A stretch of DNA of 64,000 nucleotides from positions 2,400,001 through 2,464,000 of the forward strand of contig OZ241875.1 in assembly GCA_965203325.1 (NCBI GenBank). Reading direction: 5' to 3'. How positions within the stretch are numbered: the first letter of the stretch is position 1; the number at the start of each line of letters is the position of its first letter. This stretch comes from a bacterium. Lineage in GTDB: Bacteria > UBA8248. Under the pieces are notes generated by a model. The model was not told the DNA's origin. It saw only the letters and a program-made list of their open reading frames with translations, and searched no databases. The position numbers and the translations under genes are program-made. Below are positions 1 through 64,000 of the stretch, one piece after another.

Positions 1-999
1 ATGAAAAGCGCCGACGTCTCCTACCTCGGCGCGGCGAAGGCTCTCCAGGACGCGGGCGTGGAGCTCAGGGGCGATATCGTCCTCGCTTCCGTCGCGGGCG
101 AGATCGAGAAAAACCGCATCGACCAGTACCAGGACGTGCTCTACGACGGCTACGGCGTCGGCACCCGGCATCTTATATCGCACGGATATCTGACGGATTT
201 CTGTATTCTCGGGGAGCCGACCGGCATGCAGGTAGCACCCTGGCATGGGGGCACAATCTGGTTCAAGGTCATCACGCGGGGTTCGATGGGCCATACGTGC
301 TACGGCCACTACACGGCCAGCGCCATCGAGCGTATGGAACGTGTGCAGGCGGCGGTTCGCAAGTGGATTCCCGAGTACCGGGGCCGCAATGAATTCCTGG
401 GCGAACGCCCCCACGTGAACGTGGCCGCCATCGAGGGCGGATGGCCCTACCGCTGCGCGCGCTCGCCTATCGAGTGCCGTCTTTACGTGGACGTCCGCCT
501 GGTACCGGGTCAGACGATTCAGGACGTGCAGGCGGAGTTCAAGGGCGTCATCGAGCAGGTGAACAAGGAACACCCCGACGTCGGCGCCAAGGTCGAGGTG
601 TTCTCCTCGCATCCGCCCTCGGGCATTCCCGTAGATTCGCTGCCTTCCAAAGCGATGATTCAGGCGCATGAGCAGATTGTGGGTGAGAAGCCGAACATCA
701 TCGTGAAGACTTCCTATCTGGACGCCGCCCATATGAACCGCTACGGGGTCCAGACCATCACGTACGGATTGGCGGGCCGAACGTTTGATGCGGATTACGG
801 CTGGAACGCCGATATCGGCGAGCACATCCACGTCGACGCGCTGGTGGACACGACGAAGATATTCGCCCTCGCAGCGCTGGATCTGTGCATGCGGGAGCGT
901 GACGCCTCCGCCATCGCGCCGGACCCCTACGCGAACCTGCCCGAGCCCGGGCAAATAGAAGCTCTCGGAAGCGGACGCATAACGGCTCTCGGAAGCTGA
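1..999 (+). CDS. M20 family metallo-amidohydrolase (ArgE/DapE-like), 5'-truncated by window edge
   Basis: Begins at the (D)MK motif; has ILGEPT, the G-H dimerisation-domain entry (RGSMGH), 'VNVAAIEGG', 'VDVRLVPG' and a C-terminal 'EHIHVD' region. The N-terminal HxD part is absent. Confidence 0.8.
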   Translation: MKSADVSYLGAAKALQDAGVELRGDIVLASVAGEIEKNRIDQYQDVLYDGYGVGTRHLISHGYLTDFCILGEPTGMQVAPWHGGTIWFKVITRGSMGHTCYGHYTASAIERMERVQAAVRKWIPEYRGRNEFLGERPHVNVAAIEGGWPYRCARSPIECRLYVDVRLVPGQTIQDVQAEFKGVIEQVNKEHPDVGAKVEVFSSHPPSGIPVDSLPSKAMIQAHEQIVGEKPNIIVKTSYLDAAHMNRYGVQTITYGLAGRTFDADYGWNADIGEHIHVDALVDTTKIFALAALDLCMRERDASAIAPDPYANLPEPGQIEALGSGRITALGS

Positions 1000-1013
1000 G
1001 AAAGGAATTTTTC

Positions 1014-1874
1014 GTGGCGTCGGCCGATAAAGCGCGAACCCAGCCCGGAGAAACGCCGGGGACCGAAAGACAACTCGGGCCTCCCAACTGGGGCGTGGTT
1101 TTCAGAAACTCGGGCAAGGCCTTTTTTCTGATGGCGGCGCCTCTCATCGGACTGCTCATCTTCTGGGAGTTGCTCGCACACTCGGGCACGCTCCATCCTG
1201 TGCTTTTCCCTCCGCTGGAAAAGATATGGGTGACGATGGTGGATCAGGCGAAATCCGGCATCCTCTGGCTGGACATCTACGTTTCGCTTTACCGGCTCCT
1301 GGTCGGAGCGTTCCTCGCCCTCGTTTCGGGAACTGTGGTCGGCCTGATAATGGGGATGAATCAGACGGTGGAGCGCATTCTGGCCCCGCCGATGTATTTT
1401 TTCCTGGCCGTGCCGGGCCTCGCATTGTTTCCCATCGTCATTCTCTGGTTCGGACTGAGCGATTTCACGCTGATCTCCGTGCTGTGGTTCGAGGGCATGA
1501 TCACCGTCATGGTGAACGCGTGGACGGGCGTGAAGACCGTGGACGCCTCCCTCATCCGCGCAGGCCGCGCCATGGGCGCCAAGGGCATGACGCTTTTCTT
1601 TCAGGTGATGGTGCCCGGCGCGCTGCCGAATCTCATCGCGGGCTACCGCATCGCGTTCAGCCGCGCATGGCGCATCGTCGTGACCGGGGAGATGATAGTC
1701 GCGCTCGAGGCGGGCCTGGGCTTTCGGATTTTCGCGGCCCGCGATTTCCTCGCGGCGGACATGATGTACGGAGGGGTGGTGGTCGTTGGTATTCTGGGCG
1801 TGATCGTGGAGCGCGTCTGCCTGCGGAGCATCGAGCTGGCCACGGTTCAGCGCTGGGGAACACTGCGCGAATAA
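1014..1874 (+). CDS. NitT/TauT (SsuC-like) ABC transporter permease
   Basis: Multiple TM helices; 'FPPLEKIW', 'SLYRLLVG', EAA-like loop 'LIRAGRAMGA', 'GLGFRI'. Confidence 0.9.
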   Translation: MASADKARTQPGETPGTERQLGPPNWGVVFRNSGKAFFLMAAPLIGLLIFWELLAHSGTLHPVLFPPLEKIWVTMVDQAKSGILWLDIYVSLYRLLVGAFLALVSGTVVGLIMGMNQTVERILAPPMYFFLAVPGLALFPIVILWFGLSDFTLISVLWFEGMITVMVNAWTGVKTVDASLIRAGRAMGAKGMTLFFQVMVPGALPNLIAGYRIAFSRAWRIVVTGEMIVALEAGLGFRIFAARDFLAADMMYGGVVVVGILGVIVERVCLRSIELATVQRWGTLRE

Positions 1875-1894
1875 CGCGCCGATAGGAGCATATC

Positions 1895-2710
<816 letters not shown>

Positions 2711-2736
2711 ACGAAAACCAAAAGAGGAACGAGAAG

Positions 2737-3174
2737 ATGATCCAGAGACAGTTCATGCAGCCCGACGATATGTGGTCCCGCGTGGAAAACAACGAGCTTC
2801 TTTACGTGCCCGTGGTGACGATTCATGGTTCGGACCACGCCCATATCTATCTTTCCGGTCAGGTGCCCCGCAAGCCGAGCGGCGAAGTGGAAGGCGTCGG
2901 TGACATGCGCACCCAGATACGAGTGACTTGCGAGAACATCGGCAAGGGCTTGGCCCACGCGGGTGCTACGTTCGACGACATCGTCAGTTCCACGACGTAT
3001 GTGACCGACATCATGGAGTATTACAAGCATTCCGATGAGCGCTTCAAATACTTCAAGAACGTTCGCCCGGCCAGCACGCTGATCGAGATATCCCGCCTCG
3101 GTCCTCCCGACGCGATGATCGAGATAACGGCGGAGGCCATCATCGAGCCCGAGCGGCTGCGGGTCCAGCCGTAG
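2737..3174 (+). CDS. Rid/YjgF/UK114 family protein lacking the catalytic Arg
   Basis: 'IYLSGQV', 'GDMRTQ', 'PASTLIEISRL', 'MIEITAEA'. ATG 2737 chosen after an AGAGGA SD-like sequence. Confidence 0.85.
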   Translation: MIQRQFMQPDDMWSRVENNELLYVPVVTIHGSDHAHIYLSGQVPRKPSGEVEGVGDMRTQIRVTCENIGKGLAHAGATFDDIVSSTTYVTDIMEYYKHSDERFKYFKNVRPASTLIEISRLGPPDAMIEITAEAIIEPERLRVQP

Positions 3175-3268
3175 GCGCGGTTTAATCTGGACTCCTTGGC
3201 GGTAACCGGGCCGGGGCGATCGTATAGGTTTCGAGTATCTTCCATTCAAAATGCCTCGGGAGTCTTGC

Positions 3269-4635
3269 ATGGATGAACTCAGAGTATTGTCCGTTTGCGG
3301 CAATCTCGGCTACGGATTCCCCAAGGCCTCTCTCGATAACGGCCTCGCCCGCGACCCGCACATCATGGGGGCGGACAACGGCTCGACCGATGCGGGTCCC
3401 TATTACCTCGGCAGCGGCGATCAGCTCACCAAGCGCGAGCAGATTCGCAGAGACTTAGGGTTTCTCGCTGGCCGCCGCGAGAAAGAAGAAGATTCCCTAC
3501 ATCATCGGCTCCGCCGGTACGGCGGGCGGAAATCCCCACGTGGACAGCGTGCTCGACACGATGAATGAATTGGCGAAGCGCGACGGGCACCGCTTCAAAC
3601 TCGCGGTGATCCGCTCCGAGATGGACAAGGAGTTCATCAAGCGCGCCGTCCGGGAAAAGAGAACGCGCACCCTGGGGAAGCTCCCCGAACTCACCGAGGA
3701 GATGGTGGACGAAAGCGTGCGCATCGTGGGTCAGATGGGGCTGGAACCTTTCATGACGGCCCTGGAGGGCGGTGCGGAGGTCGTTCTTGCCGGACGCTCC
3801 TGCGACACGGCCATCTACACCTCTTACGCCGCGATGCAGGGCTTCGACCTTGGGCCTCGCCTTCCACATGGCGAAGATCATCGAGTGCGGCGCGCAATGC
3901 GCTCTCCCCATCGGGGCGAACGACTGCATTCTGGGCACTTTGCGCGAGGATCACTTCGAGCTCGAACCGATGAACGAGGGGATGCGTGTGACGCCTAATT
4001 CCGTGGCGGCCCACATGATGTACGAACAGCCCGATCCCTACCTGTTCTACGAACCGGAGGGGGTGATCGATCTCAAAGACTCGGAGTTCGAGCAAGTCAG
4101 CGAGCGCCGCGTGCGGGTGAGCGGCAGCCGATTCGTGCAAGCGCAGACCCCCACTATCAAAATCGAAGGCGTGCGCTTGAGGGGATACCGCACCATCGCC
4201 GTCGCCGGTATGACGGACCCGCGTCTCATCGCGAGTCTCGACGAGGTGGAGGCGAACGTGAAGAACACCGTCGCGGACATGGTTCGGAGTACGCTCTCGC
4301 CCGAGGACTACGAACTGCGCTTCATCTTCTACGGGCGCGACGGCGTGATGGGCCGTCCGGCGGCGGATGAATCAGGCGCTCCCCGGGAAGTCGGCGTGGT
4401 GATGGAGGCAATCGCCAGGGATCAGACGACGGCGAACGCGGTGCTCTCACTCACGCGGAGCACGTTCCTGCATTCGGGCTTCGAGGGCCGAAAAGCCACC
4501 GCCGGGAACCTCGCCTTCCCGTTCTCGCCGTCTGATTTCGAGGGCGGACCGGTGTATGAGTTCCACATCTATCACCTCGTGGAGCTGGAAGACGCCGCGG
4601 CGCCCTTCGAGGTCGAATTCGAGCAGGTGGGCTGA
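3269..4635 (+). pseudogene. AtuA-like (acyclic terpene utilisation family) protein, interrupted by two +1 frameshifts (pseudogene or assembly error)
   Basis: 'RVLSVCGNLGYGFP...DNGSTDAGPYYLG' continues in a second frame as 'IPYIIGSAGTAGG...GQMG...VVLAGRSCD' and in a third as 'FHMAKIIECGAQCA...YEQPDP...AGNLAFPFSP'. Extra bases lie near 3458-3463 (gggttt) and 3850-3854 (ttggg). Confidence 0.75.
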
Positions 4636-4637
4636 GG

Positions 4638-4949
4638 GTGGAGCGACTCTACGACCTCGCCGAGGTGCTGCGAAGCAAAAACGCAGGCCCCCTGCACATC
4701 ACGCTGGATCTGTTGTTCGCCGATGAGGCGACTTATCGGCGCGTGGCTGACAGCGAGGCGCTCACGCCGGGCGTGGTTTCAGAACTCTACGAGATGGCGA
4801 CCGAGGATGTGAAGATAGTCCATTTCGACGCGGCCAACGCCATCAAGATCACCATACCGAGGAAAGGGCCGACCTCGGGCGCGCCGGGCGACCGCGACGT
4901 GTACGGGGCGCAGCAGCACGGCCCGCTGCTCGGTCTCATGATTCCCTGA
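4638..4949 (+). CDS. DUF4387 family protein (partner of the AtuA-like protein)
   Basis: 'LAEVLRSKNAGP..ITLDL' and 'GDRDVYGAQQHGPLL' motifs; directly follows the AtuA-like gene. Confidence 0.85.
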   Translation: MERLYDLAEVLRSKNAGPLHITLDLLFADEATYRRVADSEALTPGVVSELYEMATEDVKIVHFDAANAIKITIPRKGPTSGAPGDRDVYGAQQHGPLLGLMIP

Positions 4950-4989
4950 TGGCTTGCGTATCCCCCGAAGGGGATGAGGAGGTTTTCCG

Positions 4990-6375
4990 ATGGACGTCGA
5001 ACGGGTCATCGCGCAAATCGAGGCGGATTTCGAATCCGCCCATATCGAGCGTCTCCTGAAATACATTCGACAGCCGAGCGTCTCCGCGCTCAACCTCGGC
5101 AACGACGAGATGGCGCGGATGCTGGCCGATGAGATCATCGAGGTCGGCGGCGAGGCGGAGGTGGTGGAAACGGCGGAGTTTCCCGTCGTCTACGGACTTA
5201 TCGACGCGGGCGCGGATCGCACGCTGCTCTGCCACGGCCTCTACGACGTGACGCCGGCGGAAGAACCAAACTGGATTAACCCTCCCTTCGAGCCGGAGAT
5301 TCAGGAACTGGAAGGCCTGGGGCTCTGCATCGTGGGACGGGGAGCGGAGGACATGAAGACCGGCATCGCCTGCGTGATGAACACGGTCTACGCGGCGCGC
5401 GCCGCAGGGGAGAAGCTCCCGCTCAATCTCATGTTCGTCCACGAGGCGTCCGAACTCGGCAGCGGCGGCATCAAGGATTTCTTCCCGCGCTACAGGGAGA
5501 AGATGCAAAAGGCGAACGCGGCCTACTGGCTCTGCCCGATGGGGCAGACCGACGGAACGCCCATCGTCCCGCTGGGGCTCAAGGGCAACCTGATGGGCAG
5601 GCTCTTCTGCCGTCCCGGGGAGTGGGGCGGGCCGGTGGGCAACGAGATTCACGCGCTCAACTGCAACTGGATAGGCAATCCGGCGGAGCGCATCGTGGAG
5701 GCGATCGCCTACCTGCAGGCGAGGCTCGAAGAGATCTACCAAAACGGCGAGGGCTGGACGCCGAGCGAAGCCGAAGAGGAATTGTGCCGAAAGCTCGCCG
5801 CTCGCATGGACCCCGAGCGGATGAAGCAGAGCCTGGGCGTCGAGCGTTTCCGGCAGGATGATTTTCGCGCCGCCGTCCGCTCGCATCTGTTCAAGGCGGA
5901 ATTCACCCTGACGGGCCTTCACGCGGGCTTCGTCGGCGAGGGCAAATCCGTCAAGGTCAGCATTCCCTCCGAAGCCCAGGCCGTGGTGAACATGCGCTTC
6001 CAGCCGGGCGAAGACCCCGACGAGCGTATCGGGAACGTCCGCAACATCCTGGCCGAGGGCGGCTACGGCGATGTCGAGTTCGTCGTGAACAACCACTACG
6101 CGGGCGGCGGAACGCCGCTGGATCATCCCCTGATCCAGTGTTTTCTCCAGGCCCACGCGGACATGGGCGCAAACCCGGAAGTCTGGCCCGTGCACCCGGC
6201 GGGGATGCCCGTGGCCTTGTGGACCGAAGAGTTGGGTGTGCCCTGGATCGGCGGGCTTCCGTGCAACGCCATGCGAAAACACGCGGCGAACGAATACGCA
6301 CAGGTATCGGGGGTTCTCCAGTCCGAGAAATTCCTCGTGCACCTGTTCGAGGGGTTCTCGAAACTCACGTATTGA
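4990..6375 (+). CDS. M20/M25/M40 family metallo-hydrolase (dipeptidase-like) with atypical ligands
   Basis: 'IRQPSVSA', 'YDVTP..W..PPFEP', 'GRGAEDMK', 'GLKG', 'HAANEY'. Confidence 0.85.
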   Translation: MDVERVIAQIEADFESAHIERLLKYIRQPSVSALNLGNDEMARMLADEIIEVGGEAEVVETAEFPVVYGLIDAGADRTLLCHGLYDVTPAEEPNWINPPFEPEIQELEGLGLCIVGRGAEDMKTGIACVMNTVYAARAAGEKLPLNLMFVHEASELGSGGIKDFFPRYREKMQKANAAYWLCPMGQTDGTPIVPLGLKGNLMGRLFCRPGEWGGPVGNEIHALNCNWIGNPAERIVEAIAYLQARLEEIYQNGEGWTPSEAEEELCRKLAARMDPERMKQSLGVERFRQDDFRAAVRSHLFKAEFTLTGLHAGFVGEGKSVKVSIPSEAQAVVNMRFQPGEDPDERIGNVRNILAEGGYGDVEFVVNNHYAGGGTPLDHPLIQCFLQAHADMGANPEVWPVHPAGMPVALWTEELGVPWIGGLPCNAMRKHAANEYAQVSGVLQSEKFLVHLFEGFSKLTY

Positions 6376-6416
6376 TTGTGGGGTGCTTGTCCATCACCAC
6401 AACGAAGGCCGAAAAA

Positions 6417-7142
6417 TTAACTATCCCCCGCCGGCGGCCAGATGCGCTCGCCCAGACTCGGGGAACTGGGCGCGTGGACGAGGGTGTTCACGGCCTGGCG
6501 CGAGCGGGGTATCTTCTCCGTCGTGAAGTTCTTCTGAAGCGATTCCAGGGATACCCACTCATAGAGAATCCCGTGCTTCGCCCAGCCCGATACCGATACG
6601 AGATTGCGCGCGCCGACACATCCCTCCATGCTCACGAGGCGCGGCATACGCACCTGGGCGTACCAGCAACCGAGCTCGTCCTCGTTCTCGACGGCGTTGA
6701 TGTTGAAGGTTCCGAACTGGATACCCGGACCCGGCGTGATTCCCGGCGCGCGGGTCTTGAACTCGGGACCGTCGATGCGGTTGTGCTCCATGAAGATGCA
6801 AGAGCGCGCGTTCAATCGCCGCCCGAGCATTTCCCGGTCATCCGCCGTCATCTTCTCCGCCATCTGTTCGGGACTCGGGTCCAGAAAAGCGTTCGGCGAG
6901 AGTGCGCCGTAGAGCATCAGGTACTGAACCCCCTTAGGCACGCTCGCGTCGTCCGTGTGGTGGACGACGCCCCGGATCCGTTCCTCACGCTCGGGCGTGA
7001 CGACGTTCTTCACGTGCGCCGCCCAGAGGTAACCCGGACGCGCAAGCGCTTCGGGGATGTGGACCTCGTGAAGCCAGGTGATGTATTCATCCGCTCCCTC
7101 TTCGGGAAGGTCGTACCATACCGCCCAGATTCCTCGGTCCAT
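6417..7142 (-). CDS. Hypothetical protein, probably two dimeric alpha/beta-barrel (EthD/DUF4286-like) domains
   Basis: Repeated pattern 'EYITWLHEVHIPEALARPG' and 'ELGCWYAQVRMPRLVSMEG'; GAGGAG SD upstream of the start. Confidence 0.65.
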   Translation of the reverse strand: MDRGIWAVWYDLPEEGADEYITWLHEVHIPEALARPGYLWAAHVKNVVTPEREERIRGVVHHTDDASVPKGVQYLMLYGALSPNAFLDPSPEQMAEKMTADDREMLGRRLNARSCIFMEHNRIDGPEFKTRAPGITPGPGIQFGTFNINAVENEDELGCWYAQVRMPRLVSMEGCVGARNLVSVSGWAKHGILYEWVSLESLQKNFTTEKIPRSRQAVNTLVHAPSSPSLGERIWPPAGDS

Positions 7143-7180
7143 TTATCGTTTCTCCTCTTTGGTGTGATTCATAATTGCTC

Positions 7181-7834
7181 TCAATCGTTGGGTTCGGGGA
7201 AGGCGTCCGGCCAGTTGTCCAGAACTTCCTGCAGATAAGCCTTGAGTTTCGCCGGGTCGGGCCGGAGGCGGCCTACGTCCTCGACGATATCTATTTCGTC
7301 GTTCGGCAGCTTGAGTGAATCGTGGTAGCGGTTTCTCATGTTGAAATAGCTGATGACGAAGGTGAGTTCCACGAACTCTGCGTCCGTGAAATGCTTTTGC
7401 ACTTCCTCGGCCACGTCGTCCCGGAACTTGGCGGAGTTGCGCGTGACGTGTTCGGCCCAGAGGACGGTCGCTTTTTCCCTTGGGGTCAGCAGCGGCGAAT
7501 CCATGTACTCATCCGAGCCGATGGCGGCGACGTGTTCATCGGTGATTCCCAGCACCCGGCCGAGAGCGGTGTTGTGCGCGAGTCAGTAGTCGCACCCGTT
7601 CAACTGGCTGGTCTTGATGACGGCGATCTCTTTTATCTTGGAAGAAAGCACGGTGCCGAGCCCCTCGCGCATCAGTGTCTGGACGAGGGGATAGAAGATG
7701 CGCGCGAGAAACGGGGAGTGCGCCGTCGCCCGGGTGGAATTGACCTGCCTGCTTTGGAAGTTGTTCAGGATGTCGAAGGTGCGCGCGACCTCGCCTTCTG
7801 CTCCCTCCCTGCCGAGCAACGGAACTCTGGACAT
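7181..7834 (-). CDS. AhpD/carboxymuconolactone decarboxylase family protein, probable selenoprotein (CxxU; TGA at 7583-7585)
   Basis: ORFs 7583-7924 and 7181-7555 are in the same frame and join as ...KEIAVIKTSQLNGCDY-TGA-LAHNTALGRVLGITDE..., matching the AhpD ExxxxxxSxxNxCxxCxxH motif. AGGAG SD precedes ATG 7834. Confidence 0.85.
7549..7569 (-). promoter_or_regulatory. Putative bacterial SECIS hairpin of the AhpD-like gene
   Basis: mRNA CCGCUCUC-GGCC-GGGUGCUGG folds by eye with the apical GG at +22/+23 after UGA. Confidence 0.5.
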
Positions 7835-8323
7835 GGCCACTCCTTCTCGAATGCGTGCTCCGAGTGTTTTGCTGAGGAATAATTCATCTTCCCACAATGA
7901 GCGCCATCTTTCACGCAGGCGCACGGAATCGCGACAGACTTCTATGGTGGTCTATATCAACAGAGCACAAGTTGAAGTGCAGAGGCATCGATTGAATTTT
8001 CGCTTTGCATGAGTAGATTTTACCCAACGGCATGAATATTTTCTAATGAATTACACCCAAGAAATTGGAATGAAAAAAGTCGAGCCGATAAAATCTCTTC
8101 CCACCAAACGAAATTCCTCCCATCCCCAAAAGGGACGCTATGGCGTAAATTGAATTGAGAAACATAATGTGAAGCCTGCCCTTGGGCCATGCTTATCGTT
8201 TTTTGTTGCCATATTTCCATAGGTGTGAAGTTCTCAGGGAGAGGATGTAACAATTATTGCGAGGTGTATTTGACTGTGATATACGCATTTTTTGCCGCCC
8301 GTTTTTTTAGAAGGGATGCGTGA

Positions 8324-9148
8324 GTGGTTCACACCTTTGGGAAGCAAAAACTCAAAGTACTGATCACAGTAAAAACCTATCCAATTCCATCTGTGAAATA
8401 CGACGAATTGGTTTGCACTGCAGGAGTAACAGAGAATGGGGACTTTGTGCGCCTCTATCCAATTAATTTTCGGGACTTGGAATTCAGTAAACAATATAAG
8501 AAATACCAATGGATTGAGATCATGGCTGAGAAACATCAAGGGCGTGATGTTCGAAAGGAAAGTTATCGACCTGACAGTGAATCAATCAAGATTATAGGTG
8601 AGCCAATTAAGAGTAATCCAGGAAATTGGAGAGAGCGTGCCCGCTATGCGTTGTTGAAAAAAGCACGCTCTATGGAAGATCTATATGAACGTCAGGAAAC
8701 CGACAGAACATCTCTTGGTATTTTCAAACCTAAGAAAGTACATGATCTTGTCATATCTGAAGACGACCCGAATTGGAAGCCTGCTTTCTTAGATGCACTC
8801 CGCCAAGCTAGGCTATGGGAGACACGCAAGAAGAGCAAAGAACCTCCCCGTAAAGTGCCTTTTAAGTTTCATTATAAATTTGAGTGTGATGACGAAAGAT
8901 GCAAAGGGCGCCATAAGATGATGATTGAAGATTGGGAAGTAGGTGCTCTTTTTTGGAGGCTAGTGGATCAAGGATATTCACATTCTGAGGCTGCAAAATC
9001 TGTAAGGAGAAAATTCTTAGATGAACTTTGTGGTGATGACAAAGACACCTATTTTTTTGTTGGAACGATCCTTGCCCACCCGAAAAGTTGGGTTGTAATC
9101 GGAGTTTTCTATCCTAAGATTGAACAGCAAACACGGCTGTTTGATTAG
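8324..9148 (+). CDS. Conserved hypothetical protein (VKTYPxxSxKYxExVCTAG family), C-terminal QxxLF
   Basis: 274-aa uninterrupted ORF in AT-rich DNA with motif-like blocks RLYPI.FR, KYQWI, SLGIFKP, CxxxxCxxxH, DWE, FFVGT and IGVFYP. Confidence 0.8.
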   Translation: MVHTFGKQKLKVLITVKTYPIPSVKYDELVCTAGVTENGDFVRLYPINFRDLEFSKQYKKYQWIEIMAEKHQGRDVRKESYRPDSESIKIIGEPIKSNPGNWRERARYALLKKARSMEDLYERQETDRTSLGIFKPKKVHDLVISEDDPNWKPAFLDALRQARLWETRKKSKEPPRKVPFKFHYKFECDDERCKGRHKMMIEDWEVGALFWRLVDQGYSHSEAAKSVRRKFLDELCGDDKDTYFFVGTILAHPKSWVVIGVFYPKIEQQTRLFD

Positions 9149-10023
9149 AGATGAGAGATCTTCATACCAGTTATATCCGCTACCGAATTGGCAAGTCTAC
9201 TACGATGACAGCACTGGAAATCCTGTTCTACACACACTAGAACGGAAGGTTTCTGGATCATAAATTGTCCTAACTTTTTCACTTCGGTATGTCGTTTAGG
9301 AAGTATAGTTTTTTCATATTGACTGAGTAGGTGTTGATAAGAGGCAAAACTACCAAGTCCGATTCTGTCATTGCTAGATACTCCCAAACTAGGGAAATGA
9401 AGATATTCAAACCCTAGATTTTCGCAAAATTGTCTTAGGCGCGAACCAGCGAATCCATACTTTCGAGAAATAGGATTTGCTCTTACATCTATAACTGCCT
9501 TAATACCTTTCTTTAGAAGATGATTAAAAAAGGCTTCTACGGATTTACCTTCATAGCCAGTCGTATAAACGGCAGGTGAAGCTTTCTTGGGTGGTTGAAT
9601 CGAAACTAAACTGCGCTGAGGTAATTCACTATTAAGCGCAAACCAAGGGTAACTACAATAGACATTGTTGATTAAAGTGTTTTTGTTCATTTGTCCATAG
9701 CGCCTGACTATTTCGCCTACAGCGGACTTAATCGACTTAGTTAACCCTTCATTTTTTTTCGTAGAATCGGGATTTGGTTTGCAGAGAGCGATGTCGTCTT
9801 CTTCGGGTTTTATGTATCCATTTTTTCGAAGACGGTCGAGATCACGATATAGAGTAAAGGAGAATGGACCGTATTTATATGGCACGAAGTCATAAAAGTT
9901 CTGTGTGCCCTTTAAAGTAGTTTCATGGCGAAGTAAGAAAATGAGCTTTACAAAGACGGTTTTTGCGAGTGGTCTGTTGACCTGTTTTAGGAGATTTAAG
10001 ATTATTTTTTCTCTAGTTAACAT
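9145..10023 (-). CDS. DUF488 family protein with N-terminal wHTH/Panacea(SocA)-like domain
   Basis: N-terminal 'KLIFLL...YDFVPYKYGPFS..LY.DL'; C-terminal DUF488 motifs 'YTTGYEG', 'IDVRANPISRKYGF', 'YLHFPSLG', 'LVCVE....CHRS'. Confidence 0.85.
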   Translation of the reverse strand: MLTREKIILNLLKQVNRPLAKTVFVKLIFLLRHETTLKGTQNFYDFVPYKYGPFSFTLYRDLDRLRKNGYIKPEEDDIALCKPNPDSTKKNEGLTKSIKSAVGEIVRRYGQMNKNTLINNVYCSYPWFALNSELPQRSLVSIQPPKKASPAVYTTGYEGKSVEAFFNHLLKKGIKAVIDVRANPISRKYGFAGSRLRQFCENLGFEYLHFPSLGVSSNDRIGLGSFASYQHLLSQYEKTILPKRHTEVKKLGQFMIQKPSVLVCVEQDFQCCHRSRLANSVADITGMKISHL

Positions 10024-10356
10024 ATTGTTCCCATACGGAATAATGGTGACTATGTCAATAATAAATCACTATTTTGTGTTGACACACGGCGTATTCAACC
10101 AGCCAACCTAGACACATGGCAGGTGTTTTCTACTAGTCTTTAACAAGAAAAGTCATGGCGTCTAGGCTTTTCTTTTAGCTAAGGTGAAACCCACAATTGA
10201 TCGTCCTCTCAAGATGACACGCGCGGCGATTCTTGCTAGCCTGTTTCCCATACGCAGAAAAGATACAAGGCGGTTTCAGCGTCCCGGAATCTGGGCTTTG
10301 TTCTCGGCGCGTGAATGAGAACGACCAGTATTCCATATACGTGAAAAGGGCTGAAC

Positions 10357-10833
10357 GTGCGGAAAGCCGATATTTACACAGCCGTCATTTTTATACTCTA
10401 CAGCGTCATCGGCTTTTTCTATATCATTCCCACGCAGATTCAATACGCCATTCCGCCCGAAGAAGTCACGAACGCCGTCTTTTTACCCACTTTCTTCCCC
10501 ACCTCCGCCGTCGTCACGTTCGGGCTGGTGAGTGCGATGTTCCTGTTCGGGGCTCTCAGGCGGAGTGAAGCGGGCGGGCAGGTGATTTCGGGCAAAAGGG
10601 CGTTATGCCAAGTCTGCGCCGTTTTCGTTCTATGCTACGTCTACGTCGAGTCTTTGGCGTATTTCGGTTTTCTGGTGAGTACTCCCGTATTTCTCGCAAT
10701 CCTCGTTACGTCCATGGGCACGCGCGACTGGCGTTACGTTGCGGCGATGTCGATCCTGTTTCCCATCGTGGTGAACTATTTCTTCTGGTTCGCCTTCAAG
10801 CTGGCGCTGCCCGAGGGCAGTCTCTTCAGTTAG
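10357..10833 (+). CDS. tctB: Tripartite tricarboxylate transporter small membrane subunit TctB
   Basis: About 4-5 TM helices, 'PTFFP', 'GFLVST', C-terminal 'LALPEG'; immediately upstream of tctA. Confidence 0.85.
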   Translation: MRKADIYTAVIFILYSVIGFFYIIPTQIQYAIPPEEVTNAVFLPTFFPTSAVVTFGLVSAMFLFGALRRSEAGGQVISGKRALCQVCAVFVLCYVYVESLAYFGFLVSTPVFLAILVTSMGTRDWRYVAAMSILFPIVVNYFFWFAFKLALPEGSLFS

Positions 10834-10840
10834 GGCGCGT

Positions 10841-12379
10841 ATGTTCGAACAGATAATCCAGGGAGTTACGATGGCGCTTACGTGGCAGGGTATCGCCATG
10901 ATAGCGCTGGGCGTCTTCGTGGGCATCACGGTGGGCGCCATTCCGGGGCTCACCAGCGTGATGGCGACGGCGATTCTGGTTCCCTTCTCCTTTTTCATGC
11001 CTCCCGTGCTGGGCATTCCCTTCTTGCTGGGGATTCACAAGGGAACCCTTTTCGGAGGTTCCATCCCCGCCATTCTGGTGAACACGCCGGGAACCGCGCC
11101 TGCTGCTGCGACGTGTATGGACGGGTTTCCGCTCGCGCAAAAAGGAGAGGCGAGGAGCGCGATCCAGATGGCGCTCTACTCCTCGACCATCGGCGATACT
11201 TTCAGCGATCTCGTGCTGATTCTCGCGGCGCTTCCGCTGGCCGCTGTGGCGCTCCTGTTCGGGCCGACCGAATTTTTTGGACTCCTGCTCATGGGGCTGG
11301 CCATCATTTCCAGCGTGACGGGCGCCTCCCTGGTGAAAGGCGTGTTGTCGGCCCTCATCGGACTCCAGCTCGGCATGGTGGGCACGGACATCATCTCGGG
11401 CGGAGAGCGCTTCACGTTTGGTCTTCACGGACTGGCCGAAGGGATTGGGGTGGTTCCCCTGCTCATCGGGCTTTTCGCCGTGAGCGAGGTGTTCATACAG
11501 GCGGAAAAAAAGGCTTCCGTCCTCTCGAGCCCGCCCGATACCCTGCATCTGCGAGGCGGCAGGAAACTCAAGATCATCGAGGTCTGGTATTCGGCGCGCA
11601 CCATCGTGCGCTCGTCCATGATAGGCACCTTCGTCGGCGCGATTCCAGGCACCGGAGCAGCCATCGCCACCTTCGTGAGCTACGCGGCGGCGAAACGGGC
11701 TTCCAAGAAACCCGAAGAGTACGGCCACGGCAGCTACGAGGGCGTCGCGGCCTCTGAAGCCGCCAACAGCGCCGTCGCGGGCGCCGACCTCATCCCCACC
11801 CTCACTTTCGGTATTCCGGGAGACCCGAGCGCGGCGATCCTCATGGGCGCGTTCATCGCCCAGGGGCTGCGGCCCGGCCCGAGCCTTTTCCAGGAACACG
11901 CCCCCGTCATGTACGCCATCTTCACCCTGCTGCTGATAGGGAACCCCATCATGCTGGTTCAGGGCTGGCTCTTGACGGGCATGTTCGCCAAGATCGTCAC
12001 CATCCGCCAGTCGTTACTGGTGCCGGGCATCATCGTCTCCTGTCTGGTGGGGGCGTACGTCTATCACAGCAACCTGGGAGACCTCGTGCTGGCGCTCGTC
12101 GCGGGCCTGTTCGGATACGGGTTTAGAAAACTCAAGTTTCCGATGGCACCGCTCGTCATCGCATTCATCCTGGCGCCCAGGGCGGAAGAAGCGCTTCAGC
12201 AGGCGCTTATCATCTCCGACGGCGATTATTCTGTCTTCATCACTCGCCCCATCGCGGCTTGTTTCATCGGTTTGACCGTGCTCATGCTGGTGACCAGCAT
12301 CTGGAAGCGACCGTGGGCCGAGACCATGAGGCCGCAAACGGTAGCCGATTCATCCAATTCAAAGGAGGAACCAAAATGA
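10841..12379 (+). CDS. tctA: Tripartite tricarboxylate transporter large permease TctA
   Basis: 'GAIPGL', 'GGSIPAILVNTPG', 'DGFPLAQKG', 'EGVAASEAAN', 'LTFGIPG'. Confidence 0.95.
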   Translation: MFEQIIQGVTMALTWQGIAMIALGVFVGITVGAIPGLTSVMATAILVPFSFFMPPVLGIPFLLGIHKGTLFGGSIPAILVNTPGTAPAAATCMDGFPLAQKGEARSAIQMALYSSTIGDTFSDLVLILAALPLAAVALLFGPTEFFGLLLMGLAIISSVTGASLVKGVLSALIGLQLGMVGTDIISGGERFTFGLHGLAEGIGVVPLLIGLFAVSEVFIQAEKKASVLSSPPDTLHLRGGRKLKIIEVWYSARTIVRSSMIGTFVGAIPGTGAAIATFVSYAAAKRASKKPEEYGHGSYEGVAASEAANSAVAGADLIPTLTFGIPGDPSAAILMGAFIAQGLRPGPSLFQEHAPVMYAIFTLLLIGNPIMLVQGWLLTGMFAKIVTIRQSLLVPGIIVSCLVGAYVYHSNLGDLVLALVAGLFGYGFRKLKFPMAPLVIAFILAPRAEEALQQALIISDGDYSVFITRPIAACFIGLTVLMLVTSIWKRPWAETMRPQTVADSSNSKEEPK

Positions 12380-13365
12380 TGCGCAAAACATGGAAGATCG
12401 CCCTGGCGGTAGTCTTGTCGCTCGGGCTCCTCGCTTTCACCGCCCCCCCCGCGGCGGCGGACAAGTATCCCTCGAAACCCATCAAGATCATCGTGCCTCT
12501 GGGCGCGGGCGGATCGCACGACCTCCACTCGCGCGCCGTGGCGAGCGTGCTTCACCAGTACATCGGTCAGCCCGCTTACGTGCAGCTCATGCCGGGCGGC
12601 GGCGGAAAGATAGGGATGGGAGCGCTCAAGCGCGCCAAGCCGGACGGCTACACCCTCGCGATGGGCGCGAACAGCCATCTCTACATGTCGCCCCACGTGA
12701 AGGACATGGGTTTCGACCCCTTCAAGGATTTCATCCCCGTGTTCCAGATCAACGAACTGCCCTACATGCTGGCCACGCTGGGGAACCAGCCGTGGAAGAA
12801 CTTCAAGGAATACATCGCCGCGGCGAAGAAGAGCAAAGGCAAGATCAAGCACGGCTCCACGGGGACGTATGGCCTGAGCCACACCATGATGCTCAAGATC
12901 GCATACGACACGAAGGCCCCGTTGCCCCACGTTCCCTTCCGCGGCGGCGGCCCGGCCATGAAAGCCATGCTGGGCGGACACGTGCAAACGGCGGGCGCCA
13001 ACCCGGCGACGGGCGGCGTTCTCTCCAACTACAAGTCCGGTAAAATCCGCATTCTGGGCGTCGCCGCCGCCAAGCGGTTCCCGCTGTTCCCGGACGTGCC
13101 GACATTCAGGGAGCAGGGGGTGGACCTCCTGCTGTCTTCGAAGCGCATCGTCATGGCGCCGGCGGGAACGCCCAAGGATCGCATTGAAATCCTGGAGAAG
13201 GCCCTGCTCAAGGTGGCGAAGGACAAGACCTTCAAGCGTCTGCTCAGGAAGATGGGCGTCAAGGCCGAACCTGTCGTCGGCGAGAAGCTCCTGAAAGAGG
13301 TGAGAGCGGAATACGAGAGCAACAAGGACATCTACAAGAACGCAGGGGTGAAGATCAGAAACTGA
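12376..13365 (+). CDS. tctC: Tripartite tricarboxylate transporter substrate-binding protein (TctC/Bug)
   Basis: Signal peptide, 'YPSKPIKIIVP..AGGS.D', 'PDGYTL', 'HVPFRGGG', 'PDVPTFREQG'; AGGAGG SD; ATGA overlap with the tctA stop. Confidence 0.95.
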   Translation: MMRKTWKIALAVVLSLGLLAFTAPPAAADKYPSKPIKIIVPLGAGGSHDLHSRAVASVLHQYIGQPAYVQLMPGGGGKIGMGALKRAKPDGYTLAMGANSHLYMSPHVKDMGFDPFKDFIPVFQINELPYMLATLGNQPWKNFKEYIAAAKKSKGKIKHGSTGTYGLSHTMMLKIAYDTKAPLPHVPFRGGGPAMKAMLGGHVQTAGANPATGGVLSNYKSGKIRILGVAAAKRFPLFPDVPTFREQGVDLLLSSKRIVMAPAGTPKDRIEILEKALLKVAKDKTFKRLLRKMGVKAEPVVGEKLLKEVRAEYESNKDIYKNAGVKIRN

Positions 13366-13396
13366 AGACTCAAGCGTTCAGAAAAGCCGGTTTTCA

Positions 13397-13425
13397 AGGC
13401 GGGGGTGTGCTACGCGCCCCCGCCT
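13397..13425 (+). terminator. GC-rich hairpin downstream of tctC (terminator or mRNA-stabilising stem)
   Basis: AGGCGGGGGTGTG-CTA-CGCGCCCCCGCCT; only a weak U tract follows. Confidence 0.45.
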
Positions 13426-13456
13426 CGGCGTTTAGTTTATAAGTGGAGCGTGAATC

Positions 13457-14320
13457 ATGCGGCGCCTGAGCGATCATCTCGTGGCGGAGACGGAATATCT
13501 CTGGGCGAACGTGGGCGCTGCCGTCACCGAGGCTGGCGTGGTGCTCATCGACTGTCCCGTGCGCCCCTCGGACTCGCGGGTTTGGCAAGAGAAATTAAGG
13601 GCCCTAAGTCCCAAGGGCATCCGCTGCCGCATATCGACGGATTATCACGGTGATCACACCATTGGTGCTGCGTTCATCGAAGATGCGGGGGTCGTCTCCA
13701 TCGCGCCTCAGCGCGTGTACGATGCGCTCGCCGCGAAGGAAGGCTCTCTCGCCGGACGCGAGACTTTCATCGACACGCTGGATGACATCGGCGCGCATGA
13801 TGAGGCGAAAGAGGTCGCGGAAGCCGTCCTGCCCCTCCCGCAGGTGTGCTTCGATGAGGGAATGACACTCCACTTGCATCCACTGACATTTCAGATTTAC
13901 CGCCTGGGCGGCCACACGCCCGCCTGCAGTTCGGTATACGTGCCCGAAGAAGGCGTCATCTTCACGGGCGACGTGATGATCAACGAACCGGGCCCCGGCA
14001 TGCGCGAGGCGCGCTTTCGGGAGTGGATCGGGGCGCTCGCGTGGATGGAGAGCCTGCCCGTGGCGCACGTCGTCCCCGGCCACGGGGAGATATGCGGCGT
14101 TGAGGAGGTGCGCCGCTTCAGGAACGAATTCGAGGAAATGTGGGGGATGATGGAGAGATTGGTGGAAAAGGGTATGACGCAGGAGGACGCCTCAACCGAC
14201 GATTCGTTCGAGAAATTCTTCTGGTCCGATACGGGGCGGGGCGAATCGTGGATTGCGCACAGGCGAAGGACTTTCAGGCGGGGGCTCGAGAACCTCTACG
14301 CGGAGGTGAAGGAGGGATAG
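13457..14320 (+). CDS. MBL-fold metallo-hydrolase (cyclase-like)
   Basis: 'VLID', 'TDYHGDH' (variant HxHxDH), 'GGHT', 'FTGD', 'VPGHG'. Confidence 0.9.
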   Translation: MRRLSDHLVAETEYLWANVGAAVTEAGVVLIDCPVRPSDSRVWQEKLRALSPKGIRCRISTDYHGDHTIGAAFIEDAGVVSIAPQRVYDALAAKEGSLAGRETFIDTLDDIGAHDEAKEVAEAVLPLPQVCFDEGMTLHLHPLTFQIYRLGGHTPACSSVYVPEEGVIFTGDVMINEPGPGMREARFREWIGALAWMESLPVAHVVPGHGEICGVEEVRRFRNEFEEMWGMMERLVEKGMTQEDASTDDSFEKFFWSDTGRGESWIAHRRRTFRRGLENLYAEVKEG

Positions 14321-14322
14321 CA

Positions 14323-14739
14323 ATGCGAGCGGAAGAGAAGAAGCTGGGCCGCGTTTTTCATCTGGAATTCGATGAGGACGATGATTTCTTCGATGAGTTC
14401 GAGCGTTTCGTCATCAAGGAGAACATACGGAGCGCCTCGCTCATCGTGTTCGGCGCGCTCAAGGAATCGGACATCCGCACGGGTTTCCGGGAGGTAATCG
14501 GCCCATCGGCGCGGCGCTATTTCCACGACTGGCGCGAACTCATCGCCGTGGGGAACATCTCCTGGCCCGAACAGCCGCCCGCCGTTAGGGACGATGAAAC
14601 GTGGGAGGAACCCAAACCCTACATCCACCTCCACCTGGCGCTGAGCGGCGGCCCCTATCAGCCGGGCGAAGTCCTCGTCGGCCACCTGAGCGGGGGCGTC
14701 GTGAAGGGCATGTTCGCCGAAGTGCACGAGTTCATTTGA
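14323..14739 (+). CDS. PPC/DUF296 domain protein
   Basis: 'GALK', 'ELIAVGNI', 'YIHLHLALS', 'VGHL'; GGAGG SD before ATG 14323. Confidence 0.8.
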   Translation: MRAEEKKLGRVFHLEFDEDDDFFDEFERFVIKENIRSASLIVFGALKESDIRTGFREVIGPSARRYFHDWRELIAVGNISWPEQPPAVRDDETWEEPKPYIHLHLALSGGPYQPGEVLVGHLSGGVVKGMFAEVHEFI

Positions 14740-14752
14740 GCAGAGAAACCTC

Positions 14753-15376
14753 ATGGAAGCGGAGAGAAGAATTCAGGAGAACGCCGACAAGAGCGAGATA
14801 AAGGACGTTCTTTCGGTCGTGAACTACGCGCGCGACGCAGGCCTCTGGGAGGCGTGGCGTGAGTGCTATCACCCCGACGCCACGCTCACGACCTCGTGGT
14901 TCAGCGGAACGCGGGATGAATTCGTCGAAGCCGCGAAGAAGATGAAAATCGCCCGCCATCCCGGCGAGAGCCAGAAACACACCGTCACGAACCCCTGGGT
15001 TCGCTTAGGCGGCGCGCGCGCCGCCGCGGAGCACGACCTGATCCTCTACCAGAGAAGGCTCATCGACGGCGTGGTGCTCGATTTCACCACCTGGAGCCGC
15101 GTCCTCGCATTGCTCGAAAAACGGGACGGCGCGTGGCGCATCTGGAAGCGGACCAACATCTACGAAAAAGACAGGATGGACCCCTACAAGCCCGACGAAG
15201 TGCCCGTCTCGTTCTACGCATCCATCGACCTCGCAGGCTACCCGGCGGCCATTCGCTACCATTGCTGGCGGAACGCGAAAATCGGCCACCCGCCAGCTAA
15301 AGGCATCGTTCTCCAGCACAGCGCGGAAGAGGCGGCCGTCCGGGAGGAGGCGGAGGCGTGGCTTGCGGGGAAATAG
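14753..15376 (+). CDS. SnoaL/NTF2-like family protein
   Basis: 'YARDAGLW...CYHPDA', 'KHTVTN', 'EKRDGAWRI..R..IYEKD'. Confidence 0.8.
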   Translation: MEAERRIQENADKSEIKDVLSVVNYARDAGLWEAWRECYHPDATLTTSWFSGTRDEFVEAAKKMKIARHPGESQKHTVTNPWVRLGGARAAAEHDLILYQRRLIDGVVLDFTTWSRVLALLEKRDGAWRIWKRTNIYEKDRMDPYKPDEVPVSFYASIDLAGYPAAIRYHCWRNAKIGHPPAKGIVLQHSAEEAAVREEAEAWLAGK

Positions 15377-15379
15377 CCT

Positions 15380-15499
15380 GTAGGGACAGGTCGCGACCTG
15401 TCCCTACTTGATTATCCTTCATCAGGACAGGCACGGGGGCCTGTCCCTACCACTTAATACCTACCGACTCGGTTGACCCGAAACGCCGTCATTCCGGCG
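15380..15499. repeat. REP cluster: GTAG-family palindromes plus a truncated CGTC-family REP
   Basis: Perfect 28-bp palindrome GTAGGGACAGGTCGCGACCTGTCCCTAC (15380-15407); GGACAGGC-ACGGGG-GCCTGTCCCTAC (15425-15450); GCCGTCATTCCGGCG (15485-15499), identical to 39085-39099. Confidence 0.8.
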
Positions 15500-15508
15500 C
15501 CGAGGCGT

Positions 15509-17854
15509 TTAGGGGTCGTCCGGACGGGGCATGCGGTAGCCGACTCGGAGCTCGGTCAGGATGTAGGCGGGCCTCTTGGCGTCGTCGCCGAGCTTCTTGC
15601 GCAGCCTCTTGACGTAGGCCCGCACGATCTTCGCGTCGCTGTTCCGGCCGCTCCAGACCTGTCGCAGCAGGGCATCGTATGTCAACACACGCCCGGCGCC
15701 CAGCGAGAGGGTGCGCAGCAGATCGTATTCCGTTGCCGTGAGCGCGACAGGGCGCCCGCCTACGCTCACCCGGCGCCGGTCGTAGTCGATGGCGAGGTCG
15801 CCCAGCATGAAGGGTTCCGGCCTGGTCCGGCGCCGGAGCGCTGCCCGGACCCGCGCCATCAGTTCGGTCGGCGAGAAGGGCTTGACGATGTAGTCCTCGG
15901 CGCCCGCCTCGAGCGCCCGCGCGATTGTCTCGTCCCGGCCGTAGCCGGAGATAAAAACGACCGGGACGTCCGAGAGCCCGGCAACCTGTTCCATCAGTTC
16001 GATGCCATCGGTCCCCGGCAGCATCAGGTCGAGCAGAACCAGGGCGGGCTTCTCCGTATCGAGGACGTGCACGAGATCCTCATGGCCGCCCGCCACCAGT
16101 GGGGCGTAGCCCGCCTCGCCTAACGCGTCGCGGACAAAGCGCAGCATCTCCGGATCGTCGTCGACCACGAGGATGCGCGTCCGTTCGCCGTCGTCGATAC
16201 GTGCCGTCGTACGGCTTCGCTCGGCGCCGGCAGCGGCCCCACCGGTATCGTCGGCTGCTAGGAGCGTGAAGGTGAAGCGCGCTCCCTGGCCGGGCCCGCC
16301 ACTCTCGGCCCGGATGCGCCCGCCATGCGCCTCGACCAGGCCCTTGCAGATAGCGAGGCCGAGCCCGCCCCCGGCCCAGCGCTTTCCGTCGCGGGCATAT
16401 TTGCGGAACAGCTTCGCCAGCCGCTCCGGTGTAAGGCCGTGACCCTCGTCGGATACAGCTATCGCGACGTGGACGCCCTCGCGAGCCGCCTCGACCCGGA
16501 TTGGCGAAGACTCTGGCGAGTACCGGGCGGCGTTGGCGAGCAGGTTGTTCAGCACTTGCACGATGCGCTCCCGGTCGGCCAAGACCTGGGGGAGGTCTGG
16601 CGGCAGGTCGATGACCACCCGGTGACGGCCGCCGCCGGAAAGGAAAGTGATACGCGCCCGATCGAGCAGGTCCGCCACCTCCGAAGTCTCGGGCGCGACC
16701 GAGAGCGTACCCGTCTCGATGCGCCCGGCGTCGAGCAGGTTGCCGATCAGGCTGTCCATGCGGTCGGCCTGCTCCTCGATGATGCGGAAGAACTGTTCGA
16801 TTTCTGCCGGTGCGAAGTTCCGCGAGTGACCGAGCACCGTGGCGGCCGAGCCCTTGATCGAGGCCAGGGGCGCGCGCAGCTCGTGGCTCACCATGCTCAG
16901 GAATCCGGCCCGCATGCGCTCCAGATCCTCGAGTGGTGCGAGGTCCTGCATGGTGACCACCACGGAGACGAACGCGCCGTCCTCGCCGCGGATCGGGGTG
17001 GCGTTAATCAGCGTGGTCACGCTGCGACCATCGGGGACGGAGAATTCGATCTCCTCGGCGCGCATCGTCTCCGCGCTGGTCAGCACCGCGGCCATGGGCA
17101 ACTCGGCGAGCGCAATCTCGCGCCCGTCTGCGAACCTGCAAGTCATGATCTCAAGCAATTGCTCCGGCGGCTTGCCCGGCATGCGCAGCCTCTCCACAAT
17201 CCGCCTCGCCTCACGGTTGAACGAGACCGGGTTGCCACTCGCCGCGTCGAACACGACCACTCCGACCGGCGAGGTTTCGATGAGTGCTTCGAGGTCGGCG
17301 CGGGCGCGTTGCTCGTCGTGGTAGGCGCGGGCATGGGCGATGGCGGCCGCTGCCTGAGCGGCGAACAGTACCAGCACCGCCTCGTCCTCGTCGGTGAACG
17401 CCTCGCCGCCTTCCTTCTCGGCAAGGTAGAAGTTGCCGACGTGCGCCCCCCGGTGGCGCATCGGCGTTCCCTGGAAAGTCTTCAGCGTCGACGGCAGGAA
17501 ATCCGCCGAGAAGCCGAGCGAGCAGATATAGCCAGGCAAGTCGGCGATGCGCAGCGGCCCCGGCATGTCGCGGAAGAACGCGAAGAGCTTCGGGCCGTCG
17601 GGCCATTCGAGCATGTTGCGATACTCCTCTTCGGTAAAGCCTGAGGAGACGAAGTCCCGGGGCGCGCCTGTTTCGTCGATGGTGGAGATGCCGCTGTAAC
17701 GCGCGCCGGTCAGCGCGCGGGCGCTTTCCACCACCTCGTTGAGGACGGTCTTCAGATCGAGGCTCGCACCGATGCGCAGCATCGCCGCCGCCAAACCGGA
17801 ATGGCGCGCCTCATGCCTCTGCTCGGCGACTTCTCGGTCGTTAGGATTACTCAT
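15509..17854 (-). CDS. Cytoplasmic hybrid sensor-regulator: GAF-PAS-HisKA-HATPase-REC-OmpR-type wHTH
   Basis: H-box 'SHELRAPL', N-box 'QVLNNLLANA', G-boxes 'DEGHG' and 'GLGL', REC 'VVDDD/LDLMLP/KPFS', wHTH 'LTATEYDLL...LLRQVW...RLRKKL...VGYR'. No TM segment. Start may alternatively be 17926. Confidence 0.9.
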   Translation of the reverse strand: MSNPNDREVAEQRHEARHSGLAAAMLRIGASLDLKTVLNEVVESARALTGARYSGISTIDETGAPRDFVSSGFTEEEYRNMLEWPDGPKLFAFFRDMPGPLRIADLPGYICSLGFSADFLPSTLKTFQGTPMRHRGAHVGNFYLAEKEGGEAFTDEDEAVLVLFAAQAAAAIAHARAYHDEQRARADLEALIETSPVGVVVFDAASGNPVSFNREARRIVERLRMPGKPPEQLLEIMTCRFADGREIALAELPMAAVLTSAETMRAEEIEFSVPDGRSVTTLINATPIRGEDGAFVSVVVTMQDLAPLEDLERMRAGFLSMVSHELRAPLASIKGSAATVLGHSRNFAPAEIEQFFRIIEEQADRMDSLIGNLLDAGRIETGTLSVAPETSEVADLLDRARITFLSGGGRHRVVIDLPPDLPQVLADRERIVQVLNNLLANAARYSPESSPIRVEAAREGVHVAIAVSDEGHGLTPERLAKLFRKYARDGKRWAGGGLGLAICKGLVEAHGGRIRAESGGPGQGARFTFTLLAADDTGGAAAGAERSRTTARIDDGERTRILVVDDDPEMLRFVRDALGEAGYAPLVAGGHEDLVHVLDTEKPALVLLDLMLPGTDGIELMEQVAGLSDVPVVFISGYGRDETIARALEAGAEDYIVKPFSPTELMARVRAALRRRTRPEPFMLGDLAIDYDRRRVSVGGRPVALTATEYDLLRTLSLGAGRVLTYDALLRQVWSGRNSDAKIVRAYVKRLRKKLGDDAKRPAYILTELRVGYRMPRPDDP

Positions 17855-17925
17855 GGCATCTGCCCTCTCCCGGCGGGGGTTGGCCGGATCGGTTACCGGA
17901 AGATGCAGAATTCGTGCGGAAGTCA

Positions 17926-17947
17926 TGTGAATACTGAATTATTCACA
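17926..17947. promoter_or_regulatory. Perfect 8-6-8 palindrome, candidate operator upstream of the hybrid regulator
   Basis: TGTGAATA-CTGAAT-TATTCACA in an AT-rich promoter region. Confidence 0.45.
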
Positions 17948-18169
17948 CCTAATTCATATCATTATTCGTATAATCCATGCAATTGCAAAGGGCAAGTTCA
18001 AAGACTGCGACAGTTGGCGCATGGGCGACATGGAGAGCTTCGAGGCCTCCATGGGAAGGAGCATGTTCGCGGAACGTCATCAAGTCGCTCGTAATTTTTT
18101 TGGCAGGCCGAAGGCACTGTGGTCGATTCGTGGTCCAGGCTGGTTGCGACACAATCCATGAGGTATAGG

Positions 18170-18335
18170 TTCTTGAAGTGGGTTCCCGCCTGTCGGCCTT
18201 CCGGGGAAGGCCGACAGGTATTCAATTGGCAGCCGGGATCCGGTGATGGTTCCGGCATCCCGCGCAGTTCAAGGAGGTGGTAGAGCGTCTTCTCGGGGCG
18301 GAAACCACCTTCTGCGAAAGCCGCGAACCCTCCTT
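18170..18335. ncRNA. Candidate structured intergenic RNA or repeat element (unassigned)
   Basis: Several strong stems, including CCTGTCGGCCTTCC/GGAAGGCCGACAGG (18189-18218); no Rfam family recognised by eye. Confidence 0.25.
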
Positions 18336-18377
18336 CTGCGGGCGGTCTATTCCTCCCGCATTGGCCGGAATTGATCC

Positions 18378-19553
18378 TTAGGGCCTGAGCTTTTCCATCA
18401 GCCAGTCGGCGATGTAGGTGACGCCGAGCGAGAGGTTGTCGCGTTGGCAGTGCTGGGAGCCGCCCTCCTTCACCGTGAAAATCTTGAGCGTCTTGTCCTT
18501 CGAACCCACGGCGTTGAATAGTTTTCTCGCGTCGCGCGTGGGCACCTGCTTGTCGTCGATCCCGTGGGTGAGCAGAAAGGGACACCGCATTTTCTGCACC
18601 ACGCCGTCGAGGCGGAAACCCTCGAGTTTCTTGAAGGTGTCCTCGAAGTTCGTCGTGTTGAAAATCCACAGGATGTGGTGGCCCGGCACGGAGAGTTCCG
18701 TCTGCATCGAGGCGGCGACGCGCTTTTTCCACGTCGCGTGGTAATCCCAGCACGCCCCCCAGGCGACGCACGCCTTGTAGCGTCTCTCCATGCTGGCGAT
18801 GCGGGGCGCGTAGTATCCGCCCAGGCTGATGCCGATCACGGCGGCCTTCCGGGCGTTCACATCCCCGCGCGCCTCCAGATAATCGAGGGCGGCGGAGCCT
18901 GCGACCTCATAGTCGGGGCGTAGGTATTGTTCGCGGAACCGGATGGCCTCGCCCGTTCCCGGCCCGTCCATGACGAGGCAACTCATGCCGCGCCGCACGA
19001 ATTCCTCAACGCCGCGCAGGTATTGAATCTCCTTCGTGATGTCGAGACCGTCGAAGTAGACGACGACGGGCGGTTTGGCCTTTTTCGTGTTCTGCGCGTG
19101 CACGAAATACCCCGGCAGGTTCACGCCGTTCTCGTAAGGCACCTCCACGCGCTCGATCCGGGGCGCGTCGGTGAGCCTCGTGAAGCGCAAGAAGCTGTCG
19201 AGGGCGAGCCGGTAGGCGTCTTTCGCCCGCTTGTCCTTGGGCGTGCGGAAACGCTCGCCAATTTGAAAGTACATCGCGGCGCGCTTGTGGTGGTAGGCGG
19301 CGCTCAGGCGGTGTTTTTTCTTTTCCGCCTCCAGGCCTAAATCGCGCACCTTGTTCGCCATGCGCACCCACTCGCGGAACCATAGCGCGTCGTTTCCGAC
19401 GTCTTTCCTGAGCCGTCTGCCCACCTGATCGACCTCGCCGATGTCGGCTCCGCCCCAGGGGGCCACGGAGAGGCAGTTCACGACACCCGATGACCAGCGG
19501 TAATCCTCGGGGAAATAGGTGAACCATCGGGTGTTGGCGGGTGCTTCCGGCAT
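18378..19553 (-). CDS. Alpha/beta hydrolase (2,6-dihydroxy-pseudooxynicotine hydrolase/FrsA-like)
   Basis: 'FDGLD..KE', 'DGPGTGE', nucleophile elbow GISLGGYY, 'HGIDD', 'GGSQHC'. Confidence 0.85.
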   Translation of the reverse strand: MPEAPANTRWFTYFPEDYRWSSGVVNCLSVAPWGGADIGEVDQVGRRLRKDVGNDALWFREWVRMANKVRDLGLEAEKKKHRLSAAYHHKRAAMYFQIGERFRTPKDKRAKDAYRLALDSFLRFTRLTDAPRIERVEVPYENGVNLPGYFVHAQNTKKAKPPVVVYFDGLDITKEIQYLRGVEEFVRRGMSCLVMDGPGTGEAIRFREQYLRPDYEVAGSAALDYLEARGDVNARKAAVIGISLGGYYAPRIASMERRYKACVAWGACWDYHATWKKRVAASMQTELSVPGHHILWIFNTTNFEDTFKKLEGFRLDGVVQKMRCPFLLTHGIDDKQVPTRDARKLFNAVGSKDKTLKIFTVKEGGSQHCQRDNLSLGVTYIADWLMEKLRP

Positions 19554-19842
19554 GACGCGCTCCTTTGCTGGGTGATGAGGCCGCCCGGTTTTCGCCGGGA
19601 CGCTCTCTATCAAATGGATGGAAACGAAAAATCATCCTAGCACTTTCGATGCGTGCGCCGGAACCGAGGGAGGTCTTTTCGCGCTCGGGATGGGTTCGAC
19701 GATAAAGGCGGCAAGTATCCACGATCCTTAGTCTCACGCCCAAAACCTGCTAAGATGCTTGGCCCGGGTAACGGCGCATGGAATCGCCGGAAGCCCGTTT
19801 TCGATCTCGTCAGGCCATCCATACGCAATCGAGGAAATGAGA

Positions 19843-21261
19843 ATGTCCACAACCGAAATCTGTGATCTCACGATTGATGACCTCTCGAAAAAAATCTCTC
19901 GCCGGGAATTATCCCCCGTTGAGATTACCGAAGTGCATCTCGCGCGGGTCGACGCGCTGAACCCGGCGGTGAACGCCTTCACCACCGTGGCGCACGAGCG
20001 CGCCCGCGCCGAGGCGAAAGCGGCCGAAGCCGAAATTATGGGAGGCAGGATTCGCGGGCCGCTGCACGGCGTGCCCATCGGCGTCAAGGACATCATCGAC
20101 ACGGCGGGCGTGCGCACCACGCAGGGGTCGAGCTTTTTCCGCGACAACGTGCCGGAAGAAGACGCCGAGTGCGTCCGCAGGCTCCACGAGGCGGGCGCCG
20201 TCATGATCGGCAAGTGCAACACGGCGGAGTTCGCCGCCGAGTCGGCGACCAAGAACCCCCACCACGGCGCGTGCCGCAACCCCTGGGACCTCACCCGCGT
20301 TCCCGCCGGTTCGAGCGGCGGTTCCGGCGCGGCAGTCGCGGCAAGAATGGCGCCCGGCACGCTCGGAACCGACACCGGAGGCTCCGTGCGGGGGCCGGCG
20401 GCGATCTGCGGCGTGGTGGGTCTCAAGCCGACCTACGGGCGCATCAGCCTGCGCGGCGTGTATCCCAACGCAACGAGCCTCGATCACGTAGGCCCCCTGA
20501 CGCGGACGGTGCGCGATTGCGCGCTGCTGCTCCAGGCGCTCGCGGGCTACGACGCGAAAGACCCATTCTCCGCCGATATGGATACGCCCGATTTCACCGC
20601 CGATCTGGAAAAGGGCGTCGGCGGCATGCGCTTCATGATTTCGTCCGATCTGATCGACGTCGAGATCGATGCGCCGATTCTGGAGGCTTTCCAAGCGGTG
20701 CTCGACGTGCTGCGCGGGCTGGGCGCCGAAATCGAAGAGGTGCGCTGCCCCTTCGCGGGAGAGATCAATCCCCACCGCCGGGCCATCGCGGACGCGGAGT
20801 TCTACCGCGTGCACGGCGAGCGCTACCACGCCCATCCGGAGGGCTACGGTCTGCGCTTGCGGGAGCGCATCGCAAACGCGGAGAAAACCACGCTTGCGAC
20901 CTATATCGACGCGCTCAACCACCGAAGGGCGATCAGCCGCCGGATGCTCGACCTCATGGAGCCTTACGACGCCATGCTCTCGCCGGGCTACCCCTGCCTC
21001 GCAGCGCCCGTCGAAACGACCACCGCGCTCGTGAACGGAAAAGAGATGGATTTCATCGGCCTGGGACGCAACCTGACGGGCGTTCAGAACTTTCTCGGCT
21101 TCCCCGGCCTGATGGTCCCCACGGGCTTCGATTCGGTTCACGGACTCCCCATGGCGATGCAGATTACGACCCGCCCCGGCGATGAGGCCCGCGGTTTCCG
21201 GGTCGGCCACGCCTATGAGGAAGCGACGCCCGAATGGCGGGGGAGAAAACCCGATCTCTAG
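19843..21261 (+). CDS. Amidase-signature family enzyme (GatA-like amidase)
   Basis: 'GPLHGVPIGVKD', 'GSSGGS', 'GTDTGGSVRGPAA.CGVVGLKPTYG'; no gatB/gatC nearby. Confidence 0.9.
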   Translation: MSTTEICDLTIDDLSKKISRRELSPVEITEVHLARVDALNPAVNAFTTVAHERARAEAKAAEAEIMGGRIRGPLHGVPIGVKDIIDTAGVRTTQGSSFFRDNVPEEDAECVRRLHEAGAVMIGKCNTAEFAAESATKNPHHGACRNPWDLTRVPAGSSGGSGAAVAARMAPGTLGTDTGGSVRGPAAICGVVGLKPTYGRISLRGVYPNATSLDHVGPLTRTVRDCALLLQALAGYDAKDPFSADMDTPDFTADLEKGVGGMRFMISSDLIDVEIDAPILEAFQAVLDVLRGLGAEIEEVRCPFAGEINPHRRAIADAEFYRVHGERYHAHPEGYGLRLRERIANAEKTTLATYIDALNHRRAISRRMLDLMEPYDAMLSPGYPCLAAPVETTTALVNGKEMDFIGLGRNLTGVQNFLGFPGLMVPTGFDSVHGLPMAMQITTRPGDEARGFRVGHAYEEATPEWRGRKPDL

Positions 21262-21429
21262 GGGTTGTCGGATAACCCCTGCAATGCCGGGATGACGAGC
21301 ACCAGCGCGTTCGGCGCGCCTTCCCCGATCCGTCAGGTCAACCGCTCCTTTTCGGGGCTTTTTCGACGTCCCCGAAACGCCCGGAGTGCGCGGCGAATAT
21401 CCGTACCGGCGCGTGGACCCGATCCTGTT

Positions 21430-21458
21430 TTGACAGCTTCGATGCGCGACCTTAATAT
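21430..21458 (+). promoter_or_regulatory. sigma70-like promoter for DUF1015-engB
   Basis: TTGACA-17 nt-TAATAT, 43 nt upstream of the GTG start. Confidence 0.55.
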
Positions 21459-21501
21459 CCCCTCGCCGCTGTTCTCATCGTTCTCATGAAAGGGGTTTTC
21501 C

Positions 21502-22815
21502 GTGGTTGAGGTAAGGGCGTTTCGCGCGCTGAGGTATTCGAACGTCGCACCCGAAGAGATGGGAGAGGTTTCCTCCCCGCCTTATGACGTCTTCACGCCT
21601 GAAATGAGGCGTTCGTTCTATGAGCGCCACCCCCTGAACATCGTGCGGCTGATTCAGGGCGAAATCCTGGAGAATGAGGACGGGGACGCGGGCCGCGTGG
21701 GACGCGCGGTCGAATATCTCGAAAACTGGCGCGCGAGCGGGGCGATGATCCTGGACGATACGCCCGCGCTCTATCCCTACCGCCAGCGCTTCGCGCTGCC
21801 CGACGGGACGCGCCTGGAGCGGAATGCGTTTTTCGCGGTCGTGAAGCTGGAACCCTACGGCGCGGGCGAAATCCACCCCCATGAGCAGACCTTCCCGAAG
21901 CCCAAGGGCTACCTGTTCGACCTGTGGGGGAGGAGCGGCGCGCACCTGGGGCCGATCTTCGGTTTTTACGACGAGCCCCGGGAGACGGCGAACAATGCCT
22001 TGAGGAGCGCGGAGAAGGGCGCGCCCATCGCCGATTTCGAAGACGACGGCGTGCGTCATACCCTGTGGCGGTGCGATGACCCGGCCGTCATCGCGCTCGC
22101 GCAGGAATCGCTTCTGGAAAAGGAGGTGTTCATCGCCGACGGACACCACCGCTACGAAACGTCCCTGGACTTGAGAGACGCCGCCCGCGCGGGGGGCGCT
22201 CCCGCAGGGGGTGAGGCGGATTACACGCTCATGTGCCTCGCCAACGTCGCGGACCCGGGCATGGTGATCCTGCCCACATACCGGCTCCTCAAAAAGGTTT
22301 CCGCGACGACGGAAGACGCTCTCGCAGTACTTGCGGAGAAATACGATATTCTGGAAGAGCCGGCGCCCGAGGCGGGAGCCTGCGGCCGGGTGGCGGAGCG
22401 TCTGTCGGCGTTATCCCAAGAAAACGGGGGAGCCAGCGTGTTTTGCCTCTATGACGGCGGCGCGAACGTGCGCTATCTCATCGGGAGGCATGACGGAGAT
22501 ACCTCCTCCGTGGAAGAGGCCGTCGCCGCCCTCGACGTGAGCCGCCTTCATGAGGAGATCGTGGACGGCGCATTCAAGGCCTCTCACGAGGAAGGGGATA
22601 TCGCCTTCACGCCGGATCCGGAACTGGCGTTCAACTCCGCGAGAAGCGGGGAGTGCGCGGCGGCCGTTTTGCTGAACCCCACTCCACTCGAGTCGGTGTG
22701 CGAGATCGCCAAGGCAGGCGGCAAGATGCCGCACAAGTCCACCTATTTCTATCCCAAGATACGCACCGGCCTCGTCGTTCACGCATTCGCTCCCCCGGCG
22801 GGGGATTCCTCCTGA
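21502..22815 (+). CDS. DUF1015 family protein
   Basis: 'RAFRALRY', 'PPYDV', 'PHEQT', 'IADGHHRYET', 'MPHKSTYFYPK'. Confidence 0.92.
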   Translation: MVEVRAFRALRYSNVAPEEMGEVSSPPYDVFTPEMRRSFYERHPLNIVRLIQGEILENEDGDAGRVGRAVEYLENWRASGAMILDDTPALYPYRQRFALPDGTRLERNAFFAVVKLEPYGAGEIHPHEQTFPKPKGYLFDLWGRSGAHLGPIFGFYDEPRETANNALRSAEKGAPIADFEDDGVRHTLWRCDDPAVIALAQESLLEKEVFIADGHHRYETSLDLRDAARAGGAPAGGEADYTLMCLANVADPGMVILPTYRLLKKVSATTEDALAVLAEKYDILEEPAPEAGACGRVAERLSALSQENGGASVFCLYDGGANVRYLIGRHDGDTSSVEEAVAALDVSRLHEEIVDGAFKASHEEGDIAFTPDPELAFNSARSGECAAAVLLNPTPLESVCEIAKAGGKMPHKSTYFYPKIRTGLVVHAFAPPAGDSS

Positions 22816-22825
22816 CGCCCCGGCC

Positions 22826-23452
22826 ATGAGAATTCAAAACGCGCGGTTCATCAAAAGCGCCGCCGAGCGTGCGGGCTGGCCGAGGGCGGAATTGCCCGAG
22901 GTCGCCTTTGCGGGAAGAAGCAACGTGGGCAAATCCTCGCTCATCAACTTCCTGACCAACCGCAAGAGCCTCGCCAAGACGAGCGCGACGCCCGGCAAGA
23001 CGCAGCTCGTCAATTTCTTCGGCGTGGACGGGCGCTTCAACCTCGTGGACTTGCCGGGCTACGGCTACGCCCGGGTGCCGCTTGCCGAGAGGGCGCGCTG
23101 GCGGCCCATGATCGAGACCTATCTCGAACACCGCGAGACGCTCCAGGGCGTGGTGGTGCTCATCGATTCGCGCCGGGGCGCACGGGAGATGGATTTACAC
23201 CTTTTAGAGTGGCTCGCGGCGGTGAACCTGCCGGCCTGTCTGGTGCTCACCAAGGCGGACAAGCTGAAACAAAACGAGCGCAAAGGCGTTCTGGACGCGC
23301 TCGTCAAGACCATGGTGGACGGCGGTGGATTGTACGGCCACTGGTCCGGGCCGATTCTCTGCAGCGCGAACACGGGGCTGGGCAAGCGGGAAATTCTCGC
23401 CCAGATGGCCGAGTGGCTGAACGAGCCGCCCCGCGACGCGCCCGCCGCCTGA
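22826..23452 (+). CDS. engB: Ribosome-associated GTP-binding protein EngB/YihA/YsxC
   Basis: 'EVAFAGRSNVGKSSLIN', 'TPGKT', 'DLPGYGYA', 'TKADK'. Confidence 0.95.
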   Translation: MRIQNARFIKSAAERAGWPRAELPEVAFAGRSNVGKSSLINFLTNRKSLAKTSATPGKTQLVNFFGVDGRFNLVDLPGYGYARVPLAERARWRPMIETYLEHRETLQGVVVLIDSRRGAREMDLHLLEWLAAVNLPACLVLTKADKLKQNERKGVLDALVKTMVDGGGLYGHWSGPILCSANTGLGKREILAQMAEWLNEPPRDAPAA

Positions 23453-23574
23453 ATTCACAAGGGAGGTTTCTCGCAGCATGCGCGCATATCTGCTAGAGTG
23501 GGCCATCGACCGCCTGAAAGAGCGATCCGACAAAAAGACAGCGCCTTCGCGCAACAAATCTTCTGAGGACGAGC

Positions 23575-24579
23575 GTGCCGGAAAAGAAAAAAGCGGCTCC
23601 GAAAGCCGCGACGAGGAAGAAAGCGGCGAAGCCAAAAGCTGACGTGCGCGGCTGGGCGCCGGGGGTTCCGAAGGAAAAGCCGAAGGGCAGAACCTATGAC
23701 GGCCCCCTGAGCGTGAACGCGAAACCCAAGCGGGCGGACCGGATTTTCTTCGGCACGGGCGGGGTCCCGCACTCCACCAAGCCGCAGACACACCCCGCCG
23801 CGGTGCGCAGACTCCACGAACTGGGCCTCGGCGTCTACGAGATGGAGTTCGTCCACGGCGTGCGCATCCGCGAGGAGACGTGCGATGAGGTGCGGGCCGC
23901 CCAGGCCGATACCGGCGTTCAGATCACCGCACACGGGCCCTACTACGTGAACCTCTATTCGCTGGAAGAAGAAAAAGTTGTGGCGAGCCGTAAGCGCGTG
24001 CTCGACACCGCGCGCGCCCTGGCGAAGTGCGGGGGCGACGGCGCTTGCTTTCATCCCGGGTTCTACCAGAAACGAGACCCCAGGGAGGTCTACGACTTCA
24101 TCTGCAACCAGATAGGAGAGCTCGCCGACATTCTGGAGGATGAAGGCTGTCCGGTTCGCCTGGACCCGGAGACGACGGGCAAGGGCACACAGTTCGGCTC
24201 GCTCGAGGAGATCGCCGACATGGGCGGCGATCTTAAAGAAAAGAATGTCGGCTTCACGATAGATTTCGCGCACATTCACGCGCGCTCGGCGGGCGCGCAC
24301 AACACGTATGACGAGTTCGGGGCGCAACTGGAGCTTCTCAAGAACAAGATGGGCGACGACGTTCTCAAAACCATGCACATCCACCTCTCGGGCATCGCGT
24401 ATTCGGACAAGGGCGAGGCGCATCACCTGGAACTCGACGAGTCGGACATGAACTACAAGGACTTGTTCCGCGCGCTCATCGATTTCGGCGTCGAAGGCCG
24501 TGTGGTGTGCGAAAGTCCTGCGCTCGAATACGACGCGCTCATCATGCAGCGAGCATACAGAAAACTGCACGGCGGCTAG
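23575..24579 (+). CDS. nfo: Endonuclease IV (AP endonuclease family 2), archaeal-like subtype with Lys/Ala-rich N-tail
   Basis: 'HGPYYVNL', 'FHPG', 'ETTGK..QFGSLEE', 'IDFAHIHAR', 'HIHLSGI....GE.HH', 'CESP'. Confidence 0.85.
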   Translation: MPEKKKAAPKAATRKKAAKPKADVRGWAPGVPKEKPKGRTYDGPLSVNAKPKRADRIFFGTGGVPHSTKPQTHPAAVRRLHELGLGVYEMEFVHGVRIREETCDEVRAAQADTGVQITAHGPYYVNLYSLEEEKVVASRKRVLDTARALAKCGGDGACFHPGFYQKRDPREVYDFICNQIGELADILEDEGCPVRLDPETTGKGTQFGSLEEIADMGGDLKEKNVGFTIDFAHIHARSAGAHNTYDEFGAQLELLKNKMGDDVLKTMHIHLSGIAYSDKGEAHHLELDESDMNYKDLFRALIDFGVEGRVVCESPALEYDALIMQRAYRKLHGG

Positions 24580-24623
24580 CCCGCGCATTCCCTAAAAAAC
24601 CGGATCGAGGAAGGAAAGACGAC

Positions 24624-25994
24624 ATGACGATTGTGGAACAGATTGCGGCGTTCGCCGCGAACACCAGTTTCGATGACCTCTCGGACGAGATGCGTACCCA
24701 GTTAAAGACCCTCATGGTCGACACCATCGGCTGCGCCATCGGCTCGCTGGGCGAAGGCCCCGTCCGCTACCTGCGCGAGCAGGCGGATGATTTCGGCGGT
24801 GCTGCGCATTGCACGCTCATCGGCGGCGGCAAGACGGCACCCGATGCCGCGGCGTTCTACAACACCTCGCTGATCCGCTATCTCGATTTCAACGACGGCT
24901 TCATGGGCAAGCTCGCCACCTCACACCCGAGCGACAACACGGGCGCCGTGATGGCGGCGGCCGAATACGCCGACGCGAGCGGGGCGGAGTTCATGACGGC
25001 CCTCGCGCTGGCGTATGAGGTGCAATGCCGCCTCTGCGACAGCGCGCCTTACGAGAAAAGGGGGTTCGACCAGCCCATGGCGGGCGCCTACGCCGTGGCG
25101 GCGGGCGCCTCTCGCGCCCTGGGGCTGGATGCGGAGAAGACGGCCAACGCGATCGCGATCAGCGGCGTGCGCCAGAACCCCCTGCTCATCACGCGCACGG
25201 GCGAGCTCTCCCACTGGAAGGGCTTCGCCTATGCGGCGGGTTGCCACACCGGTGTGCACTCGACGTTTCTGGCCATGCGCGGGGTGACGGGGCAGCTTCA
25301 GCTGATCGAGGGTCCCCTGGGCGTATTCGAGTCCGTGACGGGGGAATTCGAGGTCGACTGGTCGGACACATCCTTGCGCAAGATGCTCGAGATCAGCGTG
25401 AAGCGCTACAACGCGGGCCTCCATTCCCAGACGGCCATCGAGGGCGTCATCGGCATGAAGCGCGAGCACGGCTTCAGCCCGGAGGACATCGAAGAGGTTG
25501 AAATCGGGATTTACGAGCGCGCCTATTTCATCATGGGCGAGGGCAAGGCTGGCGCGCGCGAGCACGTGCTGAACAAGGAGACGGCGGACCACAGCCTGCC
25601 GTACGTGCTCTCCGCCGCCATCATCGACGAGCAGGTCCTGCCCGCCCAGTACGAGGAAGCGAGAATCCGCGCAGACGACGTGCAGACGCTTCTGAAAAAG
25701 GTGCGCACCACCAATTCCGATGAGATGACGGCCAGATACCCCGCGCAATCGCCCGTGCTCATCACCATCACGTTGAAAGACGGGAGCGTCCACAAGCTGG
25801 ACAAGCCCACCTGGGAGGGGCATTTCACCGCGCCGATGAGCTGGGCGACGGTGAACGAGAAGTTCGAGGCCTTGAGCGAGGCCCACGCGGACGCCTCCTT
25901 GCGCGGGGAGATCGTGGACGCCGTATCGAGGCTCGATTCGATACGTATCACGGAGCTGGCCGCCCTGCTCGAGCGGGTGAACACGCCGAGGTAG
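24624..25994 (+). CDS. MmgE/PrpD family protein
   Basis: 'DTIGCAIG', 'RYLDFND', 'HPSDN', 'GELSHWKG', 'ETADHSLPY'. Confidence 0.92.
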   Translation: MTIVEQIAAFAANTSFDDLSDEMRTQLKTLMVDTIGCAIGSLGEGPVRYLREQADDFGGAAHCTLIGGGKTAPDAAAFYNTSLIRYLDFNDGFMGKLATSHPSDNTGAVMAAAEYADASGAEFMTALALAYEVQCRLCDSAPYEKRGFDQPMAGAYAVAAGASRALGLDAEKTANAIAISGVRQNPLLITRTGELSHWKGFAYAAGCHTGVHSTFLAMRGVTGQLQLIEGPLGVFESVTGEFEVDWSDTSLRKMLEISVKRYNAGLHSQTAIEGVIGMKREHGFSPEDIEEVEIGIYERAYFIMGEGKAGAREHVLNKETADHSLPYVLSAAIIDEQVLPAQYEEARIRADDVQTLLKKVRTTNSDEMTARYPAQSPVLITITLKDGSVHKLDKPTWEGHFTAPMSWATVNEKFEALSEAHADASLRGEIVDAVSRLDSIRITELAALLERVNTPR

Positions 25995-26079
25995 CGCAAA
26001 ACACCCCCTGGAACGATATTGATCATGGAGCGCGCCCTGCCGCCGGAGCAGATTTCACAGGCTTCAAAGGAGACTTGAG

Positions 26080-26325
26080 ATGTCCGATATGGAGGTGACG
26101 GTCTATTCGTCCACGTTCTGAGCGCCGTGCAAGGCGGTGAAAGAGTTTCTTTCCCATCATGGCGTGGCGTACACGGAAAAACTCGTCGATCAGGACGAAG
26201 AGGCCCTGGAGGAACTCTTCCAGCGGGCGAACATGCGGGCCACGCCCGTCATATTCATCGGCGAGGAGAAGGTGGTCGGCTTCGACCGGGCGAAGCTCCA
26301 GGCGCTTTTGGGACTCGCCGCGTGA
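26080..26325 (+). CDS. Glutaredoxin (NrdH/YruB-like), probable selenoprotein (UxxC; TGA at 26119-26121)
   Basis: AAGGAG SD, ATG 26080: MSDMEVTVYSSTF-TGA-APCKAVKEFLSHHGVAYTEKLVD...ATPVIFIGEEKVVGFD. The TGA occupies the first Cys of the CxxC, in frame with track ORF 26137-26325. Confidence 0.9.
26122..26165 (+). promoter_or_regulatory. Putative bacterial SECIS hairpin of the glutaredoxin gene
   Basis: Lower stem GCGCCGUG/CAUGGCGU starts right after UGA; upper stem GAAAG/CUUUC with loop AGUUU; apical G-U at +24/+25. Confidence 0.65.
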
Positions 26326-26499
26326 ACGGGAGGCGAAAGTCGCTTCCCTGCCCCGGCTGAGGGTGGAGCAAGCTCAAGTGTCAAACCCCTCGCGGGCTTG
26401 GCATGGGTTGGGGGCCGGTGTTAGAATCTGCCCGGTTTTTGGGCCTGACCTATCGGTTTCATTTCTTGCTGCCTTTTCTTTTGTATCTGGAGATTCGTA

Positions 26500-27456
26500 G
26501 TGGCTAAGCGTGATTTCGAAATCATCATCATCGGAGCGGGGCCGGCCGGGCTGACGGCGGGGTTGTATACGGCGCGCTCGAAACTGAACGTGGTTTGCTA
26601 TGAAAAGCTCGCCCCGGGCGGCGAGATTCTCAACACCGAGCACGTGGAAGACTACCCGGGTTTCGAACTGGTCGGCGGCCAGGAGCTTGCGGCCAAATTC
26701 GCCGATCACGCCATGAAGTTCGGCCTCAACATCGAAATGGAAGAAGTTCAGGAGGTCAAAAAGGACGGGGATGATTTCCTCGTCACGACCGACATGGGCG
26801 TGCGCCGCTGCGGGGCGGTGATCTACACCCCCGGCGGCTATCCGAGAAAGCTCGGCATTCCGGGCGAGGAGAAATACGCCGGCAAGGGCGTGAGCTACTG
26901 CGCGCTTTGCGACGGCGCGTTCTTTCAGGATGAGGTCATCACCGTCGTGGGCGGCGGGAACAGCGCCGTGGAAGAGGGACAGTTCCTCACGAAGTTCGGC
27001 ACGAAAGTCTACATCATCCACCGCCGCGATCAATTCCGCGCCCATGCGGTGCTGGTGGACAAGATTCGCGAGAACCCGAAAGTCGAGATCATCACCGACT
27101 ATGTGGCCGAGGAAGTGGTGGGCGATGATCGGGAGATGAAGAAGCTGCGCATCAAGAACGTGAAGACCGGCGAGACGAAAGAACTCGACGCCACCGGCCT
27201 GTTCGTCTTCATCGGTTTTATTCCGAACACGGATTTGATAAAAGAGCATGTGGAGAAAGACGATGCCGGCTTCATCCTGACGGACCAGAACATGGAGACG
27301 AACGTTCCGGGCCTGTTCGTGGCCGGTGACTGCAGAAGCCAGTTAATCCGCCAGATCACCAACGCGTCGGGCGACGCGACGACGGCGGCGGTGGCGGCGG
27401 AGAAATATCTCGAAGCCCAGGAAGAGGCCAAGAAGGCCGCCGCGGCGGCTTCCTAG
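26500..27456 (+). CDS. trxB: Thioredoxin reductase
   Basis: GAGPAGLTA, 'GKGVSYCALCDG', 'GGGNSAVEE', 'HRRD', 'GLFVAGD'. Confidence 0.97.
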   Translation: MAKRDFEIIIIGAGPAGLTAGLYTARSKLNVVCYEKLAPGGEILNTEHVEDYPGFELVGGQELAAKFADHAMKFGLNIEMEEVQEVKKDGDDFLVTTDMGVRRCGAVIYTPGGYPRKLGIPGEEKYAGKGVSYCALCDGAFFQDEVITVVGGGNSAVEEGQFLTKFGTKVYIIHRRDQFRAHAVLVDKIRENPKVEIITDYVAEEVVGDDREMKKLRIKNVKTGETKELDATGLFVFIGFIPNTDLIKEHVEKDDAGFILTDQNMETNVPGLFVAGDCRSQLIRQITNASGDATTAAVAAEKYLEAQEEAKKAAAAAS

Positions 27457-27478
27457 AGCACAAGGCGAGGAGAGGGAA

Positions 27479-28033
27479 ATGGAGTTCACCAGGGGGATCC
27501 AGAAGTTCTTTCTCTGGGATATCGTGAAGGGCATGTCCGCCACGCTTCGGCACATGTTCAAAAAGCCCGTCACGCTGCAATACCCGACGGAGCGTTGGGA
27601 GCCGCCCGAGCGTTTTCGCGGATTCCTGGGCCTCACGCGCGACTTCAAGACGGGCGAGGAGCTTTGCATCGGCTGTCTGAACTGCGAGAAGGCCTGTCCG
27701 GTCGACTGCATCACCATCGTCACGGCGGGCAAGGGCCGCGAGATGTACGCCAAGGAGTTCTACATCGACTACATGCGCTGCATGTATTGCGGGCTTTGCA
27801 CGGAGGCGTGCCCCACGACGCCCAAATCCATCGTCCACACCCACCAGTACGAGACGCCCGGCTATTTCCGCGACGATCTCGTCTACGAGAAAGAGCGCCT
27901 CTACGACGTCTGGGAGAAAGAGGTGAACTACACCGGCCCCAGGCCGTGGGGCAAGCTGTTCGGCTTGAGGAACGAGGAAGCGGACATGCGGCCCGAGCCC
28001 GAGACTCCCGCCGAGACGGCACCCGCCGAATAG
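27479..28033 (+). CDS. nuoI: NADH:quinone oxidoreductase subunit I-like 2x[4Fe-4S] protein (orphan)
   Basis: 'KPVTLQYP.E....PERFRG', CIGCLNCEKACP and CMYCGLCTEACP. Confidence 0.88.
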   Translation: MEFTRGIQKFFLWDIVKGMSATLRHMFKKPVTLQYPTERWEPPERFRGFLGLTRDFKTGEELCIGCLNCEKACPVDCITIVTAGKGREMYAKEFYIDYMRCMYCGLCTEACPTTPKSIVHTHQYETPGYFRDDLVYEKERLYDVWEKEVNYTGPRPWGKLFGLRNEEADMRPEPETPAETAPAE

Positions 28034-28058
28034 CGGGTTTCTCTGGCGGAATCCTCTT

Positions 28059-29231
28059 TTGCGTCTGTTCACCGCCGATTTCGACGACATCCGCTCCGGC
28101 AAGGTGGCGGACGTCTATTTCGAGCGCACCCTCAAGATTCTCGAAGCAAAAGGCATCAGAAAAAACGTGCGCGCGGAATTCGCGGCCAAATCACTCCCCT
28201 CGGGATGGGGCGTGTTTACGGGGCTGGAGGAAATCCTGCGCTTACTCGAAGGATTCCCCGTGGACGTCCGCGCGGTGCCCGAGGGAACGGTTTTCCGGCC
28301 CTCGCAGCCGGTTCTGGAAATTACGGGAACCTACAACGATTTCTGCAGGCTGGAGACCCCTATCCTGGGGCTGATGTGCCAGGCGAGCGGGGTCGCGACC
28401 AAGGCGGCGCGGTGCCGCATCGCGGCGGAGGGCAGGCAGCTCGTGAGCTTCGGCGCGCGCAGAATTCATCCCGCCATCGCGCCGATGGTCGAGCGCGCGG
28501 CCTACGTCGGCGGCTGCGACGGCGTTGCCCTCGTCAAGGGCGCCGAGCTTCTGGAGATTCCGGCGGCGGGCACGATGCCCCACGCGCTGGTGATCCTCAT
28601 GGGCGGCCTCGTGCCTGCGGCGAAGGCGTTCGATGAGGTCATCGAGCCGGAGGTGGGCCGCGTAGCCCTTGTGGACACCTTCGGGGATGAGCGGTTCGAA
28701 ACCCTGGAGGCGGCGCGCGCGCTGACCGATCGCCTCTCGGCGGTGCGGGTGGATACGCCGGCTTCCAGACGGGGGAATATCTACCAGATTCTGGAAGAAA
28801 TCCGCTGGGAGCTCGACCGCGCGGGCTTCCCGCACGTGAAGCTCTTCGTGAGCGGGGGGCTGGACGAGCAGAAGATTCTGGAACTCAACCCCGTGGTGGA
28901 CGGCGGTTACGGCGTGGGCACGTCCGTCAGCGCCGCGGCCACGATCGATTTCTCGATGGACATCGTCGAGGTCGAAGGCGAGGCTATCGCCAAGCGCGGC
29001 AAGCAACCGGGCGCCAAGCATCTGCTGCGCTGCCGCGACTGCGAAGAGGAGCGCGTCATCCCGATGGACAAGCCCTACGGCGATTGCGCGTCGTGCGGCG
29101 GCGTGATGGAGCAACTGCTCGCAGATGTGATGAAAGGCGGCGAGCGCGCTGACTCCGCGCCTTCGGCAAAGGAGATCAGGAGCTACGTTCTGCGCCAGAT
29201 CCACCGCGTGGGCCTGGAACCATCCGCATGA
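28059..29231 (+). CDS. pncB: Nicotinate phosphoribosyltransferase (archaeal/Thermoplasma-like type, C-terminal Zn ribbon)
   Basis: 'DVYFERT', 'SFGARR.HP', 'GTMPHA', 'VRVDTP.SRRG', 'VSGGLDE', 'YGVGT', 'AKRGK', CxxC...CxxC. Confidence 0.9.
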   Translation: MRLFTADFDDIRSGKVADVYFERTLKILEAKGIRKNVRAEFAAKSLPSGWGVFTGLEEILRLLEGFPVDVRAVPEGTVFRPSQPVLEITGTYNDFCRLETPILGLMCQASGVATKAARCRIAAEGRQLVSFGARRIHPAIAPMVERAAYVGGCDGVALVKGAELLEIPAAGTMPHALVILMGGLVPAAKAFDEVIEPEVGRVALVDTFGDERFETLEAARALTDRLSAVRVDTPASRRGNIYQILEEIRWELDRAGFPHVKLFVSGGLDEQKILELNPVVDGGYGVGTSVSAAATIDFSMDIVEVEGEAIAKRGKQPGAKHLLRCRDCEEERVIPMDKPYGDCASCGGVMEQLLADVMKGGERADSAPSAKEIRSYVLRQIHRVGLEPSA

Positions 29232-29244
29232 GCACGGAAAGCGC

Positions 29245-30279
29245 ATGAGTACGGAGCAAACGAAAAGCCCGAGCCGGTTTCAGCCCTTAAGAGATTTCCT
29301 CGCACGACACGATCGCATCTTGTTGCTCACCCATATCGGGCCGGACGGCGACGGCCTCCTCGCTTGCCTTGCCCTCAGCCGCTATCTCAAGGCGATCGGT
29401 AAACACGCCACCGTCGTCACCGAGGACAAGGCGCCCGTCTTCGTCGCGCCTTTTGATCCGGAGGGCCTCGTCCGCGCGCGGAAGGATCTTCTCGCGCAGG
29501 AAGACTGGGCGGAGCGCTTCGATGCCTGCCTTATCCTCGACACCGGCAAGGCGAGCCGTCTGGGCAGGCTGGAGGAGCCGCTCATGTCCGCCGGGCTGCC
29601 CCTGGCCGTCATCGATCACCACATCAGGGAAGAGGACAACATCGACTGCCCCTCCGTCATCGACGCGGAAGCCGCCGCGGTGGGCGAGATGATAGCCGAT
29701 TATCTGGACGAGGAGGGCTATTCGTTCGATGACCTGCTCATCACCCGCGCGCTCATGGCGGCCCTCGTCTACGACACGGGCCAGTTCCGCTTCACGAACA
29801 CTTCGAAGCGCACGCTGAACTGGGCGGCGCGCCTGGTGGAACTCGGCGCGAGCCCCGGGGAGGCCTACTCGATCTTCTGGGAATCGAACGGCGCGGGCTC
29901 GTTGAAGCTGCTGGGCACGCTGATGAGCCGCATGGCGCTCGACTGCGGGGGACGCCTCGCCTGGTTCACCCTGAGCGCGCAGGAACTCGACAGGTTCGGG
30001 GTCTCGCGCTCCGAGACGGAGGAATACATTTCGGTTCCCCGCTCGATTGAGTCCGTCGAGGTCATCGCCTTTTTCTCCGAACTCGAAAACGGGCGCATCC
30101 GCGTGAGCCTGCGCTCGAAGGGCCGCGTGGAGATTCACGACGTGGCGCGCACCTTCGGCGGCGGCGGCCATGCCTTCGCGGCGGGCGCGCGCATGCGGCC
30201 CCCGCTCGAGGAGGCGGCGAGGCTCATCACCACCGCGCTCGCCGAGAAGATACGGGACGTTCTCGGACCTGATGAATAA
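29245..30279 (+). CDS. nrnA: DHH/DHHA1 phosphoesterase (NrnA-like oligoribonuclease/pAp phosphatase)
   Basis: 'THIGPDGDG', 'IDHH', 'DTGQF', 'VSLRS', 'GGGGHAFAAG'. Confidence 0.85.
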   Translation: MSTEQTKSPSRFQPLRDFLARHDRILLLTHIGPDGDGLLACLALSRYLKAIGKHATVVTEDKAPVFVAPFDPEGLVRARKDLLAQEDWAERFDACLILDTGKASRLGRLEEPLMSAGLPLAVIDHHIREEDNIDCPSVIDAEAAAVGEMIADYLDEEGYSFDDLLITRALMAALVYDTGQFRFTNTSKRTLNWAARLVELGASPGEAYSIFWESNGAGSLKLLGTLMSRMALDCGGRLAWFTLSAQELDRFGVSRSETEEYISVPRSIESVEVIAFFSELENGRIRVSLRSKGRVEIHDVARTFGGGGHAFAAGARMRPPLEEAARLITTALAEKIRDVLGPDE

Positions 30280-30282
30280 TGC

Positions 30283-30660
30283 CTAGACGCCGAACTCCTT
30301 GAACACGCGCAGAGACTCGTCCGTCGCGCCCACGGCGTTGGGCGCGCCCGCATAGATCGCGCATATCAGGATGATCTCCTGAATTTCCTCTTTCGTCATG
30401 CCGATGCGAAGCGCCGCCTTGGCGTGGTAGCCGAACTCCCTGTCCCGGCCCTGGGCGCAAAGGACGGAGAGGATCACGGTTTCACGGGTCTTGTCGTCGA
30501 TGCCGTCGCGCGCATACAGATCGCCGTACACGGATTCGGTGACGAACTGCGCGAACGCGGGGCTCGCCTGCGCGAACGCCTGTCGCCTCTCCTCGCCTTC
30601 TTCGCCGAAGATTCTCGCACGGGTTTTGAGTCCTCTTTCGAGGCGTGTTTCTTCGCTCAT
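30283..30660 (-). CDS. Carboxymuconolactone decarboxylase family protein (PcaC-like, no CxxC)
   Basis: 'RGLKTR', 'YGDLYARDGID.KTRE', 'HAKAALRIG', 'IYAGAP'. Confidence 0.88.
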   Translation of the reverse strand: MSEETRLERGLKTRARIFGEEGEERRQAFAQASPAFAQFVTESVYGDLYARDGIDDKTRETVILSVLCAQGRDREFGYHAKAALRIGMTKEEIQEIILICAIYAGAPNAVGATDESLRVFKEFGV

Positions 30661-30799
30661 CAAATCGACCTCCTGTCTGGGGACGGGCGAGGCGCCCATC
30701 CAAGATGATTGCGGGCGGCCCCCTCCGGGGCTCGCGGGTGGTTTTGCCGGAATGTTTCTCGGGGCTTATATTGAATAGCGTATGTAGGAGCGTATTTCC

Positions 30800-31072
30800 A
30801 TGTCACCAGGGAGATTCGACGTGAAACTGGACGCCGTGAAATTCGGACTGGCCGCCGGCATCATCTACGGGGCCATGTTTTTCTTCTACGCCTTTCTGGG
30901 CGCGCTGTTCGGCGTGGGTGGGGATATGCTGAAGCTGATTGCCGATTTCTACCCGGGCGTTTCCCCCACCTATCCGGGCGCGATCATCGGCGCGGCCTGG
31001 GGGTTCGCGATAGGCTTTTTCTTCTTCACCATCCTGGCGTGGATCTACAACCGCCTGCTGGGGGAGGAGTAG
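30800..31072 (+). CDS. Small membrane protein of the family annotated 'bacteriophage holin'
   Basis: 'KLDAVKFGLAAG', 'FYPG', 'GAIIGAAWGF', 'AWIYN'; 2-3 TM helices. Start could be GTG 30821. Confidence 0.6.
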   Translation: MSPGRFDVKLDAVKFGLAAGIIYGAMFFFYAFLGALFGVGGDMLKLIADFYPGVSPTYPGAIIGAAWGFAIGFFFFTILAWIYNRLLGEE

Positions 31073-31079
31073 ACGCTCC

Positions 31080-31526
31080 CTATCCCAAAGACTTGGCGAG
31101 GGCTTCCCCCCACGCGCGCATCTCGGGCGTCATGGACTCGTTGTGGGGCAGGAACGCCATGGCGACGAATATGTCCTCGATGCCGTCGCCCTTCGAGAGG
31201 TTGCGGTAGAGCGGCTGGGGGTAGAAGTCGCTCATGGGCTCCGCATGGCCGATGCGCTCCTCGTTTCTCGCGAAGTGGTAGGCGATCACCGCCCTCGGGG
31301 GAACCCACCGCTGGCGCTCCTCGCCTTCTGCGTTCACGTCGCGCACAAAGCCGCCGAAGCCCTTGGTGAACGAGTCGCCGTATATGAATTGCGCGGTAGC
31401 CGCCTCGTCGCAGGTGTCCATCTCCGCGAGCTGGATGTAGAGGATGTCGTTCGGATCGTCCACACCGTCGAGCGGCAGTTCGGTTATTCCGCACGCGGGG
31501 CAGATGAAGGTGACGTTTTCAGCCAT
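31080..31526 (-). CDS. Hypothetical protein with N-terminal CPxCG
   Basis: Host-like codon usage; AGGA SD before ATG 31526; no family recognised. Confidence 0.6.
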   Translation of the reverse strand: MAENVTFICPACGITELPLDGVDDPNDILYIQLAEMDTCDEAATAQFIYGDSFTKGFGGFVRDVNAEGEERQRWVPPRAVIAYHFARNEERIGHAEPMSDFYPQPLYRNLSKGDGIEDIFVAMAFLPHNESMTPEMRAWGEALAKSLG

Positions 31527-31686
31527 ATCGGTGTTCCTGTTCCGAGGGCCGCCGGAGAGAGTCTCCGGGACGGCGCGCGTAAATGTTTTTAGAGTGTTCC
31601 GCCGAGACCGAATCGTGCCAGAGGTCACCCTTCCGCGCAAGTTTGAAAGCGGGTTTCGGTTCGTAAGAGAGAGGGCGCGATGGCGA

Positions 31687-32559
31687 TCAACCCCGCGCCC
31701 GGGGGTCGAGCGCGTCGCGCAGCCCGTCGCCCACGTAGTTGATGCTCAGCACGGTGAGCGATATCGCGAGGCCGGGCCAGAGGACGCGCCCGGGGTATTG
31801 CTGAAGGTAGTCGGTCGAGTCGTAGAGCAGCCTCCCCCAGGTGGGGAAATCAGGCGGAAAGCCAAGCCCCAGGAACGAGAGGGCCGATTCGGTGATGATG
31901 GCGTCGCCCACCCCCAGAGCCGCCGATATCATGATGGGCGAGACGACGCCCGGCAGGATGTGGCGGAAGATGATGCGCCCCGCCGGCGCTCCCATCGCGC
32001 CCGAGGCGAGGACGAATTCGCGTTCCTTAAGAGCGAGCACCTCGCCGCGCACGATGCGGGCGGTCTTCATCCAGGAGGTCAGGCCGATGACCGATGCGAT
32101 GAGGATGAAGATGCCGGTCTCGGGCCCGAAGGCGGCGCGCAGGGCGTCGCGGAACAGCGCGATGATCACCAGCAGAAGAGGCAGGAGCGGCAGCGCCAGG
32201 AAGAGATCGGTCAGCCGCATGAGCGGGCCGTCGAGCCGCCTGAAGTAGCCCGACGCCACGCCGATGACGGCGCCCAGAGAAAGCGCCAGGCCCATGGCGG
32301 CGCCCGCCACCGCGAGCGAGACGCGGCCGCCCGCCAACATGCGGGCCAGGGTGTCGCGGCCCAGGCGGTCGGCGCCCAACGGGTGGGCGAAGCTGATCCC
32401 CTGGTTGCGCGCGCGGATATCGATGAGGTGCGGGTCGATGTTCCACAGGTGCGGGCCGAACACCACGGCGAGGGCCGCGAGGAGCAGAATCCCCGCCCCT
32501 AACACCGCCCCCCGGTGGGTGCGGAACTGCGCCCATGCCCCGCGCCTAGCGCTGGTCAT
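31687..32559 (-). CDS. Peptide/nickel ABC transporter permease (DppC/OppC-like)
   Basis: 'HPLGADRLGRD', 'ARIVRG', 'HILP', 'ESALSFLGLG', 'GDGLRDALDP'. Confidence 0.93.
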   Translation of the reverse strand: MTSARRGAWAQFRTHRGAVLGAGILLLAALAVVFGPHLWNIDPHLIDIRARNQGISFAHPLGADRLGRDTLARMLAGGRVSLAVAGAAMGLALSLGAVIGVASGYFRRLDGPLMRLTDLFLALPLLPLLLVIIALFRDALRAAFGPETGIFILIASVIGLTSWMKTARIVRGEVLALKEREFVLASGAMGAPAGRIIFRHILPGVVSPIMISAALGVGDAIITESALSFLGLGFPPDFPTWGRLLYDSTDYLQQYPGRVLWPGLAISLTVLSINYVGDGLRDALDPRARG

Positions 32560-33559
32560 AGCGGATGGTGGGGTCCAGAACCCCGTAGAGGACGTCGGCG
32601 ACGAGGTTGAACGCCACGATCAGCCCCGCGAAGATGAAGGTCAGCGTCTGCACGGTCGGGAGATCCCCCCCTTGGATGGCGACGATGAGCAGCTGCCCCA
32701 GCCCGTTCACCTTGAATATCTGCTCGGTGATGATCGCGCCGCCGAACACCTGCGGCACGCCGAGCGCGATGATGGTGACGACGGGGATCATCGAGTTGCG
32801 CAGGACGTGGACGAAGAGAATCCTTCGTTCGTGAAAACCCTTGCCACGTGCGGTGCGCACGTAGTCCTGGCTCAAGTTCTCGAGCATGGAGGCGCGCATG
32901 AAGCGGGCGATCTGCGCCGCGTTGTAGAGGGCGAGCACGAAGACGGGCATCGCCATCTGCCGCGCCTGGACGAGAAAGCTGCTCCAGTCCGTCACGCGGT
33001 GCGTGGTGTCGTAAATGGAGGGGAACCAGCCGAGGCCGACGGAGAACACCACGATCAGCAACACGCCGGTGAAAAACGTCGGCACCGAGAAACCCACGGT
33101 GGAGACGAAGGTGCCGATCTGGTCGAACCAGCTGTATTGCCGGTAGGCGGAGACGATGCCGATGGGTATCGCGATCAGGACGCCGATGACGTAGGAGAGC
33201 CCCACCACCCAAAGGGTCTGCGGCAGGCGCTCGACGATGAGGTCGACGACCGGGGAGCGCGTCTGCCAGCTCAGTACGCGGAGCCTGTCGGAGTCGCCCG
33301 CGTAGCCGAGCAGGGCGTCGAGCACGTTCAAGGGCTCGTTGATGAAAAACTGCTTGCACCACAGCAGGTAGCGGACGTGGATGGGCTGGCCTAATCCTAA
33401 GGATTCGCGGATTTTCTGGCGCACCTCGGGCGGAATCGTGAGGGGGAGGTTCGCCGTGGGGTCGCTGGGGGCGAGGTCCAGGAGCAGGAATATGACGAGG
33501 CTGATGAAGAGAAGTGTGGGAACGGCGAAGAGCAGCCGCCTCAGCGTGTAGGTTCCCAT
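32546..33559 (-). CDS. Peptide/nickel ABC transporter permease (DppB/OppB-like)
   Basis: 'RRLLFAVPTL', 'RLPQT', 'DYVRTARGKG', 'HVLRN', 'DVLYGVLDP'. Confidence 0.93.
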   Translation of the reverse strand: MGTYTLRRLLFAVPTLLFISLVIFLLLDLAPSDPTANLPLTIPPEVRQKIRESLGLGQPIHVRYLLWCKQFFINEPLNVLDALLGYAGDSDRLRVLSWQTRSPVVDLIVERLPQTLWVVGLSYVIGVLIAIPIGIVSAYRQYSWFDQIGTFVSTVGFSVPTFFTGVLLIVVFSVGLGWFPSIYDTTHRVTDWSSFLVQARQMAMPVFVLALYNAAQIARFMRASMLENLSQDYVRTARGKGFHERRILFVHVLRNSMIPVVTIIALGVPQVFGGAIITEQIFKVNGLGQLLIVAIQGGDLPTVQTLTFIFAGLIVAFNLVADVLYGVLDPTIRYDQR

Positions 33560-33596
33560 CGCCTTAAGCCTCGATGGCCTTAAGCGGCGCGCGGGC

Positions 33597-35294
33597 CTAT
33601 TTGACGCGACGCCAGTCGGCGATGTTCCAAAGCTCCGAATCCCAGGTGTTCAGAATCACGCCGCCCAGCGTTTTGGCGTGGGCCGATACGCGCCCGCGGT
33701 CGACCAGCGGGATGATCGCGTGGGCCTGCACCACCATGTCGTTCATGGCCCTGGCGAGCCGGGCCCGCTCCTTGAGCGCGCCGGCGCGCGCCAATTTGGC
33801 GATGAGCGCGTCGTAGGCGGGGTCGCAGAAGCGCGGCACGTTGTTGCCCTGCCACTGCGTTTCGGGACGCGGAGCCTCCTTGCACGCCCAGTTCGCCATG
33901 TAGGATTCCGGGTCCGTGCCGTCGAAATTGTTGGCGTACATCTGCACGTCGGCCTGGAACTTCTGGAAGGTGTCGCCGCTCGCCGGGTCGCCGCCGAAAA
34001 ACACCGAGGCGCTGATGTTGCGAAGCTCGGTCTCGACCCCGATCTTGGACCACCATTGTTTTATCAGCGCCTGAAAATCCTGGCGTACGGCGTTGGTGGA
34101 GGTCTGGTAGAGGATCGAGAGCTTGACCCCGTTCTTGGTGCGCACGCCGCCCGCCCCTCGCTTCCAGCCCGCCGCATCGAGCAGCTTGTTGGCGCCGGGG
34201 ATGTCTTGCTTGAGACACACGTCGTTGGCCGTGGATTTGTAGATGGCGGGGGCGGGGAGAATGTTGCACGTCGGCCGTCCGGCGGGGCCGTAGCCGATCT
34301 CGACGAGCAGTTTCCTGTCGATCGCCATCGAGAGCGCCTTGCGCACGCTGGGGTCCGAGAGGAAAGGATGGGGATGCCTGGCGGTGGAGCGCTCCTTGCC
34401 GAGTTTGGGGGCCGGGTTCGTCAGGTTCACGACGATGCGCTCGACCAGCGTGCCGAACGAGGAGATGACGACGCCCTTGCCCGCCTTTTTCATGTTCGCG
34501 AGCACGTCGGGGGCGAGTTGCAGGTTCCAGGCGTAGTCGAACTCGCCGGTCTCCAGTACCGAACGCGCCGCCGCCGCCGCGTCGCCGCCGCCCTTGAAGG
34601 TCACCCGCGCGAAGGCCGGCCTGGCCGGGTCGCGGTAGTTGCGGTTGGCGACGAAGGAGATGACGTCGTTCGGGCGGAACTCGGCGACGGCGAAGGGCCC
34701 CGTGCCCACGGGCTTGAAGTTGGCGTCGGTGCAGCGCGGCGCCTTGGCACCCAGGCAGTCGGCGAACTGCGCCGCCTGGATGATAGGGGCCTGCGCGCCG
34801 ACGAACGGCCCGTAGGGAAAGGGTTTCGCGATGCCGAAGGCCACGCGCACTGTGCGCGCGTCCAGAGCCTCGACTGTTTTTACGTCGTTGTATTTCTCGC
34901 TCTGGGAGCACCCCCCCTGGGGATGCGTGCAGTATTTCCAGGTGAAGACGACGTCCCTGGCCGTCATCGGCGTTCCGTCGGCCCACTTGAGGCCGCTTTT
35001 GAGCTTCCAGGTGATGGTGCGCAAATCCTTCGACACGCCGCCGTTTTCCAGCGTGGGGACCCGTTCGGCGAGCCAGGGCGTCATGTTCCCGTTCTGGTCG
35101 TAGCGCGCGAGGGGCTCCAGTACCAGCGATGCGGCCTCTATCTCCTTGGTGCCGCCCGAGAGGTAGGGGTTCATGGTGGAGGGCGCCTGCCAGTAGATGA
35201 TGCGCAGATGCCCGTCGGCCCCGCGCGCGGCATGCGCCGCCTGCGCGGTGAAAAAAGTGATGATGACTATGATGAGTGTGAAGGTGGTTTTCAC
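33597..35294 (-). CDS. Peptide ABC transporter substrate-binding protein (family 5)
   Basis: Signal peptide, 'ITWKLK.GLKWADG', 'GTGPF', 'VRKALSMAIDR'; GTG start. Confidence 0.93.
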   Translation of the reverse strand: MKTTFTLIIVIITFFTAQAAHAARGADGHLRIIYWQAPSTMNPYLSGGTKEIEAASLVLEPLARYDQNGNMTPWLAERVPTLENGGVSKDLRTITWKLKSGLKWADGTPMTARDVVFTWKYCTHPQGGCSQSEKYNDVKTVEALDARTVRVAFGIAKPFPYGPFVGAQAPIIQAAQFADCLGAKAPRCTDANFKPVGTGPFAVAEFRPNDVISFVANRNYRDPARPAFARVTFKGGGDAAAAARSVLETGEFDYAWNLQLAPDVLANMKKAGKGVVISSFGTLVERIVVNLTNPAPKLGKERSTARHPHPFLSDPSVRKALSMAIDRKLLVEIGYGPAGRPTCNILPAPAIYKSTANDVCLKQDIPGANKLLDAAGWKRGAGGVRTKNGVKLSILYQTSTNAVRQDFQALIKQWWSKIGVETELRNISASVFFGGDPASGDTFQKFQADVQMYANNFDGTDPESYMANWACKEAPRPETQWQGNNVPRFCDPAYDALIAKLARAGALKERARLARAMNDMVVQAHAIIPLVDRGRVSAHAKTLGGVILNTWDSELWNIADWRRVK

Positions 35295-35489
35295 GCCTGT
35301 ATCCTCGCGTTTTTGAGAGGGTGAAGGGTTCGCGTCGCGGATGCGCCCGAGCGGGAAATATCCTAGAAGGCGGGGCGGGGAATTGCAATAGAAATCATAA
35401 AAGAATACATTGGAGATCCAACCCTTAAGAAATACAATTTATGTTAGATAGCCGCCTTAGATGATATTCACTTGTAAAAGGAAAATAGA

Positions 35490-36344
35490 ATGACCGTTTG
35501 CGTTGCAATCAAGGTACATGATTGCATTGTCTTCGCGGCGGACAGCGCATCTTCTCTGGTCGCAACTCCCGAGCCCGGTGTGTCCTCGGTCGTGAATATC
35601 TGGAGTCATGGGATCAAGGTTTTTAACCTCCACAAAGAACTTCCGATTGTAGCTATGACTGCCGGTATGGGCCACTTTGGGCCGGCTTCAATCAGTAATT
35701 TAGCGAAAGATTTGCGCATCTCTTTGTCCAGCGCCAAAGCAGGAAACCCGTTGAACAAAGAAAGCTATACCATCGCAGAAGTTGCAAAGAGAGCATGTGA
35801 ATTCTTCGAATCAAAATACAGGGAAATAGTCCCCCCTCCCGCTAATCCCCATCAGTTTGAATTTTGGATTGGTGGTTATGGTTCGGATGTGAATCGAGGC
35901 GAAATATGGAAACTCGTTATTCAAGATGGGGTAGTATTTGAGCCACAACAAGTTGCCATGGCAGAAGATGATGATAAAGTGGTTTGGGGCGGCCAGCCGC
36001 AAGCAATCAATCGCTTGCTGATTGGATTTGACGGAAGCCTGGGAGCGTTGCTTACTGAAAATGGCTTGGCTGAAGGAGAGGCTCAGTCGCTTGTTGATAA
36101 ACTTTTGCAACGGACAGCAACACCACTGGTTCATTCGTCCATGCCTGTACAGGATGCCATTAACCTCGCTGATTTCCTCGTAGATGTAACAAAACGCTAT
36201 TTCGCCTTTCTGCCGGGCGCAGATGTTGTTGGTGGGGATACAGACATCGCAACAGTAACGAAACACGAGGGATTTAAATGGATCAAGCGAAAACATTATT
36301 ACCCGGCAGAGCTTAACCCGAAGGAGACAGATCATGTTGAATAA
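35490..36344 (+). CDS. Stand-alone proteasome beta-subunit-like Ntn hydrolase (uncharacterised)
   Basis: After Met removal: Thr1, 'AADS' with Asp at position 17, 'KVF' (Lys33 equivalent after an insert), 'TAG' and 'VGG' near the C-terminus. Confidence 0.75.
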   Translation: MTVCVAIKVHDCIVFAADSASSLVATPEPGVSSVVNIWSHGIKVFNLHKELPIVAMTAGMGHFGPASISNLAKDLRISLSSAKAGNPLNKESYTIAEVAKRACEFFESKYREIVPPPANPHQFEFWIGGYGSDVNRGEIWKLVIQDGVVFEPQQVAMAEDDDKVVWGGQPQAINRLLIGFDGSLGALLTENGLAEGEAQSLVDKLLQRTATPLVHSSMPVQDAINLADFLVDVTKRYFAFLPGADVVGGDTDIATVTKHEGFKWIKRKHYYPAELNPKETDHVE

Positions 36345-36504
36345 AGATAACAAGGACGGTGAATCCAAAACGATAGAAATAGTCAAAACCCCGGATCTCC
36401 CAAAATATGATTATCAAAGACCCGAATATGGTTTTGGTTCGATAGGCGGCAAAGAAAATCAAGAGCCAACCAAAGAGCCAAAAGTTAGAAGCAAAAGTCG
36501 TTGA
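36334..36504 (+). CDS. 56-aa hydrophilic small protein, translationally coupled to the proteasome-like gene
   Basis: AAGGAG SD at 36321-36326 and ATG 36334 overlapping the upstream stop; MLNKDNKDGESKTIEIVKTPDLPKYDYQRPEYGFGSIGGKENQEPTKEPKVRSKSR. Confidence 0.5.
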   Translation: MLNKDNKDGESKTIEIVKTPDLPKYDYQRPEYGFGSIGGKENQEPTKEPKVRSKSR

Positions 36505-36577
36505 GAAATGACTTAGAAGAATGTTTGATGCGTCTTTTTGATAATCCAGAGGACATTCATAATGTGAAGAAAGCTAT

Positions 36578-36760
36578 TTGTATAAGTCCGAAATTCCACT
36601 CACCGTTTACCTAGTGCTCTTTCTCGTGGCGGGGTCGACTGGCGTCGCGCGTAGAGCGGGGCTCCCCAAGCGAATCACCGGAATCGACGGCGTGCCTTTG
36701 CTCCTCGTTCCTGCGGGCGAGTTCGTGATGGGTTCCGCGCCGAGCAGCTACATTTTCGGC
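36578..36760 (+). pseudogene. 5' remnant of a secreted FGE-sulfatase (SUMF1) domain gene
   Basis: Signal-like segment, then 'ITGIDGVPLLLVPAGEFVMGS', the typical domain start; similarity is lost afterwards. Confidence 0.55.
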
Positions 36761-36889
36761 GACAACAAAACACTACGCCGCCGGAGACGTCGGCTCAGAA
36801 CAATCGCCCATGATCATCGAAAGCGCACGTACGCCGACGCCGCATGGAAAACCGGCATCACGATTCATTAGCTTCCCGGCGAGGCCTCT

Positions 36890-37012
36890 TTAACTCAGGG
36901 TGACGAATACCTCGTTGTGGCGTAGTGGAGGAAGCGTCCAGGGCGGGTTGTAACCGGCCATTCACCAAGCGCCGAGGTGCGCCAGATCTTTCGCGTTGAG
37001 CCACGCGGCCAA
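36890..37012 (-). pseudogene. 3' remnant of a SOUL heme-binding protein gene
   Basis: Translates as LAAWLNAKDLAHLGAW*MAGYNPPWTLPPLRHNEVFVTLS*, matching the SOUL C-terminal YNPPWTLP..R.NEV motif; internal stop at 36962-36964. Confidence 0.6.
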
Positions 37013-37180
37013 CAGAAATCCGACAAGAGATTTCGGCATTTGTCCACTCTCCAGAACGCTTCATGCTGAATCATTGCGTATGGCGACAGTACGCGCCGAA
37101 GCATCGTATTCGAGAAGAGAAACCCCGCCCGAGAGTTCGACGAAGGCGTTCTCGACCGGCGGGAAGCCGTTGGATACGGC

Positions 37181-38830
37181 CTAGTCTTCCTTGCTCCTCG
37201 AACCGAGTTCCGCGAGACATGCGCCGACGAGCGCGGCGCTCGTCGTGGCTTCCGCCGTGATGATCCTCGTGGCGCCGGCGGCCCGCAACGCGTTCTCGTC
37301 GATGTCGTAGAGGGCTCGCGCGATGACGGGCGTGTCGGGCGCCGTCCGGCGAATCGCAGCGACGGCAAGCTCGGTGGCCCGGGTGTCGTTGATGGACACC
37401 ACCACGAGACGGGCATGCCGGCAGCCGAGTTCCTCCAGCACTTCCTTCCGGGTGGCGTCTCCGAACACGGCCTTGTCTCCGGCCGCTTTCGCCGTGCGGA
37501 CGTTGTCGACGTTCACGTCGACCGCGATGCAGGCGAACCCCGCGTCCCGCGCGGCCCGGCAAATTTCCCGGCCCGCACGGCCGTATCCGGCGACGATGAC
37601 GTGGTCGCTATGCGGTTCGTGAGCGTCGATTCCGGGAGGCTCCGCATCCAATATCCGGTTCAGCCAGGCGACCCGGCCCGCGCCGAGAGCCAGGTGGGGG
37701 CCGAATGCGATAACCATCGGCGTGAGCAGCATGGACAGGATAATGGCTACCAGCAGATTGTGGGACAGGCCCGCTTCCAGGAGGCCGGTTCCCGAAGCGG
37801 CTTTCAGGAGCACGAACGAGAACTCGCCGATTTGACACAAAGTCGCCGCCGAGAGGATGGCCACGCGAAGCGGCAGACGCAGAACCAATCCCGTTGCGAG
37901 CATGATCGCGAATTTACCGGCGAGGATGAGGCCGAGAAGCCCGAGCGTCGACGCCAGGTGCTCGAACACGTCCGACACGTCCAGCAGCATGCCGACGGAA
38001 ACGAAGAATACGCCCGCGAATACTTCCCGCACGGGGATCAGATCCGACGTCGCCTGGTGGCGGAACTCGCTTCCGGCGACGATCAGGCCCGCCAGGAACG
38101 CCCCGAGGGCCAGCGATATCCCCGCCTGCGAGAGGCCCCATGTGATGCCGAAGCACGCCAGAAAGACGGCCAGAACGAAGAGTTCCCTCTCTTTCGTCTC
38201 GGCTACGAATGAGAGCAGGTACGGGATGACGCGCCCGGCCGCAACCAGAACGCCCGCCAGGATGGCGAGACCGGTCGCGGCCGCGAGCGCGATTTCCCGC
38301 GCCGAACTCTCTTGTCCGGCCAGTACGGGCACCACCAGGAGCATGGGAACCACGCACAAGTCCTGGAAGAGAAGTATGCCGACGGCCAGACGACCGTGCG
38401 GCGCATCCAGTTCGCCCCGCGAGGAAAGGCCTCGCAAAACGACGGCGGTGCTCGATACGGCGACCACGCAGCCCAGAAACACCGCAGAGCCCGTTGCGAG
38501 TCCGAACCAGTTGGCCAGGGCTGCGGCGCATGCGACCGTGGCCGCCACTTGAATGCTCCCGCCCAGAAGGATGACTTTCCAAAGGCGCCGCAGATGTTCG
38601 AGTGAGAGTTCCAGGCCGATTCCGAAGAGAAGGAGGACGATGCCGATTTCGGCCAACACCTCGACCTGATGGGTATCGTCCACGAGACTCAATGCCGTGG
38701 GTCCGGCCAGGGCGCCTGCGAGGATGAATCCGGCGATCGACGGGACCCCCAGGCGGCGCAACAGCGTTGCGACCACGACCGCCGAGCCGAGTACGATGAT
38801 GATATCCCAGAGATACTCGATTTCAGGCAA
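37181..38830 (-). CDS. CPA2 cation:proton antiporter with C-terminal TrkA-N/KTN domain (KefC-like)
   Basis: 'AEIGIVLLLFGIGLE', 'SSTAVV', 'LFQD', 'ALGAFLAG', 'QIGEFSFV', 'VAGYGRAG', 'FGDAT'; TTG start chosen after GGAG. Confidence 0.92.
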   Translation of the reverse strand: MPEIEYLWDIIIVLGSAVVVATLLRRLGVPSIAGFILAGALAGPTALSLVDDTHQVEVLAEIGIVLLLFGIGLELSLEHLRRLWKVILLGGSIQVAATVACAAALANWFGLATGSAVFLGCVVAVSSTAVVLRGLSSRGELDAPHGRLAVGILLFQDLCVVPMLLVVPVLAGQESSAREIALAAATGLAILAGVLVAAGRVIPYLLSFVAETKERELFVLAVFLACFGITWGLSQAGISLALGAFLAGLIVAGSEFRHQATSDLIPVREVFAGVFFVSVGMLLDVSDVFEHLASTLGLLGLILAGKFAIMLATGLVLRLPLRVAILSAATLCQIGEFSFVLLKAASGTGLLEAGLSHNLLVAIILSMLLTPMVIAFGPHLALGAGRVAWLNRILDAEPPGIDAHEPHSDHVIVAGYGRAGREICRAARDAGFACIAVDVNVDNVRTAKAAGDKAVFGDATRKEVLEELGCRHARLVVVSINDTRATELAVAAIRRTAPDTPVIARALYDIDENALRAAGATRIITAEATTSAALVGACLAELGSRSKED

Positions 38831-39084
38831 GCGACTTCGTCTCCACGGCGGGGCGGCGCATTCCGGGGGGCACCTTTCGGCTCCGAGAGCGAATCCGGCC
38901 GGCTGGTGAGCGAACGACGAAAAACAGCTTATCACATCCGTAAACGAACTGCTCCGCGCCGGATGCGGAGGCGATGCGCCGCACGCCGGGAGAGGCTTTT
39001 TGACTCTCTCTTCGGTCGGGTCAAACCTTCGATACAAACGCTTCTTCATTGGGGCTGTTGAAAGAGCTCTGCAATTCCGCGATT

Positions 39085-39443
39085 GCCGTCATTCCGGCGA
39101 ATGCCGGAATCCATTTTTACGCCTTTTGCCTTTCACCCGGATTCCCGCGCATCGGCGGGGAATGAAACGCCGTCGTGTATTCACCCGCACCCACAAATGG
39201 ATTCCGGCATTCGCCGGAATGACGGCTGTAGGGGCGGTTCGCGAACTGTGAGACTACCCCTCATCAGTCGCGTTTGACCTGCGCACCTACTCGGGATGAG
39301 ATTTTGTGGCAGGCTGCGTGGTGGAAAGAGGAACTGCCGGAATGACGAACGAAACCGAACCGCCTCGCAGGGACAGGTCGCGACCTTGTCCCTACAAAAA
39401 ACGTATTTTCTCCCCGTAGGGGCCGTTCTCGAACGGCCCCTAC
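39085..39443. repeat. REP/REPIN cluster: CGTC-family 32-bp inverted pair plus GTAG-family palindromes
   Basis: GCCGTCATTCCGGCGAATGCCGGAATCCATTT (39085-39116) and its exact reverse complement (39195-39226); GCAGGGACAGGTCGCGACCTTGTCCCTAC (39367-39395); GTAGGGGCCGTTC-TC-GAACGGCCCCTAC (39416-39443). Confidence 0.85.
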
Positions 39444-39451
39444 AGACTATA

Positions 39452-42400
39452 CTACCAGCGCATCGTCCCGCGAAGGGCCACGCCGTGGACGGGGTCGGCG
39501 TTCACGCGCTCGAGCACGTCGCCCTCCAGGCTCATGCTCAGGCGCTCGCCCATCCTGAAGCGACCGCCCAGGCGGTAGGCCCCGTTTCCGCTATCCGACA
39601 CCGAGAGGCCGGCGTAGGGCGTGAGCAGGCCGCCCCAGGCGTCCAGTCCATAGCCCACCTCCGCGCGCACGCGGGGGTCCAGGTCCTCGATTTCCTCCCG
39701 CGCCAGACGCGAGGCGTCCTTGATACCCCACAGACGCGCCGCGCCGCCCGCCGTCTCGCCCACTTCGGGCCGCACCGTGAGGGCGAGACCGCGGCCTTCC
39801 TTGCCGGGGGCGATGCGGATCATGCCGCCCACGCCCCAGTCGGCCACGTCTTTTTCCTCGTGCGTGACGAGTCCCCGCGCATTCAGCTCGAACGTCAGGC
39901 CCATGGAAGGACTCGTGAAGCGCAGTCTGCCGCCCACCTCCACGCCCAGCCCCTCGTCCACGTCGCCGCCGTCGTGGCGCAGCCCCGCCTCCACCGAAGG
40001 CCGGAACGTCCCGCCGCCTTCCATGGCGACCTTGCGCGAGGCTTCCAGCATCACCCGCAGGCGGCTCGACTCCGCCGAGATGGATTCGAGTCCGTCCTTC
40101 GCGTCCGAGTCCATTTGCGTGAGGAGGACGTCGGACTTCACCGCCAGGTCGAACCCGCCCACCTTCGTGAGCGCGCCGCGAACCCCGAACGCGCCCATGC
40201 GCATCTCGATGTCGGTTTCGTGCTTCTGATCACTCTCATCGAGCGTCATCTCGCCCTGGCCCATGCCCAGGATTCCCCACAAGGAGAGCCGCTCGCTCGC
40301 CTCATAGCGGAGGTAGGGGTGCACGCTCGTGAGCGTCGCCTCAAGCTCGCTCCGGCCCCCGTTCTCGAAGCCGCCGTCGCCGCTGGCGCGCGATAGCGCC
40401 ACGCCCGTGAGGAGCTTGCCCTTCTCGTAGTCCACGCCCAGCATGGCCGTTGTCACGTCGCCTTCGATGGCAGCTTCCCCTCCACCTTCGAAGCTCGTCC
40501 GCGCGCCGCGGCCCCAGATCGACCATCGGCTGCCCGCCGCCTCCGCGGCCTCCTTAGCTGAAGCCAAGTGGAACGAAGCGCCCGAGAGTAGCTGGCTCAT
40601 CGTCATCTCGCGGTAGACCCCCGGGGAATCCTCCTCCCCATTGGCCGGCCGGTTCGTGAGTATCGGGCGCGAGAGGCCGCGGGCGCCGATTCCATCATGC
40701 GCGAGCGAGGCGAACCCGAAGCCCGCGCCTTCTCTCGTCAGGTAGCGCTCCGGATCCGCATCCAGCTTCACCGTCTGGCCGCCCAGCGTCATCTTCGCCC
40801 CGCTCGGAGCGGGCGCGTTCAGGCGGCTCGATATCATCTCCACCGCCCGGCTTCCCACCGCGCGGCCGAAGCGCGCGAGCCAGCCCCTCGTCGCCGCCAC
40901 GCTCCGCTCCGACACCGCGCCCTCTTCCCCGTAGATGCCGGCGCCGAAGATGAGCGGGTATTCGAACGTGGTCCCGTCCGCCAGCGTGCTGCTAAAGACG
41001 TGCTGGCGCGCGTAGGTCACCTTGAGTGTGTTGAAATCGTCGTTCGGGTCATCCGGGTTGTCGAAATAATACTGGACAAAACCGCCGTCCTCGCTGCTTG
41101 TCGCTGTCCGGATGATCTGCGGCAGAATGAGTCGTCCGGTGACTTCGTCTCTCAGGGTGTCCGTGGGCCTCCGGAATTCGAATCTGTCGGGGAACGCGCC
41201 GTGAAAGATCGTGTAGCCGGTGGGTTCCATGATGAAGAGATAGACGGGGCCGTGCCTCCAGGGACCGTTCGGATCCCGCAAGACGCTCTTTACCTGCGTA
41301 AAAGCGGCGCGGCCTTCTGAGCGGAAAGTGCTCAGGACGTAATCCGTCGCCTCCTTAACGAAAGTCTTTAAGGTGTCGCGGTCCACCACCTCGTCGGCCC
41401 TTACTGTCGGGTCGCCAGGGTCGATGGTCTCCGTGTCGAGATGGGGTTCCCCGATATCGAGACCGGCGACGAGGATGAGCGGGCTGCCTCCTTCGCGCCT
41501 GAACCCGACGGCGTAGCCGCCGCCGATTTGCGCCGGTAATGCGCCGCCGTTCGGGTTCCCGAAGGCGCCTGTCGTGCGCAATGCGGCAGCGCCCGTCGCG
41601 GCGGCGATCGCCGCCCAAACGGGACGCTTGAGCGGCCTGCCGCCCAAAGCCGCCTTCGCCGCGTGAAAGAACACCCTTCCCTCGGTATTTATCGTGACGA
41701 GATAGGTGTCGCCGGACTTCCAGGGCCCATCCTGCCTGATGACGCAGGCGTTGTGCGCCAGTTCCGGCCCTCTCTCGACGCTCTCCATGTATCGCTTCGC
41801 CGCCAGGGCGAAATCGCTCAAATCGGCGGAACCCGCCTCCACCTGTTCCGCCGTAATGCTCGGGGTGGCGAGCGGATTCGCCGTGACGCCCGCCGGGAGC
41901 GGGCAGACGTCCTCCGCCACTGCGCTGGAGTCCCCGTAGATGCCAGCGCCGAAGATGAGCGGGTATTCGAACGTGGTTCCGTCCGCCAGCGTGCTGCTAA
42001 AGACGTGCTGGCGCGCGTAGGTCACCTTGAGTGTGTTGAAATCGTCGTTCGGGTCATCCGGGTTGTCGAAATAATACTGGACAAAACCGCCGTCCTCGCT
42101 GCTTGTCGCTGTCCGGATGATCTGCGGCAGAATGAGTCGTCCGGTGACTTCGTCTCTCAGGGTGTCCGTGGGCCTCCGGAATTCGAATCTGTCGGGGAAC
42201 GCGCCGTGAAAGATCGTGTAGCCGGTGGGTTCCATGATGAAGAGATAGACGGGGCCGTGCCTCCAGGGACCGTTCGGATCCCGCAAGACGCTCTTTACCT
42301 GCGTAAAAGCGGCGCGGCCTTCTGAGCGGAAAGTGCTCAGGACGTAATCCGTCGCCTCCTTCACGAAGGTCTTTAAGGTGTCGCGGTCCACCACCTGGTC

Positions 42401-44062
42401 GGCCCTTACTGTCGGGTCGCCCGGGTCGATGGTCTCCGTGTCGAGGTGCGCTTCCCCGATGTCGAGTCCGGCGACCAGTATGAGCGGATTCCCCCCGGTG
42501 CGCGTGAAGCCGACTGCGTAGCCGCCGCCGATTTGCGCCGGTAATGCGCCGCCGTTCGGGTTCCCGAAGGCGCCTGTCGTGCGCAATGCGGCAGCGCCCG
42601 TCGCGGCGGCGATCGCCGCCCAAACGGGACGCTTGAGCGGCCTGCCGCCCAACACTGCGCTTTTCGAGTGGAAGAACACCCTTCCCTCTGTATTTATCGT
42701 GACGAGATAGGTGTCGCCGGACTTCCAGGGCCCATCCTGCCTGACGACGCAGGCGTTGTGCGCCAGTTCCGGCCCTCTCTCGACGCTCTCCATGTATCGC
42801 TTCGCCGCCAGGGCGAAATCGCTCAAATCGGCGGAGCCCGCCTCCACCTGTTCCGCCGTAATGCTCGGGGTGGCGAGCGGATTCGCCGTGACGCCCGCCG
42901 GGAGCGGGCAGACGTCCTCCGCCACTGCGCTGGAGTCCCCGTAGATGCCCGAGCCGATGATGATTACGGACGTGAACACCGATCCGTCCGGCCGCGGGAC
43001 TCGCACCTCGACCTCGCGCGCGTAGGTCACCTTGAGGGTGTTGAAGTCGTCGTTCGGGTCGCTGGGATCGTCGAAATAATATGAGACGTAATCGCCCGCT
43101 TCCCCCGCCCGCGTCGCCGCCTGGATGATCTGCGGCAGAATGAGCCGCCCGGTGCGTTCGTCCCTGAGGGTCTTCGTGGGGATCTGAAGCTCGAATCTGT
43201 CCGGAAACGCTCCGTGGAAGAGCGTGTAGCCGGTGCGGTCCATGGTGAAGAGATAGGTGGGGCCATTCCTCCAGGGCCCGTTCGGATCCCGGAAGGCGAC
43301 CCTGATTTTCGAGTTGGCGGATAAGTCTCCGCTCTCGCCGAGTCTCTTCACGAAATCCGCTGCTTCATCGACGAATTGTTTCAAGGTTGCGCGGTCGGTG
43401 ACCTGGGCCGCCGTTATCGAGGGCATGCCGGGGTCGGCGGCTTCCGGAACGAAATGAGATTCCTGAATGTCGAAGCCGGCCAAAAGGATGAGGGGAGTTC
43501 GGGTGATGCCGGAGAGGTATCCGAAGGCGTAGCCGGCGGCGCCGGAAACGCCCAGTAGACTCGCATCGAACGCGCCGCCCTGGGGGTTCGGGAAGGTTCC
43601 CGTCGCCAACACGTTTCCGAGACCGGCTTGTATGGTGGCCGGGCTGGTGGCATCGATTCCCAGCGCGTGGAGGATCGCTCCGAAAATCCGCGGATCGAGC
43701 GGTTGGCCCCCCGTCGACATGTCCTTCGCGTTGATGAACACTCTCCCGTCGAGCGTCAGGGTGACGATATAGGTGTCTCCGGAAAAATACGGCCCCCCTC
43801 TGAGTCTGGTGAGACAAGCGAGGTACGCCGCCTCGTCCAGGTTGCTCCCGACTTGAGTGGTGGCGTTTGCCGCCGCCAGGACGAAATCCCGCAAGCTGCC
43901 GCGGCCCGCTTCCACGTCGGCCGCCGTCACGGCGGGAGGCGGGAGTTCCGCAACGCCGGGCGCGCGCGGGCACTCCTGCGCGAAGGCGGCGGGCGCGGCG
44001 GCCAATGCGCCGGCCAGGGTCAGGACGAGCCAAAAGAAAAATAACGGTTTCAGGGTCCTCAT
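39452..44062 (-). CDS. Secreted multi-Cache-domain protein with C-terminal autotransporter-like beta-barrel
   Basis: Signal peptide; three ~335-aa repeats with Cache motifs ('GPWRHGPVYLF', 'GYTIFHG', 'GGFVQYYFDNP', 'KVTYAR', 'GAGIY'); linker 'WLARFGR'; amphipathic beta-strand C-terminus ending in Trp; GAGGAG SD before ATG 44062. Confidence 0.85.
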   Translation of the reverse strand: MRTLKPLFFFWLVLTLAGALAAAPAAFAQECPRAPGVAELPPPAVTAADVEAGRGSLRDFVLAAANATTQVGSNLDEAAYLACLTRLRGGPYFSGDTYIVTLTLDGRVFINAKDMSTGGQPLDPRIFGAILHALGIDATSPATIQAGLGNVLATGTFPNPQGGAFDASLLGVSGAAGYAFGYLSGITRTPLILLAGFDIQESHFVPEAADPGMPSITAAQVTDRATLKQFVDEAADFVKRLGESGDLSANSKIRVAFRDPNGPWRNGPTYLFTMDRTGYTLFHGAFPDRFELQIPTKTLRDERTGRLILPQIIQAATRAGEAGDYVSYYFDDPSDPNDDFNTLKVTYAREVEVRVPRPDGSVFTSVIIIGSGIYGDSSAVAEDVCPLPAGVTANPLATPSITAEQVEAGSADLSDFALAAKRYMESVERGPELAHNACVVRQDGPWKSGDTYLVTINTEGRVFFHSKSAVLGGRPLKRPVWAAIAAATGAAALRTTGAFGNPNGGALPAQIGGGYAVGFTRTGGNPLILVAGLDIGEAHLDTETIDPGDPTVRADQVVDRDTLKTFVKEATDYVLSTFRSEGRAAFTQVKSVLRDPNGPWRHGPVYLFIMEPTGYTIFHGAFPDRFEFRRPTDTLRDEVTGRLILPQIIRTATSSEDGGFVQYYFDNPDDPNDDFNTLKVTYARQHVFSSTLADGTTFEYPLIFGAGIYGDSSAVAEDVCPLPAGVTANPLATPSITAEQVEAGSADLSDFALAAKRYMESVERGPELAHNACVIRQDGPWKSGDTYLVTINTEGRVFFHAAKAALGGRPLKRPVWAAIAAATGAAALRTTGAFGNPNGGALPAQIGGGYAVGFRREGGSPLILVAGLDIGEPHLDTETIDPGDPTVRADEVVDRDTLKTFVKEATDYVLSTFRSEGRAAFTQVKSVLRDPNGPWRHGPVYLFIMEPTGYTIFHGAFPDRFEFRRPTDTLRDEVTGRLILPQIIRTATSSEDGGFVQYYFDNPDDPNDDFNTLKVTYARQHVFSSTLADGTTFEYPLIFGAGIYGEEGAVSERSVAATRGWLARFGRAVGSRAVEMISSRLNAPAPSGAKMTLGGQTVKLDADPERYLTREGAGFGFASLAHDGIGARGLSRPILTNRPANGEEDSPGVYREMTMSQLLSGASFHLASAKEAAEAAGSRWSIWGRGARTSFEGGGEAAIEGDVTTAMLGVDYEKGKLLTGVALSRASGDGGFENGGRSELEATLTSVHPYLRYEASERLSLWGILGMGQGEMTLDESDQKHETDIEMRMGAFGVRGALTKVGGFDLAVKSDVLLTQMDSDAKDGLESISAESSRLRVMLEASRKVAMEGGGTFRPSVEAGLRHDGGDVDEGLGVEVGGRLRFTSPSMGLTFELNARGLVTHEEKDVADWGVGGMIRIAPGKEGRGLALTVRPEVGETAGGAARLWGIKDASRLAREEIEDLDPRVRAEVGYGLDAWGGLLTPYAGLSVSDSGNGAYRLGGRFRMGERLSMSLEGDVLERVNADPVHGVALRGTMRW
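40931..42940. repeat. Intragenic tandem duplication, period 1005 bp
   Basis: GTAGATGCC recurs at 40931, 41936 and 42941; the two units are near-identical at DNA level. Confidence 0.95.
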
Positions 44063-44190
44063 GGCGTTCTCCTCGTGTCTTGGGCCGTCCGCGCCGGGAA
44101 GCGCGACGGGGCGTTCGTGCGCGCCGACACCCGGCCTCATCGAGGCGTGGACGAGACGCGTTGCTTCGATTCCGATACGGCGAAGCGGGC

Positions 44191-44206
44191 GTGAAAATGT
44201 CGTGAA
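44191..44206 (-). promoter_or_regulatory. TTCAC-N6-TTCAC direct repeat (OmpR/PhoB-type box candidate) upstream of the Cache autotransporter
   Basis: Plus strand GTGAA at 44191 and 44202 (11-bp period), about 130 nt upstream of the start codon. Confidence 0.3.
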
Positions 44207-44386
44207 TACTCTTTATGCGTTTAGATTACGATATGCAGCGCGGGGGAGCAAGATTATTCAGGGGGAGATGGCGGAAATCCGGTGATGCGGCGCGCGCGAA
44301 TACGAATGGGCGCGAGATGTCCGGTGGAATGGTTGCCATTCTTCATGCCGCGCATTTTCCCGCATTTGGCGTTATCGGGTTTTTCG

Positions 44387-44617
44387 CGGGGCGGGAGAGA
44401 ATCCTTCGTGGAAAAACAATCCCGCTCGGGGGATTGCCGCGCTTGCCGGCGCGAAGAGGGGAGAAATGACTCGGACGATTCGGCTTCAGGAGGCGCGATT
44501 GCGCCTTTATCAGACGCGTCAATCGCTCCTTCATCCGTCGCGATTGATTCCATATTGGCCGGCAAACCCTCCCTGCGAGCCGTCTTTCACTCCTCGTTCG
44601 CCGGCTCTCCCGCCCCG
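44387..44617. ncRNA. 231-nt rod-like fold-back element (ncRNA or MITE-like)
   Basis: 13-bp terminal inverted repeat CGGGGCGGGAGAG/CTCTCCCGCCCCG with several nested internal stems. Confidence 0.3.
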
Positions 44618-44747
44618 TCATGGGCCGTTGGGGAAATACTGAAAAATACGATAAAATCAGATAAATTCACGGGGTTTTTCGATAAATAAACGAAAATAAA
44701 ATCGGGAGATCGACCGCAAAACGCAAGTATTTACAATGACTTGAAAA

Positions 44748-45170
44748 TCAGGTCGGCTCGGGCAGCCGCCAGATGCGCGCAGAAGCCAATTCCACGCTGT
44801 TCCCCGCCGGGTCCCTGAAATAGATGGAGCGTCCGCCGCCGGGCCAGTCGACCTCCTGCTCGATGTCCACCCCTTGTTCCGCCAGCCGCTCCCGCCAGGC
44901 GGCCATCTCGGCCTCGCGTATGGAGAAAGTCACGTGCCCCGGCCCCGCCGCGCCGTGCGTCGGCACGCCGAGCTTCACGTCGGGTCTAGTGGTCGCTTCG
45001 GGGTTGAAGACGAGGAAAACCGCATGCGGCCCGCAGCGAAAGAAAACGTGGCGGCCGGGCGCTTTCTGGAAGGCTTCGAGGCCCAGAACGGAGCGGTAGA
45101 ACGCCTCCGCCGCTTCGAGATCTTCAGCGTAGATGCACGTTTCCAGGACGCCAGCGACTTCGAGGCTCAA
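44748..45170 (-). CDS. VOC/glyoxalase family protein
   Basis: 'LETCIYAEDLEAAEAFY..VLGL', 'HGAAGPGHVTF', 'SIYFRDPAGNSVEL'; TTG start chosen next to the upstream stop. Confidence 0.9.
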   Translation of the reverse strand: MSLEVAGVLETCIYAEDLEAAEAFYRSVLGLEAFQKAPGRHVFFRCGPHAVFLVFNPEATTRPDVKLGVPTHGAAGPGHVTFSIREAEMAAWRERLAEQGVDIEQEVDWPGGGRSIYFRDPAGNSVELASARIWRLPEPT

Positions 45171-45171
45171 C

Positions 45172-45948
45172 TCATCTGCCCTTCCATTCGGGTTTTCTCT
45201 TCTCAAGAAAAGCGCGCAGACCCTCCGCCTTGTCCTCGGTTTCGCAAAGCGCTCCCTGGGCGAATTTCTCGAGCGCCAGACCAGCCGTCATGCTGCCCTC
45301 CATGCCGTAGTGCACCATGGCCTTCATGAACTGCGGCACGAAAGGCGCATAGGCCGCCAGTTTATCGGCCATCTTCTTCACGGTGGGCATGAGCTCTTCC
45401 GCCTCGACCAGCCGTGTGATGAGGCCGATCTCCAGCGCCCGCTCGGCGTCGATAGTCTCCCCCATCAGGAGCATTTCCATCGCCCAGGCGCGCCCGATGA
45501 GGCGGGGCAGGCGCTGCGTGGCGCCGCCGCCCGGGATGATGCCGATTCTCCCCTCCGGTGTGGCGAATTTCGACTGAGGCGTCGCGACCCGCAAATCACA
45601 GCCGAGCGCCACCTCCAGACCCCCGCCCATGCAGTAGCCGTTGATCGCCGCAATCGTCGCCTTGGGTGTTCTCTCCAGACGCTCCGCCACGCCCTGCACC
45701 AGCGGGGTGAGCGCAATGGCGAGGTTTCGGTGTTCGACTTCCTTGAGATCGGAACCCGAGGCGAACGCCTTCTCTCCCGCCCCGGTGATGACGATGACAC
45801 GGACTGCTTCGTCATCGGCCGCTTCGGCGATGGTGGCGTGGAGATCGTCCAGCGTGGCGAGGGATATGGCATTATGCCGCTCGGGGCGGTTGATGGTGAT
45901 GAGGGCGAGGGGCCCCTCGACTTCATATAATACGTTTTCGTATGGCAT
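45172..45948 (-). CDS. Enoyl-CoA hydratase/isomerase (crotonase family)
   Basis: 'ITINRPE.HNA', 'AFASGSD', 'GGGLE', 'PEGRIGIIPGGGATQRLPR'. Confidence 0.93.
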   Translation of the reverse strand: MPYENVLYEVEGPLALITINRPERHNAISLATLDDLHATIAEAADDEAVRVIVITGAGEKAFASGSDLKEVEHRNLAIALTPLVQGVAERLERTPKATIAAINGYCMGGGLEVALGCDLRVATPQSKFATPEGRIGIIPGGGATQRLPRLIGRAWAMEMLLMGETIDAERALEIGLITRLVEAEELMPTVKKMADKLAAYAPFVPQFMKAMVHYGMEGSMTAGLALEKFAQGALCETEDKAEGLRAFLEKRKPEWKGR

Positions 45949-46012
45949 GGCCGTCCTTTCTCCTGTATGGCTGGGCGGGCATTGTATTTCTCTTTTCGCT
46001 GGAAGGAAAAGC

Positions 46013-46540
46013 ATGTCGCCGAAAAAGGTGAGGGAAGTCACCGAATGCGCGCCTTGGGCGTACGGGCGGTACCGCTATTTTCTCGAGGTGCGGATTGCGG
46101 CGGAGCAGGCGCGGACGCTCACCGTTATCCTCAAGAATCCCTCCACAGCGTCTGCGGAGAGGAGCGATCCCACCGTGGGGAAAGTGGAAGCCTGGGCGCG
46201 CAAGAACGAATATGGCCGTATCAGGTACGTGAACCTCTTCGCGCTGCGCTCCCCTTATCCCGAAGAATTGAATGGCCACCCGTACCGGGTGATGGTGGGG
46301 CGGGATAACGATGCGTGGATTACGCGGAGCCTCGAAGGCGCGGACGTGGTGCTTGTCGCCTGGGGGAATCCGAACGGCGTCGACTCCGAGAAATACGAGA
46401 GGAGAATCGCCGAGGTTTCGCGCCTGTTGGAACGAGTCCGCGTTCGTTCCCTGGGGTCTCCGACCAAGCTCGGGCACCCCCGGCACGGCCTCATGTGGAA
46501 CGGGAAATTAGAATGGAGTGAATGGCCGCCCGCTCTTTAA
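46013..46540 (+). CDS. DUF1643 family protein
   Basis: 'YRY.L', 'NPSTA....DPT', 'NLFALRSP.P', 'VAWG', 'TKLGHPRH'. Confidence 0.85.
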   Translation: MSPKKVREVTECAPWAYGRYRYFLEVRIAAEQARTLTVILKNPSTASAERSDPTVGKVEAWARKNEYGRIRYVNLFALRSPYPEELNGHPYRVMVGRDNDAWITRSLEGADVVLVAWGNPNGVDSEKYERRIAEVSRLLERVRVRSLGSPTKLGHPRHGLMWNGKLEWSEWPPAL

Positions 46541-47529
46541 GCCTCTCTCACAATCTTGTTTTTGAGAACCCCGATTCCCTCGATTTCGAGTTCGATGACG
46601 TCGCCGGGTTTTATCCATCTGTCTAGGTCCGCCCCGCAGCCGGTGGCCACGGTGCCTGAGCCGAACATTTCGCCCGGCACGAGTTCTTCCTCCATCGAGG
46701 CGTACTCGATCATCCTGGGCCAGGAGTAGAAGGCGTCTCCCGCGTTGCCGCGGCTCCATTCCTCGCCGTTCACGCGGGCGATCATCACCGCGTCGGTGGG
46801 GTCGAATTCATCCGCCGTGACGACGCATGGGCCGATCGCCGTGCCGAAATCCTTGCCCTTGTGAGGTCCCAGCCAGTTCTTCATCTCACTGATCTGGATG
46901 TCGCGCGCGCTGAAGTCGTTCAGCACGCTGTAGCCGAAAACGTGCTCCATGGCGTTTTCCTGTGTGATGTCCTTGCCGCGCTTTCCGATGAACATGGCGA
47001 GTTCGAGTTCATAGTCGAGTTTTTCGGTGTAGTGCGGCCATTTGAGTTCATCATCCGGGCCGATGATGGTCAGGCGGTTTCCCTTGTAGCAGGAGGGAAG
47101 CTCGTACCAGATGGGGTCGATGGTGGTGTTCCGCCGCCGCGCACCAGCGGCTTTATGGCCCTCGTGGATCAGAAAATCGCGAAACGTGACGGGCCGGGGC
47201 ACCGGAGCGCGCAAACGAATCTCTTGAAGAGAGAAAACGAGTTGCTCACCGCCCGGTCCGCGTCTCGCTGTGTCGGCGAGGATGAATTCCTGCGCAGCCC
47301 GGGCGGCCTGCAGGGATGGCTCCCCACCCGCCATCAATTCGCACATATCCTGGGGAAGCCTGAAGTCTGCGTATTCCCGGAAACGCGGTTCCTCGCCTTG
47401 TTCCTGAAGAAGCGCGGCGTAGCCGTAAGCGAGGTCCATGGCGATTTGCCCGTCGGTACCCTGAGACAGAGCGCCGACGCGGCAGATGCTTCCGAGTGGG
47501 GTGCTGATCTCGAAAGTTACTAGTTTCAT
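46537..47529 (-). CDS. Fumarylacetoacetate hydrolase family protein
   Basis: 'FRDF...EGH', 'YKGN', 'LDYELE', 'NDFSARD.Q', 'KGKDF', 'GSGT'. Confidence 0.92.
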   Translation of the reverse strand: MKLVTFEISTPLGSICRVGALSQGTDGQIAMDLAYGYAALLQEQGEEPRFREYADFRLPQDMCELMAGGEPSLQAARAAQEFILADTARRGPGGEQLVFSLQEIRLRAPVPRPVTFRDFLIHEGHKAAGARRRNTTIDPIWYELPSCYKGNRLTIIGPDDELKWPHYTEKLDYELELAMFIGKRGKDITQENAMEHVFGYSVLNDFSARDIQISEMKNWLGPHKGKDFGTAIGPCVVTADEFDPTDAVMIARVNGEEWSRGNAGDAFYSWPRMIEYASMEEELVPGEMFGSGTVATGCGADLDRWIKPGDVIELEIEGIGVLKNKIVREA

Positions 47530-47679
47530 TGCTCTCTCCATGAATGAGGCAAGCGATACGTGAGTTATCAGATTGCCCGGAAAATAACACAAATCCTCCC
47601 CGCGAGGGGAGGCGAAGCGCACGAAGACCCAAGAGCAAATCTCCTGAATCCAGGAAGTTGTAAAAAATACTTCCGGGGC

Positions 47680-47708
47680 TTGACTTCGGCCATGGCTGTG
47701 GGTAGTTT
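47680..47708 (+). promoter_or_regulatory. sigma70-like promoter of the atp operon
   Basis: TTGACT-17 nt-TAGTTT preceded by an AT-rich UP-like tract. Confidence 0.5.
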
Positions 47709-47851
47709 TAGGCGTTTTTCGGGGCCGTAAATCAAGTCATGTCCCGTTAAACCATACGAATTCATACGCCATTCCCCGACGGTTTTCGTGGAAGCGCCTG
47801 ACCTCATGGGGGTGGGTTTGCGCCCGGCAGGGGCAGGATGCAGAGGAAACG

Positions 47852-48430
47852 ATGGCCCGTCTTTTCCGTTTGAAACGATTCGCTTTCGGCCTGACGCCGG
47901 TTCTCATGCTTCTGGCCGCGCCGTCCGTATCATGGGCGGCGAGCGCACCCACCAGCGGTTTCGGCGCCTGGCTCGCAAGTTTCAACGTGGGAAGCGGCGC
48001 CCTCGTCATCAACCCGGTCGTTATCCTGATTCAGTGGGCCAACTTCCTGATCCTGCTGATCGTTCTCAACAAGATACTCATCAAACCCCTGCTAAACCAC
48101 ATGGAATCGCGCGATGCGCAGATCACCGGCGACCTCAAGACCGCCGAGCGTGACCGAAGCGAGGCGGCGGGCTACATCAGCCAGTACGAGGACGCGCTGG
48201 CGGAAATTCAGCGCGAGAACACCGAAGCCCTTATCGCGCTCCAGCAGGAGATGACCGAGGCGACACGCAATCGCCTCGATGAGATTCGAGAGAGAACGGG
48301 CCGTGAGATCGAGGAAACGCGCCAGTCCATCGCGGCGCAGGCGAAACAGGCGGCCTCCGAACTGGAGGGTGGCGCCGGCCGATTGGCGAGTGAAATCGCC
48401 ACGAGGCTTGCGGGCCGCAGCATCGCATAG
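47852..48430 (+). CDS. atpF: ATP synthase F0 subunit b'
   Basis: 'IQWANFLILLIVLNKILIKPL' TM segment plus coiled coil; first gene of the atp operon. Confidence 0.85.
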   Translation: MARLFRLKRFAFGLTPVLMLLAAPSVSWAASAPTSGFGAWLASFNVGSGALVINPVVILIQWANFLILLIVLNKILIKPLLNHMESRDAQITGDLKTAERDRSEAAGYISQYEDALAEIQRENTEALIALQQEMTEATRNRLDEIRERTGREIEETRQSIAAQAKQAASELEGGAGRLASEIATRLAGRSIA

Positions 48431-48445
48431 AGGATTCGACAAGCC

Positions 48446-49048
48446 GTGTTTTCAGAGAAAAAATTCAGCAGCCTTTCGGGCTTCCTGGTTCTGGCGGCGG
48501 CTCTGCTTTCAGCAGAATGGGTCTGGGCCGCAGAGGCCGGCGCACATCATAAGGCGTTCAGCTTCACCGAGGAGCTCTTCAAGCTCATCAACACGCTCAT
48601 CGTCGTGGGCATTCTCTATAAAGTCGCATATCACCCCATCAGGAACTTCCTGAAGGACAGAAGAGAGGGGATTCGCAAGGCGCTCGAGGATTCCGAGGCG
48701 GCCCGCAAGGAAGCGGAAAAAGAGCTCGCCGAGCAACGCTCCAAGGTGGCCGACCTGGAAGCCGAACTCGTGCGCGTTCGCGAGCAGGGCGGGAAAGAGC
48801 GGGCCGCGATGCGCGAAAGACTTGAAGAAGAACAGGAGAATCAGGCCCAGCGCTTGCTGGAGCAGACGAGAACGACCATTGAGCTCGAGGCTTCCAAGGC
48901 GCGCGCGGAACTTCAGAATCAGGCGGCGAGTCTGGCGTTGGGCCTGGCCGAGGAGATGCTGAAAAAAGAGCTTGGCGAGGCGGATCAGGAAAGATTCGTC
49001 GAGAATTATCTTGCCAGGCTCGACGATAGAAACGGAGGGTCGCTGTGA
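48446..49048 (+). CDS. atpF: ATP synthase F0 subunit b
   Basis: 'FKLIN...LYK...PI.NFL..RREGI' plus coiled coil. Confidence 0.88.
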   Translation: MFSEKKFSSLSGFLVLAAALLSAEWVWAAEAGAHHKAFSFTEELFKLINTLIVVGILYKVAYHPIRNFLKDRREGIRKALEDSEAARKEAEKELAEQRSKVADLEAELVRVREQGGKERAAMRERLEEEQENQAQRLLEQTRTTIELEASKARAELQNQAASLALGLAEEMLKKELGEADQERFVENYLARLDDRNGGSL

Positions 49049-49587
49049 TTGGAGGCGAGGCGGCGCGCCGCTACGCGCGGGCATTGGTGGATATCGCCGA
49101 GAGCCGCGGCGTTCTGGACGAGACCGGAGAGGCGCTGACGGAGATAGCGGGCGAGTTCCAGGGAAACCAGGAGTTGCGGCGCGTTTTGCTCAACCCGCGA
49201 TTCGCGCGCGCCGAACGGGTGAAGATAATCGATGAGATCATGGCCGCATCGGGCGCGAACGAGTTATTGCGCAATTTCGTGCGAGTGGTGGCCGAAAAGG
49301 ACCGCATGGGCGAACTCTCCGATATGGCGCACAGCTACCAGCAGCTTGCGGACGAGAGGCGTGGGCGTGTTCGCGCCCAGGTGAAGACGGCTTATGACAT
49401 GGATGCAGAGGCCATCAAAGGGCTGCGGGCGAAACTCTCCGAGATTACGGGCAGCGAGGTGCTCATGGAGGTGGAGACGGACGAGACGCTTATCGGCGGG
49501 CTGGTCTGCCGTGTGGGCGGCGTCGTCATGGACGGCAGCATCAAGAACCAGCTGCGCAATTTAAGGAATACGTTGATTACGAGTTGA
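49045..49587 (+). CDS. atpH: ATP synthase F1 subunit delta
   Basis: 'ARRYARAL', 'LIGGLV..VG..VMDGS'. Confidence 0.95.
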   Translation: MIGGEAARRYARALVDIAESRGVLDETGEALTEIAGEFQGNQELRRVLLNPRFARAERVKIIDEIMAASGANELLRNFVRVVAEKDRMGELSDMAHSYQQLADERRGRVRAQVKTAYDMDAEAIKGLRAKLSEITGSEVLMEVETDETLIGGLVCRVGGVVMDGSIKNQLRNLRNTLITS

Positions 49588-49624
49588 TACTCTCTGAACA
49601 AATTGAAGGATCAAGGGGGCAATC

Positions 49625-51166
<1,542 letters not shown>

Positions 51167-51173
51167 GTGGAAA

Positions 51174-52055
51174 ATGGCCTCTACCAGAGATTACAAGCGC
51201 CGCATACGCAGCGTAAAAAACACCCAGCAGATCACACGGGCGATGAAGCTCGTTGCGGCCTCGAAGGTGCGCAGGGCGCAGGAGCGCATCGAGAGCGCCC
51301 GGCCATACAGCGAGAAGATGGAGGAACTGGTGAACTCGCTGGCCGCAAAGGTATCGGCGGACACGCACCCCCTTCTTCGAGACGACATGAAGGACGATCG
51401 CGTGCTTCTGCTCGTCATCACCTCGGACAAGGGCCTTTGCGGCGGCTACAACACCAACCTGCTTCGCCAGGCATTTCAGTTCCTGAGGAAGCGCGAGGAA
51501 GAGGGCAAGGAGACCGAGATCGTCGTCGTGGGCCGCAAGGGCCGCGATTTCCTGGCGCGACGGGAGTTTGCGTTCAAGGAGCAGTTCACGGACGTTTACG
51601 GGAAGATCGACTTCGCCCTCGCCACCCAACTGGCCGAGCTTATGACCAGGGCGTATCTCGAAGAGGGCTTCGATGAGGTTCACATCATCACCACGGAGTT
51701 TCGCACGATTCTGAGCCAGAGCCCGAGGCTCTCGCGGCTTTTGCCTCTGGCGCCTCCGGTGCCCGATTCGCTCGACGATCAGGGCGAGCCCGTGGCGGCG
51801 GAATACATTTACGAGCCCTCGATGGAGGGCGTGCTGGACAGCATCCTGCCGAGGCACGTGCGGGTGCAGATCTACAGGTCGCTTCTCGACGCGGAGGCGA
51901 GCGAGTTCGGCGCCCGCATGACGGCGATGGACAACGCGTCCAGAAACGCCGAGGAGATGATAGGGACGCTGACGTTGCAGATGAACCGCGTGCGCCAGGC
52001 TTCGATCACCACGGAGTTGCTCGAAGTGGTGGCCGGCGCCGATGCGCTGGCGTAG
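51174..52055 (+). CDS. atpG: ATP synthase F1 subunit gamma
   Basis: 'ITRAMKLVAASK', 'DKGLCG', 'ARMTAM', 'RQASITTEL'. Confidence 0.99.
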   Translation: MASTRDYKRRIRSVKNTQQITRAMKLVAASKVRRAQERIESARPYSEKMEELVNSLAAKVSADTHPLLRDDMKDDRVLLLVITSDKGLCGGYNTNLLRQAFQFLRKREEEGKETEIVVVGRKGRDFLARREFAFKEQFTDVYGKIDFALATQLAELMTRAYLEEGFDEVHIITTEFRTILSQSPRLSRLLPLAPPVPDSLDDQGEPVAAEYIYEPSMEGVLDSILPRHVRVQIYRSLLDAEASEFGARMTAMDNASRNAEEMIGTLTLQMNRVRQASITTELLEVVAGADALA

Positions 52056-52102
52056 AGGATTACGGATCAGAGAAAACAACCCCGAAAAGAGCCGACTGAT
52101 GA

Positions 52103-53563
<1,461 letters not shown>

Positions 53564-53567
53564 GAGA

Positions 53568-53993
53568 ATGGTTGAAGGCAAGATGATGCTCGACATCGTA
53601 ACGCCCGAGCGCAAGCTCGTCTCCGCCGAGGTGGACGAGGTGACGGCCCCGGGGTTTTACGGCGAGTTCGGCGTATTGTCCCAGCACACGCCCTACCTGT
53701 GCCAGCTAGGCGTCGGGGTGCTCAGCTACCGCACGGGCAGCGCGCGGTATTTCGTCTCCATCATTGAGGGATACGCCGAGGTGGGCCCCGACAAGATAAC
53801 CATCCTGGCGGAGAGCGCCGAACGGGCCGAAGACATCGACGCCGGGCGCGCACAGGAATCGCGCCAACGCGCGCAGGAACGCATGGCGGGTCAGAAGGCC
53901 GAGGAAGAACTCGATTTCGATCGGGCCGAGCTGGCTCTGAAGCGCGCCATCACCCGCATTTCCGTGGCGAACCAAAGCGGGCTCAACAACTAG
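53568..53993 (+). CDS. atpC: ATP synthase F1 subunit epsilon
   Basis: 'LDIVTPER', 'GEFGVL..HTP', 'ILAESAE', C-terminal helix pair. Confidence 0.97.
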   Translation: MVEGKMMLDIVTPERKLVSAEVDEVTAPGFYGEFGVLSQHTPYLCQLGVGVLSYRTGSARYFVSIIEGYAEVGPDKITILAESAERAEDIDAGRAQESRQRAQERMAGQKAEEELDFDRAELALKRAITRISVANQSGLNN

Positions 53994-54007
53994 CGGGTAT
54001 TTCACTT

Positions 54008-54054
54008 GGGGGCTGTCGCTCACCCGAAGGGGTGAATGACGGCCCTCTTTTTTT
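54008..54054 (+). terminator. Rho-independent terminator of the atp operon
   Basis: GGGGGCTGTCG...TGACGGCCCTC stem with inner TCACCC/GGGTGA, followed by T7. Confidence 0.8.
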
Positions 54055-54160
54055 GTCGTATACCTGAGCCTGAAAGTAGCGTTCGATCATTGATGCGGAC
54101 GCGCGCAATCCCTTGATTTGCCGCCTTGAGAGAAAGTTTCGTTTTTCAGGAGATGATGCC

Positions 54161-54604
54161 ATGAAGATTTTATCCTTCGTTGCTCTCGCGTTCGTGATGT
54201 CGCTCGCCATGGCGGCGCCCTCTCATCCGGCAGGGGATCCCAAACCCGAGATGGCCGGACAGAATTATGCGCAAGGAGAGGAGAAGGCGCGAGAAGGAAA
54301 ATGGGCGGAGGCGGCGGCTCTTTTCCGGAAGGTGATCGAAGAAGACGGGCAGCATTATAAAGCCTTCAACATGTTGGGTTATTCCTTGAGGAAGATGGGC
54401 AAGGCGAAAGAGGCCATCGCCGCCTACGACAGGGCGCTCTCCATCAAGCCCGACTATGCGCCTGCCCTGGAATACAGGGGTGTCGCCCACGTCATGGCCG
54501 GGAACAAGGCGGCCGCCCTGGCGGATTTAGGAAAACTCAAGAGCCTGGGTTCTCCCCTCGCCGAGGATCTCGAAAAGAAAATCGCGGCCATGCCGGCCAA
54601 CTGA
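54161..54604 (+). CDS. Secreted tetratricopeptide repeat protein
   Basis: Signal peptide; TPR patterns 'AFNMLGYSLRKMG..EAIAAYDRAL..KPDY..ALEYRG'. Confidence 0.88.
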   Translation: MKILSFVALAFVMSLAMAAPSHPAGDPKPEMAGQNYAQGEEKAREGKWAEAAALFRKVIEEDGQHYKAFNMLGYSLRKMGKAKEAIAAYDRALSIKPDYAPALEYRGVAHVMAGNKAAALADLGKLKSLGSPLAEDLEKKIAAMPAN

Positions 54605-54617
54605 TTCTCTTGATCAT

Positions 54618-54658
54618 AAAAAGCCGCCCCGCAGGATGAGCCTGCAGAGCGGCTTTTT
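54618..54658. terminator. Bidirectional terminator between convergent genes
   Basis: AAAAAGCCGC...GCGGCTTTTT with inner GCAGG/CCTGC. Confidence 0.75.
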
Positions 54659-55847
54659 ATATGCGCATGAACTTCATGGGAAATTTCTGGAGGGCGCGCG
54701 CGCCGGTTTTGGTGACTTCCACAAGGTTCCCCACCTGAAGGCCACGCTTGCCGTCCGCCGTGCAGACGTTGGGCTGAATCACCATGAGCATGCCTTCGGT
54801 GAAGGTGATTTCGTTCTGGGGCCGCTTGAGGATGGTGGCGGCCACGTCGACGCGGGGGTTTTCAATGAGCAGCCCCCAGCCGTGGAAGGTGGTGTCGAAG
54901 GTGGTGAAGCCCTCCTCCTCGATGATGGCACCCGCGCGCTTGATGTCCTCGTGCGTATTGCCCGGTTTCAACGCCTCGAGTATCCGCTCGTAGGCCTCCA
55001 CGCCTACCTCGTAGAGTTTCCGGTAGATGGGCGTCGGCTCCACTCCGACGGAGATGGGCCGGTGCGCCTGGCCGGGGTGCATCTCGTAATCGGCGGATAA
55101 CTCCGTCAGCACGATGTCGCCTTTTCTGATCTTGCGGTGCGATGGGAACTGGTTCGGGAAGATCAGCTGCGGTCTCGCCATGGAGGTCGAACCCACGAAG
55201 ATGAGTTGCGGGCTTCCGCCTTTGGGCACATATGCGCCGGAGATGGTGGCGGCGAGTTCGAACTCGCTCATGCCTATCTTTGCTTTTTTATCCAGCGCCT
55301 CAAAGGCCATGTCCGTGAGCGCCGCGCCGCGCCGGAACCACTTGAGTTCCTCGCGGCTTTTGATGAGCCTCACTTCGGCGAGAATGTCCGAAGCGTCTGT
55401 AAAGCTCGCGCCCTTGAGAGCCTTGCGCCAGTGATCCACCACGCTGAACGGCATGGAGACGGGCAGGATCCCCCGAAAACCGACGAGGCCGATGGTTCCC
55501 TTGTCGAGCCCCAGTTCGCGGATGCGTCCTTCGACCTTAAGGCCCGGTTCGTAGTCTACGGCCTCTGTTTTCGCGATGATGCTCATCTTTTTGGCGTAAG
55601 GGAGATAAAGCCGGTTCGAGATGAAAAGAGCGGGCGCGCCCCTGAGCGGAAAGACGAAGAAGCTGCTCACCGGGTCCTTGTAGTTCGTGACGTATTTGAG
55701 GTTGGCCTGGTTGCCGCCCTGCATCCCCGAATCTCCGTAGAAGATGAGGACGTCGATTCCCCGCGCGCGCATCCTTTTTCTGATCTCGCGGTAGCGGCGG
55801 GCGTATTCGGTTTTCGGGTAGCGGGGAAAGTCTCTTGCAGAGGCCAT
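54657..55847 (-). CDS. M24 (pita-bread fold) family protein, creatinase-like, metal ligands not conserved
   Basis: Creatinase-N-like start 'EYARRY', 'RLIKSREE', 'HGWGL', 'GMLMVIQPN', 'VEVTKTG'. Confidence 0.85.
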   Translation of the reverse strand: MASARDFPRYPKTEYARRYREIRKRMRARGIDVLIFYGDSGMQGGNQANLKYVTNYKDPVSSFFVFPLRGAPALFISNRLYLPYAKKMSIIAKTEAVDYEPGLKVEGRIRELGLDKGTIGLVGFRGILPVSMPFSVVDHWRKALKGASFTDASDILAEVRLIKSREELKWFRRGAALTDMAFEALDKKAKIGMSEFELAATISGAYVPKGGSPQLIFVGSTSMARPQLIFPNQFPSHRKIRKGDIVLTELSADYEMHPGQAHRPISVGVEPTPIYRKLYEVGVEAYERILEALKPGNTHEDIKRAGAIIEEEGFTTFDTTFHGWGLLIENPRVDVAATILKRPQNEITFTEGMLMVIQPNVCTADGKRGLQVGNLVEVTKTGARALQKFPMKFMRI

Positions 55848-55878
55848 ACGAGAGTCTCCTTCCGGGTTTGGGAGCGTC

Positions 55879-56886
55879 CTATGCTTTCAGCGCGGGCATG
55901 AGCTCGTCGGAAATGAGCCGCGCGCTCTCGAGCGCCGAGGAAGCGGGCATGCCGATCCAGTGCGTACGGATGATGAGGTGGTTCACGCCCATGTCCTTGT
56001 AGGGTTTGAGTTGCTCGTAGCAATCCTCCGGCGAACCGATGACGAAGCGGTCCTTGAGCAGATCCTCGAAGGGCTGGTCGAAGGTCTCATCCTCAGGCAG
56101 GGCCTTGTCCTGCCCCCAGCGGGCGTAGTCCTTGTATTTCTGCCCGAGATAGGGGCCGGCGAGTTCGAGCGCCGTTTTCCTGTCCTTGGCGCAGAAGACC
56201 TCCTTCATGCAGGGAAGCTCCTCAGGCATGGATTTTCCCGCCTCCGCCAGGCCTTCGCGGTAGACATCCATCTGGCGCGCGATGGTCTGCGTGGTGGCGT
56301 GGGGATTGATGAGAAGGGTATCGCCCAAGTGCGCCGCGCGCTTCACGGCCGGGTCGCTGTTCGCCGCGAACCAGATGGGCGGATGCGGCTTCTGCACGGG
56401 GCGCATGTTCATGCGCACGTCTTTCAGCGTGCAGTATTCGCTCTCGAACGAAACGGATTCTTCCGTCCACAGGCGCTTGACCAGTTCGAGGCAGTCCACG
56501 AAGCGTTTCACCCGCTCGCCCCGCCGGACGCCGAAGGCGTCGAACTCCACGTCGCGGTAGCCGAGGCCGACGCCGAACGCCATATTACCCTCGGCGATGA
56601 CGTCCATGGTGGCGACGGTCTCCGCCACGTAGACCGGGTTGTGCAGATTGATGAGCAAGACGCCGAGGCCGAGCATCATGTCGCCCGCCTCGGCCTTTAA
56701 GCGCGCGAGAAAGGGCAGGTTCTGCAGGTGCTGCACGTTCCCCTCGCTCAGGTAGTGCTGGCCGGTGAAAAAAGAATCCCAACCCTTGTCACGCGTAAGG
56801 CGAACAAGATCGATTTGAGAGTGAAAGGCTTCTACGAGATTGGCGTCCAGGTTCTGCTGCGCGGACAAAAAGATGCCGAATTTCAT
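55879..56886 (-). CDS. LLM-class flavin-dependent oxidoreductase (luciferase-like)
   Basis: 'MKFGIF', 'GQHY', 'NPVYVAE..AT.D', 'GVGLGYR..EF', 'PVQKPHPPIW', 'GSPED'. Confidence 0.92.
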   Translation of the reverse strand: MKFGIFLSAQQNLDANLVEAFHSQIDLVRLTRDKGWDSFFTGQHYLSEGNVQHLQNLPFLARLKAEAGDMMLGLGVLLINLHNPVYVAETVATMDVIAEGNMAFGVGLGYRDVEFDAFGVRRGERVKRFVDCLELVKRLWTEESVSFESEYCTLKDVRMNMRPVQKPHPPIWFAANSDPAVKRAAHLGDTLLINPHATTQTIARQMDVYREGLAEAGKSMPEELPCMKEVFCAKDRKTALELAGPYLGQKYKDYARWGQDKALPEDETFDQPFEDLLKDRFVIGSPEDCYEQLKPYKDMGVNHLIIRTHWIGMPASSALESARLISDELMPALKA

Positions 56887-56925
56887 GTCTGAACCTCAGA
56901 AAAAGCGGTTTACCCTTGAAGGTGC

Positions 56926-56961
56926 AAAAAAACCGCGGGGGGCGTCGAGCACCCCCCGCGG
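56926..56961 (-). terminator. Rho-independent terminator after SBP copy 1
   Basis: Minus strand CCGCGGGGGG/CCCCCCGCGG stem followed by T7. Confidence 0.75.
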
Positions 56962-56984
56962 CGTGATGCAGCGAAAACGCCCGC

Positions 56985-58514
56985 CTAGTTCATGCCGAGC
57001 ACTTCGATCTCCCAGGGGAGAAGCGTCTCGTCGTGGCGCGGGGTCCACCTGAGGTTCGCCCGGTGGCCGAGCACGTCGTGGATCTTCACGACGATCTTGT
57101 GCGTGGCCAGCGCTTTCATCTTGTCGGTCACGGCCTCGAACGCCATTTGCTGTTTTTTCTCGTCTACAGTGGCGTTGGCCTTGTCGATCAGAGCGTCCAG
57201 CTCCTTGAAGCACATGCCGCTCCAAGCACCTTTGCAGCTCGACGTTCCGCGAAGCACGCCGGAGGAATCACCTCCACCGTTACCGAAGCCCATGTAGTAG
57301 GCGGCGGCGCCCTTCTTCTTGCCGGCCTTGTAGGCGCGGTGGAGCTTCTTGAAGAGCGGGAAGCGCTGGGAGTTGCACGTGGCGTTTACGCCGACTTTCT
57401 TGACCATCCCGGCGATGGCCTCACACGTGGCCTTGTCGCCCGGGTAGCGGCCGTTCGTGGCGACGATTTCCATCTTGAAGCCCTTTTCGTGGCCGGCTTC
57501 CTTCAAGAGGGCCTTCGCCTTGGCCGGGTCGTAGCCGTACCATTTCTTCTTGGGGTTGTAGCCCGAGTAGTTCCAGGGATGGAGCATCTGGCCGAAGAGG
57601 TCGGCGCGCCCGCCCAGGATGGTCGTGCGAATGGCTTCGGCGTCGATGGCGTAGTTGATCGCCTGACGCACCTTCACGTTGGCCATCGGGCCGCCGTGTC
57701 TCGTGAAGAATCCCATGTGCATGATGCGCACGGCGGGGACGACGGCGACTGCCGTTTTCGGGTTTTTCTCGAGCTGGGGGATAAACTGCGGCATGATGCC
57801 CCAGGCCACGTCGATCTCGCCCGCCTGCAGCGCCTTGGCGCGCGTGGCGCTCTCGCGGATGCGGCGGAGGACGATTCGCTGCGGCCGTTTCGGGAAATTC
57901 TTGTTGTTCCACCAGTTCGGGTTCGCGTCGAACACCATCTTCTGGCCCTTGGTCCAGGACTTGAGGACGTAGGGACCCGTGCCGTAGGTGTTGCGCGAGA
58001 TGTGGGCGAGTTCCATGCCCTTGGTCTTGAGGCTGATGGAGCCGGCCCAGCGGGTCAGGCGGTTCCACATACCGCTGTCGGGCTGTTTGTTGTGGTAGAT
58101 GAAGGTGTTGTCGTCGAGAATTTCGATTTTATCGAAGTTCTTGAAGTAAGTTCTCTGGCGCGCGGATTTCAAGACACGGGTCATCGTGTACTTGAAGTTT
58201 TCCGCCGTCAGGCGTGTGCCGTCCGAGAACTTGACGCCCTTCCTCAGATGGAACTTCGCGCTCTTGGGGGTTACTTTCACCCACTTCGTGGCGAGCCAGG
58301 GCTTTTTCGCGCCCGTTCCGGTCTCGGCGTGAATAAGGGTGTCATAGCTCCAACGCCAGACCATCGCGCCGATGAAGTTCGAGACGCGGTGCGGGTCCAT
58401 CGTCGGGGGTTCGCCCGTCAGGGCGATGGTGACGGTGCTTTTCGCGTCAGCCGTCACGGGTGCGCCCATCGCCAGAACCGCGAAGACGGCCAGGATTACG
58501 AGAAACTTCCGCAT
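56985..58514 (-). CDS. Family 5 ABC substrate-binding protein, copy 1
   Basis: Signal peptide, 'EPPTMDPH', 'LRKGVKFSDG', 'GTGPY', 'VRQAINYAID'; AGGAGG SD. Confidence 0.93.
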   Translation of the reverse strand: MRKFLVILAVFAVLAMGAPVTADAKSTVTIALTGEPPTMDPHRVSNFIGAMVWRWSYDTLIHAETGTGAKKPWLATKWVKVTPKSAKFHLRKGVKFSDGTRLTAENFKYTMTRVLKSARQRTYFKNFDKIEILDDNTFIYHNKQPDSGMWNRLTRWAGSISLKTKGMELAHISRNTYGTGPYVLKSWTKGQKMVFDANPNWWNNKNFPKRPQRIVLRRIRESATRAKALQAGEIDVAWGIMPQFIPQLEKNPKTAVAVVPAVRIMHMGFFTRHGGPMANVKVRQAINYAIDAEAIRTTILGGRADLFGQMLHPWNYSGYNPKKKWYGYDPAKAKALLKEAGHEKGFKMEIVATNGRYPGDKATCEAIAGMVKKVGVNATCNSQRFPLFKKLHRAYKAGKKKGAAAYYMGFGNGGGDSSGVLRGTSSCKGAWSGMCFKELDALIDKANATVDEKKQQMAFEAVTDKMKALATHKIVVKIHDVLGHRANLRWTPRHDETLLPWEIEVLGMN

Positions 58515-58842
58515 AGGTTTTCCTCCTTTAGGGGGACAGGTTGCAATACCCGCCCCGGTGAAGAACAAATACACCTTTTTGGTTCCTTGAGAGAGTTACG
58601 TCACTTTTTCCCTTTTGTTGTATATCAAAAATCTATCACGGATGAGAATAAAACGTCAAAACAGGAAAACGACTTATCTCCGCCCGGATTCCTGGTGAAC
58701 GCGGGGTGTAAGTAGTGAAAGCCGGGATATGGTGCATGTCCCCCGCAACGCGAAATGTATGAATGCGTCCAATGCTTCAACGAGAAGGAGGCTTCTTGGT
58801 GGAGAACGTAATGGGCTCGTGGCTTCGGAATTTCGGGGAGCG

Positions 58843-58890
58843 CTATCTTGGCCGCAGTTGTTGAGCGGGCAAAAAAATGCCGAATTTCAT
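58843..58890 (-). pseudogene. Truncated 5' copy of the LLM oxidoreductase gene
   Basis: MKFGIFLPAQQLRPR* versus MKFGIFLSAQQNL... of 55879-56886, in the same position relative to the SBP terminator. Confidence 0.75.
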
Positions 58891-58928
58891 GGTTGAACCT
58901 CGAAGATGAGCGGTTAATTCGTGAAGGT

Positions 58929-58963
58929 AAAAAAAACCGCGGGGGCGTCGAGCACCCCCGCGG
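58929..58963 (-). terminator. Rho-independent terminator after SBP copy 2
   Basis: Near-identical to 56926-56961. Confidence 0.75.
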
Positions 58964-58986
58964 CGTGATGCAGCGAAAATGCCCGC

Positions 58987-60516
58987 TTAGTTCATGCCGA
59001 GCACTCCGATCTCCCAGGGGAGAAGCGTCTCGTCGTGGCGCGGGATCCATTTCAGGTTCGAACCATGGCCGAGCACGTCGTGGATTTTCACGACGATCTT
59101 GTGCGTGACCAGTTTTTTCATCAAGTCGGTTACGCCTTCGAACGCCATCTGCTGTTTTTTCGGGTCGACGGTAGCCGTGGCCGCATCGATCGCCTTATCC
59201 AGCTCCGGGTAGCACATGCCGCTCCAGGGGCCCTTGCAGCTCGACGTTCCGCGAAGCACGGAAGTGGAGTCGCCCTGGCCGTTGCCGAAGCCCATGTAAT
59301 AGGCGGCGGCGCCCTTTTTCTTGCCGGCCTTGTAGGCGCGGTGTAGCTTCTTGAAGAGCGGGAAGCGCTGGGAGTTACACGTGGCGTTCACGCCGACTTT
59401 CTTGACCATCCCGGCGATGGCCTCACACGTGGCCTTGTCGCCCGGGTAGCGGCCGTTCGTGGCGATGACTTCCATCTTGAAGCCCTTTTCGTAGCCGGCT
59501 TCCTTCAAGAGGGCCTTCGCCTTGGCCGGGTCGTAGCCATACCACTTTTTCTTGGGGTTGTAGCCCGAGTAGTTCCAGGGGTGGAGCATCTGACCGAACA
59601 GGTCCGCGCGTCCGCCCAGGATGGTCGTGCGAATCGCTTCGGCGTCGATGGCGTAGTTGATCGCCTGGCGCACCTTGACGTTGGCCATCGGGCCGCCGTG
59701 TCTCGTGAAGAATCCCATGTGCATGATGCGCACGGCGGGGACGACGGCGACTTTTGTCTTCGGGTTTTTCTCGAGCTGGGGGATGAACTGCGGCATGATG
59801 CCCCAGGCCACGTCGATCTCGCCCGCCTGAAGCGCCTTGGCGCGCGTGGCGCTCTCGCGGATGCGGCGGAGGACGATGCGTTGCGGCCTTTTGGGGAAGT
59901 TCTTGTTGTTCCACCAGTTCGGGTTCGCGTCGAACACCATCTTCTGGCCCTTGGTCCAGGATTTGAGGACATAGGGACCCGTGCCGTAGGTGTTGCGCGA
60001 GATGTGGGCGAGTTCCATGCCCTTGGTTTTCAGGCTGATGGGGCCGGCCCAGCGGGTCAGGCGGTTCCACATGCCGCCATCGGGTTCTCTGTTGTGATAG
60101 ATGAAGGTATGGTCGTCGACGACTTCTATTTTATCGATGTTTTTGAAGTATTGCCTTTGCCGCGCGGACTTCATGATGCGGCTGATGGTGTACTTGAAGC
60201 TCTCCGCCGTGAAGGGTGAGCCGTCCGAGAACTTGACGCCTTTTCTCAGTTGGAACTTCCACTTCAGGGGGCCGAGTTGGGTCCACTTGGTGGCGAGCCA
60301 TGGCTTTTTCTCGCCCGTTCCGGTCTCGGCGTGAAGAAGGGTATCGTAGCTCCAACGCCAGACCATCGCGCCGACGAAGTTCGAGACGCGGTGCGGGTCC
60401 ATTGTCGGTGGTTCGCCCGAGAGGGCGATGGTGACGGTGCTTTTCGCGTCAGCCGTCACGGGCGCGCCCATCGCCAGAATGGCGAAGACGGCCAGGATTA
60501 CGAGAAACTTCCGCAT
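58987..60516 (-). CDS. Family 5 ABC substrate-binding protein, copy 2
   Basis: Same length and long identical stretches relative to copy 1. Confidence 0.93.
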   Translation of the reverse strand: MRKFLVILAVFAILAMGAPVTADAKSTVTIALSGEPPTMDPHRVSNFVGAMVWRWSYDTLLHAETGTGEKKPWLATKWTQLGPLKWKFQLRKGVKFSDGSPFTAESFKYTISRIMKSARQRQYFKNIDKIEVVDDHTFIYHNREPDGGMWNRLTRWAGPISLKTKGMELAHISRNTYGTGPYVLKSWTKGQKMVFDANPNWWNNKNFPKRPQRIVLRRIRESATRAKALQAGEIDVAWGIMPQFIPQLEKNPKTKVAVVPAVRIMHMGFFTRHGGPMANVKVRQAINYAIDAEAIRTTILGGRADLFGQMLHPWNYSGYNPKKKWYGYDPAKAKALLKEAGYEKGFKMEVIATNGRYPGDKATCEAIAGMVKKVGVNATCNSQRFPLFKKLHRAYKAGKKKGAAAYYMGFGNGQGDSTSVLRGTSSCKGPWSGMCYPELDKAIDAATATVDPKKQQMAFEGVTDLMKKLVTHKIVVKIHDVLGHGSNLKWIPRHDETLLPWEIGVLGMN

Positions 60517-60781
60517 AGGTTTTCCTCCTTTAAGGAATAGAGCAGGTCATAAAACCTGCTCCGGTGAAGATGAAAACACCTCTTGAATTTCTGAGAGTGT
60601 CAAGTAGTTTGTCTGCCCTTGTATTTGAGAAAATTATCACGGATGCGAATCAAGGGTCAAAGCTCGGGGCGGTTGATCCGCCACAAAGTTTCCTTGTGAA
60701 CGCGCAAGCGTTGCGTGTATGTTCTCCGCATCGCAAAACGACTTGCTATGTGAATGGATTCAACCTGGGAGGAGACTTTTC

Positions 60782-61954
60782 ATGTCGGAGAACATCATCG
60801 GTTCGTGGTTTCGATATTTCCCGGAGCACTATCTCTGGTCGCAGTTGATGAGCGGGCAGATCAACATCGCCGCGATGGGGGGATCGAACTTTCACGAAAT
60901 CGATCAGATCGGAAAACGCCTGAGCGGACGGGCGGGCGACGCCGAAGCCTGGCACGATGCCTGGTCCTGGATGTCTGACAAGACGCTCGCCCGCGCGGAG
61001 GATGAGGAGCGAAAGGGCCACACGCGCACCGCCATGGCGGCCTACGTGCGGAGCGCAATTTACCGCTACGCGAGCGAGCGCTTCGTCCACCCCGACGATC
61101 CGAGAAAATCCGAATCCTATAGAAAACTCCTGCCCCACTACGAGAAGGGGATGAAATACCGCGTGCCCGGGTTCGAGCGCGCCGACGTTCCCTACGAGGA
61201 AGGCCCCCTGGCGGCATACCTCCTTCCGCCCAAAAACCCGACGGGCAACGATCCTTACGTCGCATTCTTCGACGGGCTGGACGGCTCCAAGGAGATTACC
61301 GTTCTGTGGGGCGCGCTTGCTTTGATAGAGCGAGGCGTCGGGGTGCTCTGCGTGGACGGACCGGGACAGGGCGAGACGCTCAGGCTCGGGAAGATACCTA
61401 GCCGCCCGGATTACGAGGTGGCGGGAACTGCTGCGTTCGATTTTCTGGATGCGCGACCCGAGGTGGATTCTGGGCGGATCGGATTGATGGCCATGAGCAT
61501 GGGCGGCTACTACGCCCCGCGCATCGCCGCCTTCGAGCACCGCTACGCGGCGTGCCTCACCTGGGGGGCGCATTTCGATTACCACGAGGTCTGGGTGCAC
61601 AGGAGACAAGTGCTCGAAAGCGGCGGCACCATCTCCTCCTCGGCCATCTGGCAACTGCCCTGGGTGCTCGGGACGCCGGACATGGATTCCGCGATGGAAA
61701 AATGCAGGGCGTATACCCTGGCGGGCGTCGCCGAGAAGATACGCATGCCCATCTGCATCACACACGGGCAGGACGACAACATCGTGCCGGTCGAGATGGC
61801 CCACAGGCTCTATGAGGCTTGCGGCTCCGAGGAGAAGGAGCTCAAGATTTTCACCGTCGAGGACGGCGGCAGCCAGCACTGCGTGTTCGACAACCTGCCG
61901 ATGTGCGGTGAGTGGATTGCGGACTGGTGGATGGACAGGTTCGGTACGGCGTAG
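60782..61954 (+). CDS. Alpha/beta hydrolase, paralogue of 18378-19553
   Basis: 'WFRYFPEHY.WS', 'FDGLD..KE', 'DGPGQGE', 'MSMGGYYAPR', 'GGSQHC'; GGAGGAG SD. Confidence 0.88.
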   Translation: MSENIIGSWFRYFPEHYLWSQLMSGQINIAAMGGSNFHEIDQIGKRLSGRAGDAEAWHDAWSWMSDKTLARAEDEERKGHTRTAMAAYVRSAIYRYASERFVHPDDPRKSESYRKLLPHYEKGMKYRVPGFERADVPYEEGPLAAYLLPPKNPTGNDPYVAFFDGLDGSKEITVLWGALALIERGVGVLCVDGPGQGETLRLGKIPSRPDYEVAGTAAFDFLDARPEVDSGRIGLMAMSMGGYYAPRIAAFEHRYAACLTWGAHFDYHEVWVHRRQVLESGGTISSSAIWQLPWVLGTPDMDSAMEKCRAYTLAGVAEKIRMPICITHGQDDNIVPVEMAHRLYEACGSEEKELKIFTVEDGGSQHCVFDNLPMCGEWIADWWMDRFGTA

Positions 61955-62027
61955 GACTGCTTTTTCGGGCGGGGGTTTCCTGATTCGGAGACCTCCGCCT
62001 TTATCTTGTTCCCATAAGGAGAAGAAA

Positions 62028-62435
62028 ATGGCGGAAGAAACCAGAGAGGAAAAGGTAAAGCGGATTACGGAGAAGATTCATGGCGACCGGGGGTTCGTGT
62101 ACGACGTGCTCGGCTTCGGCGCGCAGTTGGACCCGGATTATTTCGAGATCTACTCGCAGATGCACTGGGGGTTTTTCAAGGAAGAGCCGCGGCATCTGGA
62201 ACCCAAGACGCGCGAACTCATCGAAATCGGCCTGCTCGCCTTCAAGGGCATGAAGCACGAGGTCTACACCCACACGAAAAAGGCCTTGCGCCTGGGCGCG
62301 ACGATGGAAGAGGCGCTCGAGGCGTTCGAGGTGGCGAGCATCGGCGGCGGCGCGCCCGTGCTGATGGAGGGCCTCTACGCGCTCAAGCGCATCGCCGACG
62401 AGCAGGCCGAAGAGGAAAAAGCGAAATCCGGCTGA
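62028..62435 (+). CDS. Carboxymuconolactone decarboxylase family protein
   Basis: 'LEPKTRELI', 'HTKKALRLGAT.EE..EA', 'GGAP'. Confidence 0.85.
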   Translation: MAEETREEKVKRITEKIHGDRGFVYDVLGFGAQLDPDYFEIYSQMHWGFFKEEPRHLEPKTRELIEIGLLAFKGMKHEVYTHTKKALRLGATMEEALEAFEVASIGGGAPVLMEGLYALKRIADEQAEEEKAKSG

Positions 62436-62520
62436 GTGTTGGCCTCAGGCGGCGATTTGTGAGAATCTTGGGCCTTCCGATGCGAAAAATCTCATTCTCC
62501 CACTCGAAGGAGAACACCTT

Positions 62521-63489
62521 TTGTCTGAAGAAAAAGCGCCTTTGAGCGATGAGCGCAAGCAGGCGATGTACCGCGACATGCTGCGCATACGCCGCTTCGA
62601 AGAGACGGCGTTCGAGTTGTTCGAGCAAGGCGAGGTCGTGGGCGGCATCCACGTGAGCATCGGCCAGGAGGGCTGCTCGGTCGGTGCTTGCAGCACGCTC
62701 CGGGATGACGATGCGATTCTCACCACCCACCGGGGCCACGGCCATTCCATCGCCAAGGGAACGCGCCTGCCCGAGATGATGGCGGAACTCCTGGGCAAGG
62801 CAACCGGGCTTTGCCATGCCAAGGGCGGCTCCATGCACATCGCCGACGTGTCGAAGGGACACTACGGGGCGCACTCCATCGTGGGTTCGAACATGCCCAT
62901 GGGGGTGGGCATCGGCCTCGCATTTCATTTCGAGGGCAAGGGCCAGGTGGCGGTCGTCTTTTTCGGTGACGGTGCGGCGAACGAGGGCAGCTTCCATGAG
63001 TCGATGAACCTGGCCGCGATATGGAAGCTCCCCGTCATCTTCTTTTGCGAGAACAACCATTTCGCCTCGAGCACCCGGGTGGGCTACGCCACTTCGGTGG
63101 CGGACATCAGCGCGCGGGCGGCGGGATACGACATGCCCGGCGTGACGGTGGACGGCATGGACGTGCTGGCGGTCCACGAGGTGATGGCCGAGGCCGTGGG
63201 CCGCGCGAGAACGGGTCTGGGACCCAGCCTGATCGAAGCGAAGACATACCGCTATTTCGGTCATTCGAGAAAAGACCCCCAGTTCGGACCGTACCGGACA
63301 GAAGAAGAGTGGAACGAGTGGAAGGCGAAAGACCCCCTCCTCGTGGCGGAGGGGATACTCGGCGTGAGTGAGGCGCAGAAAAGAACGCATGGGGAAGCGG
63401 TGGAGAACGAGTTGCGGGATGCGCTCGCCTTCGCGCGGCAAAGCCCTGAGCCTAAGCCCGAAGAAGTGTATGAGGATCTCTATGCCTGA
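62521..63489 (+). CDS. TPP-dependent 2-oxoacid/acetoin dehydrogenase E1 alpha subunit
   Basis: 'GQEG', 'THRGHGH', 'KGGSMH', 'FGDGA.NEG..HESMN', 'ENN', 'TYRYFGHS..D'. Confidence 0.95.
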   Translation: MSEEKAPLSDERKQAMYRDMLRIRRFEETAFELFEQGEVVGGIHVSIGQEGCSVGACSTLRDDDAILTTHRGHGHSIAKGTRLPEMMAELLGKATGLCHAKGGSMHIADVSKGHYGAHSIVGSNMPMGVGIGLAFHFEGKGQVAVVFFGDGAANEGSFHESMNLAAIWKLPVIFFCENNHFASSTRVGYATSVADISARAAGYDMPGVTVDGMDVLAVHEVMAEAVGRARTGLGPSLIEAKTYRYFGHSRKDPQFGPYRTEEEWNEWKAKDPLLVAEGILGVSEAQKRTHGEAVENELRDALAFARQSPEPKPEEVYEDLYA

Positions 63490-64000
63490 GGTGAAGACGC
63501 GCACCATTTCGTATGCGGCGGCGATCAACGAGGCGCTCCACGAGGAGATGGCGCGCGATGAGAAGGTGTTCCTGATGGGCGAGGACGTCGCGCTCTCCGC
63601 CATCTCGCCCGCCACGGCGGGTCTGGGCGACAGGTTCGGCCCCGAGCGGGTGCGCAACACGCCCATCAGCGAACTCGGTTTCACCGGAGCGGCCGTAGGC
63701 GCCGCGATGGCGGGCTACCGGCCCGTGCTCGACATGCGGCGCATCGATTTCATGATGCTGGCCATCGACCCCATCGCGAACCAGGCGGCCAAGCTGCGCT
63801 ACATGCTCGGCGGGCAGGTGAGCGTGCCCCTGGTAATCCGTGCGCCCGAGGGCGGCTACTCCCAGAACGGCCCCACGCACAGCCAGTGCCTCGAGGCCTG
63901 GTTCATCCAGGTGCCGGGCCTGCGCGTCATCGTGCCGAGCGACCCCGCCGATGTGAAGGGGCTTCTGAAATCCGCCATCAGGGAAGACAATCCGGTCCTG
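63482..64000 (+). CDS. TPP-dependent dehydrogenase E1 beta subunit (3'-truncated by window edge)
   Basis: MPEVKTRTISYAAAINEALHEEMARDEKVFLMGEDV..., 'RVRNTPISE.GF', 'NQAAK..YM.GG', 'HSQ'; absent from the ORF track because no stop is reached. Confidence 0.93.
   Translation, partial: MPEVKTRTISYAAAINEALHEEMARDEKVFLMGEDVALSAISPATAGLGDRFGPERVRNTPISELGFTGAAVGAAMAGYRPVLDMRRIDFMMLAIDPIANQAAKLRYMLGGQVSVPLVIRAPEGGYSQNGPTHSQCLEAWFIQVPGLRVIVPSDPADVKGLLKSAIREDNPVL

Follow-up and report, generated by a model that had tools for sequence, protein, structure and literature searches.

A predicted AhpD-like selenoprotein gene, cut short in public annotation at its in-frame UGA, in a bacterium of the UBA8248 lineage

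We analysed a stretch of 64,000 nucleotides (the window; positions 2,400,001 to 2,464,000 of contig OZ241875.1) and found that positions 7834..7181 of its minus strand very probably constitute one intact gene for a 217-residue AhpD-like, CMD-fold thiol/selenol oxidoreductase, in which UGA codon 84 would be read as selenocysteine (Sec). On the comparative sequence data, the apparent stop in the middle of this gene almost certainly codes for selenocysteine. As public gene calls give in its place a 124-residue stump that lacks the active site, the redox capacity and the selenium demand of the lineage are under-counted. AhpD-like CxxU selenoproteins have been on record as a family since 2005, and what the present study chiefly adds is a corrected annotation; only an apparently shifted register of the SECIS element and a recurrent neighbouring gene go beyond what is known.

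Background

AhpD-like selenoproteins have been described from environmental DNA. The Sargasso Sea data contained 27 CXXU sequences named 'AhpD-like protein' and assigned to COG2128 (PMC1088965). In the GOS data, the family AhpD-like 1 comprised 299 selenoproteins and 902 Cys homologues, and AhpD-like 2 comprised 70 and 207, respectively (PMC2398784). A review from 2026 tables the AhpD-like selenoproteins with the model TIGR01926 (PMC13188914).

Methods

The genome that was searched is a single contig of 4.39 Mb (G000:C1). For the species-wide scan, the Cys forms were used as the seed against one genome per species, and 79 loci were obtained. A quick FastTree phylogeny was computed from 94 distinct proteins (80 Sec and 14 Cys forms) with the Sec/Cys column masked, and it was rooted at the midpoint. 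In all descriptions of hairpins, columns are counted from the U of the UGA as column 1.

Results and discussion

The gene and its reading frame

With the internal TGA taken as Sec, the minus-strand frame from 7834 to 7181 encodes 217 residues and is closed by another TGA at 7183..7181. The sequence around the internal TGA is KTSQLNG-C81-D-Y-U84-LAHNTALGR. An earlier note on this DNA had described two open reading frames separated by a TGA on the second Cys of the AhpD motif; the TGA does lie at 7583-7585 within CxxU, but the note left the minus strand unstated, and a plus-strand translation of 7181..7834 is meaningless. The features of the gene are the following.

7181..7834, minus strand: complete gene of a predicted AhpD/CMD-family selenoprotein, 217 codons and the terminal TGA (18 orthologues, all of 654 nt)
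7840..7845, minus strand: Shine-Dalgarno-like AAGGAG, five bases 5' of the ATG (7834..7832), read directly from the sequence
7592..7594, minus strand: codon TGC of Cys81, the first residue of CxxU, invariant in two alignments
7583..7585, minus strand: UGA codon 84, second position of CxxC/U, predicted Sec (Cys in full-length homologues)
7181..7555, minus strand: GTG-started ORF of 124 residues, a C-terminal piece that public calls substitute for the whole gene

Under translation table 11, the region is read as the ORFs 7583..7924 and 7181..7555 (both on the minus strand), the latter of 124 amino acids. In the public protein collection, all but one of the 56 entries P0006-P0061 have 124 residues, with 87-96% identity and 56-57% coverage of the query. 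The earlier note had proposed a 217-residue selenoprotein that is broken up by annotation, and the public calls, which show only the 124-residue C-terminal piece, agree with this.

Contigs of three other public sequencing runs span the TGA (X1, 7446-7900; X7, 7473-7633; and X17, from an RNA library, 7531-7832). The possibility that other runs carry TGC or TGT here, also considered in the earlier note, received no support: no difference at 7583-7585 appears among those listed for the bridging contigs, which are assemblies rather than raw reads. The RNA-library contig X17 is no proof of transcription, and the stretches of 7100-7900 without contig cover are uninformative. Most of the public runs that hold window positions 7100-7900 carry the label sponge metagenome; in run X7, which has this label, three of eight pieces had at least 99% identity.

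Protein family and active site

The predicted protein matched the Pfam family CMD (PF02627) with 31.9 bits (cut-off, 23) over residues 60-128, a range that spans the TGA, and the AhpD core domain TIGR00778 only marginally (28.6 bits; cut-off, 27.8). The best solved relatives are the structures of PA0269 (2IJC, 2O4D, and 7XW1), with E values of 2e-15 for the single sequence and 1e-19 for the family profile. Their alignment covers residues 63-171 and places CAYC on CDYU. From these matches to solved structures, the predicted fold is AhpD-like/CMD.

PA0269 of Pseudomonas aeruginosa is described in the consulted text of PMC3141380 as an AhpD-like protein with weak peroxidase activity and with a proton relay of Glu36, Cys48, Tyr50, Cys51, and His55. 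The first four of these residues align with E69, C81, Y83, and U84 of our protein, PA0269 having Cys instead of Sec. However, His55 is found at +4 from the second Cys (CAYCVNMH), whereas H87 of our protein is found at +3 (CDYULAH) and N88 occupies the column of His55. The residue set of the relay is thus present, but its spacing, Glu...Cys-x-[Tyr/His]-Cys-x3-His, is not, as the His is one position nearer. The His at +3 is invariant in 20 of 20 sequences of the alignment, the Cys forms included. In comparison with PA0269, our protein has about 60 extra residues at the N-terminus and 45 at the C-terminus.

Among the NCBIfam models, NF053654 ('YciW-related (seleno)protein') and NF041238 ('alkylhydroperoxidase-related (seleno)protein') were the best and the fifth-best matches. 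Both describe CMD-type proteins with Sec and Cys members, like the present one, and the scores fell below the cut-offs (63.3 against 310 bits for NF053654 and 24.7 against 175 bits for NF041238); the model TIGR01926 ('peroxidase-related enzyme') was likewise not reached (59.8 against 81.8 bits). Because the scores of the two NF models are far under the curated cut-offs, our protein belongs to a different subfamily, one for which no NCBIfam (seleno)protein model is reached.

Sec machinery and the use of TGA in the genome

The genes selA, selB, and selD and the tRNA-Sec gene, for which the earlier note had suggested a search, were all found in the genome, with 571, 393, 333, and 75.9 bits, respectively, all above the curated cut-offs. 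ARAGORN also reported a tRNA-SeC with the anticodon tca. The selD match (G000:C1:1726679-1727641, minus strand) has one in-frame TGA itself, and therefore the selenophosphate synthetase looks like a selenoprotein, too. As TGA closes 1924 of the 3802 open frames of at least 300 codons, for which it is the commonest terminator, it otherwise functions as a stop codon in this genome.

Conservation of the TGA

Protein matches were found in 48 of 61 related genomes, including all 36 of the same family. Among the matches listed, nearly all have exactly one in-frame TGA, three have none, and one has two; where a match covers the Sec column, a stop codon stands on it (32 of 32 matches, from 30 loci of relatives). 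In all 18 orthologues with 81-97% protein identity, which are free of insertions and deletions, the TGA is at codon 84. The dN/dS values against the window copy were 0.02-0.15 upstream of the TGA and 0.06-0.20 downstream of it (17 pairwise comparisons downstream), and dS reached values of 0.8-1.6 or more. Variable sites at the three codon positions numbered 23/12/68 upstream and 44/31/115 downstream. The low downstream dN/dS and this codon-position pattern indicate that the 3' half is coding and constrained; the decay of this half that the earlier note had envisaged as a counter-sign was looked for, and none was seen. In loci L043 (genome G015) and L050 (genome G003), the orthologue consists of two pieces in different frames, which may be a frameshifted copy or an assembly error.

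In the genome itself, tblastn gave 11 paralogue hits; the TGA coincides exactly with the Sec column in 10 of them (C-x-x-TGA), and the remaining one has Cys. About ten CxxU paralogues, our gene among them, are present in this selenoprotein-rich genome; the others are listed below with the Cys form (coordinates on G000:C1).

370428-371075: paralogue with TGA on the Sec column
1432094-1432726: paralogue with TGA on the Sec column
1653326-1653964: paralogue with TGA on the Sec column
1754253-1754903: paralogue with TGA on the Sec column
2009341-2009865: paralogue with TGA on the Sec column
280524-281003: paralogue with TGA on the Sec column
3729172-3729504: paralogue with TGA on the Sec column
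4369032-4369361: paralogue with TGA on the Sec column
3106781-3107146: paralogue with TGA on the Sec column
3930676-3931164: paralogue with Cys at the Sec column

Given the same column in 10 of the 11 paralogue hits and in every covering match of the relatives, chance falls far short of explaining where the TGA stands.

The species-wide scan reached Nitrospinota-labelled MAGs, Rhodospirillales, SAR324, Burkholderiales, Acidimicrobiia, and others. Homologues with Cys as well as with TGA at this position, which the earlier note had proposed to seek, were both found: the 84 matches on the column comprise 70 with TGA and 14 with TGC. The full-length Cys forms have 216-230 residues and the motif NGC-x-Y-C-[YFI]-AHNT (for example, P0063, P0066, and P0084). 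In the tree, the Cys forms make up two clades nested among the Sec forms, which needs two changes, and our protein falls within an all-Sec clade of 23 rows with a support of 100. On this tree, which has a midpoint root, the direction of change would be from Sec to Cys. The public proteins P0003 and P0005 (345-353 residues) look like tandem AhpD-like domains; the start of the first domain is cut, as if it had been called after a TGA, and the second domain has S-x-x-C instead of C-x-x-C/U.

Candidate SECIS hairpins

A bacterial SECIS is a hairpin with a G in its apical loop, located shortly 3' of the UGA. Two overlapping candidates were found, both with G residues in the apical loop 22-28 nt after the UGA.

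7549..7569, minus strand: family-type SECIS candidate, columns 17-37, apical loop GGCC, -4.9 kcal/mol
7547..7565, minus strand: alternative SECIS candidate, columns 21-39, 7-bp stem, loop CGGGU, -7.5 kcal/mol

The family-type candidate is the hairpin that the earlier note placed at +14 to +34, where +1 is the base that follows the TGA; this equals columns 17-37. It is present (7569..7549) but weak, with an energy not above chance. It consists of seven pairs with one U-U mismatch and one bulge, and it is the minimum free energy (MFE) fold of the 21-nt piece; in the 60-nt ensemble its probability is about zero, and the 66 nt 3' of the TGA fold like shuffled sequences (z 0.02). With these values and -4.9 kcal/mol, the hairpin is at chance level by energy alone. 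Folding energy was also considered as a discriminator between Sec and Cys forms and was rejected, in view of this z value and of the equal mean MFE of nucleotides 13-44 (-9.28 in the Sec forms and -9.34 in the Cys forms).

Pairing patterns were more informative. Most Sec forms have a common hairpin with the tetraloop GGUC in columns 25-28. In 78 distinct 48-nt Sec sequences, 77.2% of the cells of the helix 17-24/29-36 pair, a level that none of 500 shuffles attains (mean, 72.5%); in slid controls the value is 29-62%. The loop-closing pair 24-29 is formed in all 78 Sec forms (U-A in 56, C-G in 20, and G-U in 2, with 20 two-sided changes), the pair 22-31 in 75, and the pair 23-30 in 73. The covariation at 24-29 joins the third base of a Leu codon to the second base of the next Gln or Arg codon (CUU-CAA, CUC-CGN). 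In contrast, the pair 24-29 is found in none of 14 Cys forms, and only 50.9% of their cells pair, despite the same H-N-T-[AS]-L-G coding. As energy does not discriminate, this contrast between the Sec and Cys forms is the best evidence of a functional element.

In the clade of our gene (14 distinct sequences), 82.1% of the cells of the family-type hairpin pair, a value reached by 500 of 500 shuffles, and 96.9% of those of the alternative hairpin, a score reached by 39 of 500. The alternative hairpin shows one two-sided change in this clade, from U-A to G-C, and a recurrent change of G30 to U in its loop; elsewhere, 75.8% of its cells pair in the 78 Sec forms and 61.2% in the Cys forms. Either of the two hairpins may be the element that SelB uses; neither stands out by energy, and the pairing comparisons give them mixed support. 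The clade seems to have slid its SECIS to the overlapping register, a suggestion drawn from these pairing counts that goes beyond what is known.

Third-position diversity in codons 85-97 of the 18 orthologues was 0.145, compared with a gene mean of 0.311, and this is not the lowest window of the gene; over the SECIS, 7 of 11 codons vary, against 108 of 124 (Fisher p 0.059). A lowered synonymous diversity at the putative SECIS is therefore suggestive only. The lowest third-position diversity (0.11; gene mean, 0.31) was observed in codons 157-169 (window positions 7327-7365, minus strand). An Rfam scan of the whole window gave no match, which is uninformative because the coverage of bacterial SECIS elements in Rfam is limited.

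Alternative readings of the internal TGA

The frame is broken under table 11, and in the two relatives G003 and G015 the orthologue is in two pieces, as if frameshifted. These are the observations to be expected of a pseudogene, in which a nonsense change of TGC or TGT to TGA has killed an ordinary CxxC gene of the AhpD type. However, all 18 orthologues retain the TGA, with dS values that reach 0.8-1.6 or more and a downstream dN/dS of 0.06-0.20; of the 11 paralogue hits, 10 have TGA in this column, as do 70 of the 84 matches across many phyla. A conserved TGA and a 3' half that is not neutral contradict such an origin, and we consider it extremely improbable. Hardly any credence can be given, either, to a gene with two products, in which translation stops at UGA84 and the 124-residue ORF is started independently from the GTG at 7555. 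The annotation of 55 of the 56 entries P0006-P0061 as 124-residue proteins speaks for it, but both the CMD match (residues 60-128) and the PA0269 alignment (residues 63-171) cross the TGA, the 124-residue piece would lose the redox motif and the relay residues, the GTG is not preceded by a Shine-Dalgarno-like sequence, and each Cys form is a full-length protein in one piece (216-230 residues).

That UGA84 is decoded as another residue, by a near-cognate Trp or Cys tRNA or by a lineage-wide reassignment, is very unlikely as well. The inserted residue cannot be told from sequence data alone, but the genome has the full Sec pathway, with a TGA in selD itself, and TGA is the commonest terminator of its long frames. 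Moreover, the downstream hairpin is kept in the Sec forms and missing in the Cys forms, and the UGA stands on the redox Cys, where pairs of Sec and Cys are the rule in this family, as the consulted parts of PMC1088965 and PMC2398784 describe it. Selenocysteine at codon 84 is thus the reading with which we proceed.

Proposed decoding and catalysis

With UGA84 read as Sec, SelB would carry the Sec-tRNA(Sec) to the ribosome on meeting a small hairpin with G in its loop about 14-18 nt after the UGA; the candidate hairpin is located inside the conserved H-N-T-A-L-G-R coding stretch. Sec would then be inserted at UGA84, an incorporation that the machinery and the conservation point to. The product would have C81-x-x-U84 in place of the CxxC of AhpD-like proteins, with the relay residues E69, C81, and Y83 kept. 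By analogy with the family, the catalytic cycle would most likely run between selenol/thiol and selenenylsulfide, and the enzyme may reduce either a partner protein or an electrophile, of the peroxide type or another.

A recurrent neighbouring gene

The gene directly downstream encodes a protein that also accompanies other AhpD-like genes. Its family members beside CxxU genes in this genome are as follows.

Window 6417..7142, minus strand: gene of a 241-residue tandem ferredoxin-like (ABM/EthD-type) protein, 38 bases 3' of the stop codon of the predicted selenoprotein gene
G000:C1:1652563-1653291, plus strand: gene of the same family beside a CxxU gene
G000:C1:2008569-2009300, plus strand: gene of the same family beside a CxxU gene

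The 241-residue protein matched DUF4286 below the threshold (21.1 against 25.8) and no NCBIfam model; the Atlas groups it with 'hypothetical' and EthD-type clusters. Its AlphaFold model (12 sequences) is a tandem ferredoxin-like fold with pLDDT 82 and pTM 0.82, which resembles the 'putative monooxygenases' 3F44 and 3MCS, the anthrone-oxidase-like 5F9P, and also chalcone isomerase and sulfur oxygenase reductase (TM 0.5-0.64). Titles and the beginnings of abstracts found with DUF4286 held nothing judged related.

The gene follows the selenoprotein gene in 19 of 20 orthologue loci (L024-L043), and homologues with 33-46% identity adjoin other AhpD-like Sec genes in Rhodospirillales and at other loci. 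A homologue is present in 44 of 109 AhpD-seeded loci; the AhpD gene was the criterion for choosing both of these sets of loci, which overlap. Three of the five paralogues of the neighbour in the genome abut CxxU paralogues, once in the order AhpD then neighbour and twice in the reverse order. When the best 80 metagenome loci seeded with the neighbour family itself were considered, a co-directional AhpD-family gene within 70 bases was found in 10 (7 Sec and 3 Cys), and one more had an AhpD-family gene 818 bases off on the other strand. Among the 34 neighbour-seeded loci with at least 700 bases of flank on both sides, four showed the pairing. The pairing is surely recurrent and not due to chance; it is not obligatory and concerns a minority of the neighbour's family.

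This genome has three copies of the pair, with both gene orders represented, and other phyla have it, too. It is conceivable, though we put this forward only tentatively, that an AhpD-like CxxU (sometimes CxxC) protein and a 241-residue protein of the 'cofactor-less oxygenase' type form an undescribed two-gene redox module, in which the selenol enzyme would reduce or recycle its partner or the partner's product. If so, a possible product would be an organic hydroperoxide or an electrophilic aromatic from the sponge-associated habitat suggested by the run labels. The recurrent neighbour offers an initial lead to the substrate of AhpD-like selenoproteins. Our literature search gave no paper joining AhpD and EthD, and for selenoproteins together with sponge symbionts, titles and the beginnings of abstracts held nothing judged related.

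On the other side of the gene, a divergent upstream ORF of 274 residues (window positions 8324-9148, plus strand) had no Pfam or NCBIfam match, and no counterpart of it was seen next to the orthologues of other genomes. The window was also screened crudely for other selenoproteins by looking for TGAs that are flanked on each side by at least 40 open codons and have a Cys no more than 3 residues away, a screen that misses other motifs; it gave 29 candidates among 186 such TGAs, and in five of these candidates compared with Pfam, no family extended across the TGA.

Comparison with known systems

The structures 6OHI and 6OHJ of the debrominase Bmp8 also have the CMD fold; they were matched by the family profile with an E value of 5e-09 over residues 16-181, much more weakly than PA0269. 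AhpD of Mycobacterium tuberculosis has its CxxC (Cys130-x-x-Cys133) on a two-helix hairpin, like the motif of our protein, and its second Cys is the attacking residue. The mycobacterial enzyme reduces AhpC, whereas our gene has no adjacent ahpC, none being found among the neighbouring genes scanned. According to the consulted text of PMC3141380, the mycobacterial enzyme has a Glu/Cys/Cys/His relay and a different chain topology.

Three MAGs of UBA8248 (labelled 'Nitrospinota') with 48-54 selenoprotein genes are, in Table 2 of BSepDB, among the ten richest bacteria (PMC13326102). One BSepDB-listed MAG has the same isolate name as the record that contains an 85%-identical orthologue (L104). The present gene adds to this published picture, in which its relatives are among the bacteria richest in selenoprotein genes.

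As far as the consulted descriptions of the published AhpD-like selenoproteins go, these resemble our protein in several respects: they share the CMD/AhpD fold, have Sec in place of the second Cys of CxxC (predicted in ours), possess homologues with Cys, and come from marine or environmental bacteria. They also have a hairpin behind the UGA with G in its apical loop, for which our gene has the two candidates described above. From its motif, its size, and its NCBIfam neighbours, the protein would correspond to the family 'AhpD-like 1'.

Follow-up and report, generated by a model that had tools for sequence, protein, structure and literature searches.

The window analysed in this study is a 64,000-nucleotide stretch of a bacterial genome (G000; one contig, 4,392,711 bases, 95.5% complete, 3.25% contamination). 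A small glutaredoxin gene interrupted by an in-frame TGA was found on its forward strand, between an MmgE/PrpD-family gene and trxB (Table 1). The reading frame starts with ATG at 26080 and is intact through to the TGA stop at 26323–26325. Direct reading of the sequence confirmed the elements listed in a first-pass annotation of this DNA: the Shine-Dalgarno sequence and ATG, the VTVYS strand, the TGA in U-A-P-C, the cis-Pro TP and the GFD were all present. Residues 6–63 of the 81-aa read-through protein matched PF00462 (58.1 bits; cut-off 22.9). The standard ORF list contained only a 62-aa ORF starting at GTG 26137, and the expectation that gene callers miss the selenoprotein gene was borne out, as databases carry this 62-aa form without the active site. 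The best matches in a database search were about 62 aa long, and the exact short sequence was present in the protein collection; the read-through sequence, queried with C in place of U, was absent from it. Named members were 0 of the 40 examined in the database cluster of the short form. In practice, the database entries for the closest relatives of this Sec-glutaredoxin lack the active site. An assembled contig from run X15, an RNA library, covers the gene and X16 covers part of the region; assembled contigs of this kind do not bear on transcription.

Table 1. Features of the glutaredoxin locus (window coordinates) and loci of the selenoprotein census.
Feature	Position	Strand	Description or evidence
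AhpD/CMD-like selenoprotein gene	7184..7834	-	CxxU; TGA at 7585
MmgE/PrpD-family gene	24624..25994	+	Conserved upstream neighbour; domain match and relatives' gene order
Shine-Dalgarno AGGAG	26068..26072	+	7 nt ahead of ATG; sequence
Sec-glutaredoxin gene	26080..26325	+	81 aa; U14-A-P-C17; YruB/Cp9/clostridial Grx1 type
Sec codon TGA (codon 14)	26119..26121	+	TGA in 30/30 relative loci; aligns with first Cys of CxxC in Cys homologues
SECIS lower stem	26122..26165	+	+1..+8 with +37..+44; conserved only in part
Truncated 62-aa gene call	26137..26325	+	From public databases; lacks U and C of the active site
SECIS upper stem-loop	26139..26153	+	+18..+32; loop G 26145 / U 26146; folding, covariation, consensus fold
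Zinc-ribbon (seleno)protein gene, 5' remnant	26322..26363	+	14 codons; LysW-like, triple-CxxC; start overlaps glutaredoxin stop
Sigma-70-like promoter ahead of trxB	26398..26427	+	10/12 matches, extended -10; putative function
trxB, thioredoxin-disulfide reductase	26500..27456	+	TIGR01292, 362.6 bits; cut-off 343.45
Census loci	L091-L147; C1:2238557/2238566 (+); C1:4053009 (-)		One contig of G000

Comparison with related sequences makes it almost certain that the apparent stop codon encodes selenocysteine and that the selenoprotein call was right. Profile searches detected selA, selB and selD in G000, all over their curated cut-offs, and selC was found as a tRNA-Sec with anticodon TCA; selD itself has an in-frame TGA. 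With all four genes present, the lack of selB or selC, which the first-pass annotation had named as grounds for giving up its reading, therefore does not apply. All 39 matches at E<1e-12 contained a TGA (39 of 61 genomes had a match), and in the returned loci, where the codon position was verified, TGA was at the active-site position in 30 of 30. Detection of selA succeeded in 38 of the 39 match-bearing genomes, the exception being 79% complete. A separate collection that partly overlaps the 61-genome set gave 34 loci, 29 with TGA and five with a Cys codon, and all five Cys-codon loci were without the SECIS stem. The in-frame UGA is aligned to a conserved Cys of homologues, as required of a bacterial selenoprotein gene. 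Records titled Nitrospinota or Nitrospinaceae held the closest named relatives, the TGA form extends to records titled Rokubacteria, Anaerolineae, and Sulfobacillus, and four of the five Cys forms were in records titled Patescibacteria or Woesebacteria. Sponge metagenome runs contain a close sequence; a contig of run X2 covers the TGA codon, and its 10 differences are all elsewhere, although X2 may not be independent since this run and the best-holding run belong to one study. Seven Rokubacteria/Methylomirabilia loci (L077, L080-L083, L086, L089) showed the same Sec-glutaredoxin and SECIS stem in a different gene context; the phylum of these records is also the holder of the 63-gene selenoproteome record.

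Downstream of the Sec codon, the upper stem GAAAG (+18..+22)/CUUUC (+28..+32) with G+24 and U+25 in the loop was found as first described. The SECIS of E. coli fdhF has G23/U24 in its loop. The bacterial SECIS rule given in the available text of PMC13188914 places a G at loop position 1 or 2, 16–37 nt from the UGA, and the hairpin has the geometry of the published consensus (small loop, early G, distance, conserved stem). The 8-bp lower stem that had also been claimed forms in a 47-nt fold but is missing from the consensus fold of 29 distinct sequences, which consists of a 6-bp upper stem only. Because of this, and with 81.5% of its alignment cells able to pair, it was rejected as part of the conserved SECIS and is regarded as accessory. 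Single-sequence fold z-scores ranged from -1.4 to -2.4 in five trims, and a simple model found an equally or more stable hairpin at 780 of 3000 Cys codons of G000, for which reason a single-sequence hairpin was rejected as proof of Sec. Weak as evidence when taken alone, the hairpin gains support beyond chance from the comparative data. The upper SECIS stem both covaries and suppresses synonymous change. The +20/+30 pair was A-U in 21 and G-C in nine of 30 loci, with no mismatch (20 and nine in the 29 distinct sequences), so that a Lys/Arg replacement goes together with a synonymous Leu substitution, without exception in the 30 loci; since the nine G-C loci fall in two genera, the covariation represents few events and not nine. 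The stem codons Phe+9 and Val+6 were TTT and GTG, respectively, in 30/30 loci (across the genome, 17.5% of Phe codons are TTT), and the codon choice of the Glu-Phe-Leu stem was found in 2 of 230 such tripeptides in G000. Among 21 sequences from the genus, the stem codons had a synonymous divergence of 0.10, compared with 0.20 for codons +1..+5 and 0.35–0.51 for the other flanks.

The gene is a new member of an already known Sec-glutaredoxin family. It combines the UxxC motif with a PF00462 match over cut-off, the features of Sec-Grx, which is entered as experimentally verified in the available part of Table 1 of PMC13188914. All NCBIfam scoring of the redoxin was done with C in place of U, and none of the models reached its cut-off, the best being YruB (TIGR02196; 79.8 of 88.55 bits). 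The protein had been called NrdH-type, an assignment that was rejected: NrdH-redoxins share the glutaredoxin fold but differ in score (TIGR02194, 50.8 against a cut-off of 85.75 bits), in motif (there is no C-[VMI]-Q-C) and in gene context, as the gene lies outside an nrdHIEF operon. In known cases, NrdH-redoxins are reduced by TrxR. Compared to classical glutaredoxins (C-P-[FYW]-C; TIGR02181), UAPC is found and the score was 54.4 against 90 bits; the UXX-star models were also under cut-off (NF041212, 44.1/66; NF041211, 32.6/100; NF047338, 25.7/97 bits). The best solved structures were 7c10 (E 5e-17), which we take to be Clostridium oremlandii Grx1, and then 3zij, B. cereus BC3987 (7e-12). On this comparison the nearest relatives of the protein are clostridial Grx1 and the Cp9/BC3987/YruB group rather than NrdH.

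Clostridial Grx1 (PDB 7c10/7c12) is like this protein in fold, in Sec at the first CxxC position and in near-equal length, but its motif is UPXC. In the available text of PMC7642778, C. oremlandii Grx1 is described as a native selenoprotein that is glutathione-reduced and proposed as the MsrA reductant. In contrast, glutathione synthesis was not found here, and relatives of this gene show coupling to a zinc-ribbon gene. Neither of the two MsrA genes of G000 has an internal stop; a tandem Sec-Grx/Sec-MsrA pairing is therefore inapplicable here, and Sec-MsrA was rejected as tandem substrate. The part of PMC3720550 available sets BC3987, Cp9, and NrdH apart as groups, describes the Cp9/BC3987 group as having thioredoxin function and places the Cp9 gene between thioredoxin reductase and peroxiredoxin genes. 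Our protein shares the [IV]-x-[ILV]-[YF]-[ST] strand, the cis-Pro and the Gly-Phe with the Cp9/BC3987/YruB group, aligns to BC3987 without gaps and, like Cp9, is encoded next to thioredoxin reductase; it differs from the Cp9/YruB redoxins by Sec for Cys and by having no adjacent peroxiredoxin gene.

The real operon partner, missed in the first-pass annotation, is predicted to be a zinc-ribbon (seleno)protein gene. Folding of the DNA 3' of the glutaredoxin stop led to a conserved motif, and 21 of the 30 loci have an ORF (96–121 aa, three CxxC-type motifs) that starts at or just after this stop, with a 4-nt overlap in 19 of them. The first two motifs both contained Sec in nine of the 21 loci, only the first in six, only the second in one and neither in five. 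The remnant in the window retains the CxxU codon (TGA at 26358–26360), and approximately 250 nt following it are deleted relative to L060. A profile search detected the ribbon gene in 26 of 61 genomes, in all 26 directly behind the Sec-glutaredoxin; five of these genomes belong to another family, in which trxB is unlinked. Genome searches gave no second ribbon copy elsewhere in G000. One contig of run X2 spans the deletion junction without differences and another has 301 letters there, which shows that ribbon-plus and ribbon-minus forms both occur in nature. Values of pN/pS were 0.10/0.42 (ratio 0.24) for eight ribbon-less loci and 0.044/0.336 (ratio 0.13) for 13 ribbon-bearing loci; the glutaredoxin thus stays under purifying selection without the ribbon gene, with somewhat weaker constraint.

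The LysW/ArgW carrier (PF21344, NF041070) was the best NCBIfam match of the ribbon protein (E 1e-10 to 1e-16), with zinc-ribbon knuckles in common. The ribbon protein differs in being about 99 aa long and in carrying three CxxC motifs, of which the first and second are often CxxU; it scored 41–59 against a cut-off of 75. No row for this family was found in the available part of the 119-family Table 1 of PMC13188914, and a literature search, from which most subscription papers fell outside, returned nothing relevant on a LysW-like selenoprotein or on selenoproteins of this lineage; tables in refs 64 and 66 of PMC13188914 could already list either of them. In the first hairpin of the ribbon gene 92% of cells pair, a covariation that is not significant because 73 of 500 shuffles reach that value. 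Genes of MerE, MerT, MerF, MerR, or CopZ type follow the ribbon gene in L073-L076. Within this mer-type cluster, a MerT-like frame (L073:4898-4903) has two adjacent TGA where homologues have Cys-Cys. No MerA over cut-off was found in the 29 family genomes searched, so gene order is what points to a role in metal handling.

The trxB gene was the sole match at E<=1e-60 in G000. It had been placed directly downstream of the redoxin gene; the two are 174 nt apart, but the gap holds the remnant of the deleted gene and a promoter-like site. The same -10 motif precedes trxB in 10 of 22 loci, and 11 others have a different TATAAT box, as judged by eye. In 23 of the 24 family genomes with both genes, trxB has the same orientation and is at most 3.6 kb away; in the remaining genome the two are on separate contigs. 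Outside the family linkage was 0/7: in two genomes about 290 kb separates the genes along one contig, and in five they are on different contigs. The gap ahead of trxB accepts insertions (L058:4723-5578, L061, L063, L067, L072:4668-7808): several genus members carry two hypothetical genes without a Pfam match, and L072 a 1046-aa gene. Directly after trxB, at 27479-28033, lies a stand-alone gene with two 4Fe-4S motifs that is conserved in the family and presumably NuoI-like. A conventional Cys thioredoxin is encoded at C1:312703; trxB seems separately promoted, and this thioredoxin is its likely default substrate. No gshB was found at E<=1e-30 in any of 47 genomes, nor PF04262 gshA in the 95.5% complete G000, where the search for glutathione synthesis returned only YbdK-type (two) and RimK-type ligases. 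Gamma-Glu-Cys could be a product of the YbdK-type carboxylate-amine ligases, and glutathione could come from a host.

Because the glutathione synthesis genes were not found, NADPH/TrxB is fairly probable as the reductant of the Sec-glutaredoxin. The Sec-redoxin/TrxB couple proposed at first is plausible in this respect, but it is not demonstrated by adjacency, given the promoter-like site of trxB itself and the lack of linkage outside the family. As a dedicated, co-transcribed pair it is improbable: the common strand, the gap of <180 nt in five genomes including this one, the linkage retained in 23/24 family genomes and the Cp9/Cp34 gene-order precedent (available text of PMC3720550) are set against the promoter-like site, gaps of 1.4–3.6 kb in many relatives, a single trxB that must also serve the Cys thioredoxin and a ribbon gene that is the more deeply conserved partner. 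Somewhat less unlikely is a real selenoprotein whose re-reduction depends on a small thiol, either gamma-Glu-Cys or glutathione taken up from outside, or on a flavoprotein reductase other than TrxB, with trxB no more than an inherited neighbour. Clostridial Grx1, the nearest solved structure, is reduced by glutathione according to the available text of PMC7642778, YbdK-type ligases are present, and two MerA-like flavoprotein reductases, both below cut-off, could be candidates; the promoter-like site of trxB, the insertions ahead of it and the 0/7 linkage outside the family agree with mere inheritance of position. The small-thiol route is opposed by the failure to find either gshB or PF04262 gshA and by the marks shared with the Cp9/BC3987 group, which the part of PMC3720550 available describes with thioredoxin function. 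TrxB would thus be the likelier reductant, though neither a demonstrated nor a dedicated partner.

By comparison, it is scarcely conceivable that the gene is a pseudogene or the TGA a sequencing error, or that the product is a 62-aa protein beginning after the TGA. Databases do call the 62-aa form and the neighbouring ribbon gene really is broken, but TGA is kept in 39/39 close matches, selection is purifying on either side of it, the X2 contig spans the codon with all 10 differences elsewhere, and the short form is without both active-site residues, so that conservation already refutes these readings.

The explanation we prefer as a whole, a TrxB-recycled Sec redoxin that ancestrally formed a pair with the ribbon protein and is now a general reductase, is probable. 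SelB acting on the in-frame hairpin would deliver Sec-tRNA at UGA 14, with the machinery present in the genome, and the product would be a small redoxin of the Cp9/YruB/clostridial-Grx1 type. In the manner usual for CxxC enzymes, the selenolate of Sec would attack a target disulfide and Cys17 would resolve the adduct to give a selenenylsulfide, after which the enzyme would be re-reduced, most likely via NADPH/TrxB. Ancestrally, the gene would head a translationally coupled pair with the zinc-ribbon (seleno)protein, behind which several relatives have mer-type transporter and MerR genes. This gene order (ribbon, mer-type transporters, MerR) suggests that the original function was probably to maintain the thiols or selenols that bind soft metals in their reduced state. 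In the present genome, where the ribbon gene is deleted and the glutaredoxin and its SECIS are intact, the protein is most likely a general disulfide reductase for other clients.

The first-pass annotation had also suspected a selenium-rich network, and a hand-curated census of G000 gave 58 selenoprotein genes. All TGAs were scored with a coding-potential model trained on G000, and candidates were hand-picked from the lists; a score of >=15 with a hairpin of <=-5 kcal/mol gave 31 TGA, five TAA, and three TAG candidates. Sixty candidates were scanned with Pfam, of which 55 were kept and five (L105, L123, L136, L149, L150) rejected as gene junctions or for having no domain; this gene and two paralogues from local BLAST complete the 58. 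They include 14 AhpD/CMD-like, eight UGSC, five DsbA-like, five OsmC-like, four GrdB/PrdB-like, four Prx-like and three deiodinase-like genes, two each of rhodanese, DUF442, and Grx, and one each of GrdA, Trx, Rdx, ArsC, DsrE, MGMT, DUF3179, SelD, and a CoA-transferase-fold subunit. The AhpD gene mentioned in the first-pass annotation is probably the AhpD/CMD-like gene in the window. Hairpin enrichment in the census is partly circular because 52 of the 58 had passed the hairpin filter, and for the four GrdB-like genes the Pfam stretch stops before the TGA. Alignment to Cys was judged by motif, and Sec near gene ends may be missed; a motif-driven rescue gave 36 further TGAs, none convincing by eye, and a within-genome paralogue screen was too noisy for use. 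As the highest identity among the 56 members compared was 69%, the genes are not strain duplicates.

In relatives, TGA was present in 19/19 UGSC matches (4 of 5 genomes). L144 (G000:C1:3929618-3930442, -), the CoA-transferase-fold alpha subunit, has an in-frame TGA with a strong hairpin, and the TGA is kept in 24 genomes; the terms 'CoA transferase' and 'DUF442' do not occur in PMC13188914. L100 and L120 (G000:C1:692673-693134, 2265222-2265671) are DUF442/phosphatase-fold genes with TGA in a CX4R-like site. L104 (G000:C1:843802-844551) encodes a selenoprotein in which Grx is fused to DinB; its SECIS is the stem of the Sec-glutaredoxin gene in its G-C variant, and about 1.8 kb away, on the opposite strand, is a MerA-like flavoprotein gene that scored below cut-off. 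Besides, a Cys-type msrA directly follows selD (G000:C1:1726100-1727671, -), and L148 (G000:C1:2099551, -), outside the 58, has a TGA within a short C-terminal context that includes Cys. Sec formate dehydrogenase was rejected for G000, as none of nine molybdopterin-domain matches has an internal stop. A heme-copper oxidase subunit I is present, and this single gene suggests that the organism may use oxygen.

The surroundings of the gene, a lost ribbon partner and a near-record selenoproteome, outweigh the gene itself in interest. Strains with and without the ribbon gene offer a natural comparison for finding the substrate of the redoxin. The available text of PMC13188914 gives 57 and 63 genes as the highs for bacterial selenoproteomes, the latter possibly from co-assembled strains, and states that selenoproteins are seldom retained by aerobic bacteria; by the census, a genome on a single contig falls between these two figures, in an organism with an oxygen-reducing oxidase. 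We put it forward tentatively, as nearly as likely as not, that this lineage combines a selenoproteome of record class (58 genes or more on a 4.39-Mb contig, with a heme-copper oxidase and without Sec formate dehydrogenase) with a soft-metal module that is based on selenium and has no MerA; in this module the Sec-glutaredoxin would reduce a zinc-ribbon selenoprotein so far uncatalogued, and the genus would be losing the module one gene after another. If true, a record-class selenoproteome in an oxygen-using lineage would run against the view that selenoproteins are rare in oxygen-using bacteria.
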